64,000 nt of DNA from Pseudomonadota bacterium (GCA_043825875.1 JBDRRF010000018.1:23761-87760), one strand, 5' to 3'; counted from the first letter of the stretch, positions 1-64,000 are shown. Notes: a model not told the origin generated them from the sequence alone. Program-made: numbers and translations.

Positions 1-165
1 AGTAGTTATAAAGCTCTGGATAACTTTATAAATGTAATGATATCCGGAAAGATTAAAGCATTAGCATTCTATTGTTTTTTTGTTTAGTTATGCAAAGGCT
101 GGGGCTCCTTTAACAAAAGAATTTAGGAAGATATATAATTTACTGCCAAATTATTTGCAATAATA
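1..165 (-). promoter_or_regulatory. Promoter + attI-like module, copy W (cut by the window edge)
   Basis: nt 1-53 align without gaps to 10026-10078 (37/53 identical by hand count, including GATATCCGGAAAGAT). nt 131-165 match 10983-11015. The minus strand reads TTGCAA-N17-TATATA. Confidence 0.6.
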
Positions 166-210
166 AAATGCTTTTAACTTTGCGTATAATTTCCCTTTAG
201 CTTATAGAAA

Positions 211-579
211 TTATTTACCATCACCGATAAGAGGCAATTCTTTTTCCAGGCTGAAAAACACCAGATATTTGCTTTCTTCTCTGGGATATCTTTTTCTAAG
301 TAATGATTTTAATAATTCGGTATCCTGTTCTTCACGTATCTTTTTTAAATAAAGTCTTTTTCCTTTATATCCCGGATCATCTTCGATAAAAAGATAACTT
401 GCATAAGGATTGGATTGAAGATTGTGGTGAGTAAGCCTGTCAAGCATGATGATAGCTATTGTTCCATCTTCAAGAAAATGAGGCCGCGAATATATGGCCG
501 TATTCACCTTTCCATCTTTATCTGCGGTTGCAAACACACTGGTTCCATTTGTACTTTCAAAATATTCTTTGAGTTCCAT
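211..579 (-). CDS. Pyridoxamine 5'-phosphate oxidase-like FMN-binding protein
   Basis: 122 aa; ATADKDGKVN..YSRP and T.HNL..NP.A split-barrel motifs. Confidence 0.8.
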   Translation of the reverse strand: MELKEYFESTNGTSVFATADKDGKVNTAIYSRPHFLEDGTIAIIMLDRLTHHNLQSNPYASYLFIEDDPGYKGKRLYLKKIREEQDTELLKSLLRKRYPREESKYLVFFSLEKELPLIGDGK

Positions 580-781
580 GATATACCCCTTTTTTATTCG
601 ATAAAATATAAATAGTTTGTTTTTCAGACGGCTTAAATGTTAATTATCTGTAAATGCGTTTCTATTTCTTATTAAAATGATAATGGCGAAATAAAAAAGG
701 TCAATCTAAAAATTTCTAAAAAATATTATTGATTACATCTTTTATGAACTCTTACCATAAGGTTTATAAGTTATAGTAAAA

Positions 782-811
782 CTGGATACCGGATCGTAGT
801 CCGGCATGACG
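782..811. repeat. Solo CGTC-type REP half-element
   Basis: CTGGATACCGGATCGTAGTCCGGCATGACG resembles the right arm of the REP doublet at 21834-21861. Confidence 0.6.
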
Positions 812-835
812 GTGAGACTTGAGTGGAGGAAAAGT

Positions 836-1621
836 ATGGGAAAACTTGATGGAAAAGTTGCTGTTATTACCGGTGCAGGCCGTGGGATAGGAAAAGCTAC
901 GGCACAACTTTTTTCCAGAGAAGGTGCATCGGTTGTAATAAATGATACCGATGAAATTGTTGCTGCAAAATCAGCTAAAGATATAGAAGATTCCGGTGGT
1001 AAGGCCATTTCTTGCGTTGCTGATATAGTAAATCCTGAAGATGCTCAGAGGCTAATGGATACCGCTATTGAGAAATTTGGTGCACTGAATATTCTTGTCA
1101 ATTGTGCAGGTATCACTCGTGATGCCCCAATCCATAAAATGACCGATTTGCAGTGGGATATGGCAATAGATGTAAATCTTAAAGGAACTTTCAATTGTAT
1201 AAGAGCAGCCGCTAAATATATGCGAATAAAAGGGCATAACGGCCGTATTATTAATATATCCTCAATATCAGGAGTAAAAGGTGCGGCTACCCAGGCAAAT
1301 TATGCTTCCGCCAAGGGTGGAATCATTTCGCTGACCAAAGTGGTAGCGCATGAATGGGAACGATTTGGAATCACCTGCAACTGTATTGCTTACGGTCCCG
1401 TGGACACCCGGCTCACCAGAGCAAGGGAAGAGCAGGAAGAAGAAGTCGCTGGTGAAAAACTGGGAGTGCCGTTAAAAACACGCAATGATATGATGGAGCG
1501 ATACGACGGCAGAATTATGTCGCCGGAGGATGCGGCCCATCCAATTTTGTTTTTCGCCCTGGATGAATCATGGTGCATAAACGGGAACTGTCTCCAGGCA
1601 GCTCTCGGCGGTTTTTCTTAA
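836..1621 (+). CDS. SDR family oxidoreductase (FabG-like)
   Basis: TGAGRGIG, NCAG and YASAK motifs; GGAGG RBS before ATG 836. Confidence 0.9.
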   Translation: MGKLDGKVAVITGAGRGIGKATAQLFSREGASVVINDTDEIVAAKSAKDIEDSGGKAISCVADIVNPEDAQRLMDTAIEKFGALNILVNCAGITRDAPIHKMTDLQWDMAIDVNLKGTFNCIRAAAKYMRIKGHNGRIINISSISGVKGAATQANYASAKGGIISLTKVVAHEWERFGITCNCIAYGPVDTRLTRAREEQEEEVAGEKLGVPLKTRNDMMERYDGRIMSPEDAAHPILFFALDESWCINGNCLQAALGGFS

Positions 1622-1799
1622 AAAAGCCTTATAAGCGAATTTATAATTTTACTTAAAACTACATATTATATATAGGTGAACCAAGGAGAATAACTATCAG
1701 AATTACCAATTAAAAACTACTCTCAAATTTCTCCTTAGAAAAGTATAAACGGAGTATCCGATCTAAAATGTAACCGATGAGTTGCGCACTGCTCACTAC

Positions 1800-1833
1800 T
1801 TCCCCATTAGAAAAGGGGGATAAAGGGGGTTGT
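1800..1833. repeat. Left inverted repeat flanking the DUF559 pseudogene
   Basis: TTCCCCATTAGAAAAGGGGGATAAAGGGGGTTGT is an imperfect reverse complement of 2197-2228; a related copy lies at 46659-46688. Confidence 0.75.
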
Positions 1834-1834
1834 G

Positions 1835-2221
1835 ATGAAAATTTTATATAACCCGAAATTGAAGGCTCTATAACGAAAACTCAGAAAGCAAGGTATTTTA
1901 TCAGAGGTTTTACTCTGGGAACAATTGAAAAATAGAAAAATGAAGGGCTATCAGTTTATGAGGTAAAAGCCTATCGGGAATTATATCGTTGATTTTTATT
2001 GCAGCAAACTAAAACTGGTAATTGAAATTGATGGAGAAACTCATAATAATAGATTGTTTTATGATAAGAACCGACAGCAGGCATTGGAGGCTGAGGGTTT
2101 AACTGTTTTAAGGTTTAATGATAAAGATGTAAAAAAAGATATAGGAAGTGTTTTAACGACTATCGAAGGATGGGTTGAAAGAAATATGAAGACAGAACAA
2201 CCCCCTAACCCCCTTTGTTAA
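1835..2221 (+). pseudogene. DUF559 (Vsr-like/YcjD) endonuclease pseudogene
   Basis: Reads MKILYNPKLKAL*RKLRK..EVLLW..FMR*KPIGNYIVDFYC..LVIEIDGETH..GLTVLRF; in-frame TAA at 1871 and 1964. Confidence 0.9.
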
Positions 2222-2228
2222 GGGGGAA
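2197..2228. repeat. Right inverted repeat flanking the DUF559 pseudogene
   Basis: ACAACCCCCTAACCCCCTTTGTTAAGGGGGAA. Confidence 0.75.
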
Positions 2229-2427
2229 TTAAAGCGGTACTTCCTTTATTTCGAGATAATTCACTTGGGTTTACCTTTTATATTATAAGGTTGGTCATAT
2301 TAAGCCCCAATGCGGTTAACCTGTTAGAAACGTATGCACCATTGAATTTTAAGCTTTTTTAGTGTACTTTAAAATAATCGAAGATGTTTTATCTTTGAAA
2401 TAATACAAATACAAACCTGAGGAAATA

Positions 2428-4170
2428 ATGAGCAACGAAGATAACCATAATAAAAATATGAACAAAGCATCCGGTACAGTTGAGGCAGAACCTGTTGCCC
2501 CTCCGAATTTTATCCGAAATATTATTTCTAATGACCTTAGCTCCAATAAGAACAACGGCAGGGTTATGACTAGATTTCCACCTGAACCAAATGGCTATCT
2601 TCATATAGGGCATGCAAAATCAATCTGTTTAAATTTTGGTCTTGCCGAAGAATATAAAGGGCTTTGCAATCTCAGGTTTGACGATACAAATCCTGCTAAA
2701 GAAGAAGTCGAATATGTGGATTCGATAAAAGAAGATGTAAAATGGCTGGGCTTTGACTGGGAAAACCGACTTTATTATGCATCGGATTATTTTGAAAAAC
2801 TTTACGAATACGCGCTGAATCTGATCAAAAAAGGCAAAGCCTATGTATGTAGCTTAAATGCTGAAGAAATAAGAAAATATCGTGGCACACTCACAGAGCC
2901 TGGCATTGAAAGCCCTTACAGAAGCCGCAGTATTGAAGAAAATACTGACTTGTTTGAAAAAATGAAAAATGGTGATTTTGAAAACGGATCGCATGTTCTT
3001 CGCGCCAGGATTGATATGTCGTCTCCTAATCTGAATATGCGTGATCCTGTGCTATACCGCATTTTACATGCCGATCATCACCGTACATGCAAAAAATGGT
3101 GCATTTATCCCATGTATGATTTTGCACATGGTCTTTCCGATTCTATTGAAGGCGTTACGCATTCGATATGCACCCTTGAATTTGAAGATCATCGCCCTCT
3201 TTATGACTGGATTCTTGATGCACTGGATATCTTTCATCCGCAGCAGATCGAATTTGCCCGTCTTAACCTTAACTATACGGTATTGAGCAAAAGAAAACTT
3301 CTTGAACTTGTAGAAGGAGAATTTGTTTCCGGATGGGATGATCCGAGAATGCCTACAATCTCTGGTTTGAGAAGAAGAGGTTATACGCCTGATGCTATCA
3401 GAAATTTTTGTGAGCGTATAGGAGTAGCAAAAAGCAACAGCATTGTCGATATGGCCCTGCTGGAATTTTGCATTCGTGAAGATTTGAACAAACGTGCTCC
3501 TCGTGTTATGGGTGTACTAAATCCGTTAAAAATTGTTATTGATAACTATCCCGAAGATCTTGTTGAAGAATTTGATGCGATTAATAATCCGGAAGATTCT
3601 TCAATGGGTACCAGAAAGATTCCATTTTCCCGTGAAATTTATATCGAGAAAGAAGATTTTAGGGAAGATCCGCCGAAAAAATTCTTTCGCCTTTCACTGG
3701 GGCGTGAGGTGCGCCTCAAGCAGGCATATTATATTACCTGTGTAAGTATTGACAAAGATGAAAACACAGGTGAAATAACACAGCTTCATTGCACTTACGA
3801 TCCGAAAACAAAAGGCGGCTATTCGGATGATGGTAGAAAAGTCAAGGGTACATTGCACTGGGTTTCGGCTGCACATTGCGTGGAAGCCAAAGTACGTTTG
3901 TATGACCGTCTGTTTGTGAAAGAAAATCCGGCTGATGGAAAAGACGGTAGTAATTTTAAAGATTTTATAAACCCAGGATCTCTTGAAATACTCAAATCGT
4001 GTAAAGTCGAACCAGGTCTTTTAAAGGCAACGCCAGGAAGTATATGCCAGTTTGAAAGACTTGGTTATTTCTGTGTTGACAGCAAAGAATCATCTAAAGA
4101 CTTACTAGTATTTAACAGAACGGTCACGCTTAGAGATTCATGGGCTAAAATTGAACAAAAACAAAAGTAA
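2428..4170 (+). CDS. glnS: Glutamine--tRNA ligase
   Basis: [16 protein letters not shown] (HIGH), [14 protein letters not shown]. Confidence 0.97.
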
Positions 4171-4171
4171 T

Positions 4172-4314
4172 GAGCCACTTTCAAAACGTTTCAGTTTGGT
4201 CAAGCTCAAGGCGGGAGAAAATTTTAACCACAGGAATACATTTAGTATTTCGAGGATTAAAATTTGAGCCCAACGCTTAAGATCGGCCAAAATGGGGCGT
4301 TTTGAAACTGGCTC
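4172..4314 (+). mobile_element. MITE family A, copy 1 (143 bp)
   Basis: TIRs GAGCCACTTTCAAAACG / CGTTTTGAAACTGGCTC; TAAT duplicated on both sides; four more copies in the window. Confidence 0.85.
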
Positions 4315-4332
4315 TAATTATTAGGTGATTAT

Positions 4333-4521
4333 ATGGAAATAGCCAAAGTTGTAAAAAAATACAGTACAAAGAATCAGCCAAGTGATTTTCGCTATTGGCA
4401 GTCGAAATCATATGAAGAGCGATTGTATGCATTAGAACAAATAAGAAAAGAATACAACTTATGGAGATATAATGCTGAGCAAGGATTTCAAAGAGTTTAT
4501 AGAATTATTAAATACAAATAA
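4333..4521 (+). CDS. Small helical protein, probable partner of the downstream nucleotidyltransferase
   Basis: 62 aa, D..YWQSKSYEERL.ALEQIR; AGGTG RBS; overlaps the next gene by 50 nt. Confidence 0.65.
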   Translation: MEIAKVVKKYSTKNQPSDFRYWQSKSYEERLYALEQIRKEYNLWRYNAEQGFQRVYRIIKYK

Positions 4522-4909
4522 AGTAAAATATCTGGTGGTTGGTGGATATGCCGTTGCTCTTCACGGTCATCCGCGTTATACTAAGGACATTGATATCTGG
4601 ATTGAACTATCTCCTGATAATGCTGCCAGAATTTTAATAGCGCTTGATAATTTTGGTTTTGGCTCGCTTAATCTCAAACCGGAGGATTTTCTTGAAAAAG
4701 ATCAAATTATACAATTGGGATATCCTCCGAATCGTATTGATTTATTAACTACGTTAACGGATTTAAGTTTTGAAGATTGCTACAATGCAAAAGTCCAAAT
4801 TTTACTTGGAGATGTGGAAATTAATTTTATTGATATCGAAAATTTAAAGAAAAATAAGCGTGCTACCGGTCGGTTACAGGATATGGCTGATGTGGAGAAT
4901 TTAGAATAA
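4472..4909 (+). CDS. Nucleotidyltransferase family protein (PolB/AbiEii-like fold)
   Basis: YLVVGGYAV..HG.PR.TKDID motif; C-terminal K.A.GR.QD..D. Confidence 0.8.
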   Translation: MLSKDFKEFIELLNTNKVKYLVVGGYAVALHGHPRYTKDIDIWIELSPDNAARILIALDNFGFGSLNLKPEDFLEKDQIIQLGYPPNRIDLLTTLTDLSFEDCYNAKVQILLGDVEINFIDIENLKKNKRATGRLQDMADVENLE

Positions 4910-4911
4910 AA

Positions 4912-5358
4912 ATGTATCAGATTATAATTAAATGGTTAGTGCTTACCGCAGCAATAATAGTTACTTCTTATTTAACCCGCGGTATAGCTGTTGATGGTAT
5001 TTTAACGGCTTTTTTTGCCGCTGCGGTTCTGGGAATCTTGAATGTTTTTTTAAGACCTATCGCTTTAGTATTAACTCTTCCGATTAATATTGTAAGTTTA
5101 GGCTTATTCACTTTTGTTATAAATGCTTTTATGTTGATTTTAACATCAAAACTTATACCCGGCTTTCATGTTAATGGGTTTTTTGCCGCAATAATCGGTT
5201 CATTATTTATAAGTTTTGTCAGTTGGCTTATTAATCTTTTAGCCGAAGAAAAAGTAACAATTATAAATAAAGAAACCAAGGTAGAAACCAGGGTAAAAAA
5301 TAATACGAACTCAGAATATATAGATTTAAACGACAAAGGTGACGGCAAATGGGAATAA
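4912..5358 (+). CDS. 4-TM membrane protein (YvlD / phage-holin superfamily IV)
   Basis: LGILN..LRP...LTLP..I.SLGLF.FVINA signature. Confidence 0.85.
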   Translation: MYQIIIKWLVLTAAIIVTSYLTRGIAVDGILTAFFAAAVLGILNVFLRPIALVLTLPINIVSLGLFTFVINAFMLILTSKLIPGFHVNGFFAAIIGSLFISFVSWLINLLAEEKVTIINKETKVETRVKNNTNSEYIDLNDKGDGKWE

Positions 5359-5523
5359 AAATATTTGTAATAACAAAAAAGTATATTTTTGCTTGACCTT
5401 TAATAATATGTATTTTACATAATCAGATGTAGCTATTGTTTATCTGCTGTTACTTCAGCGCCATGCAAAGGTTTTGAGATCTTTGACATGAAACAAAAAC
5501 CGTTTTTTAAAAGGAGATTTATT

Positions 5524-5724
5524 TTGGCGACAGGTATTGTAAAATGGTTCAACGATAAAAAGGGGTTTGGTTTTATCGAAAAGGAAGAGGGCGGGGATGT
5601 TTTTGTTCATCATTCAGCGATTACAATGTCAGGTTTCAGAACCCTTGCTGAGGGTGACCGGGTTAGCTTTGATGTAGAAGAGGGCAAACAAGGTCCTGCA
5701 GCAAAGAACGTGGAAAAAATCTAA
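5524..5724 (+). CDS. Cold-shock protein (CspA family), TTG start
   Basis: [15 protein letters not shown] (RNP1), DVFVHHSAI (RNP2); AGGAG RBS at ~5511. Confidence 0.95.
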
Positions 5725-5738
5725 TTTTCAGTCATCTT

Positions 5739-5980
5739 AAAAAGGCATCTTAAATATTTATTATCTGTTAGGCCTATAGCAGGTATAAAAATAAATCTCA
5801 TAGACGGATAATTCAAGCGTATAAATCTGATTTGTTCTTTGTTCGATCAGCCTGCTATTATACATGCTTGATCTCTCCCCTTATGCCTTCTGAAGAAAAA
5901 AGTGGGTATCTATCCGTAAAGGGAGAAGTGTTTGTTTTAATATATTTTATTTTTATTAATACTTAATGGTGCCTTTTTTT
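5739..5980. ncRNA. Candidate structured RNA: closing stem, two stem-loops, two pseudoknot pairings
   Basis: Complementary segments: 5739-5758/5958-5978, 5776-5783/5851-5858, 5804-5810/5911-5917, 5813-5824/5858-5871, 5827-5831/5846-5850, 5874-5883/5917-5926. Confidence 0.45.
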
Positions 5981-6084
5981 GCTTAAATGTTAGTTATTTA
6001 TAATTTCCCATCGTTTTTGTTTTTCCTAAAAATGTGTTATTTTCTCATACAAGCATGATGCAACTTATTGTTTTTAATCAACTT

Positions 6085-6226
6085 GAGCCACTTTCAAAAC
6101 GCCCCATTTTGGCCGATCTCAGCGTTGGGCTCAAATTTCAATCCTCGAAATACTCACTGTATTCCTGTGGTTGATATTTTCGCCCGCCTTGAGCTTGACC
6201 AAACTGAAACGTGTTGAAAGTGGCTC
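6085..6226 (-). mobile_element. MITE family A, copy 2
   Basis: Near-identical reverse complement of 4172-4314. Confidence 0.85.
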
Positions 6227-6287
6227 AACTCACATAAAAATTTCTTGTCATATAGACGAGCTATGTTCAGTTATTTTTGGGGAAAAC

Positions 6288-7631
6288 ATGCCTGATATAC
6301 TGCTTATTCTGATTTGCCTGCTTGGTATCTTATCTTTAATTCTTATTATTCTCATTTTAAAACGCAAGCCGGAAGATATACAAATAAAGCTTAAAAATAA
6401 TTTTGAAGAACTTGAAAAACATGTGGCAAATATTGAAAGCATCGTAAAAAAAGAGTTTTTCGAAAACCGCAAAGAATATTTCGACAATTCTAAATCTGCC
6501 CGTGAAGAACAGGGTGCTTCATTGAAGGACTTTGGCGATTCACTATCAAAACGAATAGCCGAAATAGCAGGCATGCAGAAAAACCAGCTTGATACCTTTT
6601 CAAAACAACTCCTTGATATGACAAGATTAAACGAAGAAAAGCTTGAGTCTATGCGACTTACAATGGAATCACGCTTAAGTACCATGCAGGAAGAAAACAG
6701 TAAAAAGCTTGAACTAATGCGAGCAACCGTTGACGAAAAACTTCATAATACTCTTGAGACACGTCTTGGAGAATCTTTCAAGCAGGTTAGCGAACGCCTT
6801 GAACAGGTTTACAAAGGCCTTGGAGAAATGAGAAGCCTTGCTACCGGCGTTGGTGATTTAAAAAAGGTGCTTACAAATGTTAAAACCCGCGGAACCTGGG
6901 GAGAAATTCAGCTTGGTGCACTTCTCGAGCAAATTCTTTCACCCGAACAGTACGAAGCAAATGTTGCAACTAAAAAAGACAGCCGGGAAAGAGTGGAATT
7001 TGCCATAAAACTTCCGGGCCAAGACCCTACAGGACACCATGTTGTCTGGATGCCTATAGATGCAAAATTTCCGCAGGAAGATTATCAGCGTCTTCTTGAT
7101 GCGCAAGATGCCGCCGATAAAGATCTTGCCGAAAGATCTCTTAAAAATCTTGAAATAAGAATAAAGGCCGAAGCAAAAGATATAAGAGATAAATATTTAT
7201 GCCCTCCCGATACAACCGATTTCGCCCTTATGTTTATTCCTACAGAAGGCCTGTATGCGGAGATAATCCGGCGACCCGGGCTGTGCGATATCTTACAGCG
7301 GGAGTATAGAATTGTGGTTACAGGGCCCACGACCCTTGCTGCTTTATTAAACAGTCTGCAGATGGGATTTAAAACTCTTGCGATTGAAAAACGTTCAAGT
7401 GAGATCTGGCAGCTTTTGGGAACCGTTAAATCCGAGTTCAGAAAATTCGGTGATGTTCTGGCAAAAACCAAAAAGAAGCTTGATGAAGCTTCAAAAACAA
7501 TTGAAAACGCCGAGACAAGAACCCGCGCCATTGAACGCAGTCTTAGGTCAGTACAGGAAACGCCTTCACCGTCTTCGGAATTGCCTGGATGCGAAACAAA
7601 TGAAGTATCTATACAAGTACCAAGCGACTAA
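6288..7631 (+). CDS. rmuC: DNA recombination protein RmuC
   Basis: N-terminal TM, coiled coil, KTRGTWGEIQL, PIDAKFP, DFALMFIPTEGLY; the ORF extension to 6171 is partly MITE sequence. Confidence 0.93.
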   Translation: MPDILLILICLLGILSLILIILILKRKPEDIQIKLKNNFEELEKHVANIESIVKKEFFENRKEYFDNSKSAREEQGASLKDFGDSLSKRIAEIAGMQKNQLDTFSKQLLDMTRLNEEKLESMRLTMESRLSTMQEENSKKLELMRATVDEKLHNTLETRLGESFKQVSERLEQVYKGLGEMRSLATGVGDLKKVLTNVKTRGTWGEIQLGALLEQILSPEQYEANVATKKDSRERVEFAIKLPGQDPTGHHVVWMPIDAKFPQEDYQRLLDAQDAADKDLAERSLKNLEIRIKAEAKDIRDKYLCPPDTTDFALMFIPTEGLYAEIIRRPGLCDILQREYRIVVTGPTTLAALLNSLQMGFKTLAIEKRSSEIWQLLGTVKSEFRKFGDVLAKTKKKLDEASKTIENAETRTRAIERSLRSVQETPSPSSELPGCETNEVSIQVPSD

Positions 7632-7662
7632 GTACTCCATTTCATAATTTTGGTGCCATATC

Positions 7663-7696
7663 GACCATGAGACTGTGGCACAATAGTCTCATGGTC
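7663..7696. terminator. Hairpin between convergent genes
   Basis: Perfect 12-bp inverted repeat GACCATGAGACT / AGTCTCATGGTC. Confidence 0.6.
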
Positions 7697-7756
7697 AAAT
7701 TTACAAATACGTAACCGAATTCATGAAACTCTACTAAGGCTCCGATAAAGTAACTG

Positions 7757-8179
7757 TCAGCTTATTGCTGCCGTTAATTTATCTCCGTCCACATTGGCAG
7801 TATATTGTGTTACCGGATGAGGAGCAGGGCCATAAATTTTATTTCCGCTAAAATCATAAGTGGACTTGCTTACGCTGCAACATTGAACAGTATTTGTCCC
7901 GGGAACAGGATCAAGACGGCGGTGTCCTACATGCGAGCAACGGTTCTTGAAAACATGATGCTTTCCGTCTTCTCCAAGAAATACAAGTATTCGTACCGGA
8001 AGGTCTTTTCCTTCCAGACGAACAGCACCACCCGGTTGTTTAAGCTCAGGAGCTTTATTTAAGTCAAGAGTAAGTTTGCCGCCGGAATAGCTCCAGCAAG
8101 TTGAGTCTTTGGGCTCAGATGTGGCAGGACGGCCCAGCATACGTTGAAAGAAACTTCTTTTCAAAATTTTGACATCCAT
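7757..8179 (-). CDS. Rieske-like [2Fe-2S] domain protein
   Basis: NRCSH..RRLD and CCS..S.YD..G....GPA; second ligand motif is atypical. Confidence 0.7.
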   Translation of the reverse strand: MDVKILKRSFFQRMLGRPATSEPKDSTCWSYSGGKLTLDLNKAPELKQPGGAVRLEGKDLPVRILVFLGEDGKHHVFKNRCSHVGHRRLDPVPGTNTVQCCSVSKSTYDFSGNKIYGPAPHPVTQYTANVDGDKLTAAIS

Positions 8180-8257
8180 ATTTTTTCTCCTTTAACCCCG
8201 ATTTGCTTTGATGTTTAGATGATAAGGTAACAGTAAAAATTTATTGTTTTCAATGAA

Positions 8258-8686
8258 TCATTTGCTTTTTTTCTCAATTTTTTCTTTAATCCCGGAATCA
8301 AATTTTTCTTTATTGATTATAAATCTCTCATGTTTTCCTTTTGCTATCATATCTATATCATCATACGCCTCTACTTCAAAAACCAAGCGTCGTCTGTCAA
8401 CCTCGATAAGTTTTACTTTCGCTGTTGCCTCAAATCCTGCCGGAGTTGCAGCAGTATGCTTTAAATCAAAATGCGTACCCACAGTCTGTTCAGCCGGCCA
8501 GTCAAGGTAAGGATTTAAGGCCTTAATACATGCCCACTCCAAAAATCCAACCAGAAATCCTGTGGCAAATACTTCCGGCATTTGCTGGAATTCTTCAGAT
8601 TCGGGATAAAGAGCCGGGACAAGCTTTGATTTTGAAATTTGGAATTTAAATTCGTATTCAATTCCGGGTTTCAGTGTATCTTTCAT
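8258..8686 (-). CDS. Thioesterase, FlK-like hotdog fold
   Basis: VFATGFLVGFLE, TVGT...HTAATP.G, G.HERFII. Confidence 0.9.
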   Translation of the reverse strand: MKDTLKPGIEYEFKFQISKSKLVPALYPESEEFQQMPEVFATGFLVGFLEWACIKALNPYLDWPAEQTVGTHFDLKHTAATPAGFEATAKVKLIEVDRRRLVFEVEAYDDIDMIAKGKHERFIINKEKFDSGIKEKIEKKSK

Positions 8687-9040
8687 TTACAGTCTCCAGT
8701 TTATTACTTTTGTTGAACATAATCAGGATATAATGGAAACATTTAACCACGCTTTACCTGCAAAACCTTTATGAGGGTAACTTGCCGGAGCAATCGGGTT
8801 AATTATAAGATACTAAAGTATCTGTTTTTCGAATAGTTATATCTTTACAGCAATTTTTCTTTAAAATCAAATATGTTTATATTCAAAAATTAAAGATTGG
8901 ATAGTCTGCCCCAATTGAAGATAAATAAACTGGCCAAGAAGTAAAATAAAGAGAGCGCTCCATGTTATGAATATTTGAGTCCTATAAATTTTATCAAGAT
9001 AGACCCATAAAGGGATTTTGTCTTTTTTCATAATCGTAAG

Positions 9041-9169
9041 GTATGACGGGGCCAGTCACCAAGCGGCGGAAAATAAAGCAAAACGCCTTAAAAGGAAGAT
9101 AAGTCAATTTGCGACTTACTTCCAAAAACCGCTTGCCATAGCCGCTCTTTTGAAGTGGCTTTGTTAAGT
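9041..9169 (-). repeat. attC-like site 1 (129 bp)
   Basis: Minus strand: ACTTAAC AAAGCCACTTCA..AGCGGC ... GCCGCT..TGACTGGCCCC GTCATAC; imperfect hairpin; R' reads GTC instead of GTT; cassette stop TAA lies inside R''. Confidence 0.75.
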
Positions 9170-9469
9170 GTGATCTTTGTTACGGCAGTGCTTTTCAATA
9201 AACACTTTCAAAAAGCTATCCGTTTCTTCATTATCGGCTAACCAATCGTAGCCAAACCAATTATCCCATCCGGACAAAATTATCATTTTCCCACGATAAT
9301 AACTTGGATGTATCGCTTGATCTGTAACTGGTGGTATATATGTCCCTTTTCTGTGGAAACCATACCTGAGCATCAGCAAAAGGCTGACCTTCCATGAACG
9401 CCAAAATGAAAAGGTGCTTATTCTTAATCTTCCATTATGTGTAGTATGGAACTCAAATCCTTTATCCAT
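9164..9469 (-). CDS. Gene-cassette hypothetical protein
   Basis: ORF bounded by complementary core sites GTTAAGTG (9486-9479) and CACTTAAC (9170-9163). Confidence 0.75.
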   Translation of the reverse strand: MDKGFEFHTTHNGRLRISTFSFWRSWKVSLLLMLRYGFHRKGTYIPPVTDQAIHPSYYRGKMIILSGWDNWFGYDWLADNEETDSFLKVFIEKHCRNKDHT

Positions 9470-9479
9470 ATATGACTTC

Positions 9480-9591
9480 ACTTAACGCCGCAAATCACGG
9501 GCCGGGCGACGAATCACGAAAGCGGTTTAAAAAAAGAAAGCCTTCAATCACTGAACGCTCCCGCCCGGATCAGTGCATTTGTTTGTTCGGC
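9480..9591 (-). repeat. attC-like site 2 (112 bp)
   Basis: Minus strand: GCCGAAC AAACAAATGCAC..CCGGGCG ... CGCCCGG..GTGATTTGCGGC GTTAAGT; AACAAA...GGCGTT ends; extra base in the left arm. Confidence 0.85.
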
Positions 9592-10008
9592 TTTCGGGTT
9601 ATTAAATTCGTCAGCGGTCCACCATATTATTTCCTTGATGTTCGATTCTGCTGACAAAATATTATTCAAATAATTGGCTATCTCTGTGACTTTTTCAACT
9701 GTTCTTATTTTCTTGAAAAACCGTCTGATAAAAGGCTTACTTGGCTCTATAAAACATAAGAATCCATCTGGATATTCATCGTAATTACCGCATCCAATCC
9801 AGAGCTTAAAACTATCGTTCTTTATTGGGATAACCCAGCCCCAATCTTCAGAAAATATTTCCTCAACTGGAACAGCATATCCCTTCAGACCGTTGTAAAT
9901 ATATTCAGCAAGTCTTTTGCCCCAGCGATGTGGATTAACGTCATTTTCTTCACCAGAGTAAGCTGGAAATAAGTCAGATTTGAATTCTACATATGTTTTC
10001 ATATTCAT
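9544..10008 (-). CDS. Gene-cassette hypothetical protein (reads into its attC)
   Basis: Bounded by GTTCGGC (10024-10018) and GCCGAAC (9591-9585); EDWGW and WIGCGN motifs. Confidence 0.75.
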   Translation of the reverse strand: MNMKTYVEFKSDLFPAYSGEENDVNPHRWGKRLAEYIYNGLKGYAVPVEEIFSEDWGWVIPIKNDSFKLWIGCGNYDEYPDGFLCFIEPSKPFIRRFFKKIRTVEKVTEIANYLNNILSAESNIKEIIWWTADEFNNPKAEQTNALIRAGAFSD

Positions 10009-10017
10009 TGAAATCAC

Positions 10018-10188
10018 GCCGAACAAGTTGTTGAGCATTTCTGTATATCTTCATATTTAGAGAGATATCCGGAAAGATAAAAATTATTTTAATTTTTCTA
10101 AACCAATCGACAATCGTTTAATTTAATTTGAAATTACATATAATTTATTGGCTAAAATTTCTATAGTATATTTTTATGTGGGATCGTC
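10018..10188 (-). promoter_or_regulatory. Promoter + attI-like module, copy X
   Basis: Minus strand ends ..CAACAACTTGTTCGGC at the cassette start with no attC hairpin upstream; homologous to 10865-11034 and 1-165. Confidence 0.65.
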
Positions 10189-10295
10189 TTATATTTCAGA
10201 ATCTGTTAGCCCTGCTTCTTTAAATCCTTTTTTCTTAAACAGCAGCTATCGCAAAGGCCGCATGTGCTGCCATCAGGATCTGGATCGTAACAGCT
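10189..10295 (-). pseudogene. queC: Diverged duplicate of the queC 3' end
   Basis: SCYDPDPDGSTCGLCDSCCLRK / GFKEAGLTDSEI* versus Que[36 protein letters not shown]; 1-nt deletion in the A-run. Confidence 0.9.
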
Positions 10296-10305
10296 GTTCC
10301 GGCAG

Positions 10306-10378
10306 GTGTAACACTCAATTAACCGGAGGGCCTGAAACGCCGCGGTAGCGTTAAAGGCCGGTCAGCTTTAAGTTACAG
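10306..10378 (-). repeat. attC-like site 3 (73 bp)
   Basis: Minus strand: CTGTAAC TTAAAGCTGACCGGCC..AACGC..GCGTT..GGCC.CCGGTTAATTGAGT GTTACAC, directly after the DUF2283 stop. Confidence 0.65.
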
Positions 10379-10379
10379 G

Positions 10380-10607
10380 CTAAGCAATTTTCTTTTTTAG
10401 AATATCTTTGTCCAAATCAAGGGTGTAAGATAAGATCGTATCGATATTCATTTTCTTGGATGCCTTAAGGATTTCAATACCTGTAAATTTTCCATCAGTT
10501 GTAGTATCAACATTTATACCCTCTGCGATTTCAATAACACCATCTGGTTTTTGATCACCAAGGCTAAGATATAAAGCATCTACTTCTTCATCATAATGTA
10601 CTTTCAT
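10380..10607 (-). CDS. DUF2283 family putative antitoxin
   Basis: MKVHYDEEVDALYL and G...GIEIL.AS signature. Confidence 0.9.
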   Translation of the reverse strand: MKVHYDEEVDALYLSLGDQKPDGVIEIAEGINVDTTTDGKFTGIEILKASKKMNIDTILSYTLDLDKDILKKKIA

Positions 10608-10831
10608 TATTTCCTTCCTTTCTTCAAAGGATAATTCGTAACCACGGTTATAATGTTTCCCTCAACAATTACGACAATCTTTATGGGATATTTAAATCCG
10701 GGAACATCTTTGATTAATTCATGTTCACCATCATGCAATTCCAATCCAATTAATATTTCCTCAATGGTTGATTCCGGTATATTATAAAGTTTTGATCTTC
10801 GTTTTGCATGTCGTGAGTAGTGAATTATCAT
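10607..10831 (-). CDS. DUF4258-like putative toxin (RelE-like fold)
   Basis: YSRHAKRR and VVTNYP; TAATG coupling to DUF2283. Confidence 0.75.
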   Translation of the reverse strand: MIIHYSRHAKRRSKLYNIPESTIEEILIGLELHDGEHELIKDVPGFKYPIKIVVIVEGNIITVVTNYPLKKGRK

Positions 10832-10864
10832 TTTATATTGCCCCCTACATCAATTTTCTCACAT

Positions 10865-11034
10865 ACCAGACAAGTTAATTGTATAGTTCTGTATATCTTC
10901 ACAGTTATAGTATTATCAGGAAAGACAAAAACTATTTACATTCTTATAATCAATCAGCAATGATCTGTTATTATATGAAAATATATATAATTTATTGGCA
11001 GATATTTCAATAATATATTTTATGTGGAAACGCT
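10865..11034 (-). promoter_or_regulatory. Promoter + attI-like module, copy Y (after intact queC)
   Basis: Minus strand TTGAAA-N17-TATATA; ends AATTAACTTGTCTGG (GTC variant); homologous to copies X and W. Confidence 0.6.
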
Positions 11035-11715
11035 TTATATTGCAGGATCTGTTAACCCTGCTTCTTCAAACCCTTTTTTCCTTAAAAAGCAGCTATCGCA
11101 AAGACCGCATGCGCTGCCGTCGGGGCCGGGATCATAGCAGCTATGGGTTAGTGAATAATCAACTCCGAGTTCTATTCCTTTCTTGATAATCTGGGCTTTT
11201 GTCATTTTAATTAAGGGAGTATTAATTTTGAGGCGATTTTGACCTTCTACCCCGGCTTTTGTTGCAAGGTTTGCCATGCGTTCGAATGCTTTGATAAATT
11301 CGGGCCTGCAATCGGGATAGCCGCTGTAATCAATAGCATTAACACCTATAAATATATCAACAGATTTCATTACTTCGGCCCAGGCAAGTGCATGAGATAG
11401 GAAAATGGTGTTTCTTGCAGGAACATATGTAACAGGTATTCCTTTGCTTATTGAATTAAGCGATCTTGATTTAGGGACTTTAATATCAGCTGTTAAAGCT
11501 GATCCACCGATTTTATCAAGATCAATATTTATTATAATATGCTTCTTTGCTTTAAATACTTCTGCTATCTTTTTTGCCGCATTGAGTTCATGAAAATGGC
11601 GTTGACCGTAAAAAAAACTCATGCCAAAAAGATCAAACCCTTCATGTTTTGCAATAGCCATTACGGTTGTGGAATCAAGGCCTCCGCTTAAAAGTACTAT
11701 GGCTTTTTTTCGCAT
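11035..11715 (-). CDS. queC: 7-cyano-7-deazaguanine synthase
   Basis: SGGLDS, TYVPARN, YPDCR, SCY..CG.CDSC. Confidence 0.97.
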
Positions 11716-11734
11716 TTTATTTCCCTTAAGTTAC

Positions 11735-12379
11735 TTATACGCCTCTTAATATATCTGGCCAGATTATTTTATGTAATTGAATTTGGAGCCGAACACTTAA
11801 TTTATCTTTTAGTATCCATTTCGCCAAATCCGATAATTCTATTGTATTATAGATAGGAGAAAAAAGAATATTTCCCCGGGGAAAGATTTCAGGTATTTGT
11901 TTTACGATTTTTTTTGCAAAATCATAATCATTTCTATTTCCCATTATAAATTTGACCTGGTCTTTTTTGCCAAGCTTATTTAAATTATCAAGATCGTTTT
12001 TTGAAGACATTTCGCTTGACGGGCATTTTATATCAACAATTTTAATGCATCGTTTATCGATACTGCTTATATCAATACTTCCGTTTGTTTCAAGCAAAAC
12101 AGTATAATTGTCATCTAAAAGTTTTTCTATTAATACCGGGGCTTCTTCCTGTAATAAAGGTTCTCCACCGGTAATTTCAACCAAAGAGCAGCCAAAACCT
12201 GAAATTTTTGTTATAAGGTTATCTATTTCTATTTCAGTACCTTCATCATATGCATATTGTGTGTCACAGTAATTGCATCTTAAGTTGCAGCCGGTAAGCC
12301 TTATAAAAGTGCAAGGTAACCCGCTGTATAAAGATTCACCCTGTATGCTGTAAAAAATTTCATTAACTAATAATGTCAT
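11735..12379 (-). CDS. queE: 7-carboxy-7-deazaguanine synthase (radical SAM)
   Basis: EIFYSIQGE, CNLRCNYCDT, TGGEP, QLHK. Confidence 0.95.
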   Translation of the reverse strand: MTLLVNEIFYSIQGESLYSGLPCTFIRLTGCNLRCNYCDTQYAYDEGTEIEIDNLITKISGFGCSLVEITGGEPLLQEEAPVLIEKLLDDNYTVLLETNGSIDISSIDKRCIKIVDIKCPSSEMSSKNDLDNLNKLGKKDQVKFIMGNRNDYDFAKKIVKQIPEIFPRGNILFSPIYNTIELSDLAKWILKDKLSVRLQIQLHKIIWPDILRGV

Positions 12380-12601
12380 ATCCCTAAGCCTAATTGCATA
12401 AATTTCTTATAACTGTTCATAAAGACATTGTTTATTTACATCAATATTATAATAAATAGCAAACCATAATGGCCGTTTCTATTGTAATTAAAAAACTGCT
12501 TGACATGCATGATTCGAAAATATAAAAATATAGGTAAGTTTTAGTCAATTTTGACAAAGACTTATCAAAAACATTTATTAAGGACAAAATACTAAGGAAA
12601 T

Positions 12602-12679
12602 ATGATGAATACAATAACAGGCAGATTTTACGGTTTCTATTATTATTATTTTAGCACCGGTCTGCCTGCGCTGCGTTGA
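12602..12679 (+). CDS. Phe/Tyr-rich attenuator leader peptide MMNTITGRFYGFYYYYFSTGLPALR
   Basis: 25 aa; AAGGA RBS; 8 of 9 consecutive codons are Phe/Tyr; lies upstream of the aro/phe/tyr operon. Confidence 0.85.
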   Translation: MMNTITGRFYGFYYYYFSTGLPALR

Positions 12680-12700
12680 GGTAACTACATACTAAACGCA

Positions 12701-12739
12701 AAAAGCCATGGGCGGATTCCCGGAACCCACGGCTTTTTT
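12701..12739 (+). terminator. Attenuator terminator 1
   Basis: AAAAGCCATGGG...CCCACGGCTTTTTT. Confidence 0.8.
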
Positions 12740-12747
12740 AGTTTTAT

Positions 12748-12781
12748 AGGCCGTGGAGAAGGTAATCTTCACGGCCTTTTT
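12748..12781 (+). terminator. Attenuator terminator 2
   Basis: AGGCCGTGGAGA...TCTTCACGGCCTTTTT. Confidence 0.8.
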
Positions 12782-12790
12782 GCATTATTA

Positions 12791-12910
12791 TACCAAGTTT
12801 CATTCAAAAAGATAGCAAGGCGGCAAGGAGGTTTTCCCGCAGGCGTATATGTAACGCTAAGGACAGAACCTTTGATGCAAACGCAGCTATAATTTGAATG
12901 CGGCTTGGTA
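12791..12910 (+). mobile_element. MITE family B (TA-flanked) with a core related to family A
   Basis: TA-CCAAGTTTCATTCAAA ... TTTGAATGCGGCTTGG-TA; internal CAAGGCGG..CAGG..AGGA..AACGC as in family A. Confidence 0.65.
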
Positions 12911-12928
12911 TTACGGGAGGAGTTTAAA

Positions 12929-13726
12929 ATGACAATTATAGGAAAGCAAGTCAGGATGGAGCGCATTATGAACCGCAATACCGGTAAAACCGTTATTGTT
13001 CCGATGGATCACGGCATTTCCGTAGGACCTATCGAAGGTCTTCAGGATATGAAAAGCGCTGTGCATATGGTTTCAGACGGCGGGGCAAATGCAATCGTAG
13101 AACATAAAGGTCTTGTGGGAGCAGGACACAGAAGGGGTGGAAGAGATATAGGGCTCATTATTCATCTTTCCGCCTCAACAAGCCTTTCTCCAAATCCGAA
13201 TGCAAAAACTCTTGTTTGTTCGGTTGAAGAAGCAATCAAACTTGGTGCTGATGCTGTTTCAATACATGTTAATATCGGCAATGGTTCGGAAAAAGATATG
13301 CTAAGAGATTTTGGAATGGTTGCCTATGAAGCAAAAACCTGGGGCATGCCGCTTCTTGCAATGATCTATCCAAGAGGAGAAAAAATTAAAGATGAGTATG
13401 ATGTAAATTATATTAAGCATGCCGCCCGTGTTGGTGATGAAATAGGCGCAGATATAGTTAAAGTATCCTATACCGGTTCGGCTGAGTCATTCAAAGAGGT
13501 TGTAGACGGATGTTCGATTCCTGTTGTGATTGCAGGCGGAGCAAAAATGAATTCGGACAGGGAAATCCTGGAAATGGTAAAGGGTTCAATAGAAGCAGGA
13601 GGCGCAGGCGCTTCAATCGGGCGAAATGTGTTTCAGCATAAAAATCCTGCAAAAATGGTTCAGGCTATATCATCAATTGTGCATAATAATGCAAGTGTTG
13701 AGGATGCGCTTAAAATTGTTGAATAA
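12929..13726 (+). CDS. aroA': 2-amino-3,7-dideoxy-D-threo-hept-6-ulosonate synthase (class I aldolase)
   Basis: PMDHG, YPRG, GADIVK, AGG, GRNVFQ; adjacent to DHQ synthase II. Confidence 0.88.
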
Positions 13727-13755
13727 TTTTTCATAATTATATAAAGGATTGAAAG

Positions 13756-14748
13756 ATGCAAAAAATTTGGGTAAAGGTCGATCCTTGGAATAAAGATTTA
13801 ATTACAACCGCACTTGAGGGCGGTGCCGATGGAGTTCTGGTTCCTAAAGGGTATTCGGAAAAAGTAAAAGAACTTGGTAAAATTCAGACAATTTCTGAAG
13901 ATGGGGATTTAAAGATAGGAAAAGATGTTATCTTTTGTACTATAAAAAGCGGTGCGGACGAAGATGAAATAGCCAAACTGAGTCTTAAAAAGAAAGTAAT
14001 CCTTGAATGCACTGACTGGACTGTAATTCCTCTTGAAAATCTTATAGCAAAAGGAGCCGATATAATCGCTCAGGTTCAAAACTATCAGGAAGCCTCTACA
14101 GTATGCGGTATTCTTGAAAAGGGTGTAAAACATATACTTTTCAATTCTTCCGATATGGCAGAATTAAAAAAAACATTGACTATGATAAATGCCGTAACGG
14201 ATAATGTACCTCTTGAGCATGCTGAAATTATTGAAGTAATACCTGCCGGAATGGGGGACAGAGTATGTGTTGATACCTGTACTTCGATGACTCCCGGACA
14301 GGGCATGCTGGTTGGAAACAGCAGTAGTGCTCTTTTTCTTGTTCATGCTGAAACGGTAGAAAACCCTTATGTGTCTCCGAGACCTTTCAGGGTTAATGCC
14401 GGAGCTGTTCACGCCTATACGAGAGTGCCGGGCGGAAAAACCAGATATCTGTCCGAACTTAGCTCCGGAGATCAAATTTATATAGCAGATTATAAAGGCA
14501 ATTTGACTGCTGCAATAGTCGGAAGACTCAAAATTGAAAAGCGCCCTCTTATGATAATTAAGGCATTGGCAGCTGGCAAAAAAATTACGACTATTTTACA
14601 AAATGCTGAAACTATAAGATTAACCAGTCCTGATGGGAAACCAATATCTGTTGTGAGTCTTAAAAAAGGAGATAAAGTTCTGGTGGCGATAGAAGAAAGC
14701 GGGAGGCATTTCGGTTATAAAATAGATGAATCAATAATAGAACAATAA
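13756..14748 (+). CDS. aroB': 3-dehydroquinate synthase II
   Basis: WTVIPLEN, GDRVCVDT, RPFRVNAG, LQNAETI, GRHFG. Confidence 0.95.
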   Translation: MQKIWVKVDPWNKDLITTALEGGADGVLVPKGYSEKVKELGKIQTISEDGDLKIGKDVIFCTIKSGADEDEIAKLSLKKKVILECTDWTVIPLENLIAKGADIIAQVQNYQEASTVCGILEKGVKHILFNSSDMAELKKTLTMINAVTDNVPLEHAEIIEVIPAGMGDRVCVDTCTSMTPGQGMLVGNSSSALFLVHAETVENPYVSPRPFRVNAGAVHAYTRVPGGKTRYLSELSSGDQIYIADYKGNLTAAIVGRLKIEKRPLMIIKALAAGKKITTILQNAETIRLTSPDGKPISVVSLKKGDKVLVAIEESGRHFGYKIDESIIEQ

Positions 14749-14780
14749 TAATTTATTAAGCGGGTTTAACAAATAATATT

Positions 14781-15914
14781 ATGGGAAATATAAATAAAAA
14801 AAGTACTACGGCTGATACTGTGTCTGAAAATGTACCTAATAATGTTATAGATGACTTAAGAAACAGTATTGATAAAATTGATGGCAAAATTTTAGGCCTG
14901 ATAAATGAAAGACTTCTTCTTGCAAAGGAAATAGGCAAGATGAAGGCAAAAAAAGGGAAAAAAGTTTTAGATATAGCACGTGAAAAAGCTGTTATTGAAA
15001 AACTAAAGACCCTAAACAAAGGCCTTCTTGGTGAACAAGCTCTTAATCATATATTTTCTGAAATAATTGCAGCTTCGCGGGCAATCCAAAATCATCATTC
15101 TGTTGCTTATCTTGGCCCGGAGGCTACTTTTTCCCATATTGCAACAATGAGCTATTTTGGGCGCTCTGTTAATTATATGCCACAGACCACAATTGGCGAT
15201 ATATTCAGAGAAGTAGAAAAAGGGTCATGTCTTTACGGAGTGGTTCCGGTTGAAAATTCTATAGAAGGTTCGGTCAATTATACCCTCGATCTTTTTTTTG
15301 AATCGGATTTGAAAATATGTTCAGAATTGTACCACCCAATATCGCATGATCTTTTGTCAACGGTTGATTCCATAAGTAAAATCAAAGTAGTCTACTCTCA
15401 TCGCCAGGTATTTCCCCAGTGCAGGAACTGGATTCAGAAAAATCTTCCGGAAGCTGAACTTATAGAATGTGACAGCACTGCCAATGCCGCCCGCAGAGCT
15501 TGTGATGATCCTGAATCGGCCGCAATTGCAAGCAGTATGGCTGCACATATCTATAAGCTTCATGTAATTGCATCTAAGATTGAAGATGTTTCAAGAAATA
15601 CTACACGATTTCTTGTTATAGGAAAAGATGAGACAAGAAGAACCGGGGTTGACAAAACTTCTATTATGTTTGTGACACCTAATGTTTCGGGAGCTTTGTA
15701 CAAAATATTAAAACCTATAGCAGAATCAGAGATAAATATGGTAAAGCTTGAGTCAAGGCCGACAAAGCATGAAAACTGGAGCTATTTTTTCTTTGTTGAT
15801 ATCGAAGGACATATTAATGATCCTGTTGTTTCTTCTACGATTAAGAAAATGAACAAGATTTGCCTTTACCTAAAATGCCTTGGGTCATATCCTATGGCAA
15901 AAAATACCATATAG
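14781..15914 (+). CDS. pheA: Chorismate mutase / prephenate dehydratase
   Basis: CM domain, LGPEATFS, PVENSIEG, NTTRF, ESRP ACT domain. Confidence 0.95.
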   Translation: MGNINKKSTTADTVSENVPNNVIDDLRNSIDKIDGKILGLINERLLLAKEIGKMKAKKGKKVLDIAREKAVIEKLKTLNKGLLGEQALNHIFSEIIAASRAIQNHHSVAYLGPEATFSHIATMSYFGRSVNYMPQTTIGDIFREVEKGSCLYGVVPVENSIEGSVNYTLDLFFESDLKICSELYHPISHDLLSTVDSISKIKVVYSHRQVFPQCRNWIQKNLPEAELIECDSTANAARRACDDPESAAIASSMAAHIYKLHVIASKIEDVSRNTTRFLVIGKDETRRTGVDKTSIMFVTPNVSGALYKILKPIAESEINMVKLESRPTKHENWSYFFFVDIEGHINDPVVSSTIKKMNKICLYLKCLGSYPMAKNTI

Positions 15915-15943
15915 TGAATTGAGTGATAATGATAATTGAATGA

Positions 15944-16034
15944 AGGATTCAAGGGTTCCAGGGGCCGAGGATTCAAGTGAAACCTCATATACATCTAAGG
16001 TTTGACCCCTCGAATCCTTGACCCCTGGAACCCT
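15944..16034. repeat. Inverted arrays of degenerate octamers forming a long hairpin
   Basis: AGGATTCA AGGGTTCC AGGGGCCG AGGATTCA ... TGACCCCT CGAATCCT TGACCCCT GGAACCCT. Confidence 0.75.
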
Positions 16035-16115
16035 TTTAGCTAAATATAATATTAAACTAAAATCTTTGCCTGAAGGCGGGGGTTTTTCTTCCATTCGTCG
16101 AATGGGACAATAATC

Positions 16116-17375
16116 ATGATAGAAATACATCCTAAAATTGTTAATAAATGCGACATTGATGTACCGGGTTCAAAGAGCTATACGCACAGACTATTGATTG
16201 CCTCGGCATTATCGGATGGTCGTTGTACATTAAAAAACTGCCTTAAAAGTGAAGATACTATTTTAACTCTTGAAACCTTGCGTCTTATGGGCATAAAGAT
16301 TGAAAATTCAGAACAAGAAGTAATAGTATACGGTTCAAAAGGAATTCTTAAGGCATACGATAAGCCGATTTATCTTGCCAATTCCGGAACATCCATGCGT
16401 CTTTTAACCGGTGTCGCTGCTCTGGGTGATGGCCTGTACACGCTTACGGGAACCAAGCGTATGTCACAGCGCCCGATTCAGGATTTACTGGATGGTTTAA
16501 ACAGCCTGGGAGTAGAAGCTCGTTCGATTGATAATAACGGCTGCCCGCCTGTTGCCATAAAAGGCGGAAAAATAAAAGGCGGATATGTTGAGCTTAAATG
16601 TAATATCAGCAGCCAGTTTCTATCGTCAGTTCTTTTAATTTCTCCTTATACTCAAGACGGTATAAAAATAAAGGTTGTAGAAGGGCCTGTATCAAAGCCC
16701 TATATAGACATGACAATTGATATCATGGCAAAACTGGGAGTAAATATTAAACGAAATGGCTATAACGAGTTTACCATAGCCGGGCAACAAAATTACAGGG
16801 CCGGTTCTTTTTACGTTGAACCTGATTGTTCGCAGGCAGGATATTTCTGGGCAGCTGCTGCAATTACAGGTTCTGAAATAAAAGTTAAAGGCATTACAAA
16901 AGAATCCCGTCAGGGAGATCTGAAACTTACAGGGCTTCTTGAGCAAATGGGATGTAAAGTATATTTTGAAAGCGATGGAATTACAGTTAAGGGCGGATCG
17001 CTTATCGGGATTGAAACGGATATGGCAGATATGCCGGATATGGTTCCAACTCTTGCAGTAGTTGCAGCTTTTGCAGATGGTACTACGGTTATAAAAAATG
17101 TCGAACATTTAAAAGCAAAAGAGAGCGATCGGTTAGCGGCTGTTATCAACGAACTTACAAAAACAGGAATTGAGGCAAAGTCCGTAGGATCTGATCTTGT
17201 GATTAAAGGTGGAATTCCTACAGGAGCTAATATTGAAACTTACAATGACCACAGAATAGCTATGAGTTTTGCAGTTGCAGGGCTTAAAACTCCGGGCATT
17301 TTTATAAAAGACGAAATGTGCGTTGAAAAGTCTTTTCCGAATTTCTGGGAAGTTTTTGATAAGCTTGGAAGATAA
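16116..17375 (+). CDS. aroA: EPSP synthase
   Basis: PGSKS, NSGTSMR, SSQF, KESDR, DHRIAM, KSFP. Confidence 0.97.
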   Translation: MIEIHPKIVNKCDIDVPGSKSYTHRLLIASALSDGRCTLKNCLKSEDTILTLETLRLMGIKIENSEQEVIVYGSKGILKAYDKPIYLANSGTSMRLLTGVAALGDGLYTLTGTKRMSQRPIQDLLDGLNSLGVEARSIDNNGCPPVAIKGGKIKGGYVELKCNISSQFLSSVLLISPYTQDGIKIKVVEGPVSKPYIDMTIDIMAKLGVNIKRNGYNEFTIAGQQNYRAGSFYVEPDCSQAGYFWAAAAITGSEIKVKGITKESRQGDLKLTGLLEQMGCKVYFESDGITVKGGSLIGIETDMADMPDMVPTLAVVAAFADGTTVIKNVEHLKAKESDRLAAVINELTKTGIEAKSVGSDLVIKGGIPTGANIETYNDHRIAMSFAVAGLKTPGIFIKDEMCVEKSFPNFWEVFDKLGR

Positions 17376-17396
17376 ACATAAGGAAGAAATAAAAAA

Positions 17397-18449
17397 ATGT
17401 CCGGAAACTCATTTGGAACATTATTTAAAATAACAACCTGGGGCGAATCGCACGGTATTGGTGTTGGTGTTGTTATTGACGGTTGTCCTGCCCAAATACC
17501 GCTTAATGAACAAATTATCCAGGATATGCTGGACAGAAGAAAGCCGGGCAGCTCTATAGCAAGTACTTCACGAAAAGAACCTGATGAAGCAATCATAATG
17601 TCCGGAGTTTTCAACGGAGTTACAACCGGAACTCCTATTATGATTATGGTTAAAAACAAGGATCAGCATTCAGACGCTTATAAAAAATTTGCGGATATTT
17701 TCAGACCCGGACATGGCGACATTTCCTATCAGGCGAAATACGGAATAAGAGACTGGAGGGGCGGTGGAAGAGCTTCTGCAAGAGAAACAGTTGCAAGGGT
17801 TGCAGCAGGTGCTGTTGCCAAAGCTTTACTTGACAAAGAAAATATTAAAATCTGTGCTTATACGGTTGAGCTTGGCGGTATAAAAGCAGTAGAGCGCAAT
17901 CTTGACTTAATATCCCAAAACATGTTTTTTTGCCCTGACAATGATGCTGCCGGTAAAATGGAAAAAAGAGTTAAGAAAGTAAAAAGCAGTGGAGACTCTC
18001 TTGGCGGCATTGTTGAGATTGTTGCAAAAGGAGTTTCCGCAGGCCTTGGAGAGCCGGTATTTGATAAGCTTGATGCCGATCTTGCAAAAGCATTGATGAG
18101 CATTGGTGCTGTTAAAGGCTTTGAAATCGGAGCTGGTTTTAAAGCTTCATCATTGCTTGGTTCAAAAAATAATGATCCTATAACACCAAAAGGCTTTTCG
18201 ACAAATAATGCCGGCGGTATTCTTGCCGGAATATCCAATGGAGATGATATAATTATGCGGGTTGCCGTAAAACCTATTCCTTCTATTTCCATCGAACAAA
18301 ATACTATAGATCTGAAAAAGAAAAAAAGAACCGTATCTATTTCGGGACGACATGATATTTCAGCCATACCAAGAATAAACGTTGTTTGTGAATCAATGGT
18401 AAGCATTGTTATAGCGGATCATTTATTACGGCAGAAAGCTACCCGATGA
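17397..18449 (+). CDS. aroC: Chorismate synthase
   Basis: GESHG, RPGH.D, GGGRASARET, GRHD. Confidence 0.97.
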   Translation: MSGNSFGTLFKITTWGESHGIGVGVVIDGCPAQIPLNEQIIQDMLDRRKPGSSIASTSRKEPDEAIIMSGVFNGVTTGTPIMIMVKNKDQHSDAYKKFADIFRPGHGDISYQAKYGIRDWRGGGRASARETVARVAAGAVAKALLDKENIKICAYTVELGGIKAVERNLDLISQNMFFCPDNDAAGKMEKRVKKVKSSGDSLGGIVEIVAKGVSAGLGEPVFDKLDADLAKALMSIGAVKGFEIGAGFKASSLLGSKNNDPITPKGFSTNNAGGILAGISNGDDIIMRVAVKPIPSISIEQNTIDLKKKKRTVSISGRHDISAIPRINVVCESMVSIVIADHLLRQKATR

Positions 18450-19279
18450 ATAAAACACTATCTATCGGTATAATAGGCGGAACAGGCGGCATGGGCAGAT
18501 GGTTTGAAAAATTTTATTCCGCTGCCGGCCACAGGGTATTGATTTCAGGAAGAACCACCGATATCACATATACTGATGTTGCTAAAGAATGCGATGTGGT
18601 TATTTTAAGCGTTCCTCTTGATGCTGCTGTTTCAATTTCAAAAGATATCGGCCCTCTTTTGAGCGATGATCAGCTTTTTATGGATATGTGCTCTTTGAAA
18701 GAAGAAATAGTAAAGAGCATGACGGAAAATACCAAAGCTGATGTACTTGGAACGCATCCTTTGTTCGGGCCTTTTACGGATTCCATAAAAGGGCAGAATA
18801 TAATATTATGCCCTGGCAGAGGAGAGCGTTGGCTTAAATGGATAGGAAATGAATATGCTTCAAGAGGCGCAATTTTATGCGTGATGGGCCCTTTAACTCA
18901 TGACCGGCATATGGCTGTTGTGCAGGGTCTTACTCATTTTACTACCATTTGCATGGCCAGAACATTACAAAAGATGGATATGAATTCAGACAACGTACTT
19001 TCATGTTCCACTCCGGTATTTAAGATAAACTATAATCTGATAGGCCGTCTTTTCGCTCAGGATCTTGATCTTTATAAAAATCTTATAAGCAAGAATAAAC
19101 ACTTTAAAGAAGTCCTGGAAGTTTTTATATCTGCAATGGACGAAAGCAATGATGCCCTTTTATCCGGCCAGGATGAAAGGGCAATTTTGTTTATGGAAAC
19201 CATCCGAGAATTTTTTAAAGATACATGCAAAGACGCACTTAAAGAAAGCAATAAAATAATAAATACTCTTTATTCCTGA
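18446..19279 (+). CDS. tyrA: Prephenate/arogenate dehydrogenase
   Basis: IIGGTGGMG, HPLFGP, HD..MA.VQ. Confidence 0.9.
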   Translation: MNKTLSIGIIGGTGGMGRWFEKFYSAAGHRVLISGRTTDITYTDVAKECDVVILSVPLDAAVSISKDIGPLLSDDQLFMDMCSLKEEIVKSMTENTKADVLGTHPLFGPFTDSIKGQNIILCPGRGERWLKWIGNEYASRGAILCVMGPLTHDRHMAVVQGLTHFTTICMARTLQKMDMNSDNVLSCSTPVFKINYNLIGRLFAQDLDLYKNLISKNKHFKEVLEVFISAMDESNDALLSGQDERAILFMETIREFFKDTCKDALKESNKIINTLYS

Positions 19280-19315
19280 TATTTTAAATTCTACATTTTT
19301 TTAAAAAGGTATTAT

Positions 19316-19930
19316 ATGAAAAAACGATTGGTAATCGGGATATCGGGGGCTACCGGAGCTATTTATGGGATCAGGATGCTTGAGGTGTTAAAGGATTCGG
19401 ATATTGAAACGCATCTTGTTTTATCTAATGCTGCTGAAAAAATAATTCAATTGGAAACGGATTTTTCGGTAGATCATGTAAAGGGGCTGGCACACTATAA
19501 CCATGATATCGATAATGTGGGCGCTTCAATTGCAAGCGGTTCTTTTGATACAATAGGTATGATTGTTGCCCCTTGTTCCATAAAGACACTATCCGGGATT
19601 GCCAATTCCTTCAGCTTAAATCTATTGATCAGAGCTGCGGATGTGACTTTAAAAGAGAGAAGAAAACTTGTTTTAATGCTTGGGGAATCACCTTTTCACA
19701 AAGGGCATTTCAGGTTGATGTCCCAGGCGGTTGATATTGGTGCTATTATCACGCTTTCTGCTGTAAGCTTTTATACAAGACCTGCAACAATCCAGGATAT
19801 AGTAGATCAAAGTGTGGCAAGAACACTGAATATCTTTGATATAAAGATTGATTCCTTTAAACGATGGTCCCAGGCGGATGGAGATAAAGCTATGGACCTT
19901 TTGAAAAAGGAACGGGACCTTCAAAAATGA
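19316..19930 (+). CDS. ubiX: Flavin prenyltransferase
   Basis: GISGATGAIYG, ASGS, PCSIKTL, RAADV.LKERR. Confidence 0.9.
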   Translation: MKKRLVIGISGATGAIYGIRMLEVLKDSDIETHLVLSNAAEKIIQLETDFSVDHVKGLAHYNHDIDNVGASIASGSFDTIGMIVAPCSIKTLSGIANSFSLNLLIRAADVTLKERRKLVLMLGESPFHKGHFRLMSQAVDIGAIITLSAVSFYTRPATIQDIVDQSVARTLNIFDIKIDSFKRWSQADGDKAMDLLKKERDLQK

Positions 19931-20952
19931 GGATGCAAAAATTGCATCGCATACATAAATAATGAAGCAACAAGGGCTGAAGCAGGAATAGTAATAACCC
20001 AAGCCCAGACTATGCGTGCCGCTACCCCCCACTTTACGCTTGAAAGTTTGGAGGTAGATCCTACTCCTACAATTGATCCGGCAATTGTGTGTGTGGTAGA
20101 AACAGGAATGCCCGCATAGGTTGCAAAAAAGAGTGTAAGAGCTCCGGCTGTTTCGGCGCAGAACCCTCCAACAGGTTTTAACTTGGTAATTTTCATACCC
20201 ATTGTTTTAACTATCCGCCAGCCCCCGAATGCAGTACCTATAGCCATTGCAAGGTGACATGACAGTATAATCCAGGCTGTGGAAAAATCACTCAGACTGA
20301 GAGTGACTGTGCTATCCATGGCGCCGGAAGCAACCAGCAGGGCAATAATAATTCCCATGGTTTTCTGGGCGTCATTACCACCATGTCCAAGTGAATAAAG
20401 AGCCGCTGAAAAAAGTTGACCTTTTCTGAATAAATTGTCCACCTGTTTTGGGCGCCATCTCCTGAAAATCCATAATACAAGGAACATAAAAAGCAAACCA
20501 AGCACAAAACCCATAAGAGGTGCTACCGGTATAAAAGTAATTGTAGCAAATAATTTCTCCCATCTCGGCGCAGAAAAGCCGGCATAAGTGATTCCAGCAC
20601 CAGCAAAACCGCCTATAAGAGCATGGGAGGAACTGGTCGGAAGCCCCCACCACCATGTCAGTAAATCCCAGACAATTGCTCCGATAAGACCTGATAGCAC
20701 TACGTATACATAAGCCGGGTCATTAGGATTTATATGAATGATTTTAGAAATGGTATCCGCTACCTTAGGTGCAAAAACAAACATGGCAATAAAATTGAAA
20801 AAGGCCGCCCAAATTACTGCAATTCGTGGAGAAAGAACTCGGGTAGAAACAACGGTGGCTATAGAATTGGCCGCATCGTGAAAACCATTTATTACATCAA
20901 AAACAAGCGCAACAATAACAGTAAATATTACCACATACCATATGGGAGCCAT
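19921..20952 (-). CDS. PiT family inorganic phosphate transporter
   Basis: NGFHDAAN, P.SSSH, HGGNDAQK, PVSTTH. Confidence 0.95.
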   Translation of the reverse strand: MAPIWYVVIFTVIVALVFDVINGFHDAANSIATVVSTRVLSPRIAVIWAAFFNFIAMFVFAPKVADTISKIIHINPNDPAYVYVVLSGLIGAIVWDLLTWWWGLPTSSSHALIGGFAGAGITYAGFSAPRWEKLFATITFIPVAPLMGFVLGLLFMFLVLWIFRRWRPKQVDNLFRKGQLFSAALYSLGHGGNDAQKTMGIIIALLVASGAMDSTVTLSLSDFSTAWIILSCHLAMAIGTAFGGWRIVKTMGMKITKLKPVGGFCAETAGALTLFFATYAGIPVSTTHTIAGSIVGVGSTSKLSSVKWGVAARIVWAWVITIPASALVASLFMYAMQFLHPHF

Positions 20953-20954
20953 AT

Positions 20955-21581
20955 CTAATCTTCCTCTAGTATTACTCCTTCAATCAAATTAGCCACTTCT
21001 TCAGCATAATCTGTAGCACATTCAAGATCCTGTAGTATTTCTTTGTACTTTATAAGCTTAATAGGATCTTTTTCTTCTTTGAATAACCTGGCAAGCCCTT
21101 TGCGCAAAACATCATCACCACTGTTTTCAAGCTTATGAATAATATAACAGTTATTGAGAACAGCCTCCCGTTTTTTAGGCTTATTCAGCATTTTTAATGC
21201 TTGCTGAAGTTCCATAGCGGCTTTTAAAAGTAAAAGTGCTATTTCTTTCATCTCAGGAAGAAATTCAGTTACTTCATATATCAAAATGCGCTCTGCTGCC
21301 GAATCTGTGGCATCCATTATATCATCAAGCTTTTTGATCATGGCGATTATCTCAGAGCGGTCAAAAGGTGTAATAAATGTTTTACGCAAAGCGCTATAGC
21401 ATTCGTGAGTTACATTATCTGATTGATGTTCTATTTCTTTAATCCGTTCTACCCGTTCTTCAATATTATCAGCCTTTGTTACAAGCTCTAAAAATTCTTC
21501 GACTCCTTTTATGGTAAGAGCTATTTGCCGCTCGAAAAATTCAAAAAACCCCGTTTCTTTTGGTAAAAATCGTTTTAGCAT
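20955..21581 (-). CDS. DUF47 / PhoU-like phosphate transport regulator
   Basis: EHQSD, TFITPFDR, LE.ATD; coupled to PiT. Confidence 0.9.
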   Translation of the reverse strand: MLKRFLPKETGFFEFFERQIALTIKGVEEFLELVTKADNIEERVERIKEIEHQSDNVTHECYSALRKTFITPFDRSEIIAMIKKLDDIMDATDSAAERILIYEVTEFLPEMKEIALLLLKAAMELQQALKMLNKPKKREAVLNNCYIIHKLENSGDDVLRKGLARLFKEEKDPIKLIKYKEILQDLECATDYAEEVANLIEGVILEED

Positions 21582-21763
21582 AATCTCTCCCTGAGACCTT
21601 TGCATAAAATTTATCTAAAGTTATTGAAATCTAAACCAACACTTTGTTTGCAGCAAAAATCGGCTTTTGTTTTAATTGCGAAAAACTACAAAAATCTGAA
21701 CGCTTCTATCATAATGAATAAATTTAGACAAGATTTTGTAACAATAAAAAGCAGGCTATATTT

Positions 21764-21895
21764 GATGAATTCATAAAAACACCTCAAGTCGTCATACCGG
21801 CGAAAACCGGTATCCAGAACCTATTGAAATTACTGGATGCCGGATCGGGTTCGGCGTGACGAAACAGGAATCCCCAGACTTTTTACGAGCCTATC
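21764..21895. mobile_element. MITE family C carrying a CGTC-type REP doublet
   Basis: Ends GATGAATTCATAAAAA / TTTTTACGAGCCTATC; ATATTT duplicated at 21758-21763 and 21896-21901; internal CGTCATACCGG..CCGGTATCCA...TGGATGCCGG..CGGCGTGACG. Confidence 0.7.
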
Positions 21896-21954
21896 ATATT
21901 TGAATTAAGGCAAAATAATTATTAATTTTCTTGCCTTGCTGTCGATAATTATTC

Positions 21955-22070
21955 TTGACAAAGCAAAAAAATTGATTATATTAAGCCAAAATTTGAGGGG
22001 CTTTAGAGTCCTTCGATACAATTTAGTAGCTTGATAAAAGGCCTAAAGTGTTTAAATAGGTCTTTTTTTT
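21955..22070 (+). promoter_or_regulatory. Sigma70-like promoter and structured leader with terminator before the PxxKW gene
   Basis: TTGACA-N16-TATATT; hairpin 21993-22016; terminator 22036-22070. Confidence 0.5.
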
Positions 22071-22102
22071 GCTTTTATATTTCGTAAAAGGTGGTGATAA
22101 GA

Positions 22103-22381
22103 ATGGTTTGTACAACAATAAAAAACGGTAGGGAATGTCCATTTATGGCAGCTAAAGGTTGTTCATATAACGGCGGATCATGCCATGAAATAATTGAACA
22201 ATGCAAAGGTTGTGGTAAAAGCATCGAAACCTCTTCAGGTTGGTATTGCGCTTCCTATCCGGAACCTTCCTTAAAGTGGAAAAACGGGAATTGTAATTTT
22301 GCAACTCATATTGCAAGTGCTGCAGCAGCAAAAACAAAAGTTAATCCTATTAAGGCATCCAAACGGGGAAACAATAGATAA
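22103..22381 (+). CDS. PxxKW family cysteine-rich protein
   Basis: PSLKW, many Cys, C-terminal NPIKASKR. Confidence 0.9.
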   Translation: MVCTTIKNGRECPFMAAKGCSYNGGSCHEIIEQCKGCGKSIETSSGWYCASYPEPSLKWKNGNCNFATHIASAAAAKTKVNPIKASKRGNNR

Positions 22382-22416
22382 TATAACGGCTTCGTATAAA
22401 GCTTATTTTTAGATTT

Positions 22417-22989
22417 TTACGAAGCCGCTTTTATTTCTTCATAGCGAAAACAGTCTGTTGTATGGTCATTAACCATACCTGTTGCCTGCATAAACGCGTA
22501 ACATATTGTTGGTCCTATAAAAGTAAAGCCTCTTTTTTTCAGATCACGGCTCAATATAATTGATTCTTTTGAAAAGCCCGGAATCTGGGAATGCGTTTCC
22601 CATGAATTTATTATCTGTTTTCCTCCAACAAAATTCCAAATATAAGCATCAAAACTGCCGAATTCTTTTTTTACAGATAAAAATGCTTTTGAATTATTAA
22701 CAGCCGATTCTATTTTCAGTCTGTTCCTTATTATACCTTTATTTAGAAGAAGTGATCCTATCTTATTTGAATCATAGGCAGAAATTATTACTGGTTCAAA
22801 ATTGTAAAACGCCTTTTTGTAATTATCTCTTTTTTTTAAAATTGTAATCCAGTTCAAACCGGCCTGTGCCCCTTCAAGAACTAGAAATTCAAAGAGAATG
22901 CGGTCGTCGTGAACTTCAACGCCCCACTCGTTATCATGATAGTCAATATATACAGGATCAGAGCCTGCCCATTTACATCTTATTTTCAT
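22417..22989 (-). CDS. tag: DNA-3-methyladenine glycosylase I
   Basis: RC.W, YHD.EWG, LEGAQAGL.W, NDH...C. Confidence 0.95.
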   Translation of the reverse strand: MKIRCKWAGSDPVYIDYHDNEWGVEVHDDRILFEFLVLEGAQAGLNWITILKKRDNYKKAFYNFEPVIISAYDSNKIGSLLLNKGIIRNRLKIESAVNNSKAFLSVKKEFGSFDAYIWNFVGGKQIINSWETHSQIPGFSKESIILSRDLKKRGFTFIGPTICYAFMQATGMVNDHTTDCFRYEEIKAAS

Positions 22990-23116
22990 TTCTTTAGCTT
23001 TTCAACATGGTTGATGTATAAATATTCTTCAATTGACAGAACTAGTTGATTATAGCAATTAACAATATACTATTCTTACCATTTAAAAAAATATAATTAT
23101 TAAGGAATCATTTAAT

Positions 23117-24172
23117 TTGAAACATCTTAATTATAAAAATTTTTCAGACTGGCATGATCTTTTGCATAACAGCATAACAAAGCCAGAAGAGCTTATAGAA
23201 ATATTGCCGGTTGAAACAAGTAATATAGAAAAAATAATAAAAACATACCCAATGCGCATAAATCCTTATTATCTTTCTTTAATCAAACATGCAAATTGCC
23301 CTATAGGCAAACAGGCTATTCCGGATCTGAAAGAAATCGAAGATTTTAATACTATTACTGATCCCGACCCGCTTTGTGAGGAAATCCAGTCTCCGGTACC
23401 GAACTTGATTCATCGTTATCCCGACAGAGTACTTTTTATGGTTTCTGCCGAATGTGCAATGTATTGCCGTTTTTGTATGAGAAAAAGAAAAGTCGGACAC
23501 TCTTTAACAATAACGGATGAAACAATAAATGCAGGCATAGAATATATCAAAAAAACTAAAACTATACGGGAAGTTGTGATTTCAGGTGGCGACCCCTTGC
23601 TTTTGGAAGACAAAACGTTAGGCAATATTTTAAAAGATTTAAGAGCAATCGGCCATATTGAAATACTGCGGATTCACACAAGAATTCCATGCACGCTTCC
23701 TCAAAGGATTACAAAAGATCTTGCGGATATGTTACGCTGCTATCATCCTCTTTTTATAAATGTCCATTTTAATCATCCGGATGAAATAACAAAAGAAGCC
23801 GCTCTTGCATGTGCTACTCTTGCTGATGCCGGAATCCCGCTTGGCTGCCAGACAGTGCTTTTAAGAGGTATTAACAACGATGTGGATACAATGAAGGCTC
23901 TGATGGAAAAGCTCGTTATGATAAGGGTTAAGCCATACTATATGCATCAACTGGATACGGTAAGAGGAACCCTTCATTTTAAAACAACAATTGAAGATGG
24001 GCTGAATATAATGCAATCTCTTTATGGATTATCCGGCCTTTGTGTCCCGCAATATATGAAAGATCTTCCGGGAGGAGGAGGGAAAATACCTATGTTGCCG
24101 AGATATTTAAAAACTGTTTCGGGCGATATGCTAAAACTTGCACACTTTAAAGACAGTAGTATTGTTGACTAA
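23117..24172 (+). CDS. KamA-family radical SAM protein (lysine 2,3-aminomutase-like), TTG start
   Basis: HRYPDRVL, CAMYCRFC, SGGDP, GGGGK. Confidence 0.9.
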   Translation: MKHLNYKNFSDWHDLLHNSITKPEELIEILPVETSNIEKIIKTYPMRINPYYLSLIKHANCPIGKQAIPDLKEIEDFNTITDPDPLCEEIQSPVPNLIHRYPDRVLFMVSAECAMYCRFCMRKRKVGHSLTITDETINAGIEYIKKTKTIREVVISGGDPLLLEDKTLGNILKDLRAIGHIEILRIHTRIPCTLPQRITKDLADMLRCYHPLFINVHFNHPDEITKEAALACATLADAGIPLGCQTVLLRGINNDVDTMKALMEKLVMIRVKPYYMHQLDTVRGTLHFKTTIEDGLNIMQSLYGLSGLCVPQYMKDLPGGGGKIPMLPRYLKTVSGDMLKLAHFKDSSIVD

Positions 24173-24235
24173 TTATAAAGAGTATATTAAATATTTCTAA
24201 ATTTATTATAATCATTTCCAAATTGGTAAAATCAT

Positions 24236-25063
24236 ATGATAACATCAGGTAAAATAGCAAAAAAAACCGCTGCGTTTTTAAGAAAATATATCAAAAATAT
24301 CCCTAAAATAGCTATTCTTTCCGGTACCGGTTTAAGTGAAAGCATGCAAGCAATGGATATTTCTTATTCCTGCCGGTATGAGGATATCCCTAATTTCCCG
24401 GTTTCTACGGTTGAAAGCCATATAAGCAAGCTTCTTGTTGGAAAATTTGAAGAACATGAAGTTATAGTCCTGCAGGGGCGTTTTCATCTCTACGAAGGTT
24501 ACTCGCCTCTTGAGGTTACTTTTCCCATAAGGGTTATGCAGGAACTTGGGATAAAATTTCTGATTTTAACAAACGCCGCAGGGGGTCTTAATACATCATT
24601 TTCTTCCGGGGATATAATGCTAATAACAGATCATATAAACCTGACCGGCTATAATCCGCTTGTTGGTTCTAATGACGATAGCCTGGGTGTCAGGTTTCCT
24701 GATATGAGTGCAGTATATGATAAAAAATTAATTGAATCCGCTTTAAATGCAGCAAAAGAAGAAAACCTGTCTTTGAAGAAAGGAGTTTATGCCGGACTTT
24801 TGGGACCTTCCCTTGAAACTCCCGCAGAAGTCCGGTTTTTAAAAACAATAGGCGCCGATGCAGTTGGCTTTTCCACCGTGCAGGAAGTAATTGCCGGTGT
24901 TCATGCCGGTATGAGGATTCTCGGTCTTTCGGCAATAACCAATGTTCATAACCCTGATAACCCTTCACCTTCTTCAATTGATGAAATCATTGAAACAGCA
25001 AGAAACATAACTCCCAAAATAGGAGTAATAATAAGAAAGGTTATAAGAGATATTAATGAATGA
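24236..25063 (+). CDS. Purine-nucleoside phosphorylase (trimeric type)
   Basis: QGRFHLYEG, TNAAGG, DHIN, GPSLETPAE. Confidence 0.92.
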   Translation: MITSGKIAKKTAAFLRKYIKNIPKIAILSGTGLSESMQAMDISYSCRYEDIPNFPVSTVESHISKLLVGKFEEHEVIVLQGRFHLYEGYSPLEVTFPIRVMQELGIKFLILTNAAGGLNTSFSSGDIMLITDHINLTGYNPLVGSNDDSLGVRFPDMSAVYDKKLIESALNAAKEENLSLKKGVYAGLLGPSLETPAEVRFLKTIGADAVGFSTVQEVIAGVHAGMRILGLSAITNVHNPDNPSPSSIDEIIETARNITPKIGVIIRKVIRDINE

Positions 25064-26366
25064 GCTTTCTGCGGATATTCTGATATTAAACGGTACTCTT
25101 ATTTTAATGGACCGTGATAATACCGTAATAGAAAATGGCGCTGTGGCTGTGAAAAAAGATATCATAACAGCAACAGGCAAAGCCGAGGAGCTCTCTCCAT
25201 ATAAGGCAGCAAAAATAATAGACGCAAATGGCGGCATAATTATGCCTGGACTTATAAATGCGCATACCCATGCGTCAATGGCTATATTCAGGGGCCTTGC
25301 AGATGATCTGCCTCTTATGGACTGGCTAAATGACCATATTTTTCCGGCAGAATCGAAGCTCACTCCGGAAAGAGTTTATGACGGCGCCCTTCTTGCCTGT
25401 GCTGAAATGATTCAATCAGGAATAACATGCTTTTGCGACATGTATCTTTTTGAAGACCATGTTGCAAAAGCTGCTTCTGATGCGGGTATACGTGCGGTAG
25501 TTGGTGAAGTGCTTTATGATTTTCCTTCGCCAAATTACGGGCCTATAGAAAAAGGCTTTTTATATACTCAAATGCTTATCGAAAAGTATCATAATGATCC
25601 TTTGATAAAGATTGCCGTTGAGCCTCATTCCACATATCTTTGCGCACCTGAACTTCTTAAAAATGCAGCTTTGCTTGCTAAAAAAAATGATCTTTTACTG
25701 GTTATTCATGTTGCAGAAACTGAAAGTGAAATCTTGCAAATAAAAGAGAAATACGGGCTTACGCCTGTAGGATTCTTAGAAGATATCGGAGTATTGTCTT
25801 CAAACCTTCTTGCCTGCCACTGTGTTCATTTGACCGATAATGACATTTCGCTTTTAAAAAAATATGATGTAAAAATTGCCCATAATCCTGAAAGCAACAT
25901 GAAACTTGCTTCAGGTATTGCTCCTGTTCCAAAATTATTGGAACAGGTAATATGCGTGGGCATCGGAACAGACGGTTGTGCAAGCAATAACAATCTTGAT
26001 ATTTTCCATGAAATGAGTATGGCTGCAAAACTTGGTAAAGTCAGCACTCTCGATCCCACTGCAATGAACGCCGAATCGGTTTTGGAAATGGCAACCATAG
26101 ATGGAGCAAGGGCTCTTGGCATATCTGATATAACCGGTTCCATCGAAGTAGGTAAAAAGGCCGATGTAATAATCATTGATACAAAAAAGCCTCATCTCAC
26201 TCCCATGTATAATCCGGTATCTGTTCTTGTACATGCCGTAAGAGCAAGTGATGTAAAAACATCTATTATAAACGGCAAAGTAGTTATGGAAAACGGAAAG
26301 CTTCTCACATTAGATATTAAAAAAGCAGCAGAAAAAGTCAGAAACATTGCGCTGGATATGATTTGA
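25056..26366 (+). CDS. MTA/SAH/5'-deoxyadenosine deaminase-like amidohydrolase 1
   Basis: NAHTH, RG.ADD, HVAE, SNMKLASG, GTDG.ASNN. Confidence 0.85.
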   Translation: MNELSADILILNGTLILMDRDNTVIENGAVAVKKDIITATGKAEELSPYKAAKIIDANGGIIMPGLINAHTHASMAIFRGLADDLPLMDWLNDHIFPAESKLTPERVYDGALLACAEMIQSGITCFCDMYLFEDHVAKAASDAGIRAVVGEVLYDFPSPNYGPIEKGFLYTQMLIEKYHNDPLIKIAVEPHSTYLCAPELLKNAALLAKKNDLLLVIHVAETESEILQIKEKYGLTPVGFLEDIGVLSSNLLACHCVHLTDNDISLLKKYDVKIAHNPESNMKLASGIAPVPKLLEQVICVGIGTDGCASNNNLDIFHEMSMAAKLGKVSTLDPTAMNAESVLEMATIDGARALGISDITGSIEVGKKADVIIIDTKKPHLTPMYNPVSVLVHAVRASDVKTSIINGKVVMENGKLLTLDIKKAAEKVRNIALDMI

Positions 26367-26368
26367 TC

Positions 26369-27697
26369 ATGAAATACGATATTATAATTCATAATGGAAT
26401 AATCGTAACGGTTAATGAAGATTTTGATATTATAAAAGACGGCATTGTCTTTATTAATGACGGCAAGATAGTAGAAGTATCATCAAAACCCTTAAACAAC
26501 CCCCTTCTGGAAGCAAAAGAAATAATTGATGCGGCAGGCGGGATAATAATGCCTGGGCTGGTAAATACTCACACACATCTTCCGATGACTATCTTAAGAG
26601 GTATAGGCGATGACCTTTTGCTTTCCGAATGGCTCAATAATTATATTTTCCCTTTAGAAGCAAAGTATATGAATCCCGAAACTGTAAGGGTTGCTTCTTA
26701 TCTTGGATGTGCCGAAATGCTGCTTTCGGGCACTACAAGTTGCTGTGACGGATATTTTTTTGAGGAAGAAGTTGCACAAGCCGTGCTTGAATCCGGGATG
26801 CGCGCTGTTTTAGGGCATGGCGTGATTGATTTTGCCGCACCAGGAGTTTTGGATCCGGCAAACAATATAAAAACAGCTCTGAATTTTGTGCAAAAATGGC
26901 AAAACGTATCTTCATTGATTACACCCTCAATTTTTTGCCATTCACCTTACACATGTTCGGAAGAGACACTTAAAAAAGCAAAACAGATTGCTTCATCTCG
27001 CAAATTACTTTTTCAGATTCATGTGGCTGAAACCAAAGATGAATTTGATACGATCATGGCAAAGCATTCGGTTTCACCTGTAAAGTATCTTGAACAAACA
27101 GGGATTCTTGATAAAAACACACTTCTTGTTCATGCTGTTTGGATTGATGAAAAGGATATAAAGATTATATCAAAGCATAACTCAAAAATTTCCCATAATC
27201 CCCAGAGCAATATGAAACTTGCATCCGGAATATCACCTGTGCCGAAAATTTTGAATGAAAAAATTACAGTCGGGCTTGGAACTGACGGTTGTGCAAGCAA
27301 TAATGACCCGGATATGTTTAAAGAGATGGATGTTGCAGCAAAGCTGCATAAGGTTAATGTCCTTGATCCAACAGTTATGGATGCCGAAACCGTAGTTAAA
27401 ATGGCAACAATTAAAGGCGCAGAAGCTATAGGAATTGGCAATGAAACCGGAAGTATTGAAAAAGGGAAACAGGCTGATATCATCATAATAGATACTGATT
27501 CTCCGCATTTAATCCCGATGTATCACCCTGTTTCTCACATAGTATATTCGGCAACAGGCTCGGATGTCAGAGATGTTCTTGTTTCCGGGAAAGTGGTAGT
27601 AAGGAATAAAAAGCTTTTAACCCTGGATATAGAAGATATTATGGATAAAATAAATCTTCTTGCCTCCAAGATAAAAAAAGATCCGATAATGATATGA
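26369..27697 (+). CDS. MTA/SAH/5'-deoxyadenosine deaminase-like amidohydrolase 2
   Basis: Tandem paralogue with the same motifs. Confidence 0.85.
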   Translation: MKYDIIIHNGIIVTVNEDFDIIKDGIVFINDGKIVEVSSKPLNNPLLEAKEIIDAAGGIIMPGLVNTHTHLPMTILRGIGDDLLLSEWLNNYIFPLEAKYMNPETVRVASYLGCAEMLLSGTTSCCDGYFFEEEVAQAVLESGMRAVLGHGVIDFAAPGVLDPANNIKTALNFVQKWQNVSSLITPSIFCHSPYTCSEETLKKAKQIASSRKLLFQIHVAETKDEFDTIMAKHSVSPVKYLEQTGILDKNTLLVHAVWIDEKDIKIISKHNSKISHNPQSNMKLASGISPVPKILNEKITVGLGTDGCASNNDPDMFKEMDVAAKLHKVNVLDPTVMDAETVVKMATIKGAEAIGIGNETGSIEKGKQADIIIIDTDSPHLIPMYHPVSHIVYSATGSDVRDVLVSGKVVVRNKKLLTLDIEDIMDKINLLASKIKKDPIMI

Positions 27698-29406
27698 ATC
27701 TTGGCTTAAAAATAAAAGCTTCCTTTGGAGATTTAGAAGCAGACATTCTTTTTACAAATGCCCGCATCATAAATGTGTTTTCAGGCGAAATCATGCCTGA
27801 AAATTTTGCTGTTACCGGGGGCTTTTTTTCAGGTTTTGGATCTTACAAAGCAAAAAAAATTGTTGATCTTAAAAACAGCTTTGTTGCACCTGGTTTTATT
27901 GACGCTCACGTTCATATAGAAAGTTCCATGGCCTGTATAACGGAATTTGCAAGAGCGGTTTTTCCCAGAGGCACTACCTGTGTTATTGCAGACCCGCACG
28001 AGATTGCAAATGTTTTGGGAAAAGCGGGAATTGATTATATGATCGAATCAAGCAGGAATCAGCCGATTGATATATACTTTTCCTTACCTTCTTGTGTTCC
28101 GGCAAGTGATATGGAAACTTCAGGCGCAAAACTTACTGCTAATGATCTTTTTCCCTATATGAATAACGAACGCATTGTATCACTTGCCGAAGTGATGAAC
28201 TTTCCAGGTGTTATTTACGGCGATCAGGATATTCTTGCTAAAATAGAGCTTTCAAAAAAATATAAAAAACCTATCGATGGGCATGCTCCATGTTTATTCG
28301 GTAAAAACCTTTATGCGTATTTAGCGGCAGGTATTTCAAGCGACCATGAATGCACAACAATTGCAGAAGCAAAAGAAAAGTTGTCGGCCGGAATGCATAT
28401 AATGGTAAGAGAAGGTACTGCTGCTAAAAATCTTACCGTTTTGCTTCCTCTTATAAATGGAAAGAATTTTCATCGGATTATGTGGTGTACCGATGACCGC
28501 CACCCCGGCGATATTATCAATAGAGGTCATATAGATTCAATGGTACAAGAAGCCGTAAGATACGGAATTGATCCTATTACTGCAATACGGATGGCAACTA
28601 TAAACCCTGCGAACTATTTCGGTCTTTATGAAAAAGGCGCTATCGCTCCGGGAAGGCATGCCGATTTTGTTGTATTTAATGATTTGAATAATCCTGTAAT
28701 AGAAAAGGTATATTCAAAAGGAATACTTTTGGCACAAAACGGTGTAATAGAAAATAAGGTTAGAAAGCCTGAACCGGTTTTACTGCCTTCTGCAATGAAT
28801 GTTGAAATAAGCGATATTGATTTTTCCATTTCTTATAAATCTGAAAAAATAAAAGTAATAGAAATTATACCGGATCAGATTATAACACGCCATATTGTTT
28901 CAAAAGCAAAAATTGTAAACGGTATGGCTGTTTCCGATATATCAAATGATATTTTAAAAATCTGTGTTATTGAAAGGCACAAAGGCACAAGTAATATCGG
29001 CAAAGGTTTTGTTAAAGGCCTGGGCTTTATAAAAGGGGCCATTGCATCAAGCGTTGCCCATGATTCCCACAATATAATTGTTGCAGGAACAAATGATGAA
29101 GATATGAAAGTCGCAGCGAAAGCGGTTATTCAAATGGGCGGTGGCCTATCGGCAGCATGTGACGGAAATGTTTGCGCAACGCTTTGTCTTCCTATTGCCG
29201 GCCTGATGTCGAATGAAACCGTTTGTGATATTGACAGAGATATGAAACATCTTGTTTCAATTACTCAATCTTTCGGCTCATTACTTGCCGATCCGTTTAT
29301 GGCTCTCTCATTTCTCGCCCTTCCCGTAATTCCTGAACTTAAAATTACCGATAAAGGGCTTGTTGATGTTGATAAGTTTTGTATAGTACCGCTTTTTGAA
29401 TCGTAA
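27694..29406 (+). CDS. ade: Adenine deaminase
   Basis: DAHVHIESS, DPHEIAN, DGHAP, SDHE, TDD, AHDSHN. Confidence 0.95.
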   Translation: MNLGLKIKASFGDLEADILFTNARIINVFSGEIMPENFAVTGGFFSGFGSYKAKKIVDLKNSFVAPGFIDAHVHIESSMACITEFARAVFPRGTTCVIADPHEIANVLGKAGIDYMIESSRNQPIDIYFSLPSCVPASDMETSGAKLTANDLFPYMNNERIVSLAEVMNFPGVIYGDQDILAKIELSKKYKKPIDGHAPCLFGKNLYAYLAAGISSDHECTTIAEAKEKLSAGMHIMVREGTAAKNLTVLLPLINGKNFHRIMWCTDDRHPGDIINRGHIDSMVQEAVRYGIDPITAIRMATINPANYFGLYEKGAIAPGRHADFVVFNDLNNPVIEKVYSKGILLAQNGVIENKVRKPEPVLLPSAMNVEISDIDFSISYKSEKIKVIEIIPDQIITRHIVSKAKIVNGMAVSDISNDILKICVIERHKGTSNIGKGFVKGLGFIKGAIASSVAHDSHNIIVAGTNDEDMKVAAKAVIQMGGGLSAACDGNVCATLCLPIAGLMSNETVCDIDRDMKHLVSITQSFGSLLADPFMALSFLALPVIPELKITDKGLVDVDKFCIVPLFES

Positions 29407-29463
29407 GAACAAATATTTTTTTAGGAGAAGAATTAAATACTTATTGCAAGACTCAAGTTGTTC

Positions 29464-29496
29464 TTGAACCCTCGAACCCTTGACTCATTGAACCCT
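29464..29496. repeat. Degenerate octamer tandem repeat, same family as 15944-16034
   Basis: TTGAACCC TCGAACCC TTGACTCA TTGAACCC. Confidence 0.6.
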
Positions 29497-29530
29497 AATA
29501 TTTTGTACAAAAAAACAGAAAGAAAAACAA

Positions 29531-30652
29531 ATGATAGAATCAAAATCGCCCCTCCCAATACCTCTTCGGCCAATATGGCTTGATGACAACCAGGAAGCGG
29601 TCAAAATTATTGACCAGAGACTTCTTCCTCACAAGTTTATCATCGTTGATCTTAAAACCGTTGATGATGTGATAACTGCGATTAAAGATATGTATGTAAG
29701 AGGCGCTCCTCTTATAGGAGTAACAGCAGCATACGGTGTTTATCTTGCCGTACTAAGTCTTTTAAAAAATCAAATCGGAGATGATTTTATTATAAATGAG
29801 TGTAAAAGAATAAAATCTGCAAGGCCTACGGCTATAAATCTTGTATGGGCAGTTGACAGAGTATTAAAAAAGGTTCTTTCTGTTGATAAAATTCAAGATA
29901 AAATTATTGCAGCTCGAGATGAGGCAGCAACAATAGCTGAAGAAGAAGTTAAGAACTGCAAGGATATAGGCCTTCATGGCCTTGAAATAATAGATGAGAT
30001 AAGCCGAAACAAAAACAATGCTACAGTAAATATTTTAACTCATTGTAATGCCGGCTGGCTTGCCTGTGTAGAATACGGCACAGCAACAGCTCCAATTTAT
30101 GCTGCTCATGAAAAAGGGATAGATGTCCATGTCTGGGTTGATGAAACAAGACCGCTTAATCAGGGAGCCAGATTAACAGCATGGGAGTTGGGAAAAAGCG
30201 GTGTAAAACATACGGTAATAACCGACAATGCAGGCGGGCACCTTATGCAAAACGATATGGTTGATCTTGTAATTGTTGGAACCGACAGAACAACATATAA
30301 AGGAGATGTCGCAAACAAGATAGGTACTTATCTGAAAGCTTTGGCGGCAAAAGATAATAATATCCCTTTTTATGTAGCCCTTCCATCCAGCACTTTTGAT
30401 TGGGATATAGACAGTATAAAGGATATGCCTATTGAATTGCGCGATCCGGATGAAGTGCGTTATGTTCAGGGACTTGATATAGATATTATAAAAAACGTTC
30501 TTATTACTCCAAAAGAAAGCCCTGCTGCTAATTTTGCTTTTGATGTCACCCCTTCAAGGCTTGTTACCGGTTTTATAACAGAAAGAGGGATTTGCAATTC
30601 TGAAAATATCGATGAGCTTTTTCCGGATAAGATAAAGATGAAATTTTCTTAA
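29531..30652 (+). CDS. mtnA: S-methyl-5-thioribose-1-phosphate isomerase
   Basis: DQR.LP, VRGAP, RPTA.NL, THCNAG, ETRP..QG, ANKIGT. Confidence 0.95.
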   Translation: MIESKSPLPIPLRPIWLDDNQEAVKIIDQRLLPHKFIIVDLKTVDDVITAIKDMYVRGAPLIGVTAAYGVYLAVLSLLKNQIGDDFIINECKRIKSARPTAINLVWAVDRVLKKVLSVDKIQDKIIAARDEAATIAEEEVKNCKDIGLHGLEIIDEISRNKNNATVNILTHCNAGWLACVEYGTATAPIYAAHEKGIDVHVWVDETRPLNQGARLTAWELGKSGVKHTVITDNAGGHLMQNDMVDLVIVGTDRTTYKGDVANKIGTYLKALAAKDNNIPFYVALPSSTFDWDIDSIKDMPIELRDPDEVRYVQGLDIDIIKNVLITPKESPAANFAFDVTPSRLVTGFITERGICNSENIDELFPDKIKMKFS

Positions 30653-30770
30653 AAGAACATGAATTGTAATTTGCTTGACAACGTGATTTGCCTAGAATAG
30701 GTTTTCCAAAAGAACAAATACTTATAATTTTAGATCAAATTTAATATATATCAGCCTCATTAAAAGAGGA

Positions 30771-32228
30771 ATGTACCATATGAAGATTGACAGAAAGATT
30801 ATTTTCGGTTTGTTTCTAATAGCACTAGTGATTCCTGCAATTGTTTTTGGCAGCGACACCGAATCGCCGACAAATCATATGAGCTTAGGAGAAATTCTTC
30901 CGCTCTGGAGTTGTATCCCTTTTGGTTTTATGCTTCTTTCAATAGCGCTTTTTCCTCTGCTTGCTCCAAACTTCTGGCATCATCATTTCGGCAAAATTTC
31001 ATTTTTCTGGGCAGCTCTGTTAGCCATTCCAGGGTTGGCTATATTTCGCGGAATTGCTTTATATGAAATCCTTCATATTATAATCATTGATTACATACCT
31101 TTTATTATACTGCTCTGGTCGCTTTATGCCGTATCGGGTGGTATTTTGCTGCGCGGTACTCTGGTTGGGACCCCTATTGTAAATACCTGCATGCTTATAA
31201 TAGGAACTTTGCTGGCTTCCTGGATGGGTACTACCGGAGCAGCAATGCTTATGATACGTCCTTTTTTGAGGGCAAACAGCCATCGCAAAAACCGAACTTT
31301 TATGGTGGTGTTTTTTATATTTTTAATCGCCAATGTTGGCGGTGCCCTGACGCCTTTGGGCGATCCACCGCTTTTTTTGGGTTTTTTACATGGCGTGCCT
31401 TTTTTCTGGACACTTAATATTGCTCCTCATATGATTCTTGTAGCAGGATTACTTCTTATAATTTATTTTTTTATGGATTCATATCACTTCCGCCGCGAGA
31501 AACCATCACCAATAAACCTAAATAAAAAAGTGCCTTTCGGGATAGAGGGAAAGCACAATTTCCTTTTAATAGCAGCAATTGTTGGTGCAGTTCTTATGAG
31601 CGGCATAGCAGACTGGGGAGAGGTTTCAATTTTCGGGGTACACACTTCTTTGCAGGATCTGGTTCGTAACGGGCTTTTACTGATGATAGGAACTTTATCA
31701 ATAGTAACCACAAAAATAACTATTTATGAAGAAAATAATTTTTCATGGGCGCCGATCATTGAAGTTGCTTATCTTTTTATCGGTATTTTTATTACTATGA
31801 TTCCATGCTTGCTGATTTTAAAAGCAGGCAGCAAAGGAGCCCTTGCTTTTATTATTAATTCAGTTCAGGATCCGGTTCATTTTTTCTGGATTACAGGGAT
31901 ATTTTCGGCCTTTCTTGACAATGCACCTACTTATCTGACTTTTTTCAATACTGCTTTGGGAAGTTATTGTCCATCATTGCCGGAATCGGCTGCCATAGCT
32001 TATCTTATTGCCAAACACCCGATATATCTTGAGGCCATTTCTACAGGAGCTGTTTTTTTTGGAGCTTGCAGCTATATCGGCAATGCCCCCAATTTTATGG
32101 TACGATCTATAGCCGAAGAAGCAGGCACTCCTATGCCCAGCTTTTTCGGCTATATCATCAAATATACACTTTTGATACTTATTCCGGTTTATATATTAGT
32201 AACTTTTATCTTTTTCTGGGGCAGGTGA
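30771..32228 (+). CDS. Ion-transporter superfamily membrane protein (putative Na+:H+ antiporter)
   Basis: GTTGA, ANVGG.LTPLGDPP, LDNAPTY, YIGNAPN; multiple TM segments. Confidence 0.8.
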   Translation: MYHMKIDRKIIFGLFLIALVIPAIVFGSDTESPTNHMSLGEILPLWSCIPFGFMLLSIALFPLLAPNFWHHHFGKISFFWAALLAIPGLAIFRGIALYEILHIIIIDYIPFIILLWSLYAVSGGILLRGTLVGTPIVNTCMLIIGTLLASWMGTTGAAMLMIRPFLRANSHRKNRTFMVVFFIFLIANVGGALTPLGDPPLFLGFLHGVPFFWTLNIAPHMILVAGLLLIIYFFMDSYHFRREKPSPINLNKKVPFGIEGKHNFLLIAAIVGAVLMSGIADWGEVSIFGVHTSLQDLVRNGLLLMIGTLSIVTTKITIYEENNFSWAPIIEVAYLFIGIFITMIPCLLILKAGSKGALAFIINSVQDPVHFFWITGIFSAFLDNAPTYLTFFNTALGSYCPSLPESAAIAYLIAKHPIYLEAISTGAVFFGACSYIGNAPNFMVRSIAEEAGTPMPSFFGYIIKYTLLILIPVYILVTFIFFWGR

Positions 32229-32231
32229 AAA

Positions 32232-33119
32232 ATGAAATTTGGAAAAATACTGTTTAATACACGTTTTAAAGACAATGCAATTAGCGCTCTTGAGGAGATG
32301 ACAGATCTTAGAGCAATTGGTCTTAAAGAAGTCGTGCTGGTCTATGTTATCCCGAGAGACAGTGTAGCTTTTGTGCCTTATGGAGGTTATCAAAAAGAAA
32401 AAGAATTGGAAATTAAGAAAAAAGTATCAGATAAGTTTGAGAAGTGGGTTGATGTTCTTGCGAAAAAAGGGGTTAAAAGCAAAATACGTATTGAAGTCGG
32501 CATGCCGAATGCTGTAATCCTTTCCGTAGCTGAAAAAGAAAAAGTAGACATAATCGTTGCGGGAAGCAAAAAACGCTCATTACTGGAAAAAGTTTATGTG
32601 GGAACACACCTGCTGGATCTTGCACGCCGCAGCCCTATCCCGATATTGATGAACAAGTACCTGGCTGAATATGAAAAAGACGGTGAAATAATAACAAAGG
32701 TTAATGAGCATATTTTTGACCGTCCCATGATAGCTACGGATTGGTCATGCCCTTCGGGAAACGCACTTGAAGCTCTGATATCTCTTAAGGGATTAGCTTC
32801 TAAAATTATAGTAGCTCATAATATCGGTTTTAAAATAACTAAAGCTATGAGCCCTGCCCAGTTTAAGGAAATTAAAAAAGAAAGCCGCAAGAGGCTTGAA
32901 GAATACCAAAATCGTCTGAAAGAAGTGGGTATTGATTCGGAAACCAGCCTGACTTCCGGACGGACTGTGCCTGAACTTATCAATGTTTCGCGAAAGCATA
33001 ATGCCTCCATGATTGTTATGGGAAGAACAGGAAAAGACTGGCTCAGCCAATACTGGTTAGGCGGTGTATCTCACAGGATAGCTGAAACCTCAGAATTGCC
33101 TGTATTACTTATTCCCTAA
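32232..33119 (+). CDS. Tandem universal stress protein
   Basis: Two USP domains; IVMGRTG..LGGVS..PVLLI. Confidence 0.88.
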   Translation: MKFGKILFNTRFKDNAISALEEMTDLRAIGLKEVVLVYVIPRDSVAFVPYGGYQKEKELEIKKKVSDKFEKWVDVLAKKGVKSKIRIEVGMPNAVILSVAEKEKVDIIVAGSKKRSLLEKVYVGTHLLDLARRSPIPILMNKYLAEYEKDGEIITKVNEHIFDRPMIATDWSCPSGNALEALISLKGLASKIIVAHNIGFKITKAMSPAQFKEIKKESRKRLEEYQNRLKEVGIDSETSLTSGRTVPELINVSRKHNASMIVMGRTGKDWLSQYWLGGVSHRIAETSELPVLLIP

Positions 33120-33131
33120 CAATTATTATTT

Positions 33132-33274
33132 GAGCCAGTTCCAAAACGCCCCATTTTGGCCGATCTCTGCGTTGGGCTCAAATTTCAATCCTCAAAATAC
33201 TAAATTGTATTCCTGCGGTTGAAATTTTCTCCCGCCTTGAGCTTGACCAAACTGAAACGTTTTGAAAGTGGCTC
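33132..33274 (-). mobile_element. MITE family A, copy 3
   Basis: Same TIRs and core; its end overlaps the motB TGA stop. Confidence 0.85.
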
Positions 33275-34145
33275 ATTCGTTATTATTTCCATTTAAAGGA
33301 TTGCCAATTTTCTGTATCTCAGGTTTAGACATATTAATGGGTGAGTATTGATCCTTCTGGGCAGATCCTTTTTTATCAGACAATGACAGGGGTAAAAGAA
33401 TGCTTACCCGTCTATTTGAAAAGTCTAAAGGCTTATCAGGAAGCCTTAGATTTCTGTCTGCAAAACCCCGCACTTCAAGTATCTGATCCTTTCGCAAGCC
33501 GCCTTCTTCCAGTATCTTTCTTGCACTGTTGGCTCTTTCGGTACTTAGTTCCCAGTTGGAATAGCCCGAAGAAGATACATAAGGTCTTGCATCTGTGTAG
33601 CCCTCAATTATGATTCCGTTTTTTAGTTTGCCCAGATGTGATGCTGCAAGTACATGTAATAACTTTATCGTTTCAGGCTTTATTTGAGCTTTTCCTATAT
33701 CAAAAAAAAGACCTTCGGATGCCTCAACAAGATTAATTCGCATACCCTCATTTGACACAGACACCATAATCTTATCCTTAAATCTTTCAAATTCCGGGGT
33801 CTGATCTATAGTTTTTGAGATTTTTGACGCTTCTGCCATAAGTGTCTCCATTTCAAAGGCACGTTTGTCTACTGGTATAGGCGCAGGCGACAATGACATT
33901 GGTTTTTGCTCATCAGGGAGAATCCCTCCGGCTCTGCCTTCCGAAAAAACTCCCGGGTCATTAAAATATGCGCCGATATATTGTTTTACCTCTTTGCTTT
34001 GTCCTACAATCCATAAAACTATAAAAAGCGCCATCATTGCGGTAACAAAGTCTGCATATGCAACCTTCCATGCTCCTCCGTGATGACCGCCATGACCACT
34101 TTTTTTCTTAATAATTATAATCGGGGGAAGTGTTTCATCGTCCAT
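33273..34145 (-). CDS. motB: Flagellar motor stator MotB
   Basis: HGGAWKVAYADFVTAMMA; OmpA-like NWELS.ERA and NRRV. Confidence 0.95.
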   Translation of the reverse strand: MDDETLPPIIIIKKKSGHGGHHGGAWKVAYADFVTAMMALFIVLWIVGQSKEVKQYIGAYFNDPGVFSEGRAGGILPDEQKPMSLSPAPIPVDKRAFEMETLMAEASKISKTIDQTPEFERFKDKIMVSVSNEGMRINLVEASEGLFFDIGKAQIKPETIKLLHVLAASHLGKLKNGIIIEGYTDARPYVSSSGYSNWELSTERANSARKILEEGGLRKDQILEVRGFADRNLRLPDKPLDFSNRRVSILLPLSLSDKKGSAQKDQYSPINMSKPEIQKIGNPLNGNNNE

Positions 34146-34146
34146 T

Positions 34147-34998
34147 TTATTTACCCTTTACATGCTTTTCCATTTCCTGAAATTCAGGCCTGTAATCATT
34201 TGGAATAGAGCGTCTTGCAAATTCTACTGCTATAATAGGATTTAGTCCTTTTGCAAAGGCTATCATTCCCGACTTAATTGCATCATAGATTTTAGATTCA
34301 TCATCGTTGGTCAAATCAATATTTGTGGCAAGCGGCTGAATAAAACCATACGAAAGATATATACCAAGAAAGGTTCCTACAAGAGCAACCGCAACCTTAT
34401 GGCCGATCACTTCGGGTGGGCCATCAATGGCCTGCATTGTTATAACAATACCCAGCACAGCAGCCACGATTCCAAGGCCCGGCATTGAATCACCGATTTT
34501 CTGAAGAATCATACCCGGTTTTGATCCTTCGTGGTGATGAGTTTCAATATCACAGTCTATAAGAGCTTCCATATCGTGGGCGGCTACCCCTCCAAGCACT
34601 ACAAGACGAAATGTATCGCATATGAAATGAAGAAGATGGTGGTTATTTAGAAATTTAGGGTATTGAGTAAAAATAGTGCTTTTTTCAGGATTTTCAATAT
34701 GTGCCTCCAGAGCAATAAGTCCGTCTTTACGACTTAACTGAAAAACATCAAACAGGAGCTTTAAAAGATCAAGGTATGTTTGCTTGCTTATTGAAGAGCC
34801 TTTCATTGTACCCATTATTCTACCCATTACATCTTTGAGAAGGCTGGCCGGGGCCGAAATAAAAAGCGCTCCGAGTGCTGCACCACCTATAATCAAAAAT
34901 TCAACCGGCTGTACAATGACAGCTAAAGTGCCTCCTTCCAACACAAAACCACCGAAAACACTTACAATAACCACTACAATACCTATAATTACAAACAT
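34147..34998 (-). CDS. motA: Flagellar motor stator MotA
   Basis: RKDGLIALE, PGLGIVAAVLG, ALVGTFLG, AVEFARR. Confidence 0.95.
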   Translation of the reverse strand: MFVIIGIVVVIVSVFGGFVLEGGTLAVIVQPVEFLIIGGAALGALFISAPASLLKDVMGRIMGTMKGSSISKQTYLDLLKLLFDVFQLSRKDGLIALEAHIENPEKSTIFTQYPKFLNNHHLLHFICDTFRLVVLGGVAAHDMEALIDCDIETHHHEGSKPGMILQKIGDSMPGLGIVAAVLGIVITMQAIDGPPEVIGHKVAVALVGTFLGIYLSYGFIQPLATNIDLTNDDESKIYDAIKSGMIAFAKGLNPIIAVEFARRSIPNDYRPEFQEMEKHVKGK

Positions 34999-35111
34999 CT
35001 CTTTTCTTTCCTTTCCGATTTAATAAGGAAGTATTTGAAGTGGATCAGATACATACCCATAAAAATAGTCCAATGTTTTACTTCCGAGGTGCTAATCAGC
35101 TGTCTATTTAT

Positions 35112-35138
35112 TTATCGGCACAATATAGTAAAACTTTA
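35112..35138 (-). promoter_or_regulatory. Sigma-28 (FliA) promoter of motAB
   Basis: Minus strand TAAAGTTT-N11-GCCGATAA, an exact consensus match. Confidence 0.8.
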
Positions 35139-35224
35139 TAAAGTCTTTTTAGCTAATATTAATGATTGAGCGGGAGTTTTAAGAAAAGGGTTTGAATTAT
35201 TTATTAATTATGTGCGTGAATTAA

Positions 35225-35357
35225 ACTTTTGAGGGATTTATAAAAATCCATCAACCGGTTAAGGGTTGATAGATCCTGGCCTTGGATAAGGGCGGAACCA
35301 CTTAGATTTATGTCAAGCTGCAAAACAGTGGAAATTTTTTATGGACTCGCTAAAAGT
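35225..35357. repeat. Possible degenerate MITE-like element
   Basis: Imperfect terminal inverted repeats ACTTTTGAGGGATTTATAAAAA / TTTTTATGGACTCGCTAAAAGT. Confidence 0.35.
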
Positions 35358-35378
35358 CGATTAAGTCTTAAAAAAGAA

Positions 35379-37193
35379 TTAGAAATTGCATATAGTGCCA
35401 AGCCTCTGGTCATACATCTTACCCACTCCATATTCATTTCGTCTCATAAATTTATCTTCTGAAGGGCCACTGATTTGCATTTCAGGATGTTTTTTGAGGA
35501 CTTCGCTTGCGATTTTCATCTCTTTTGTACAACCGGTGCTAAACGTTGCATCTTTACCTACCCATTCGGGAGGAACTTTTCTTCCCAGGATCTGAAAAGT
35601 TTCAACTATGTCATCATATGTCTGAAATCTCCATATGTCGATCAAGCCGCTTCTTTGGACTATTTCCCACATATACATCAGATCATCGGCATCCATCCCT
35701 TCTTCGTAGTATTCTGAAGGATTAATTATAAATGTCATAGAAAAGCGTTCCCTAAGATGCTGGATGAAAACGGACATAATTTTTTTGGCCATTTTAATCT
35801 TTCCGGGGATAGAACCTATTATGCCACTGTAAAATATAACAGTCATACCCTTTTTCTTAGATTCAGACATCTGGTTGATAATTGTATTTGCCTTTATTTC
35901 TAAACTCTCATAGGAAAATTTAATCACAGAAGGATGTTTTGGTTTGTAACTTATATTTACCGAATCGTTTTCACCGGATGAAATATTATAAATATCCTGT
36001 GTGAATTGGAAATGGGAGTTGAAAAAACGCCTTTTCTGGTCAGACCCTCTTGAAATAATAAAATCGACTTCTTTGAAAAAACGGGCAAAAGTTGTAGATG
36101 TAAGAAGAAGATTTATGTTTTCAAAAATTCCGTCTGATATTGCCATGATATCATTATCACTTCTTATAATCCTGATCAGTTCATTTTTGCCAAGATGGCT
36201 GTCTTTTATTAAATATGTTCCTTTAAGGTCTTCAGTCATGGTTTCATCTCCCATGGCATCATAAAAAGTAGCTTTTGTAAAAAGAGGGCCTTCCTTAAAC
36301 ACCAGAATTATTTTATGGCCAAGTTTTGCAAGATATTTGACTATTGTAATATCCACAACAGCTTCACCGGCTTCGTCTATAAGCCATAAAATCTTCTTGC
36401 GCAACTCATGCCCGCTATTACTGTCGCTTTTGCAAAGAAGGTCAAAAAGCAGTTCGGCTCCATTTCCTGTAAATTTTCTTTCGAATATTTTCAAAAAATC
36501 CTCTTCAGTATATCCGGCCGATTTAGCGGATGTCCAAAGGGAATTTTCTACACAAAGAGTAAATAGTCTTTTAAGTTCAAGGTAGTCCGCCAGTTTTCTG
36601 ATATCGGAAATTGTTCCTGGAATATCTTTAAAATATGATGGGTCTACAATGTTTAAGGCTTTTTTGCAGGATTCTGATTTCAAGGCTTTTCTAGTAGAAA
36701 CATTCCGAAAGGCTTTGTCACATAAATAAGGGTCTAGTATATTTGAATGATTGATGAATATTCTAAGCAGTCGCTTTTCAAGACGCGACGGGAGCATAAT
36801 AGTATCTTTTGTTTCATGCATGAACTTAATTTTTATCAAAGATTTGAGAAAATTATTTTCGTTATCATCTTCTATCTGATCATCCACAACATTAAGTATC
36901 CGCTCAAGAACAGCATTATATTTTTCATGCACAAAATCTTGATCATTACGATTCATTATGCTTTCAAACATTTTATCGGAACATGGATAATACCGCTCGT
37001 CTTCTTGAGTATAAACCATAAACCTCACCTGCTCGGGAGTTGCAACCTGTTCGGGATACGAGTTATAATCAAGGTGATTTTCAATAAAAAAAGCGACATA
37101 CCAGGCATCTTTCTCAGGATTTTCACCTTCTGTATAGATGCTCTTTTGTTCCGGTGTAGTTGGTTTTAACGAGTCATTATGAAAAAATTCCAT
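35379..37193 (-). CDS. ARMT1/DUF89-like domain protein with an extra C-terminal domain
   Basis: LWLIDEAGE.VVD, K.GP....A and DFIISRG resemble DUF89 motifs. Confidence 0.6.
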   Translation of the reverse strand: MEFFHNDSLKPTTPEQKSIYTEGENPEKDAWYVAFFIENHLDYNSYPEQVATPEQVRFMVYTQEDERYYPCSDKMFESIMNRNDQDFVHEKYNAVLERILNVVDDQIEDDNENNFLKSLIKIKFMHETKDTIMLPSRLEKRLLRIFINHSNILDPYLCDKAFRNVSTRKALKSESCKKALNIVDPSYFKDIPGTISDIRKLADYLELKRLFTLCVENSLWTSAKSAGYTEEDFLKIFERKFTGNGAELLFDLLCKSDSNSGHELRKKILWLIDEAGEAVVDITIVKYLAKLGHKIILVFKEGPLFTKATFYDAMGDETMTEDLKGTYLIKDSHLGKNELIRIIRSDNDIMAISDGIFENINLLLTSTTFARFFKEVDFIISRGSDQKRRFFNSHFQFTQDIYNISSGENDSVNISYKPKHPSVIKFSYESLEIKANTIINQMSESKKKGMTVIFYSGIIGSIPGKIKMAKKIMSVFIQHLRERFSMTFIINPSEYYEEGMDADDLMYMWEIVQRSGLIDIWRFQTYDDIVETFQILGRKVPPEWVGKDATFSTGCTKEMKIASEVLKKHPEMQISGPSEDKFMRRNEYGVGKMYDQRLGTICNF

Positions 37194-37377
37194 TAAAGTT
37201 CTCCTGTGTTAAATGGAAAATAAAAATTGAGCAGTATTGGGAAAAGAAGCGGATGGAAGAAAATAGAAGTATATAGTATTTTGCAAAAAAATATTACTAT
37301 TGATACGAAGTTTATAAACTCTCGCATTAAAATTATTTGAAACAATAAAATCAATGACAATATTCACAAAATATAAG

Positions 37378-38094
37378 CTATTTTAACAAGAATCTCATCT
37401 TTGCAGAACCGATTTCTATAACATCAAAATCCTTAAGTTTAACAGATTCACTTACAGCAGTTCCGTTGACTTTTGGTTTTGACCCGCTTTCATGACTTAA
37501 AAAATAGCCGCTTGGTCTTTTGCTTATAGTGGTTGAAACCTGGCCTACCATAAATCCGCCTATTACTATGTCATTTGTTGATGCTTTACCAATTTTGAAA
37601 AGTTTTTTTGATAGCTCTATTTCTCCTGTTCCCCCTGATATAAATGATAGCATGCCGGCAGGTTCAGTTATCTGAGTTTTAGCTGCCTGGAGTGAAGCGG
37701 CATTAGGAGTACTCTTGGCAAGCATAGATTTGTATGCATCAGTATCCATAACCATAGTCTGATCCAAATCTTCCGGAGCGGTGGCTTCGGGTTTGGTTTC
37801 AGTATCTTTGTATTGAAAAACAAGACTATGCTTGCCTATTGTAATGCTATCTCCATGTTGAAGCCAGTGTGAACTTACATACTGTTCGTTAACAAAGGAG
37901 CCGTTTTTGCTTTGAAGATCGGTTAACAAAAAACCTTCACCAACCGAATCTATCTTGGCATGGTGACCGGATACGGCAAGATTGTCGATAACAATATTGT
38001 TATCTTCCCGCCTTCCGATATTAATCGATTTCTCTTTTTCAAGAACGTATTCGGAAATAACATTATCTTTGAATTTAAGTGTTAGTGTCGGCAT
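37378..38094 (-). CDS. Double FHA domain protein
   Basis: IGR, VSGHHA, DLQSKNG.FVN; second FHA degenerate. Confidence 0.9.
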   Translation of the reverse strand: MPTLTLKFKDNVISEYVLEKEKSINIGRREDNNIVIDNLAVSGHHAKIDSVGEGFLLTDLQSKNGSFVNEQYVSSHWLQHGDSITIGKHSLVFQYKDTETKPEATAPEDLDQTMVMDTDAYKSMLAKSTPNAASLQAAKTQITEPAGMLSFISGGTGEIELSKKLFKIGKASTNDIVIGGFMVGQVSTTISKRPSGYFLSHESGSKPKVNGTAVSESVKLKDFDVIEIGSAKMRFLLK

Positions 38095-38133
38095 TGCAAT
38101 ACCTCATTTATAAAGGTTAGTAAAAATAAAAAA

Positions 38134-38955
38134 CTATTTAAAAAAGTTTTTTAGCTTTGATATCAATCCTTTCATCAGGCCGTTTCGATTTTTTTTATCC
38201 TTAACCTTTAAGACAATAACAGTTATGTTATCATTGCCTCCGCGTTCATTTGCAAGATCAACGAGCAAACTGCATGCCTTCTGAGGCTGTTCTTGTCTTA
38301 CTGTTTCAAGTATCTCTTCAGGCGTAACATTGTCTGATAGTCCGTCTGAACTTAATACTAATACGTCTCCCTGGAAGTAGGGAGTTTCGCATATATCAGG
38401 CTCTATCGTTTCTTTGATTCCGACAGCCTGAGTTAGCATGTGCTTGAAATGGTGCTCAAGCATTTTGGCCCTTTGCGGATCAATAGCCATCTGTTCAGCT
38501 AAAACAGTATGCGGTACGGATAAAAGTTCTATACAGCCATTATGGATAAGATAAATCGGGCTATCGCCCACATTGGTTGCAATCAAATTATTTTCAGTAA
38601 AAAGAACAGCTGAAACAGTTGATCCCATTTCTTCATATGCTTCATTGCTTTTAGATAAACTATAAACTCCTTTATTGGCAAGATGAATGCTTGAAATAAG
38701 CCGGTTAGCTTCTTTTGAAAGAGAAATATCCGAATCTTCAAGCTCCTCGACACCAACAGTATTATCTTCAAAACGTTTCATATAATCACGGATAGTATCT
38801 ACAGCAATAGAGCTGGCTACTTCTCCGGCATTGTGTCCGCCCATACCATCAGCAACTACAAAAAGGTTCATGGAATTGTCGATATATAGGGCATCTTCAT
38901 TCTTTTTTCTTTTTCTTCCGACATCACTAATGCCTGCTGATTCAACAACTACCAT
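38134..38955 (-). CDS. PP2C-family Ser/Thr phosphatase (Stp1-like)
   Basis: GRKR..NED, VADGMGGH, NVGDS, SDGL, GGNDN. Confidence 0.93.
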   Translation of the reverse strand: MVVVESAGISDVGRKRKKNEDALYIDNSMNLFVVADGMGGHNAGEVASSIAVDTIRDYMKRFEDNTVGVEELEDSDISLSKEANRLISSIHLANKGVYSLSKSNEAYEEMGSTVSAVLFTENNLIATNVGDSPIYLIHNGCIELLSVPHTVLAEQMAIDPQRAKMLEHHFKHMLTQAVGIKETIEPDICETPYFQGDVLVLSSDGLSDNVTPEEILETVRQEQPQKACSLLVDLANERGGNDNITVIVLKVKDKKNRNGLMKGLISKLKNFFK

Positions 38956-39165
38956 GTATGCTATGTTCCTATATGTACTAATACAAAAGATAATGTGGAA
39001 TTGATCTTTAAATTAATAATAATCCAACTTTTTCCTTATATAATAAAAAGTTGTTGAGGTCAAGCAAGATAAATATATAAAATATAATTTCTTTTAAGAT
39101 TAATTATCAAGTTATAAAGTGTTATTCACACCCTGCCATGCATATTATATCAGATGAATACGCAA

Positions 39166-41718
39166 TCAAACATTACTTTTCGGTTTCATCCTGGCGATAA
39201 CCTCATCAATTCTTTTGCCGATTACTCTAAGATCTGATGCCATCATAGATACCCTTTGATAACGTTTTTCCCGTTCTTTTTCCAAAGCTTTGTCGATGAC
39301 TGTTACAAGAGGTTTTATTATCTTTGGGTTGATCTGTTTCGGGTCGGGATGTCTTACATTCATTATTTGATTCATCAATGCAGCAGGGCTTTCTCCGGCA
39401 AAAGGGACTTGACCGGTTGAAAGCTGGAACAGCATTGTTCCTAAAGAGAATATATCAGATCTTCCATCAACCTTTTCTCCTGAAAACTGTTCAGGCGACA
39501 TGTAATACGGCGTGCCTTTGATAACACCGGTTTGAGTTTGTGATGTAGCAGTTATTCTCGCAATACCAAAATCAGTTATTTTAACTATCCCGCTTTTTAA
39601 AAGCATTATGTTTGCCGGCTTTATATCGCGGTGAATAATTCCTTTTTGGTGGGCATAATCAAGTGCTTCAGCAATGGTTGCAACATAATCAATAATCTTG
39701 GGGATAGGAAGCAGATTTTCTTTTACGGTATATTTTTCCAGGTCTTCACCTTCAAGATATTCCATAGCTATGTATGCGAGGTTCTGATCATCTCCGGCAT
39801 CGTAAATAGTTACAATATTCGGATGTGAAAGAGTTCCGGCGCTTTCGGCTTCCCTGAAAAACTTTTCTTTCATTGTTTGAATTTCTTCAAGCGTATGGTC
39901 TTCTTCACTGAACTGGAAAGTTTTTATTGCCGTTGTCCGGTTTATCTTGGGGTCAAGACCCAGATAGACAATGCCCATTGCTCCTTTTCCGAGTTGTTTT
40001 TGTATTTCGTATCTGCCCAGTGTGGGTTTTGTTCCTGTGGCTGTTGAAAGAAAACCGTCTGAAGAAGGGGATACACCGAACTTACCGTCCCCGAATACCA
40101 TCGTATTACTGGCTTTGATTAGTTTCTTTTTTCTTTCGGTAACATCTTTAAATTTTTTGTCATGTTCTTCCACATATTCATATACTGCGGCAGCTTTGTT
40201 GAATTGTCTTTTTCTTTCATAATCAAGTGCAAGATTGTATAAAATATCTTTCATCTGATCATCTACCGGAACTCGCCGGAATTTATCAAAGGCCATATCA
40301 AGCATGCCCTGGCCCTGAAAAGAAAGCCCAAGCATCCGGTTTGTTTCAGCAGATTCTACTTCGATTTTATCTTTTTTGGATTCGGTTACAAAATATCTAA
40401 GACTTATAATTCCAATATAGCCAATGACAAGCTCGAGGGCAGGATAAGCAACACGGACCCAGTATCCTTTGGAAGTAAAAAAATATGCCGAGCTGCCTAT
40501 AAGCAGTATGATCATTATAATGAATGCGGCACCAACTGTTTTTGCTTTCAACCTTGAAAAAACAAAGGTGATAATAAGGCCTATTATAATTATGGCCGCA
40601 AGTTCAACAAGCGGCGACCAGTATGGTTGCTGAATAAACTTGTTGTTAAGTATAGTCCAGATGGCATTAGCGGAAAACTCTCCCACAGGTAAAGCCGGAT
40701 CGGTTGGCGTGCTGATAGGGTTCATAATTCCGGCTGCTGACGCACTTACAAGCACAAGTTTGTTTTTAAAAACATCCGTCTGAATTTTATCGTTTAAAAC
40801 ATCAAAAAATGAATATTTTTTAAATGCGCCGCGGGGGCCTTTAAAATTAATAAGAAGCTCCGAAGCAAAAGTAGTGGGTATTTTAAGATTCCCAAGAGTA
40901 ACGCTTGACCCCAATTCTGCTGAAAGTTTTTCCCTTGGGATATCAAGATAGGCACAAGCAAGCTTTAAGGTATATGATGGGTAATAAAGTCCACGACATT
41001 CATAGACGAGACGTTCTCTTCTTGCAATACCATCTCTGTCATTGCCGAAGTTAAGGTGACCTATGCCTGCCGATGCTTTAAGAAATGAAGGAAGAGGAAG
41101 TATTATTTCATCAGCGCGGTAGTATAATGCTCCGGAAGGACTTTTTATTTTCTGGATTGAATATTCGTATAATATATCATCGGTTTCTTTTGTATCATTG
41201 CCAGTTTCGGCAGATTCTTTGAAATAAAATGGCAAAACGGTATTGCCGGTTTCGCTGATTGCCTGGGCAAGCTTTTTGTCATTATCCAGATTTTCTCTGG
41301 TCTCATGCAAAACATTAAGGTAATCGCTATATGTTATTCCGGTATCTTTTGAAAAAATGGCTGTAAATTTATCTTCCAGATTTTTGACAGTTTTTAATCC
41401 GGTGCTTTCTTCAGGTTCGCTGAGTATAAGATTGAGCCCTGTTACTTTGGGATTTCCCAAATTTATCTTTTTGATGCCCTTTGCAATAATATCGCGTGAC
41501 CAGGGCCAGCGACCGATTTTTTCAATCGAATCATCATCTATATCAACTATTACTATGTTGCTTGATGATTCAGGGTCTGCACGTAATCCCATCATTGCAT
41601 CATAGAGTTTATATTCAAGAGTATCAAGAAAATCGGTACGAAATAAGCTTATACATAAAAAAAGTATAGTGATGCCTATTCCCATAAAAAGAGCAGGATG
41701 TTTTTTTAATAAGTTCAT
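39166..41718 (-). CDS. CHASE2-domain membrane Ser/Thr protein kinase
   Basis: GRWPWSR (CHASE2), 3 TM, LGKGAMG, HRDIKPAN, DFG, GTP.YMSPEQ. Confidence 0.93.
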   Translation of the reverse strand: MNLLKKHPALFMGIGITILFLCISLFRTDFLDTLEYKLYDAMMGLRADPESSSNIVIVDIDDDSIEKIGRWPWSRDIIAKGIKKINLGNPKVTGLNLILSEPEESTGLKTVKNLEDKFTAIFSKDTGITYSDYLNVLHETRENLDNDKKLAQAISETGNTVLPFYFKESAETGNDTKETDDILYEYSIQKIKSPSGALYYRADEIILPLPSFLKASAGIGHLNFGNDRDGIARRERLVYECRGLYYPSYTLKLACAYLDIPREKLSAELGSSVTLGNLKIPTTFASELLINFKGPRGAFKKYSFFDVLNDKIQTDVFKNKLVLVSASAAGIMNPISTPTDPALPVGEFSANAIWTILNNKFIQQPYWSPLVELAAIIIIGLIITFVFSRLKAKTVGAAFIIMIILLIGSSAYFFTSKGYWVRVAYPALELVIGYIGIISLRYFVTESKKDKIEVESAETNRMLGLSFQGQGMLDMAFDKFRRVPVDDQMKDILYNLALDYERKRQFNKAAAVYEYVEEHDKKFKDVTERKKKLIKASNTMVFGDGKFGVSPSSDGFLSTATGTKPTLGRYEIQKQLGKGAMGIVYLGLDPKINRTTAIKTFQFSEEDHTLEEIQTMKEKFFREAESAGTLSHPNIVTIYDAGDDQNLAYIAMEYLEGEDLEKYTVKENLLPIPKIIDYVATIAEALDYAHQKGIIHRDIKPANIMLLKSGIVKITDFGIARITATSQTQTGVIKGTPYYMSPEQFSGEKVDGRSDIFSLGTMLFQLSTGQVPFAGESPAALMNQIMNVRHPDPKQINPKIIKPLVTVIDKALEKEREKRYQRVSMMASDLRVIGKRIDEVIARMKPKSNV

Positions 41719-41894
41719 AGCAATTTTCTCATATTACATGGTTGCCTAAGTTTTTGTCTGCTTTGACAATGCTTCTTGTATGAAATCTGCGTCCAGGCTC
41801 ATAAAGAGAAGTTCATACAGCGATGCCTTGCACCCGGGTACTCTATACTGCTTTATCTTATATCACAGCTGATACTAAATTTCAAATAAAGAGC

Positions 41895-42511
41895 CTATTT
41901 CGGGGTCATAATCTGAACGGCCTGTGGGCATACAGTAAATACAGCCGGTGTTTCACCGAATATGTCTCCATCCAGATCCAATAACGCCAGAGGATCACTG
42001 TCTATATGGATTTCCTTCTCCTGGAAATACAATATGCCAGCTTCATGAATGTGCGCTCCAGTCGATATCTTGAGCAGCAAACAGGTTGCCATCTTCAGTT
42101 TTGATTGAGACGGAATTACTGTAATGTTTAACTCCCCTTCATCTGTGAGAGCTCCAGGAGACAGACACATACTGCCTAGTACTCCGTCATTGATAGAACA
42201 AATCCCGACGTTACGGGCAATATCATTGCCTGTACCACCCGGAATGATTGCCAGTTTGGGGTGAGGTTTACTTCTTTCCATGATTCCCGACAGGATCTCT
42301 CCCACCGTGCCATCTTCCCCCCCACAGCAACAATGGTTTCATAGCCTTCACTTTGCACAGCAAGCTCTTGTGCTTGTCCGGCCCGTTTTGTGACAATTGC
42401 GCTTGCCGGATCGATATGCTCAGGCTACAATGCTTTTAGTTTGTTCCATGCCTTTATTCCAATCCCTCCATAACCGGCAGGATTGATGATATATAGAATG
42501 CTATCCTTCAT
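41895..42511 (-). pseudogene. Diacylglycerol/lipid kinase (YegS/DgkB family) pseudogene
   Basis: MKDSILYIINPAG..KAL* in-frame stop; frameshift inside GGDGT; GTGND and DGD motifs kept; central part deleted. Confidence 0.8.
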
Positions 42512-43937
42512 TGTCGCAGATCACTCTGTTCTTCCCCTTCTTTTTTGCGCAATACATATTTTGGTCAGCTCTGGAAACAAAGTCATTTTGGGTTTCACCT
42601 GATACATACTGTGTAGCCCCAATACTCAAAGTCACGATGATATCTTTAGAAGAATTTACAGGAAATGGAAGAGAAGCGCAAGATTGCCTGACTCTCTCTG
42701 CAATTTGGGCACAACCTTCAATCGGAGTTTCAGTCAGGATTACTACCATTTCCTCGCCTCCGTACCGGAAGGCTATATCGGAATTTCTGATACAACTTTT
42801 TAGCATCCGGGCCAATCCTGCCAAAACCTGATCGCCCTGGCTGTGCCCGTGGGTATCATTAACTTGTTTGAAGTTATCAATGTCCATCATAAGAAGCGAC
42901 AGTGGCCGGTCATATCTAAGTGCTCTTTGTATCTCCCCTTCAAGTTGTATATTAAGATGCCTCTTGTTAAAAAGCCCGGTCAGGTCATCCACAATACTTA
43001 GCTGTTTGTATTTCTCTTCACTTATTCTTAAAGCTTCTTTTGTTTCTATAAGGGATCTTTCGGCTTTTACTCTTTCTGTGATATCCGTCAGGAAAGCGAC
43101 GACACCCATGAACTCAGGACCGAAGGTGCGAAGAGGTGTTGCGATGATAATATAGTGTGCGATTTCACCGTCTGAAAGTGTCTTTTGTATTTCAATTTCA
43201 ACGTGCGCCTCACCTCCTTGTATCCTGGCAAAAGGGCATTCCGGCGTATTGCAACATCCGCAAATAGAGGTTTCAAAGCATTTTTTTTCCTGAAGCTCCA
43301 TTCTTGTCAAACCGGTGATCTTTGAAATCGCATCATTTGCGCGAATGACATTACAATCCTTATCGATGAGCATTATGCATCCAGCAACAGTCTTGAAAAT
43401 TTGGTCCAACTCCAGTCGGGAGATTTCCGATTCCACGGTAAGGGTGTTTGCCCTTGAAAACGCATCTTCATATTGCTGCTCCATCAATTCCAGTTCTTTT
43501 TTGTGTATTTCCGCTTTTTCCTTGATTTCCATCAGTTCTAATAAATTATATCTATGCTTGTCTGCGGCAAAAAGCTGGCACCGGAGCAATTCGGGATTTA
43601 CCGGTTTGAACATAAAAAAATCCGCTTTACTAGTAGATGCACAGTTGATTTTATGATCATCTTGATTATACACCTGAACAACTATTTGATTCATTCGCGT
43701 GCAACATTCTTGAGTTATCCTGTATTTTTCCGAATCTGTCTTATCATTGGAACATTCGAGGTCGATGATAACCAGGGCCATCGTTGACTCATTCTCCAAT
43801 TCCGAAAAGGCATTGGAAGCATCTTTGTGGACTATGATTTTGTAAGAAAGCTCATCCAGACCTGGCGCAAGGGCATCACTAAAATCGGAATCCCTTGTAA
43901 TAACAAATGCTTTTTTTTCTTCTTTTGATTTCGTCAT
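42501..43937 (-). CDS. REC-like/PAS/GGDEF diguanylate cyclase
   Basis: DDLTGLFN, DIDNFK.VND.HGH..GD, RYGGEE. Confidence 0.92.
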   Translation of the reverse strand: MTKSKEEKKAFVITRDSDFSDALAPGLDELSYKIIVHKDASNAFSELENESTMALVIIDLECSNDKTDSEKYRITQECCTRMNQIVVQVYNQDDHKINCASTSKADFFMFKPVNPELLRCQLFAADKHRYNLLELMEIKEKAEIHKKELELMEQQYEDAFSRANTLTVESEISRLELDQIFKTVAGCIMLIDKDCNVIRANDAISKITGLTRMELQEKKCFETSICGCCNTPECPFARIQGGEAHVEIEIQKTLSDGEIAHYIIIATPLRTFGPEFMGVVAFLTDITERVKAERSLIETKEALRISEEKYKQLSIVDDLTGLFNKRHLNIQLEGEIQRALRYDRPLSLLMMDIDNFKQVNDTHGHSQGDQVLAGLARMLKSCIRNSDIAFRYGGEEMVVILTETPIEGCAQIAERVRQSCASLPFPVNSSKDIIVTLSIGATQYVSGETQNDFVSRADQNMYCAKKKGKNRVICDNEG

Positions 43938-44283
43938 ATCACTCCCCAATCAAAGACCTGCAGAATATAATTCGAAAACCAAGAAAAAACTAAAAATTGT
44001 AGCAGACCCGGCTTTGTTCATAATAAATACTGATCGATTAGCTTCAAATGTAGTCATACCCGGCACCTGAACAGCTTATTAAAGCAAATGTCTAAATCTG
44101 AATATTTTAGAAGAGTTAAGATAAACTCTATTCATCATGTCATGTCAAATATGTCAATAATTTTTTAAGATATAATTACATCAATTTTAGTAAATCTGTT
44201 TGTTTTGCATGATAGCCGGATTCAATGACCTGTCATGGAGTATGTATCAATAAGAATTTTATTTTGAGAAAAACTATAACCAG

Positions 44284-44425
44284 GAACCAACTTCAAAACG
44301 TCCCATTTTGGCCGATCTCTGCGTTGGGCTCAAATTTTAATCCTCGAAATACTTCATGTATTCCTGCGGTTAAAATTTTCGCCCGTCTTGACCTTGACCA
44401 AACTGAAACGTTTTGAAACAGGTTC
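44284..44425 (-). mobile_element. MITE family A, copy 4 (variant TIR GAACC/GGTTC)
   Basis: Compensatory change in both TIRs; CCAG duplicated on both sides. Confidence 0.85.
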
Positions 44426-44634
44426 CCAGGAAATGAATTATTTTATTATCGTTTTTATAGAAACTGCCGATATATTATTGGAGAAGCTTGTTTTGAGTAA
44501 CATTTACATTTAAGAACACTTAAGATTATAATTATATATTACAAGTTATTATCAATTTTCTGTACTTAATATATTCTTTGTGTTAAAAATATTGAGAATT
44601 AAGATAAACGGTAAAGATTTGCGGACTGCTATTG

Positions 44635-45933
44635 ATGGAAATTATTACAACACATAAAAACACGGATTTTGATGCGCTTGCATCCATGATTGCTGCAACA
44701 ATTTTATATCCCAATGCTGTTTGTGTTCTTCCAAAAATGATTAATCCCAATGTCAAAGCCTTTCTTTCTATCCATAAAGACATATTTGATATGCATTCAC
44801 CCGCTGAAATTGATTTTGATAAGGTTAAAAAATTAATTGTTGTTGATACAAGCAACTGGAACCGTCTTGACCGGATAGATTCACTTTCAACAAGAAAAGA
44901 TCTTGAAATCATATTATGGGATCACCATAGAGGTGACGGCGATATAAAAGCAGCGTGGAAGTGCCGGAAAGAAGTCGGATCAAACATAACTCTTATGGTA
45001 CGCAGGCTGAAAAAAGAAAAAAAGAAAATATCTCCTATGCAGGCAACACTTTTTCTAACCGGCCTTTATGAAGATACAGGGCATCTTAGCTTTTCATCTT
45101 CAACAGCAGAAGATGCCTATATGGCAGGTTTTCTTCTTGAAAAAAAGGCGGACTTAAATATTGTCAGTTCTTTTTTGCGCCAGGCCTACGGAGAAAAACA
45201 AAAAAACATTCTGTTTGAAATGTTGCAAACTGCAAAAAGATCAAAAATAAACGGCTATTCTATCAGCATAAATAAGCTTTCAATTAAAGGGCATGTAAAC
45301 AGCCTTGCCGTTGTTGTAGGTATGTACAGAGAGATTTTAAATGTTGATGCCACATTTGGAATATTTAGCAATAAAGAAAAAGACAGGTGTATGGTTATTG
45401 CCAGAAGTAATGCTGAAGGACTGGATGTAGGCTCAATAATGCGCAGCATGGGAGGCGGCGGGCATCCCGGCGCTGCTTCTGCAATGTTGAAATCAGTTAA
45501 TCCCAATGCGGTTGAGGAATGGATCACAGAACTCATTGAAGGCAATCAGCAGGCTTCCGTACAGATAAGCGATTTAATGTCTTTTCCTGTTTTTACCGTG
45601 GCTTCGGTCACGCCTATGGAAAAGGTTGCTGCAATACTAAAGAAAAAAGGCTGCACCGGGCTTCCGGTAGTTGAAGGAGAAAAACTGGTAGGAGTAATTT
45701 CACGCAGAGATTTTACCAAAATAAAAAGAGAGACTCAGCTGAAATCTCCGGTAAAAGCATATATGAGCACAAATATTATGACAATAGAACCTGGGAAAAG
45801 CCCGATTCAAGCCGCAAAGCTTATGGCTAAGCATGATATAGGAAGGCTTCCGGTAGTTGAAAACGGGCGCATAATAGGCATTATTACGCGCTCGGATACT
45901 ATGCTATATTTTTACGATATGCTGCCGGATTGA
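44635..45933 (+). CDS. DHH/DHHA1 phosphoesterase with CBS pair
   Basis: TH..DFD, VDT, DHH, EDTG, GGGH..AAS, two CBS domains. Confidence 0.88.
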   Translation: MEIITTHKNTDFDALASMIAATILYPNAVCVLPKMINPNVKAFLSIHKDIFDMHSPAEIDFDKVKKLIVVDTSNWNRLDRIDSLSTRKDLEIILWDHHRGDGDIKAAWKCRKEVGSNITLMVRRLKKEKKKISPMQATLFLTGLYEDTGHLSFSSSTAEDAYMAGFLLEKKADLNIVSSFLRQAYGEKQKNILFEMLQTAKRSKINGYSISINKLSIKGHVNSLAVVVGMYREILNVDATFGIFSNKEKDRCMVIARSNAEGLDVGSIMRSMGGGGHPGAASAMLKSVNPNAVEEWITELIEGNQQASVQISDLMSFPVFTVASVTPMEKVAAILKKKGCTGLPVVEGEKLVGVISRRDFTKIKRETQLKSPVKAYMSTNIMTIEPGKSPIQAAKLMAKHDIGRLPVVENGRIIGIITRSDTMLYFYDMLPD

Positions 45934-45972
45934 ATTGTATACTGATGTATTCTATACTATCCTGAATTATTA

Positions 45973-46302
45973 TTAATCTTTCAGCTGATCAACAGATAAA
46001 CCCATAGCTGTTGCTAATTTTTCAAGCGTTACCGTTCTTAATGTGTTTTCACTATTTTCCATTTGAGACAAAGCTGCCTGAGTAATACCTGCTTTCTTTG
46101 CGACTTCTGATTGTGTAATACCAATATGAGTGCGCCAGGCCTTTACAAGGTTCATTCCTTTTTTCACTACAAGCCCGACAACTTCATGAGGAATAGTAAC
46201 ATCTTCAGATGGTAACAACTTGATATAATCATCATAGGGAATAACCGCAAAAACAGGCTTTCCATTCTGCTCAATATATTGGATATTAGTAGGTATTTTC
46301 AT
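45973..46302 (-). CDS. XRE/HigA-like HTH antitoxin
   Basis: G.P.FAV.PY..Y N-terminus; HTH TQ.EVA...GITQ.ALS..E. Confidence 0.88.
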   Translation of the reverse strand: MKIPTNIQYIEQNGKPVFAVIPYDDYIKLLPSEDVTIPHEVVGLVVKKGMNLVKAWRTHIGITQSEVAKKAGITQAALSQMENSENTLRTVTLEKLATAMGLSVDQLKD

Positions 46303-46533
46303 TTCTTTTCTTGACCTCCTCTATGTAAAGAATTTCAAAAGAATCTGTAAAAAAAACTCTCCAGCGGCCAACTCGAAGTCGATATTCGTAACGATTTTTC
46401 AACTTTTTTACATTTGAGCAATTTGGAAAATTTTCAAATCTCCCACAGTATCGTAGATCAAAGCTATCATTTGTTGATCTTTAATTTTCCGTAGTTGCCT
46501 AAGCGCTTTAGGTTTCCATTTAATATTCTTCAT
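46286..46533 (-). pseudogene. RelE/HigB-like toxin, frameshifted
   Basis: MKNIKWKPKALRQLRKI..DLK, then a 1-nt deletion near 46431; the other frame gives FPNCSNVKKL..YRLRVGRWRVFF..EEVKKRNENTY*. Confidence 0.85.
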
Positions 46534-46658
46534 TAAAAGTATAATAAACTTATAATATAAGTAATAATTCAATAAAATATCAATCTAACCGGAGCCTTTA
46601 AAGCACGAGTTAACAGGTTGCTGGTCAAGACGAATCGATCAGGAGCACAGATTTGTTG

Positions 46659-46688
46659 AACCCCCTTTATCCCCCCTTTAAGGGGGAA
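46659..46688. repeat. Solo copy of the DUF559-flanking repeat
   Basis: AACCCCCTTTATCCCCCCTTTAAGGGGGAA. Confidence 0.7.
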
Positions 46689-46796
46689 TCTGGAGGAACT
46701 CTTCTTCGATAAACCAATAAATACATACTCTCTTTGGTTTACCCGTGCGGTTTCAGGTAAATACAAATACGTTTATCCTTATATAGCATAAAACAA

Positions 46797-46845
46797 CATA
46801 AGCGCTGATTGTCTTAAAATAAATGAATTTAAACCAGCGCTTATG
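46797..46845. terminator. 11-bp inverted repeat downstream of the elbB remnant
   Basis: CATAAGCGCTG / CAGCGCTTATG. Confidence 0.45.
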
Positions 46846-46875
46846 GGGAATATCAGTATATTTGCTTAAAAAAAA

Positions 46876-46989
46876 TCAGGCCATTTCAATTATCTTTTCA
46901 ACAAGTTTTTCTATGCCTTTTGCTACATCCTTTATCCCTGGTCCAAGCATATAGGCAGGGGTGGTAACAATCTTATGCTTTTTATCCAT
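46876..46989 (-). pseudogene. elbB: ElbB/ES1 glyoxalase C-terminal remnant (37 aa)
   Basis: MDKKHKIVTTPAYMLGPGIKDVAKGIEKLVEKIIEMA*; KIVTTPAYM is the ElbB C-terminal signature; GGAGG RBS. Confidence 0.7.
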
Positions 46990-47011
46990 TATTACCTCCA
47001 GCCATATACTA

Positions 47012-48994
47012 TTAGGTTATAAGATGTGATTCAACTATTTCTGCTATGTCAAATATTTTCTGCTCATCAGTAAATTGTTTCACCCCATCGGTTAACATCA
47101 TAAGACAGAAAGGACAGGCGGTAGCAATTTTTTGTGCTTTTGTCTCAAAAGCTTCACCGGCTCTATTCTGATTGATTCTGGTTCCGGTTTCCTCGGCCCA
47201 GTAATTGCCGCCGCCGCCGCCGCAGCAAAAACTTGCTTTTTTATTTCTTGGCATTTCACTAAGCGTTCCTATACTCGATATAACTTCGCGCGGTTCATCT
47301 ATGATACCGTTATGCCTTCCAAGATAGCATGGGTCATGATAGCAAATGGTTTCTGATGTTTTGGATAGTTTTAGTTTGCCGGAACTTATCAGGTCCAAAA
47401 TATACTTTGCGTGGGGAATAACATCAAAGTTGCCGCCCAGCGCAGGGTAATGATGGGTGAAGCTGTTGTAACAGTGGGGACATAATGTAATAATCTTGTT
47501 AATTTCCATTTCTGCAAATTCTATGATATTCATCTGGGCAGTTTCATTAAAAAGAAGCTCATCTCCCATTTGCTTTGCCGGATCACCGGTGCAGCGAAAC
47601 TCTTCGAGAACACCAAAATTTACATTTGCTGCCGTAAGAATATTGACCATGGATCTTGCAATCTTCTGGGCACGCTCTTCATAAGCTACTGAACACCCTA
47701 TCCAAAGCAGGTATTCCGTTTCACCCGGAATAAATACAGGAACATCCATATCTTCCTGCCAATCTGTTGGGCCAAATCCGGTACCAAGAAACGGGTGGCC
47801 TCTGGTTTCCATGTTCTTCATTGCTTTGCCCATCAGATCAGGAGCAGCCGCTTCTTCCATTGTCAGATGGCGTCTCATTTCTATGATATCTCTAAGATGC
47901 TCATTTCCTACAGGACAAACATTTGCACATGCTCCGCAGGTGGTGCATTCCCACAACTCATCCTGAGTTATGTTGTCACCTATAAGTTCAACCCGCTCCA
48001 TTTCTCTCCATTGCTCTTTGGGGGTTGAAAGAAGCTTATCTGCATTTGCAAACAGATTTTCTTTTATAGACAAGACAATTTCCCTGGGTGAAAGCACCTT
48101 GCCCGTGCTGTTTGCAGGGCACTGATCCGTGCATCGTCCGCACTCGGTACATGTATAACCGTCAAAGAGTTGTTTCCATGTTAAATCCTCAACCTTAGAA
48201 ACTCCCATGGCTCCAAGTTCTTCAGCTTCGAAATTAATATTGGGAAGTTCAACAAGAGGTGGCGGAAAATTTCTGAAAAAATTGGCCGGTATTGCTGAAA
48301 ATACATGAAGATGTTTGCTGTTTGGAATGTAATCAAGAAAAAACATCAGAACAAGAAGATGCAACCACCAGCAGACCTCAAACAACATATGGTTCATGGT
48401 GCTTACGCCGGTTGCTTTAACAACAAAATCGGTTATAGGCATCCAGGCGCTTGCGATAGCGGCAAATTCTACTTCATTTGGGTCAACCATACGCAGTGAG
48501 TTGATTATAAGCAGTGTTAGCATCAGAATACTAATACAACCCAAAATGAGATATGCTGTTAAGTGGTAATTGATCTGTGGTGGCTTCATTATAAATCGTC
48601 TCAATAAAGCCATCACTATTCCGACTAAAACTGAAAAGATAAAAATATCCTGGGATAGCAGAAAGAAATTGAAAGCAGGGGCGCCTAAAAAGGAAAAATC
48701 AAACCCAGGCACAAACCCACTTATAATAAACTCGATTTCTCCGGGCAAAAGGATCAAAAAACCTGCGATAATAAATATATGCATGATTCCGGCATAGGTA
48801 TAATCGACTTTTGATACTCTGAATTGCGAAAATTGCAAAATACTCTGCTTGATGGTGATCAATAAGCGCTCGCCAATTCTGTCAAATCTGTTTTCCGGTT
48901 TTCCGAGCTTAAGAAGTTTTATAAGGTATAAAACACGATGAACAAAATATGCTACCGCGATAGTTAGAATAATTGCAACAAGCCAAGGTTTCAT
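47012..48994 (-). CDS. Membrane-bound Fe-S oxidoreductase (HdrD/FadF-like, CCG domains)
   Basis: TM region, SKHLH, CTECGRC..CP, CTTCGAC..CP, YHDPCY, CCGGGGG, TACPFC. Confidence 0.9.
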   Translation of the reverse strand: MKPWLVAIILTIAVAYFVHRVLYLIKLLKLGKPENRFDRIGERLLITIKQSILQFSQFRVSKVDYTYAGIMHIFIIAGFLILLPGEIEFIISGFVPGFDFSFLGAPAFNFFLLSQDIFIFSVLVGIVMALLRRFIMKPPQINYHLTAYLILGCISILMLTLLIINSLRMVDPNEVEFAAIASAWMPITDFVVKATGVSTMNHMLFEVCWWLHLLVLMFFLDYIPNSKHLHVFSAIPANFFRNFPPPLVELPNINFEAEELGAMGVSKVEDLTWKQLFDGYTCTECGRCTDQCPANSTGKVLSPREIVLSIKENLFANADKLLSTPKEQWREMERVELIGDNITQDELWECTTCGACANVCPVGNEHLRDIIEMRRHLTMEEAAAPDLMGKAMKNMETRGHPFLGTGFGPTDWQEDMDVPVFIPGETEYLLWIGCSVAYEERAQKIARSMVNILTAANVNFGVLEEFRCTGDPAKQMGDELLFNETAQMNIIEFAEMEINKIITLCPHCYNSFTHHYPALGGNFDVIPHAKYILDLISSGKLKLSKTSETICYHDPCYLGRHNGIIDEPREVISSIGTLSEMPRNKKASFCCGGGGGNYWAEETGTRINQNRAGEAFETKAQKIATACPFCLMMLTDGVKQFTDEQKIFDIAEIVESHLIT

Positions 48995-49311
48995 GAATAT
49001 ATCTCCTTCATTATAACTAATTTATATCTAAGATTTTTTGAATATCTGTGATAAACCAGAACGACCTTTACGGAGTTTTGATCTAACATCTAAGCAAAGG
49101 ATATGTCAATAAAAATGACGCTCTGTAAGCGGCAAGCCTTATTTGGATATTGTTTATAACTATTGCATATAATCCGTTTTAATCAAATAACAAGAGTTTC
49201 TATTGATAAAGTAATTAAATTATGATAGGTGGCTGCAAAACATATAATCATAATTTGTATGCCTGCTCTATCTTTGCAAGTTGGCAGATAAAAATCAGCA
49301 GCGGAGAGAAA

Positions 49312-49674
49312 ATGACTTCTGAAGGAGATATAATACTTATATATTTTGAAGGCAAACCGCTTACATTTGCGAGAATTGAAGAAATCCTGCCGAATTCAAA
49401 GCCATCATGGTATCACGTTAAATTGCTGATGCTGCAAGTGCCTGTTCATGCCATAACATGGATACTAAGAGATTCTTATATAAATGGCGCTGAATTTACT
49501 ATGAACGGAAAGAAGGTAAGAATCGAACATGTTGTGTGTCCTGATAGCCAATCCGATGATCAAAATAATCAAAAAGCTTCTCAATCACAAAAGAATGATG
49601 CCGAAGCTTCTGAAAAAACAAAGACATTGGAAGGAGCAAAGGTTATTCCTTTTGCCGATATCAGGAAGAAGTAA
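49312..49674 (+). CDS. Hypothetical protein
   Basis: GGAG RBS; globular N-terminus (FARIE, WILR..YING..FTM.G) and low-complexity tail. Confidence 0.7.
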   Translation: MTSEGDIILIYFEGKPLTFARIEEILPNSKPSWYHVKLLMLQVPVHAITWILRDSYINGAEFTMNGKKVRIEHVVCPDSQSDDQNNQKASQSQKNDAEASEKTKTLEGAKVIPFADIRKK

Positions 49675-50116
49675 AAGAAGTGGTTTCAATCAGTTTTAAA
49701 AGTTCGGCTGCTTTGCTTTCCATTATTTCGGCTTCTATGCCGTTTTTCTCATGGTCGTATCCAAAAAGGTGAAGAATTCCGTGTATCAAAAGCTCGGCAA
49801 ACCGTATATCAAATCCGGTTCCCGAATCATTTCCTTCCCTTTCTGCTGTTTCAGCCGATATAACGACATCTCCAAGAAGATCATGGTTGTTTCCGGAAAA
49901 ATCACTGTCACGCATAGGAAAAGAAATTACATTGGTAGGCCCGATTCTTTGCAAATATTGGTTGTTTAATTTAGCAATCCCATCATCATCTTCAATGAGT
50001 ATAGACAGTTCTCCTTCAGGACAATCCAAGTCGTTTAATATGGCTTGAGCTGCCTTCCGCATTTTTATCTTCCTGATCTTGTGTTTGTTTTGGTTGTTGC
50101 TTATCAGTACTCCCAT
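49661..50116 (-). CDS. ybeY: rRNA maturation RNase YbeY
   Basis: LN..Y...GPT.V.SF, LGDV.IS, HG.LHL.GYDH. Confidence 0.93.
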   Translation of the reverse strand: MGVLISNNQNKHKIRKIKMRKAAQAILNDLDCPEGELSILIEDDDGIAKLNNQYLQRIGPTNVISFPMRDSDFSGNNHDLLGDVVISAETAEREGNDSGTGFDIRFAELLIHGILHLFGYDHEKNGIEAEIMESKAAELLKLIETTSFTSS

Positions 50117-52409
50117 TTTTCCCTTTTCCATTGCCTGAAATGGTTGTTTCGGAATATTCGATGCGATGATGATGGATTCCGTTTAAAATCGTATTGAAGC
50201 TTTTAGCAATATTATGCAAATCTTTTAAAGTTAATTCGCAATTATCAAGCTGCCCGTCTGTAAAAACATTATTCATTAAATTCTGGACTAGCCCCTGAAT
50301 TCTTGCCGGTGTAGGATTTTCAAGGGTTCTTGAAGCCGATTCCGTAACATCGGCAAGCATGACAAGACCCGCTTCTTTTGTCTGGGGCTTTGGGCCTGGA
50401 TATCTGAAATCACTGATTTTGACTGTGCTTTCTCCTTTTAGCTGTTTTGCTTTGTCATAAAAAAACCGGATAAGGCTTGTCCCGTGATGCTGGCCGATTG
50501 TGTCTGCGATTTGTTTCCCAAGATTATATTTTTTTGCCATTTCAACCCCATCTTTTACATGGGCAACTAGTATAAGACTGGACATTGATGGTGAAAGCTT
50601 GTCATGTTTATTTACGCCGTCCGACTGGTTTTCAATAAAATACTGGGGTTTGTTTAATTTGCCGATGTCATGATAATAACCGCAAACCTTGGCAAGCAGA
50701 GAATTTGCTCCTATTTCCGATGCAGCAGCTTCTACCATTGAACCTACAATAACCGAATGATGATATGTTCCAGGGGCTTCAATCATAAGTCTCCTTAGGA
50801 CAGGCTGATCAAGACTTGCGAGTTCCAGCAGCTTTATATCTGTAGAAAAGTTAAAAGTTACTTCTATCAGAGGAGTAAGCCCTGCAGTTACAATACCTGT
50901 TATCATACCTCCTAAAAAAGCAAAAACCCAATTCCAAATTAATGTTATCCAGGAGAACTCGGCCTCTGCGGCAGGATTATAAATAGTTATTACTGTGGTG
51001 AGCAGTATGTTAAAAACAGCAAGTTTTAAACCGGATTTAATAAAAACCTTGCGTTCCCTGCAATCTTGCATCCAATAGGCCGCCATTATTCCGCTCAACA
51101 GAAAGTAAAGCAGCATTTCAAAACGGTTTTGAAATACCATTGCAGTACAAATGGATATAATAACGGCAAAAGCAACGGCTGTATTTAAGCCCATAAATAG
51201 ACAAATGAGCATTGCTCCGGCAGTAACCGGAATACTAAGTTGAATCGATGTGGCTCTGATCGAAAAAAGCTCGTTTAAGGAAAGGGATCTGGACAAAAAT
51301 GATGATACTTCCGCCAGCAGAAAACACATAATCACCACGCTGGCAAGAAAAAGGAGTTTTTTGTTATGGGCGCCTACCGTATCCCTATCGTTATTTAAGC
51401 TAATCATATATGTTGTAACAAGCAGAATTAACATAATCATGGTAGCGCCAGTAATAGCTGCCGATATCCGCTTGTATCTTACCTTATCCATGAGAGCTTT
51501 CAGCTTTATAAGCTGTACTTCCGAAACCTTCTCTCCTTCGCGTAAAAGCATTTCACCTGCTTTTACTTTGTATAGTACCGCACCCATTTCGGCTACAGCG
51601 GTTTTTGTTCTTTCTTCAGTTTCATTTCTGTTTAAGGTTATGTTAGGTTGAATCAACTGCATGACACAATATGTAACTGCCTCCCGCTTTCCCGAATGCA
51701 AGTCTTTTAATACAGGCTGTCCTACTACTTTTACTTTGCTTTTTGCCTCATTAATGCTGTATATAGAATTTAATTCATAAGTTATAATCTCATCTTTCGT
51801 TTCAATATTTCTTAATATTATTCCCTTATCAATTACTTTAAGCAAAGAATCCTTATCGGCAACTATGGCGGTAACAAAAAAATTAGATATTATACCATTG
51901 ATAGCATTTGGGATATCTTCGGAAAATTCACTCTTTTCAATTATACCAAAAACACTTTTAGGAACTGAAAAGCCTATTTTCTTTTCAAATTCTTTTTTTA
52001 TTTTCAAAGATCTTTCGGATGGGGTTAGCTGCTGGGTATTTGTTCCAACATCTACAGAATTGAAATTACCCGCGATCAAATCATTTCTTATATCTGTAAA
52101 GGCCGTCTGAACCCGCTGGGTTAATTTAGTTAAAAGCTTTGAATCAAAATCATATACTACCGGTACATTACCTGCCACCATTTTTCTGTTCTTTTCAGTT
52201 GCGACTTTGTCTACAGCTAAAAAGTCTTCCGGAGCTTTTATGTCTCTATCGGCAATATCCCCTAAATCATATGTTTTGGTGATGGGCATAAAGTCTATAT
52301 AGAGAGTAAGTACAAATATGATAACCATACTGGCCAGAATCCACCATTTGATATATTTGCTGGAATTAAATGAATTAATTATAGGTTCTTTTATTTTTAT
52401 TAGTTTCAT
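50016..52409 (-). CDS. 7TM-HD family phosphohydrolase (PgpH-like)
   Basis: APGTYHHS, YHDIGK, QHHGT, YPGP.P; 7 TM segments. Confidence 0.92.
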   Translation of the reverse strand: MKLIKIKEPIINSFNSSKYIKWWILASMVIIFVLTLYIDFMPITKTYDLGDIADRDIKAPEDFLAVDKVATEKNRKMVAGNVPVVYDFDSKLLTKLTQRVQTAFTDIRNDLIAGNFNSVDVGTNTQQLTPSERSLKIKKEFEKKIGFSVPKSVFGIIEKSEFSEDIPNAINGIISNFFVTAIVADKDSLLKVIDKGIILRNIETKDEIITYELNSIYSINEAKSKVKVVGQPVLKDLHSGKREAVTYCVMQLIQPNITLNRNETEERTKTAVAEMGAVLYKVKAGEMLLREGEKVSEVQLIKLKALMDKVRYKRISAAITGATMIMLILLVTTYMISLNNDRDTVGAHNKKLLFLASVVIMCFLLAEVSSFLSRSLSLNELFSIRATSIQLSIPVTAGAMLICLFMGLNTAVAFAVIISICTAMVFQNRFEMLLYFLLSGIMAAYWMQDCRERKVFIKSGLKLAVFNILLTTVITIYNPAAEAEFSWITLIWNWVFAFLGGMITGIVTAGLTPLIEVTFNFSTDIKLLELASLDQPVLRRLMIEAPGTYHHSVIVGSMVEAAASEIGANSLLAKVCGYYHDIGKLNKPQYFIENQSDGVNKHDKLSPSMSSLILVAHVKDGVEMAKKYNLGKQIADTIGQHHGTSLIRFFYDKAKQLKGESTVKISDFRYPGPKPQTKEAGLVMLADVTESASRTLENPTPARIQGLVQNLMNNVFTDGQLDNCELTLKDLHNIAKSFNTILNGIHHHRIEYSETTISGNGKGKNGSTDKQQPKQTQDQEDKNAEGSSSHIKRLGLS

Positions 52410-52500
52410 ATCTCACCAGAGGCCATTTTTTATCAGCCTTTAGTCTGTTGATTATTTATGAGTCTTTCAAAAGGTTTTCTCTTTTTTTTTATAACCCTTT

Positions 52501-53496
52501 TTATTTGCCATTTTCAGCTTTTCGTTTCTTTGCTTCAAGATTTTCATATGCTTCAATAATATCTTGTACAAGTTTATGCCTTACAACATCCGATTTTGAA
52601 AAGAAGACAAATTTAATTCCGTTAATTTTCTGCAAAATGTCTTTGGATTCGATAAGACCGGATGTTTTACCCATCGGCAGATCAATCTGGGTTATATCAC
52701 CCGTAATAACAGCTTTTGAACTGAATCCTATACGGGTAAGAAACATCTTCATCTGTTCCGAAGTAGTATTCTGGGCCTCATCAAGAATAATAAATGAGTC
52801 ATTTAATGTTCTTCCCCTCATGAAGGCAAGCGGAGCGACTTCGATTACACCCTTTTCCATAAGATTTGCAACCTTTTCAAATCTCATCATATCATGGAGA
52901 GCATCATAAAGCGGTCTCAAATAGGGGTCAACTTTTTCAGCAAGATCTCCAGGCAAAAAACCAAGCGCTTCACCAGCTTCAACAGCTGGTCGCGTAAGTA
53001 TAATTCTGCTCACCAAACCTTTTGAAAGAGCGGAAACTCCCATCGCCATCGCCAGATAAGTCTTGCCTGTACCTGCAGGTCCCACACCGAATACGATATC
53101 AAAATGACGCATGGCATCTATATATTCTTTTTGTGCCAGGCTTTTTGGAGTTATAGGTTGTTTCTTTACTGTAATATATATCGTATCGAGAAAAATATCC
53201 TTTAATTTTATAGTATCATCTTTTGAAAGAAGCCTTATGGCATAATCGAAATCACTCGGATAAACCGGATAATTATCCTTAAGCAGTCCATAGAGTTGCG
53301 TTAATAAATTCTTAGCAAGATTTGAAGCAATTTTTTCACCTTCGATTGTAACTGCGCTTCCTCTTGCATGCATTCTTATAGCAACCGCATCAGCCACTTT
53401 CTGAAGATTTGAATTGTTTTCACCAAAAAGTTGTTTCGCAAGATTTATATCAGAAAAAGAAATTTTAGTAAGATTGTCATCTACATCGATTCTCAT
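52501..53496 (-). CDS. phoH: PhoH family ATPase
   Basis: GPAGTGKT, LGFLPG, RGRTL, DEAQN. Confidence 0.95.
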   Translation of the reverse strand: MRIDVDDNLTKISFSDINLAKQLFGENNSNLQKVADAVAIRMHARGSAVTIEGEKIASNLAKNLLTQLYGLLKDNYPVYPSDFDYAIRLLSKDDTIKLKDIFLDTIYITVKKQPITPKSLAQKEYIDAMRHFDIVFGVGPAGTGKTYLAMAMGVSALSKGLVSRIILTRPAVEAGEALGFLPGDLAEKVDPYLRPLYDALHDMMRFEKVANLMEKGVIEVAPLAFMRGRTLNDSFIILDEAQNTTSEQMKMFLTRIGFSSKAVITGDITQIDLPMGKTSGLIESKDILQKINGIKFVFFSKSDVVRHKLVQDIIEAYENLEAKKRKAENGK

Positions 53497-53621
53497 AGAT
53501 AAATTCTAAAACACCATTTTATATAAAAATCATAATAAAAGAATAACGTAATTTACTATCAAAAAATTTACACCCATGCCCGATGAAACCACAAAGCATG
53601 AGTGCTTAACTTTATACAAAG

Positions 53622-53763
53622 GAGCCAGTTTCAAAACGCCCCATTTTGGCCGATCTCTGCGTTGGGCTCAAATTTCAATCCTCGAAATACTCTATGTATT
53701 CCTGTGGTTGGAATTTCCTCCCGCCTTGAGCTTGACCATACTGAAACGTTTTGAAAGTGGTTC
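53622..53763 (-). mobile_element. MITE family A, copy 5
   Basis: Same core; ends GAGCC / GGTTC; 44 nt upstream of the serS start. Confidence 0.85.
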
Positions 53764-53807
53764 GATTATTTATCAATAATTTTCTTAAAAATAAAATAGG
53801 AATATCT

Positions 53808-55082
53808 ATGCTGGAAATCAAATTTGTAAGACAAAATCTGGATCTGGTGCAAAACTCAATAATAAAAAGAGGTAAAAGCGCTAATATTGAAGAATTCATA
53901 ATTTATGACTCAAAAGTCAGAGCTATACTATTAGAAATTGAAGAATTAAGGCATCGGCGGAATATATTTTCAGAAAAAATCGCATCCATGAAAAAAGAAG
54001 GGATAGATTCAAAAGACCTGGTTTTGGAAATGCGGGATGAGTCGGAAAAAATAAAAAATCTCAATTCGGAACTTTTGGAAAATGAAGATAAACTTAATAA
54101 TATTCTCATGGAAATTCCAAACATACCAGACAGCTCTGTTCCGGAGGGTAAAGACAGCTCAGATAATTTATTAATAAGAACAATAGGCAAAATACCTGAT
54201 TTTGATTTTAAGCCAAAAAACCACTGGGAAATTGGGGAAAAGCTTAAAATATTCGACTTTGAAAGGGCTTCAAAAATAACCGGGGCTCGTTTTCCCCTTT
54301 ATTTCGGAGCCGGAGCAAAACTTGAAAGAGCCGTTATTAATTTTATGTTAGAAATACATACGACTGAACATGGCTATACTGAGATTCTGCCTCCGTTTAT
54401 CGTAAACAAACAGAGCCTGATTAGTACCGGTCAATTACCAAAATTTAAAGATGATCTATTTAAGATAGAGGGTTGGGATTATTACTTGATTCCTACAGCT
54501 GAAGTTCCTGTAACAAATATTCACCAGAACGAAATTTTGGATGATAGCGCTCTGCCAATTTCCTACACTGCTTATACTCCCTGCTTCCGTTCAGAAGCCG
54601 GCTCATATGGAAAAGACACAAAGGGCTTGATCAGACAACATCAATTTAATAAAATAGAGCTAGTAAAATTTTGCAAACCTGAAGATTCCTATGATGAGCT
54701 TGAAAAACTTACTCAAAATGCAGAAACTATTCTAAAACGCCTGGGACTCCCATATCAGGTTGTTACTCTTTGCGCAGGAGATCTTGGATTTTCTTCTGCA
54801 AAAACATATGATATTGAAGTATGGATGCCAGCACAGGGAGTATATAGAGAAATATCATCTTGCAGTAATTTTGAAAATTTTCAGGCAAGACGCGGCAATA
54901 TTAGATTTAAGAGAAAAGGCGGGAAAAAAACTGAGCACGTACATACTTTAAATGGATCAGGCCTTGCTGTTGGCCGCACTGTTGCTGCAATTATTGAAAA
55001 CTACCAGCAAAAAGATGGGTCAGTTATTATACCGGATAATTTAAGGCCATATATGGGTAATATTGAAAGGATTTCATTATGA
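53808..55082 (+). CDS. serS: Serine--tRNA ligase
   Basis: [38 protein letters not shown]. Confidence 0.97.
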
Positions 55083-56581
55083 AAATTGAGAATTTCCCGG
55101 ATGAGATCCGACCTTTCATAATACCTAAGCACAAAGGTAATCTTGTTTATAGATGCTTAGAATGCGGCAAAGAACACGGGATAGAAAATCTTCTTTATAC
55201 ATGTCCTGATTGCGGTAAAGTTCTTTTGCTTCATGATTTAAATTTTGATCTTTTGAAACAAATTCCTGGGGAAAAATGGCAAAGCATTTTTGATTATCGC
55301 AAAATGTTAAAAACCCCGGCTTTAAAAGGCATATATCTCTACCATGAATTTATTGGTTCTGTAATTCCTCTTTCCTCAATAATTTATCTTGGTGAAGGAC
55401 ATACACCGGTTATTGAAGCGAATTCTTTGTTGCAGGAAAAAGTAGGTATAAAATTTTTCTTTAAAAACGATGGCCAGAATCCGAGTGCTTCTTTCAAAGA
55501 CAGAGGAATGGCAAGCGCATTAAGTTATATAAATTTTCTGATTAAGGAAAACCATTTTTCGGATATTCTTGCAATTTGCGCTTCTACAGGAGACACTTCG
55601 GCTTCAGCAGCCTTATATGCATCCTATTTGCAACCTCATATAAAATCTGCGGTTCTTCTCCCTCACAAAAAAGTAACACCTCAGCAACTTTCACAACCAT
55701 TAGGAAGCGGTGCGTCTGTATTTGAAATTCCCGGTGTTTTTGATGATTGCATGAAGATAGTTGAAAGTTTATCAGAAAAATACAATGTTGCCTTGCTGAA
55801 TTCAAAAAATGCCTGGCGCATTCTTGGCCAGGAATCTTATTCATATGAAATTGCGCAAAATTTCGAGTATGATATGAGAAATAAAGTAATAATTATTCCT
55901 ATTGGAAATGCCGGAAATATTACTGCTGTATTAAATGGTTTTTTAAAATTTTATAAAACAGGTATAATAAACGTACTGCCCAAAATTATAGGAGTTCAAT
56001 CAAACCATGCAAACCCGGTGTACAATTATTATAGCGAACCGGATGTCATTAAACGCAGATTCATTCCTGTAAACGTAAAACCAAGTGTAGCTCAGGCAGC
56101 AATGATTGGAAACCCTGTATCAATGCCAAGAGTCATCCATCTTGTTGAAGAATACAATAGACTTGCAGGCAATGATAGCACATCTTTTATTGAAGTAACA
56201 GAACAATCCATAATGGACTGGCAAATTATTGCAAACCGAAACGGTCATATTGCATGCACTCATGGTGGTGAGTGTCTTGCCGGCCTTTTTAGGGCAATCA
56301 AAAAAGGACTAGTGTTAAAAACCGATACAGCCATTTTAGATTCAACTGCACATGCTCTTAAATTTTCAGGGTTTCAGGATATGTATTTTGAAGATAAATT
56401 TCCACCCGAATATGATGTATTACCAAATAAATCTTTATTAAACTTTCCTGTTTTAATGCATCCAAAAGATCTTGACAAAGTTCCGACTTCGGATAAACCC
56501 TTAAATGAAAGTGAATTAAAATTATTTATTAACCGTATATCAGATGAAATTGCTAAAACCCTTGATCTGCAAAAAAGATAA
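55079..56581 (+). CDS. thrC: Threonine synthase
   Basis: N-terminal Zn ribbon, [26 protein letters not shown]. Confidence 0.9.
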
Positions 56582-56650
56582 ATATTATTTAATACCGCTA
56601 ATCGACCTATTATATCTAGCAAGTTAACATTTATAGATAGAGGTAATACA

Positions 56651-57418
56651 ATGAATATGAAAAACATTTTTTATGCATTAATTATTATTTTTGTTTTTGG
56701 GTATTTTTCTTGTGCTGATCAAAAAGTATTAAAAAAGCAAGGAGAAGCCAGAAGAGGTGTAGGTGAAGCGTACATGTTCCAAAGTGATTATAGTATGGCA
56801 CTAAAAGAGCTGCTTAATGCTGAAAAAATATATCCCAATGACCCTGTTCTTCATAATGACCTTGGTCTTGTATATATGGCAAAAGATCGTCTTCAAACAG
56901 CTGTTGAACATTTCAAAAAAGCAATTGAGTTAAAGCATGATTATGCGCCGGCAATTAACAATCTTGGAACCGCATATCTTGCCCTAAAAGATTGGGATTT
57001 AGCAATTGATAACTTTAATAAAGTTTCTAATGATCTTCTTTATGCCACGCCACATTATTCTCTAACTAACCTGGGCTGGGCATACTACAATAAAAAAGAT
57101 TTTACATTAGCTGAAAAATACTACAAGGAAGCATTGGAAATCGAATCAAATTATCCGATTGCATTGCATGGGCTTGGAATTACTTATTTAAAATTGAATA
57201 ATCCTACAGAAGCTGTAATTTATTTAGAAAGGGCAATAAAATATTCACCTTGGATTCCTGATTATTATATGAATTTATCAGAAGCTTATATAAAATTAAA
57301 CCAATATGAAAAAGCAATAATATCTTATTATAAAGTTATAGAAATATCACCAGAAAGCGATATTTCCGCTAAAGCACAAAAAGAAATTGCAAGATTAAAA
57401 ACACAAAATTATAAATAA
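56651..57418 (+). CDS. TPR lipoprotein (PilF/PilW pilotin-like)
   Basis: Lipobox-like FSC, TPRs, LYATP..NLG; next to pilQ. Confidence 0.7.
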   Translation: MNMKNIFYALIIIFVFGYFSCADQKVLKKQGEARRGVGEAYMFQSDYSMALKELLNAEKIYPNDPVLHNDLGLVYMAKDRLQTAVEHFKKAIELKHDYAPAINNLGTAYLALKDWDLAIDNFNKVSNDLLYATPHYSLTNLGWAYYNKKDFTLAEKYYKEALEIESNYPIALHGLGITYLKLNNPTEAVIYLERAIKYSPWIPDYYMNLSEAYIKLNQYEKAIISYYKVIEISPESDISAKAQKEIARLKTQNYK

Positions 57419-57668
57419 TCTCAAGTATAGATAAAGATATTATTTAATTTTAATCCTCATACCTCTTATAGAGAGATAAAGAGCTTACTCTTCTTTATTT
57501 TATTAGTGCTTAGTCAAGCCTGACATGAATATTATTATTTTATTCTAACAGCAGGCCAAAGCTTATTAAGTATACACAGAATTGTAAGATAAATTGATTG
57601 GTTTTTAGGTTAACTAAAGGAATGTTTGGTTAATTTTGAATTTAATATTTTTTATTAAAACTGGCAAT

Positions 57669-57713
57669 AAAAAAAGTGCGGAATTATTCATGATAATAAT
57701 TCCGCACTTTTTT
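57669..57713. terminator. Bidirectional intrinsic terminator
   Basis: AAAAAAGTGCGGAATTATT...AATAATTCCGCACTTTTTT. Confidence 0.9.
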
Positions 57714-57724
57714 ACTATATTTAT

Positions 57725-60574
57725 TTATACTTTTTGATCGAGTGTAACTATCTTTGGAGTTATAAATATAAGAAGTTCTTCCTTGTTATCGGTTTTTGTA
57801 AATGATTTGAAGAGTAGAGGCCCAAGAATAGGTATTTTTGAAAGACCGGGAATTGATGACTCACCGGTACTCTTTGTTGTTTTAATGATGCCACCTATTA
57901 CAACAGTATCTCCATCATTAACAAGCAACTCAGTTTCAGCCTCTTTTGTCGTAAAAGAGTAGTTTTCATTTACTTGCGGTCCGATGTCCTTTTTCTTAAT
58001 TGATATTACCATTGAAATCCTGTTATCAGGAGTAACATGGGGCTTTACTTTAAGTTCAAGATCAACATTTTCAAACACTGTTGTTGTATTTCCTGATACA
58101 TCACTCTTGTTATATGGATAACGCAATCCCTGTTTTATGGTAGCTTCCTTATTATCAAGAGTAGCTATCTTTGGGGAAGAAACAACTTTACCTTCTCCAT
58201 CAGCTTCCATTGCCTGAAGCTTTGCATTAAGCATAAAGGGAGTGCCGGCTATTCTTACAAAATTAAATCCTATACTACCTGCGTTAGCTGCGGCTGCAGG
58301 AAAATTGATAGATGTATTAATTCCATATGTTCCACCAAGGCTATTCATCCCTACTTGAGGCCCAACACCTACTCTATTATTTACAGCAGTAGAATTTGCT
58401 GAAGTAATAGCTGAACTAACAGATGAAGGCAACTGCGATGATGTCTGGACACCTATCCCTGAACCCCAGGTAACACCAAGATCTCTTGAAAAATTTGTGG
58501 TTGCTTCTACTATTCTTGCTTCTATAAGAACTTGTGGAGTAACTTTATCAAGTACTCTTACAATATCTTTTGCCTTTTTTATTACTTCTGCTACGTCTGT
58601 CAAAATAATGAGGTTTGTCCTATTATCTACACTGACATTTCCCCTGTCTTTAGTTAATAATTTTTTTAAATGAGGCAATATTTCATTATTTGCGCTAGCA
58701 TAATTTATAGGAATATATTCAACAACAAGGGGTTCCAATGCTTTCTGTTCTGCCATTGCCTTTTTTTCTGCAATTAATCCGGCACGTCTTAATTCCTGTT
58801 CTTTTTTTATAGTTTCAAGAGGTGCAATCCTTACAATATCACCTTCATAAATCATCCCTAGTTGATTCATTTTAAGAATAAGATCCATAGCCTGATCCCA
58901 GGGAACCGGCTTTTCCAATGACAAGGTTACTTTGCCACGTACATTTTTATCAATTGCAAAGTTTTTTCCACTTACTTCCTTCAAAATTCGAAAGACGTTT
59001 TTTATATCAGTATCAAAGAAATCAAGAGCAATCTTTTCACCTGTATATTTTTGCTCAAGTTCGGAAAGTTCTTTTTCATCACTCACAGCCTTGCTAACAA
59101 TCGGCGTTTCATCCTCTGTTTCAACTACTTCGATATCTTTAGGTACTGTTTCAAGAACTTCTTTCCATGCCGGAATACCCTTATCTTGCTCAGGTTTGGG
59201 TAAAACGGTAGAAGCTTCAAAATGAATATTGATTATATTATCAGTTTGTTCCATCACATATGTAACTGCTTCTCTCAATTCAATTGCAATTATAGATGTT
59301 TTTTCCATTTCAGGCATCTGAATAGGCCATATCCCATCAACAGCACTATTAAAACGCGTTGTAATAAGAGGTCTTTTTTGTTTTGTTGCTATATTGGTAT
59401 TATTTAACTGAAGATGGAGCAGTCTGTCGCTGGCTTTTTTAATACTGTATTCAACAGGCTTAGTAGTTCCAATCGTTATTGTGGATCCCCCACCATCTTC
59501 ACTTAAAAAATCTATTCTATCAACCCATGCAGGTTTCAAATCTATTTCTTGTTTTTCCTCAACCAATAATTCTGTTTCCTGCTTAGGCTCTATCAACTCT
59601 TCAGCTTTTTCGCTTATTGCAGTGTCTATAGTTTCTTCTTCAATTTGTTCTTTACTATCAGTCTTGGAATAAATAACGTCCTCATCAGTCTTATCGAGCT
59701 TATCGGGCTCAATATTTCCAAATTTTATCAAAAGTCCATTTGAAATAGGCTTAGCCGAAAAAGCATTTAAAAAATCATCTTCTGTTTCCAAAACAAAACG
59801 AAATTTATCAGGTGATGCATAATGCCGAATCCTGCTAACCCATTTAGTATTAACCGAAACAATTTGTTCTTTTCTGAAAGGACTTTTTATTTTTAAAATA
59901 TCAAAGACTATTCTTGCAGGAAGTTTAGCGGAGAGATTCTTTTTTAGCGTAAAAGATTTATAATCTTTTATCATACCATCTGAATCAATTATAATAGATA
60001 AACCACTGCTGCCTTTGTCTACAGAAACTGATTTAAATTTTGTAGCAGCTTTAATATCAGTTTCATCAAGATTTGTTTTTTCATTTATAGTTATTGCTTT
60101 TACATCAATAACACCCGGCACATAAACATCGGGTGATTCAGTAATTTCTTTGGAATCCGATAACTCATCAGATTCTGCGGTATCAACACTCTCAAGCTGT
60201 TCTCCCGTATCAACATTTACTTCAGATATAGAAGATGTATCAGGTTCTGTGGCAAGTTCTTCAGAAGACAACTCATCAGATTCTGCTGTATCAAGATTCT
60301 CAGCCTGATCTTTCGCATCATCTTCTGTTTCTGATATCATAGATGTATCTGGTTCTTCGGTAAGTTCTTCAGAAACTATTATTTCACTGCCTGTGGAATT
60401 AGTGCTTTCAGACTGTTTATCTTCATTTGCAACTAATTCATTAACAACTGCTTCATTCTGATCTTCTTCCTGGGCATAAATTTCAAGTGGAAATAAAACT
60501 TGAAAAGAAGTTAAAACCGCAAGGAAAATAACTACTGAAAAAGCTTTAATTATTTTCAACAAATAATAATTCAT
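57725..60574 (-). CDS. pilQ: Type IV pilus secretin with long acidic N-terminus and AMIN domains
   Basis: YTGEKI.LDF, VPWDQA, QVLIEARIVEA, ELLIFITP. Confidence 0.93.
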   Translation of the reverse strand: MNYYLLKIIKAFSVVIFLAVLTSFQVLFPLEIYAQEEDQNEAVVNELVANEDKQSESTNSTGSEIIVSEELTEEPDTSMISETEDDAKDQAENLDTAESDELSSEELATEPDTSSISEVNVDTGEQLESVDTAESDELSDSKEITESPDVYVPGVIDVKAITINEKTNLDETDIKAATKFKSVSVDKGSSGLSIIIDSDGMIKDYKSFTLKKNLSAKLPARIVFDILKIKSPFRKEQIVSVNTKWVSRIRHYASPDKFRFVLETEDDFLNAFSAKPISNGLLIKFGNIEPDKLDKTDEDVIYSKTDSKEQIEEETIDTAISEKAEELIEPKQETELLVEEKQEIDLKPAWVDRIDFLSEDGGGSTITIGTTKPVEYSIKKASDRLLHLQLNNTNIATKQKRPLITTRFNSAVDGIWPIQMPEMEKTSIIAIELREAVTYVMEQTDNIINIHFEASTVLPKPEQDKGIPAWKEVLETVPKDIEVVETEDETPIVSKAVSDEKELSELEQKYTGEKIALDFFDTDIKNVFRILKEVSGKNFAIDKNVRGKVTLSLEKPVPWDQAMDLILKMNQLGMIYEGDIVRIAPLETIKKEQELRRAGLIAEKKAMAEQKALEPLVVEYIPINYASANNEILPHLKKLLTKDRGNVSVDNRTNLIILTDVAEVIKKAKDIVRVLDKVTPQVLIEARIVEATTNFSRDLGVTWGSGIGVQTSSQLPSSVSSAITSANSTAVNNRVGVGPQVGMNSLGGTYGINTSINFPAAAANAGSIGFNFVRIAGTPFMLNAKLQAMEADGEGKVVSSPKIATLDNKEATIKQGLRYPYNKSDVSGNTTTVFENVDLELKVKPHVTPDNRISMVISIKKKDIGPQVNENYSFTTKEAETELLVNDGDTVVIGGIIKTTKSTGESSIPGLSKIPILGPLLFKSFTKTDNKEELLIFITPKIVTLDQKV
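60159..60374 (-). repeat. 108-bp in-frame tandem duplication in pilQ
   Basis: SEEL..EPDTS.ISE...DTAESDELS twice, exactly 108 nt apart. Confidence 0.85.
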
Positions 60575-60575
60575 A

Positions 60576-61322
60576 TTATTCTTCTCCAAGAGGTTTCTGA
60601 AGTTTAAGTTCTCTTTCTTGGATCTTTTTTTCCCCAATAATATTTTCAATTTCTTCCTCTACAATTATTCTATCATTGAGTATCTTGACAATTCTTCCAT
60701 AATTATTGCCAATATAAGTTCCCTTTGCTACAACATATCCCTTACCGGAAGATTCTTCAACAAGAGCCCTATTTCCACTTTCAGCACGCAATATTGCTAC
60801 AAGTTTTAACTGACTTAAATCAACCATTTCCAGAGGCGTTCGCAGAGAACGCATTTTTTTACCCTTGTTTTTACTGAGACCTTGTTTAAACAATGATGCA
60901 AATGGATCTATTTTACCTTCCGGATTATATATTATAATTCCTTCAGGCTGAAGTTTTGCTATTTCCTTAAGTGTTATATCTGATGCTTTATAATCTTTTG
61001 CATTACCTTTAGCTGAATTTTCTACATCAGCAGAATCAGTGCCAGTTTGTTCTTTTTTAATATTGGCATTTTTATCAGAAATCTCATTTTTTATTTTGCT
61101 AACATCAACAATCTCTGTTTTAGCCGCAACATCTGGAACCTGCACCCGAGAAGAAGTTGGCCCGTTGCTTTTTGATACTATCTTTTTACTAACGGCAACA
61201 GCCTTTTTATTTGGTTCATTTTTATCATCACATCCTGTGATGAAATGAAACAGACATAAGATAAATACTGCGATATAAATTATAGTTAGATTTTTTCGCA
61301 TGCTCACCAAGTTATCTCTCAT
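60576..61322 (-). CDS. pilP: Type IV pilus lipoprotein PilP
   Basis: TGC lipobox, DPF, TPLE...L.QL.L, GY.V..G..IG. Confidence 0.9.
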   Translation of the reverse strand: MRDNLVSMRKNLTIIYIAVFILCLFHFITGCDDKNEPNKKAVAVSKKIVSKSNGPTSSRVQVPDVAAKTEIVDVSKIKNEISDKNANIKKEQTGTDSADVENSAKGNAKDYKASDITLKEIAKLQPEGIIIYNPEGKIDPFASLFKQGLSKNKGKKMRSLRTPLEMVDLSQLKLVAILRAESGNRALVEESSGKGYVVAKGTYIGNNYGRIVKILNDRIIVEEEIENIIGEKKIQERELKLQKPLGEE

Positions 61323-61333
61323 CTGATGTTTTA

Positions 61334-61969
61334 TTATCGCCTTCTTCTGCCTTTTTTCTTCCCTTTTTTCTTACTTTTGGAAGCATCAGCTTTTAAAAAT
61401 CTATAAGTAACTGCGGTACATGAAGTGAAAAGTTTGTTACCCTTGTCTACTTTCATGTTTATATTATTTATATTAACTATTCTTGGAAGCCGTGCCACTT
61501 TATCAAAAAATGTTGCAACATTATGATACTTGCCGATAACTTGAATGGATACAGGAATTTCTGCATAAAAATTTTTTTGCCTTTCTCCTTGTGGCTGAAA
61601 TAAAATAAATTCAAGCCCGGCATCCTGGCCACATAATGAAATACTTTCTAAAAGTGTTGGGATCTCTTTTTTTTCTGGAAGAGCTTTCAATACTATTTTT
61701 AATTTAACATCAGCTTTATACATTTTATCTTTAAATTCAGGTAATGTTTTTGATGTTTTTACAGCAATATCAAGTTTTTTTGTTAATTTATTGTATTCAG
61801 AATCAAGCTTTTTTATTTTATCTAATTTCGGAAGCCATAGTGCATATACAAATATGCCAACAGTAGCAATTAATATACCGCAAAAAATAAGAATTCTTTG
61901 TATCTTTGAAAGCTTTTCAAGCTTTTCAAAAATAGGTGCTAATGATTTTGAAAGTTCAGGCTTTTCCAT
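61334..61969 (-). CDS. pilO: Type IV pilus protein PilO
   Basis: LP..EIP.LL, FYAEIP, G.YH..F..VA.L.RIV. Confidence 0.93.
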   Translation of the reverse strand: MEKPELSKSLAPIFEKLEKLSKIQRILIFCGILIATVGIFVYALWLPKLDKIKKLDSEYNKLTKKLDIAVKTSKTLPEFKDKMYKADVKLKIVLKALPEKKEIPTLLESISLCGQDAGLEFILFQPQGERQKNFYAEIPVSIQVIGKYHNVATFFDKVARLPRIVNINNINMKVDKGNKLFTSCTAVTYRFLKADASKSKKKGKKKGRRRR

Positions 61970-61971
61970 TA

Positions 61972-62556
61972 TTATTTCTTTTTTGCTCCGATTTTTGCTC
62001 TTTCACCTGGAGTATATTTAACACACGAAATTACAAAATTTTTGAAGCTTGCCTGCTTGCCTTTGGCTCCACTTTTTTTCAATGTTTTCAAATTTACAGT
62101 TCTAAATATTTTTGAACCTTCCAAACTTGTCATGAAATCAGCAACTGTCTGATTATCTACAGCTATACCTGAAATATTAACATTATTTCCATTTGACTTA
62201 AAAGTGACAAACCACATTCTTTTAGGAATAATCAAACTTGTCATTGCATCCAGAAGCCTTACCGGCTCATAACGGTTTGCCTCCAGACCATTAATAATCC
62301 CCATTCTTTTATTTAAAATATCAAGTTTCTTTTTTATTTCTGCAAGTTCTTTATTAATGACTGCATATTTTGCGATTTCTATCTTTTTACTTTCAACTTT
62401 CCCGCTAATCTCTTTAACTTGATCGCTTAATCTGAAATTTTGAAATGCTAAAAGAATAAATACCAGCAATAATGCCAAAGATAATATTGATATCTGACGG
62501 CGAATATTCTCTTTTTTTCTAGCTGTACGAAAAGGAAGAAGATTAATCCTGATCAT
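61972..62556 (-). CDS. pilN: Type IV pilus protein PilN
   Basis: IRINLLP motif followed by TM. Confidence 0.93.
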   Translation of the reverse strand: MIRINLLPFRTARKKENIRRQISILSLALLLVFILLAFQNFRLSDQVKEISGKVESKKIEIAKYAVINKELAEIKKKLDILNKRMGIINGLEANRYEPVRLLDAMTSLIIPKRMWFVTFKSNGNNVNISGIAVDNQTVADFMTSLEGSKIFRTVNLKTLKKSGAKGKQASFKNFVISCVKYTPGERAKIGAKKK

Positions 62557-63605
62557 TTATCATCAATCCTTCTTAATGCCAAGCCCATACTGATAGCAGC
62601 TTGAGGAGCAATTTTTTCCAGGTAAGTTGAATCTAAATTATCAGCCAATTCCAATTTATTAAATGGATCAATAAGCTCTACTTCAGCTGAGGTTTCCATA
62701 GACAAAAGCTGGCGAAAATCTTTTATATTTGCTCCACCTCCGCTTAATATAATTTTTGTTATAGAATCATCCGGATACGTAGAATAAAAAAAGTCAAGCG
62801 CCCTTTTTATTTCCGTACACCAGTCTGATACAACCGAAGAGACTATTTCTTTTAAATCATCTGTAGAAACTTTATCATTCTGGCTGCCAAATTTTATTTG
62901 TTCAGCTTCTTCTAAAGTACAGCCTGCAAGAGATACGATTTTTTGGTTTATCTGCCCGCACCCCAGAGAAACATCTCTCATAAATAGTGATGAAAAACCT
63001 TTTAAAATATTTAATGATGTCTTACTTGCACCTATATCAATTAATGCGATGTTTTCGCTAGATTCATCATAATTAAATTCAAATATATTTTGGAGCGCAA
63101 AGGCTTCCACATCAATTATGCAGGGATTAAGACCGGCTATCTGGACGAGATTTAAGTATTCATTCACCATTTCTTTTTTGGCGGCAACAAGAAAAACACT
63201 CATCTGGTTAGGATTGTTTTCATTTTCTCCGATAATTTGGAAATCAAGATTAACATCACTAATATCAAAAGGAATATACTGTTCAGCCTCAAACTGGATA
63301 GTTTCCTGAAGCTTATCCTCATCCATTTTCTGAACGTATATTTTTTTTACAATAACAGCAAATCCGCCTATTGACACCGCAACATTATTTTCAGTCAGCT
63401 TATTATCTTTAAATAATTTGCGGATATACTCCGCTATCTTTTCACTATCATTTATAGTTCCGTCTTCTATAAGCCCTGGCGGGATATCAATCGTACAAAA
63501 CTTTCTGAGGCGATATCCTCTCTTAGTCTCAACAATTTCAGCGGCTTTAAGGATTCTTGATCCAATATCCAAGCCAACAAGATTATTTTTATTACCGAAT
63601 GCCAT
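62553..63605 (-). CDS. pilM: Type IV pilus protein PilM
   Basis: GLDIGS, EAEQYIPF, DIGA, LSGGG, GLALR. Confidence 0.95.
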   Translation of the reverse strand: MAFGNKNNLVGLDIGSRILKAAEIVETKRGYRLRKFCTIDIPPGLIEDGTINDSEKIAEYIRKLFKDNKLTENNVAVSIGGFAVIVKKIYVQKMDEDKLQETIQFEAEQYIPFDISDVNLDFQIIGENENNPNQMSVFLVAAKKEMVNEYLNLVQIAGLNPCIIDVEAFALQNIFEFNYDESSENIALIDIGASKTSLNILKGFSSLFMRDVSLGCGQINQKIVSLAGCTLEEAEQIKFGSQNDKVSTDDLKEIVSSVVSDWCTEIKRALDFFYSTYPDDSITKIILSGGGANIKDFRQLLSMETSAEVELIDPFNKLELADNLDSTYLEKIAPQAAISMGLALRRIDDK

Positions 63606-63619
63606 AAGACACTCTCATC

Positions 63620-63817
63620 TCAATCGCCAAATATTTTGTTTTTATCAGAAAGACTAAAGCCCATTGCCAGTATTATTTTACGCTTTGTCTCCATACGACA
63701 AGGCATACCTTCTTCAATACGGGAAATTGTAATAGAAGAAACATTTGCCTTTCTGGCAAGTTCCGCTTTACTCATCATAAGAGATTCCCTGATTTTTTTT
63801 AATGAATTCTTTGCCAT
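63620..63817 (-). CDS. Small XRE-family HTH protein upstream of pilM
   Basis: SKAELARKA.VS..TI.RIE.G. Confidence 0.85.
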   Translation of the reverse strand: MAKNSLKKIRESLMMSKAELARKANVSSITISRIEEGMPCRMETKRKIILAMGFSLSDKNKIFGD

Positions 63818-64000
63818 TGATCGTACATCCTGATACATTTTTGTTCACCTGTATTTTACAATTTACAGTTTAATTTATATATGTCAAGCAAATTTATATA
63901 TAATTTATATATAGTTATGGATAGATACTTTATATTGCGTATCATTAGCAAATCATCACAACAGATAGTATATTTAATATTATTTTTTAATAAATTTTTT

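Follow-up and report, generated by a model that had tools for sequence, protein, structure and literature searches.

The first 11 kb of a 64-kb stretch of DNA from a Pseudomonadota bacterium (64,000 nucleotides, here called the window) contain a non-coding block in three places, each followed by cassette-like genes and none accompanied by an integron integrase. What these blocks are, and what could serve them, is the question raised by this locus. An earlier note had proposed several solo promoter-attI (Pc-attI) landing pads served in trans by one integrase, a "distributed integron". Our results support this reading, in which promoter activity and recombination in trans are inferred: each block is probably (at a rough probability of 0.7) the Pc-attI module of one clade of integron integrases, combining their outward cassette promoter with a double-stranded insertion site, and the solo copies in the cell would be served in trans by the cognate IntI. 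Several solo modules are indeed present; the single integrase gives way to four, with at least two attI/Pc families. A few integrases encoded elsewhere appear to serve the numerous gene-capture sites of a single bacterium.

The three blocks, designated W, X and Y, are the only matches (E≤10) in the window to an nhmmer profile built from 13 copies outside the contig concerned (C18, 87.8 kb). The E-values listed come from this profile, which contains no window copies:

1..188 (match 188-1), minus strand: module W, E 1.1e-22; promoter-like TTGCAA-N17-TATATA, CCGGATAT...TTATCCAG box, attI-like core
10015..10170 (match 10160-10015), minus strand: module X, E 2.8e-22; degenerate promoter boxes TAGAAA-N17-TATGTA, attI-like core
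10841..11021 (match 11021-10841), minus strand: module Y, E 2.4e-14; TTGAAA-N17-TATATA

These matches are far above chance (E 1e-22 to 2e-14), and the blocks were correctly described beforehand in position and strand, as were the sigma-70-like box, degenerate in X, and the other motifs singled out, which form conserved columns in a 15-copy alignment. A repeat search within the window links 14-76, 10039-10101 and 10887-10949, and a second repeat set comprises 120-150, 10125-10155 and 10972-11002. Pairwise identities (alignment A4) are 69.9% for X and Y, 59.4% for X and W, and 58.7% for Y and W. A diverged duplication (10018-10300 versus 10865-11145, 72-84% identical) spans X, Y and the queC 3' end. 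Most of the aligned copies (15 in all) retain TTGCAA-N17-TATATA; a generic sigma-70 consensus scan, which does not separate this box from background in such AT-rich DNA, gave 37 sites against 37.2 expected and did not list the W, X and Y boxes.

The genes upstream of the blocks, previously named as pyridoxamine-oxidase-like, a queC fragment and queC, are confirmed by Pfam and sequence comparison:

211..579, minus strand: PNPOx-like gene, 122 aa, with its stop ~44 nt upstream of module W (Pfam PF01243, a weak PNPOx_N match of 24.5 bits, below the 28.1 cut-off)
10190..10306, minus strand: pseudogene fragment queC', ~110 nt from the 3' end of a diverged queC, frameshifted by the loss of 1 nt
11035..11715, minus strand: native queC, 226 aa (Pfam QueC, 250.8 bits), with its stop 17 nt upstream of module Y
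11735-12379: queE, next to queC

The PNPOx-like gene is a host gene; its orthologue in the sister species G008 is 94% identical and has no module behind it, the W site being empty there. The native QueC is 99% identical to the G008 protein, and comparison with the native and G008 queC genes identifies the queC 3' end on the Y side as the native one. Inspection by eye of the 330 nt that follow queC in G008 and 12 other relatives revealed nothing resembling a module, and among the matches listed for a sequence-only model (R2) none follows queC in the relatives. A position behind a host gene 3' end, supposed to be invariable, holds for W, X and Y but not genome-wide, where 8 of the 16 full copies follow a co-oriented ORF and 8 face a divergent one.

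No intI adjoins the blocks, as had been observed, and the whole 87.8-kb contig C18 lacks a match to TIGR02249. The genome, a draft assembly of 118 contigs (the genomes compared are likewise drafts), does encode four integron integrases, on C51, C68, C107 and C79; with none on C18, the window contains no complete integron in which intI adjoins the array. Module copies number 16 full and about 7 partial. The expected copy abutting an intI was found at C79:67755-67924: this type copy lies between the gene for a 506-aa IntI (383.6 bits against TIGR02249, cut-off 265) and the first cassette, 58 nt from the IntI start codon. The remaining 15 full copies, W, X and Y included, have no integrase alongside and head short cassette arrays. 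Modules also accompany divergent C79-type integrases in G016:C192, G008:C38 and G008:C37. Of 48 further loci, chosen around relatives of IntI in other assemblies, 4 contain the module (L104, L105, L098 and L126). R2 matches number 22 in G000, at least 24 in G008, at least 13 in G011, at least 12 in G016 and at least 9 in G013, the counts in relatives being lower bounds because scoring was limited to 68 candidates in each genome. These genomes have 4, 1, 1, 3 and 0 integrases, respectively, that exceed the TIGR02249 cut-off; G011 shows no full C79-type integrase and G013 only split integrase pieces, which speaks against the proposed reading. A second attI/Pc family adjoins the C51 and C68 integrases, which are 44% identical to the C79 IntI; it has 4 solo copies, in which similarity again stops at G|TT.

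In 15- and 16-copy alignments, similarity between the modules ends at ACTTG|TT, and the sequence beyond is unrelated. The 7-mer that follows the junction G was compared with the R'' of the nearest attC downstream: the two are exact reverse complements in 7 of 10 canonical copies, among them X, compared with 2 of 90 when the 7-mers of other modules are used; the same test in G008 gave 8 of 12 for own and 11 of 130 for crossed pairs. Strong AAC...GTT hairpins are enriched in the 3 kb downstream of the 16 modules (13 versus 1.94 expected; 4 upstream), with 8 of the 16 having no strong hairpin within 3 kb downstream by this heuristic. The anticipated succession of GTT, ORF and attC was found after the copies at C109, C91 (two copies), C97, C24 and C48 as well as X; the array behind the C109 module comprises 9 sites, and at least 7 attCs, read by eye, follow the C24 module. 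As a family, the modules display three features expected of attI: a copy beside intI, a GTT-type core end, and cassette 5' ends complementary to R''.

Such regularities bear on another view, in which the block would be a mobile promoter or leader, either MITE-like or cassette-borne, and unrelated to site-specific recombination. Its multiple copies, AT-richness, ~160-bp length and conserved promoter-like box would suit such an element, and other small repeats abound in the genome, for example a 124-nt hairpin element. However, terminal inverted repeats and target duplications are absent from the block, similarity stops at G|TT where junction 7-mers match attC R'', at no fewer than 8 loci the block occupies the same position next to an integrase gene, and no Rfam family was matched. 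This explanation is hardly credible.

The following cassette-related features were recognized in the window itself:

10380..10870, minus strand: cassette at Y, with two small overlapping ORFs
10831-10607, minus strand: Y cassette ORF 1, 74 aa, no family
10607-10380, minus strand: Y cassette ORF 2, 75 aa, DUF2283
10307..10378, minus strand: attC of the two-gene cassette, 72 nt, R'' CTGTAAC ... R' GTTACA
9480..10023, minus strand: first cassette at X, ORF of ~153 aa with ATG near 10005, no Pfam family matched
9591-9480, minus strand: attC of the X first cassette, 112 nt, R'' GCCGAAC ... R' GTTAAGT
9164-9481 and 8867-9031, minus strand: small co-oriented ORFs past the X cassette, within 8741..9479
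8804-8741, minus strand: hairpin with paired ends, 64 nt, from DNA folding

The core of X has the end sequence ACTTG|TTCGGC; its crossover falls between positions 10024 and 10023 of the plus strand, and the junction 7-mer is the reverse complement of the R'' 433 nt downstream, where GCCGAAC opens the attC hairpin. The end of X is thus the GTT core of the first cassette, as the earlier note had recognized. This attC folds as DNA with paired ends at -19.8 kcal/mol (z -1.64; arm duplex -16 to -17 kcal/mol). Paired ends are likewise seen in the attC of the two-gene cassette (-12.2 kcal/mol, z -2.41), whose fold was equalled by 2 of 200 shuffles. The junctions of Y (ACTTG|TCTGGT, where plus-strand position 10871 is the junction G) and W (ACTTG|TGGAAT, 1-5 nt beyond the window start, read from the contig) are non-canonical, and neither 7-mer has a matching R'' downstream; the insertion mark of attI is accordingly seen for X and not for W or Y. 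To the left of the window start, AAC had been predicted on the plus strand with a cassette beyond. The bases read ...CCACA instead, but the cassette is there: a 132-aa ORF followed by a 122-nt hairpin with paired ends (TTATAAC...GTTATAT). Of the outcomes named beforehand as refuting the proposal, a missing cassette after W and the lack of an integron integrase in the genome do not apply. The two attCs and the 64-nt hairpin, on a contig without a TIGR02249 match, are what defines a CALIN. Hairpin criteria and visual inspection, not IntegronFinder, served to identify the attCs; the IntegronFinder 2.0 paper (PMC9024848) is a further reference for CALINs.

Are the solo modules in use, or are they mere relics, the heads of once-complete integrons that have lost intI? 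Integrase loss is named as one origin of CALINs by Cury et al. 2016 (PMC4889954), and traces of it exist here. The copy at C83:69302 keeps ~22 integrase codons, cut off by a neighbouring gene, and its core is ruined; that at C79:105.4k keeps an intI-like start. Thus at least two solo copies arose by intI deletion rather than by spread. In addition, part of the region around the intI ribosome-binding site survives in C97, C91a and C109, G013 has split integrases, and several cores are degenerate: 4 of the 16 copies (C83, C91b, C111 and C66b) lack G|TT at the junction, suggesting that some copies are probably dead. However, at least 15 solo copies stand against one linked copy in this genome, with similar ratios in four sister species, and the sequence from the -35 box to G|TT is conserved, with exact junction/R'' matches, in most copies. 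Units without intI also recur, since C97, C91a and C109 share ~175 nt (terminator and upstream remnant) at ~90% identity. An attC R' is joined just upstream of the module at X (at the queC' fragment) and at C66a, and G008 C134 has a tandem copy of an upstream-gene fragment plus module, similar to the X/Y case. These three observations argue for the spread of units that were already without intI.

Comparison between genomes also weighs against relics. At orthologous sites in the relative, with flanks ~93-97% identical, module-headed arrays are present or absent without trace of intI, or orthologous solo modules carry different first cassettes. At the C97 locus, flank and module are homologous to G008 (92.7%) up to a point 4 nt short of where the module ends; the first cassettes differ, each matched to its own junction. 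A module plus ~9.1 kb in G008 C146 corresponds to 44 nt in G000 C8. On balance, we consider it unlikely that the solo modules are nothing more than disused relics.

The same differences between species could stem from homologous exchange of whole arrays through conserved flanks and module, with no need for local insertion; cassettes would then have been inserted elsewhere, at integrase-linked sites. Two loci fit such swapping: at C24, flanks 96-97% identical to those of G008 enclose 4.4 kb versus 2.1 kb of unrelated DNA, the entire interior having been replaced, and at C109 the module subfamily itself differs between the species. Yet the junction/R'' matches in 7 of 10 copies are unexplained unless the module was an insertion site somewhere, the homology break at C97 falls within the module end and not in the flank, and integrase-less modules would still have to be common in the population. 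Array swapping as the whole explanation is, in our view, quite improbable.

Judged by comparison with described systems, the blocks and arrays would belong to the known integron/CALIN kind, and multi-copy integrase-less Pc-attI modules would be what differs. The module resembles attI and Pc of the integron platform (class 1 attI1/Pc, sedentary chromosomal integrons), of which Cury et al. 2016 (PMC4889954) give a general description, in that its type copy sits between a divergent intI and the first cassette, that cassettes join at its G|TT core, and that its promoter-like box points outward to the cassettes. It differs in occurring about 16 times per genome, 15 copies being without intI, and in having its candidate promoter between intI and attI; its sequence is unrelated to attI sites searchable with standard tools. 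The attI site is unknown for most integrons, and CALINs, defined as attC clusters without an integron integrase, are regarded as cut off from Pc (PMC4889954). Their cassettes can be mobilised in trans, according to PMC9668308 and bioRxiv 10.1101/2025.06.18.660453. The rows of attC cassettes after W, X, Y and other solo modules, with no intI nearby, are CALIN-like; however, CALINs are defined by attC alone, whereas the arrays here keep a cognate attI and promoter-like box and thus could both accept and express cassettes.

In Shewanella prophage M16-3, a CALIN likewise starts with an attI of the type found in the complete integron of the same genome (Qi et al. 2023, PMC9892861), but it is one extra prophage copy, with no comparative turnover evidence in the excerpted text, compared with a genus-wide family of 15-24 copies here. 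In mobile integrons, attI can recur within an array so that a single cassette is flanked by two copies of it, as described for Delta-attI-type cassettes and the attI1-aadB-attI1 architecture, units that IntI1 was shown to excise and insert (Gonzales Machuca et al. 2026, PMC12901181); Y-cassette-X, C66b-ORF-C66a and the C111 pair are arranged likewise. Those units are situated within class 1 or class 2 integrons linked to an integrase and have no promoter part, while here the second module copy brings a fragment of the upstream host gene (queC'). The queC' fragment is joined directly to R' (G|TTACAC) of the preceding attC, and such joining of attC to an internal queC site resembles insertion at attG secondary sites (Loot et al., bioRxiv 10.1101/2022.09.11.507474). 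Arrays directly after host stop codons and the imprecise excision "outside the insertion point" by integron integrases, a subject of the same preprint, also fit. Single cassettes enter genomes in that work, whereas the moved unit here appears to include attI and promoter, and would thereby create a new landing pad.

The system would probably operate as follows. The cognate IntI, made from C79, would bind to modules throughout the cell at their conserved boxes. It would recombine the G|TT core with a cassette circle through the folded attC of the latter; the cassette would enter directly after the module, whose putative promoter would transcribe it. Module and array may together form a movable unit: if an attC recombined with a secondary site lying upstream of the module, a circle carrying the module would be released and could re-enter at another module or secondary site. 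Such a unit would explain the succession of Y, two-gene cassette, attC, queC' fragment and X, as well as the presence/absence differences between close species. A bolder version, which we put forward tentatively as possible, is that the Pc-attI module is itself a mobile, self-spreading unit and the integron a network of 10-25 landing pads per genome served in trans, the integrase cutting out module plus cassettes by attC x secondary-site recombination immediately before the promoter. If so, each re-insertion at a new chromosomal site would found another expressed gene-capture site, and the genus-wide integron would be a network rather than a single locus, its modules falling into two or more families with an integrase clade for each.

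Past the X cassette, 8741..9479 is probably one or two further decayed cassettes; no attC-type fold was found in the stretch 9166-9036. The layout of the two overlapping ORFs in the Y cassette resembles that of a toxin-antitoxin pair.

An earlier note on this DNA had described a non-coding block repeated at three places on the minus strand, and all three copies are recovered by an nhmmer profile of 13 family members, all from outside the contig concerned (C18). These modules (W, X and Y), each comprising a cassette promoter-like box and an attI-like site, are the only matches of this profile in the 64-kb window, which spans positions 23761-87760 of C18. They lie in the following context.

11735-12379, minus strand: queE
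11035-11715, minus strand: queC, followed by Y
10841-11021, minus strand: module Y (nhmmer E 2.4e-14)
after Y, minus strand: two-ORF cassette (one ORF belonging to DUF2283), then an attC site
next, minus strand: queC fragment, followed by X and then by small unknown ORFs
10015-10170, minus strand: module X (nhmmer E 2.8e-22)
211-579, minus strand: weak PNPOx-like gene, followed by W
1-188, minus strand: module W, at the far left of the window (nhmmer E 1.1e-22)

The family-level signal is unambiguous despite modest pairwise identities (X-Y 69.9%, X-W 59.4%, Y-W 58.7%). X and Y are contained in a longer, diverged duplication (10018-10300 and 10865-11145), which takes in the final ~110 nt of queC. 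No Rfam family was matched at E≤0.1 across window positions 1-12500, modules included, and a generic promoter/terminator scan of the sequence was uninformative. Past the cassettes of X, the minus-strand row is extended by a gene for an FlK (fluoroacetyl-CoA thioesterase-like) protein (8258-8686) and a Rieske-domain gene (7757-8179). There is no recognisable attC between these two genes (window 7757-8686), which could be either old cassettes or host genes.

The whole assembly contains 16 full-length and ~7 partial copies of the module, as identified with blastn and nhmmer. Its anatomy, read in the cassette direction from a 15-copy alignment, includes a promoter-like box, TTATTGCAAA...N...AATAGATTATATATA (TTGCAA-N17-TATATA), which has TTGAAA in Y and is degenerate in X, and an AT-rich spacer of two length classes downstream of it. 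A conserved pair of boxes, AATCTTTCCGGATATCA ... AAGTTATCCAGAAC, forms an imperfect inverted repeat. The core reads ...TATAAT(T/A)ACTTG|TT, and similarity among copies ends at G|TT, with unrelated sequence beyond. Pairing within the inverted repeat (CCGGATA...TATCCAG) is higher than in slid controls (66.4% versus 23-47%). Its covariation is not significant, with 66.4% paired cells compared to 64.8% in shuffles, and we thus read the repeat as a putative protein-binding palindrome, not as a folded structure.

The expectation that one copy of the module would abut an intI is borne out on contig C79, where a full copy (C79:67755-67924) fills exactly the gap that separates the IntI start codon (506-aa protein) from the leading cassette of a small attC array, the usual position of attI and Pc. 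Against TIGR02249 (cut-off 265), this integrase reaches 383.6 bits, and its alignment shows the catalytic HxxR and Y motifs. In the genomes of sister species, the module is found divergent beside C79-type integrases at G016:C192, G008:C38 and G008:C37, the last of these integrases having an internal stop. Of 48 loci with IntI relatives taken from public assemblies, four have the module in opposite orientation to the integrase and upstream of it; two of these four integrases share 83% identity with the C79 protein. The nearest relatives carry the titles Desulfobacteraceae and Desulfobacterium. The product of the C79 gene (66176-67696 of the contig, minus strand; locus L010:2177-3697) is extended at its N terminus by ~190 aa, which include a second SAM-like core-binding stretch (two PF13495 stretches). 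MAGs titled Desulfobacterales, Nitrospirota and Thermodesulfovibrionia commonly encode full-length relatives with ~50% identity.

The 5' end of a cassette inserted by attI x attC recombination is expected to be complementary to the R'' box of that cassette's attC. The predicted succession of GTT, ORF and attC is present at X, where the junction ACTTG|TTCGGC leads into a ~153-aa ORF and a 112-nt hairpin with paired ends (GCCGAAC...GTTAAGT). Y is followed by its two-ORF cassette and a 72-nt attC (CTGTAAC...GTTACA; z -2.41). The junction of W is located 1-5 nt beyond the window, and is followed by a 132-aa ORF, a 122-nt paired-end hairpin (TTATAAC...GTTATAT) and a DUF3795 ORF. The W and Y junctions are non-canonical. 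Across G000, the genome under study, exact seven-base complementarity between the junction and the R'' box of the first attC is found in 7 of the 10 modules with a canonical GTT, compared to 2 matches in 90 when the 7-mers of other modules are used as a cross-control. The corresponding values in the sister-species genome G008 are 8/12 and 11/130.

Strong AAC...GTT arm duplexes are concentrated downstream of modules (13 in 48 kb, 1.94 expected); four are found upstream, three of them from the X/Y tandem. The solo module (without an adjacent integrase gene) on contig C109 heads nine sites over 9 kb, and at least seven attCs, as judged by eye, come after the one on C24. Eight modules have no strong downstream hairpin by this crude arm-duplex measure; behind each of them are ORFs in the same orientation, many being short.

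The attC sites were sought in several ways. A first hairpin finder, requiring complementary R'' and R' boxes, overlooked real attCs; most of its output came from a 124-nt hairpin repeat unrelated to them. A fold-based scan and a whole-genome arm-duplex scan performed better and were noisy (446 sites at -12.5 kcal/mol). A covariance model built from eight seeds of one subfamily found ~20 sites; it missed attCs with long loops, including both in the window, and is too narrow for an attC census. Its match at 4006-4070, inside the 3' end of glnS (18 bits, E 0.011), is weak and was taken as chance. A further attC candidate at 9166-9036 was dropped, as it has no fold with paired ends.

Solo modules could be the wreckage of integrons that once had an integrase, and some are. 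At C83:69302, ~22 integrase codons are left, truncated by a neighbouring SRAP-family gene, and the core is ruined; a copy of a second module family (type-2, see below) at C79:105.4k retains an intI-like start. Several facts argue, however, that most solo copies are more than independent relics. A sequence-only model of the module gives 22 matches in G000 and at least 24, 13, 12 and 9 in the genomes of sister species of the same genus, G008, G011, G016 and G013, respectively, whereas integrases above the TIGR02249 cut-off number 4, 1, 1, 3 and 0 (0-5 matches per genome at E≤1e-30 in the 17 genomes searched). The solo modules C97, C91a and C109 share an integrase-less unit, consisting of a terminator, a ~100-nt remnant and the module, at ~90% identity, and the same unit is present in G008. 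Moreover, filled and empty sites are seen between G000 and G008 within flanks that are ~93-97% identical, and first cassettes differ at orthologous solo modules. In G013, each of two integrase genes (C202:622-1547 and C155:539-1478) is in two adjacent pieces, likely due to frameshifts or mis-assembly, and its module matches persist despite the split integrases.

The comparison with G008 illustrates this turnover. On contig C146 of G008 (loci L082 and L179), a module with ~9.1 kb of DNA is inserted 1 nt past a stop codon, where G000 has 44 nt (C8:17063-17107). At its left end, this insert has a perfect hairpin of 30 nt (ends TCTAAC...GTTAGA); no clear attC is found at the right end. The PNPOx-like gene before W is 94% identical in G008, where it directly abuts a convergent gene, and the module model gives nothing better than E 0.4 at the site equivalent to W. 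The QueC proteins of the two genomes are 99% identical. In G008 and 12 other relatives, inspection by eye of the 330 nt that follow queC shows no module-like sequence, and none of these stretches is among the listed matches of the module model. At the C97 locus, 92.7% homology extends over a 930-nt flank and the module, ending 4 nt short of the module end; the first cassettes beyond are different in the two genomes, each matching its own junction. At the C24 locus, flanks that are 96-97% identical border interiors unrelated to each other, 4.4 kb in one genome and 2.1 kb in the other. An apparent link between C116 of G008 and the flank of W (window ~1790-2230) was dropped, as this flank is a multi-copy repeat. 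Located between an SDR gene and glnS, window 1790-2230 has dozens of short matches in sister genomes (83-97% identity) and is probably built from small hairpin elements.

The arrangement of X and Y suggests that modules themselves may move. The minus-strand order is native queC, Y (G|TCTGG), the two-ORF cassette, attC, the queC fragment (starting G|TTACAC), X (G|TTCGGC) and the X cassettes, and the attC R' box is joined within ~3 nt of where queC homology begins. An insertion inside queC, with Y being foreign, was considered and rejected: relative to G008, the queC 3' end next to Y has 4 differences in 69 positions and the fragment ~10, so the Y-side end is the native one. In the simplest reading, the source would have been a related genome that had queC and a module in this arrangement: there, the integrase would have recombined the attC of the cassette with a secondary site within queC, releasing a circle that carried the queC fragment, module, cassette and attC. 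This circle could then have entered the present chromosome at module Y through attI x attI exchange. Comparable structures are an attC-like site ~45 nt upstream of the solo module C66a and, on C134 of G008, a tandem copy of a neighbouring-gene fragment with an integrase remnant and a module. Insertion by integron integrases at non-att 'attG' sites, with excision 'even outside' the insertion point, is described by Loot et al. (bioRxiv 10.1101/2022.09.11.507474), and functional attI1-aadB-attI1 units are reported by Gonzales Machuca et al. (2026, PMC12901181).

A second, unrelated module of ~215 nt, with a TTGACA-type box and ending in ...AATG|GTTAG, is located beside the integrases of contigs C51 and C68, which are 44% identical to the C79 protein. 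Its copies are as follows.

C68:57550-57762: type-2 module beside integrase
C51:168739-168950: type-2 module beside integrase
C79:105394-105588: type-2 solo copy
C76:38955-39043: type-2 solo copy
C35:79962-80048: type-2 solo copy
C47:10583-10715: type-2 solo copy

Similarity in the four solo copies extends from the -35 box to G|TT. The junction matches R'' in two of the four, and the C76 copy heads a five-site hairpin cluster. The existence of solo copies in a second family indicates that the phenomenon is not tied to one sequence. For the region next to the C107 integrase, a single additional partial match is seen (C57:14341-14507).

An integron is usually pictured as one integrase, one attI, one promoter and one array. 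CALINs (attC clusters without an integron integrase) tend to be seen as silent stores or debris; one reason is that the attI sequences of most integrons are not known, which prevents a search for them. In the present genomes, attI is definable by homology. As judged from sequence, most integrase-less arrays of G000 appear to keep a cognate attI and a promoter-like box; they carry the apparent signature of direct cassette insertion and differ between close species. The comparative evidence between species supports the earlier proposal of a 'distributed integron', in which solo pads would be served in trans. Real counterweights to this reading are the departure of the W and Y junctions from the canonical form, the existence of decayed copies, and relatives that have modules without an intact cognate integrase. 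The arrays fall within the working definition of a CALIN given by Cury et al. (2016, PMC4889954), who also state that most integrons have no known attI, leaving it unsearchable, and that Pc cannot drive CALIN cassettes. One CALIN 'with its own attI', in a Shewanella prophage, is noted by Qi et al. (2023, PMC9892861), and mobilisation of CALIN cassettes in trans is stated to be possible in two further sources (PMC9668308; bioRxiv 10.1101/2025.06.18.660453). We found no description of multi-copy, genus-wide promoter-plus-attI modules without an integrase in the main texts of open-access papers and bioRxiv preprints.

If the pads work in trans, a cell could capture cassettes at numerous chromosomal positions and express the leading cassettes of many arrays, rather than of one, at the same time, and CALIN counts in genome surveys would partly represent live platforms. 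Two integrase clades and two attI families within one genome provide a test system. The approach used here, defining attI by aligning intI-proximal regions followed by a genome-wide search, is a method gained.

The 124-nt hairpin repeat (TCAAAACGTTTCAGTTTGG...CGTTTTGA) is abundant: near-identical copies number in the dozens, and many are at contig ends. It is found in the window at 4171-4320 and 6080-6240, as well as at C18:7-130. The two window copies are inverted (107-nt arms, 93% complementary) and enclose a three-gene block encoding a DUF6036 nucleotidyltransferase, a holin-like protein and a cold-shock protein. A 335-aa ORF (C79:72413-73420), whose N-terminal sequence by eye resembles a Y1/REP-associated transposase, may encode the enzyme that mobilises this repeat.
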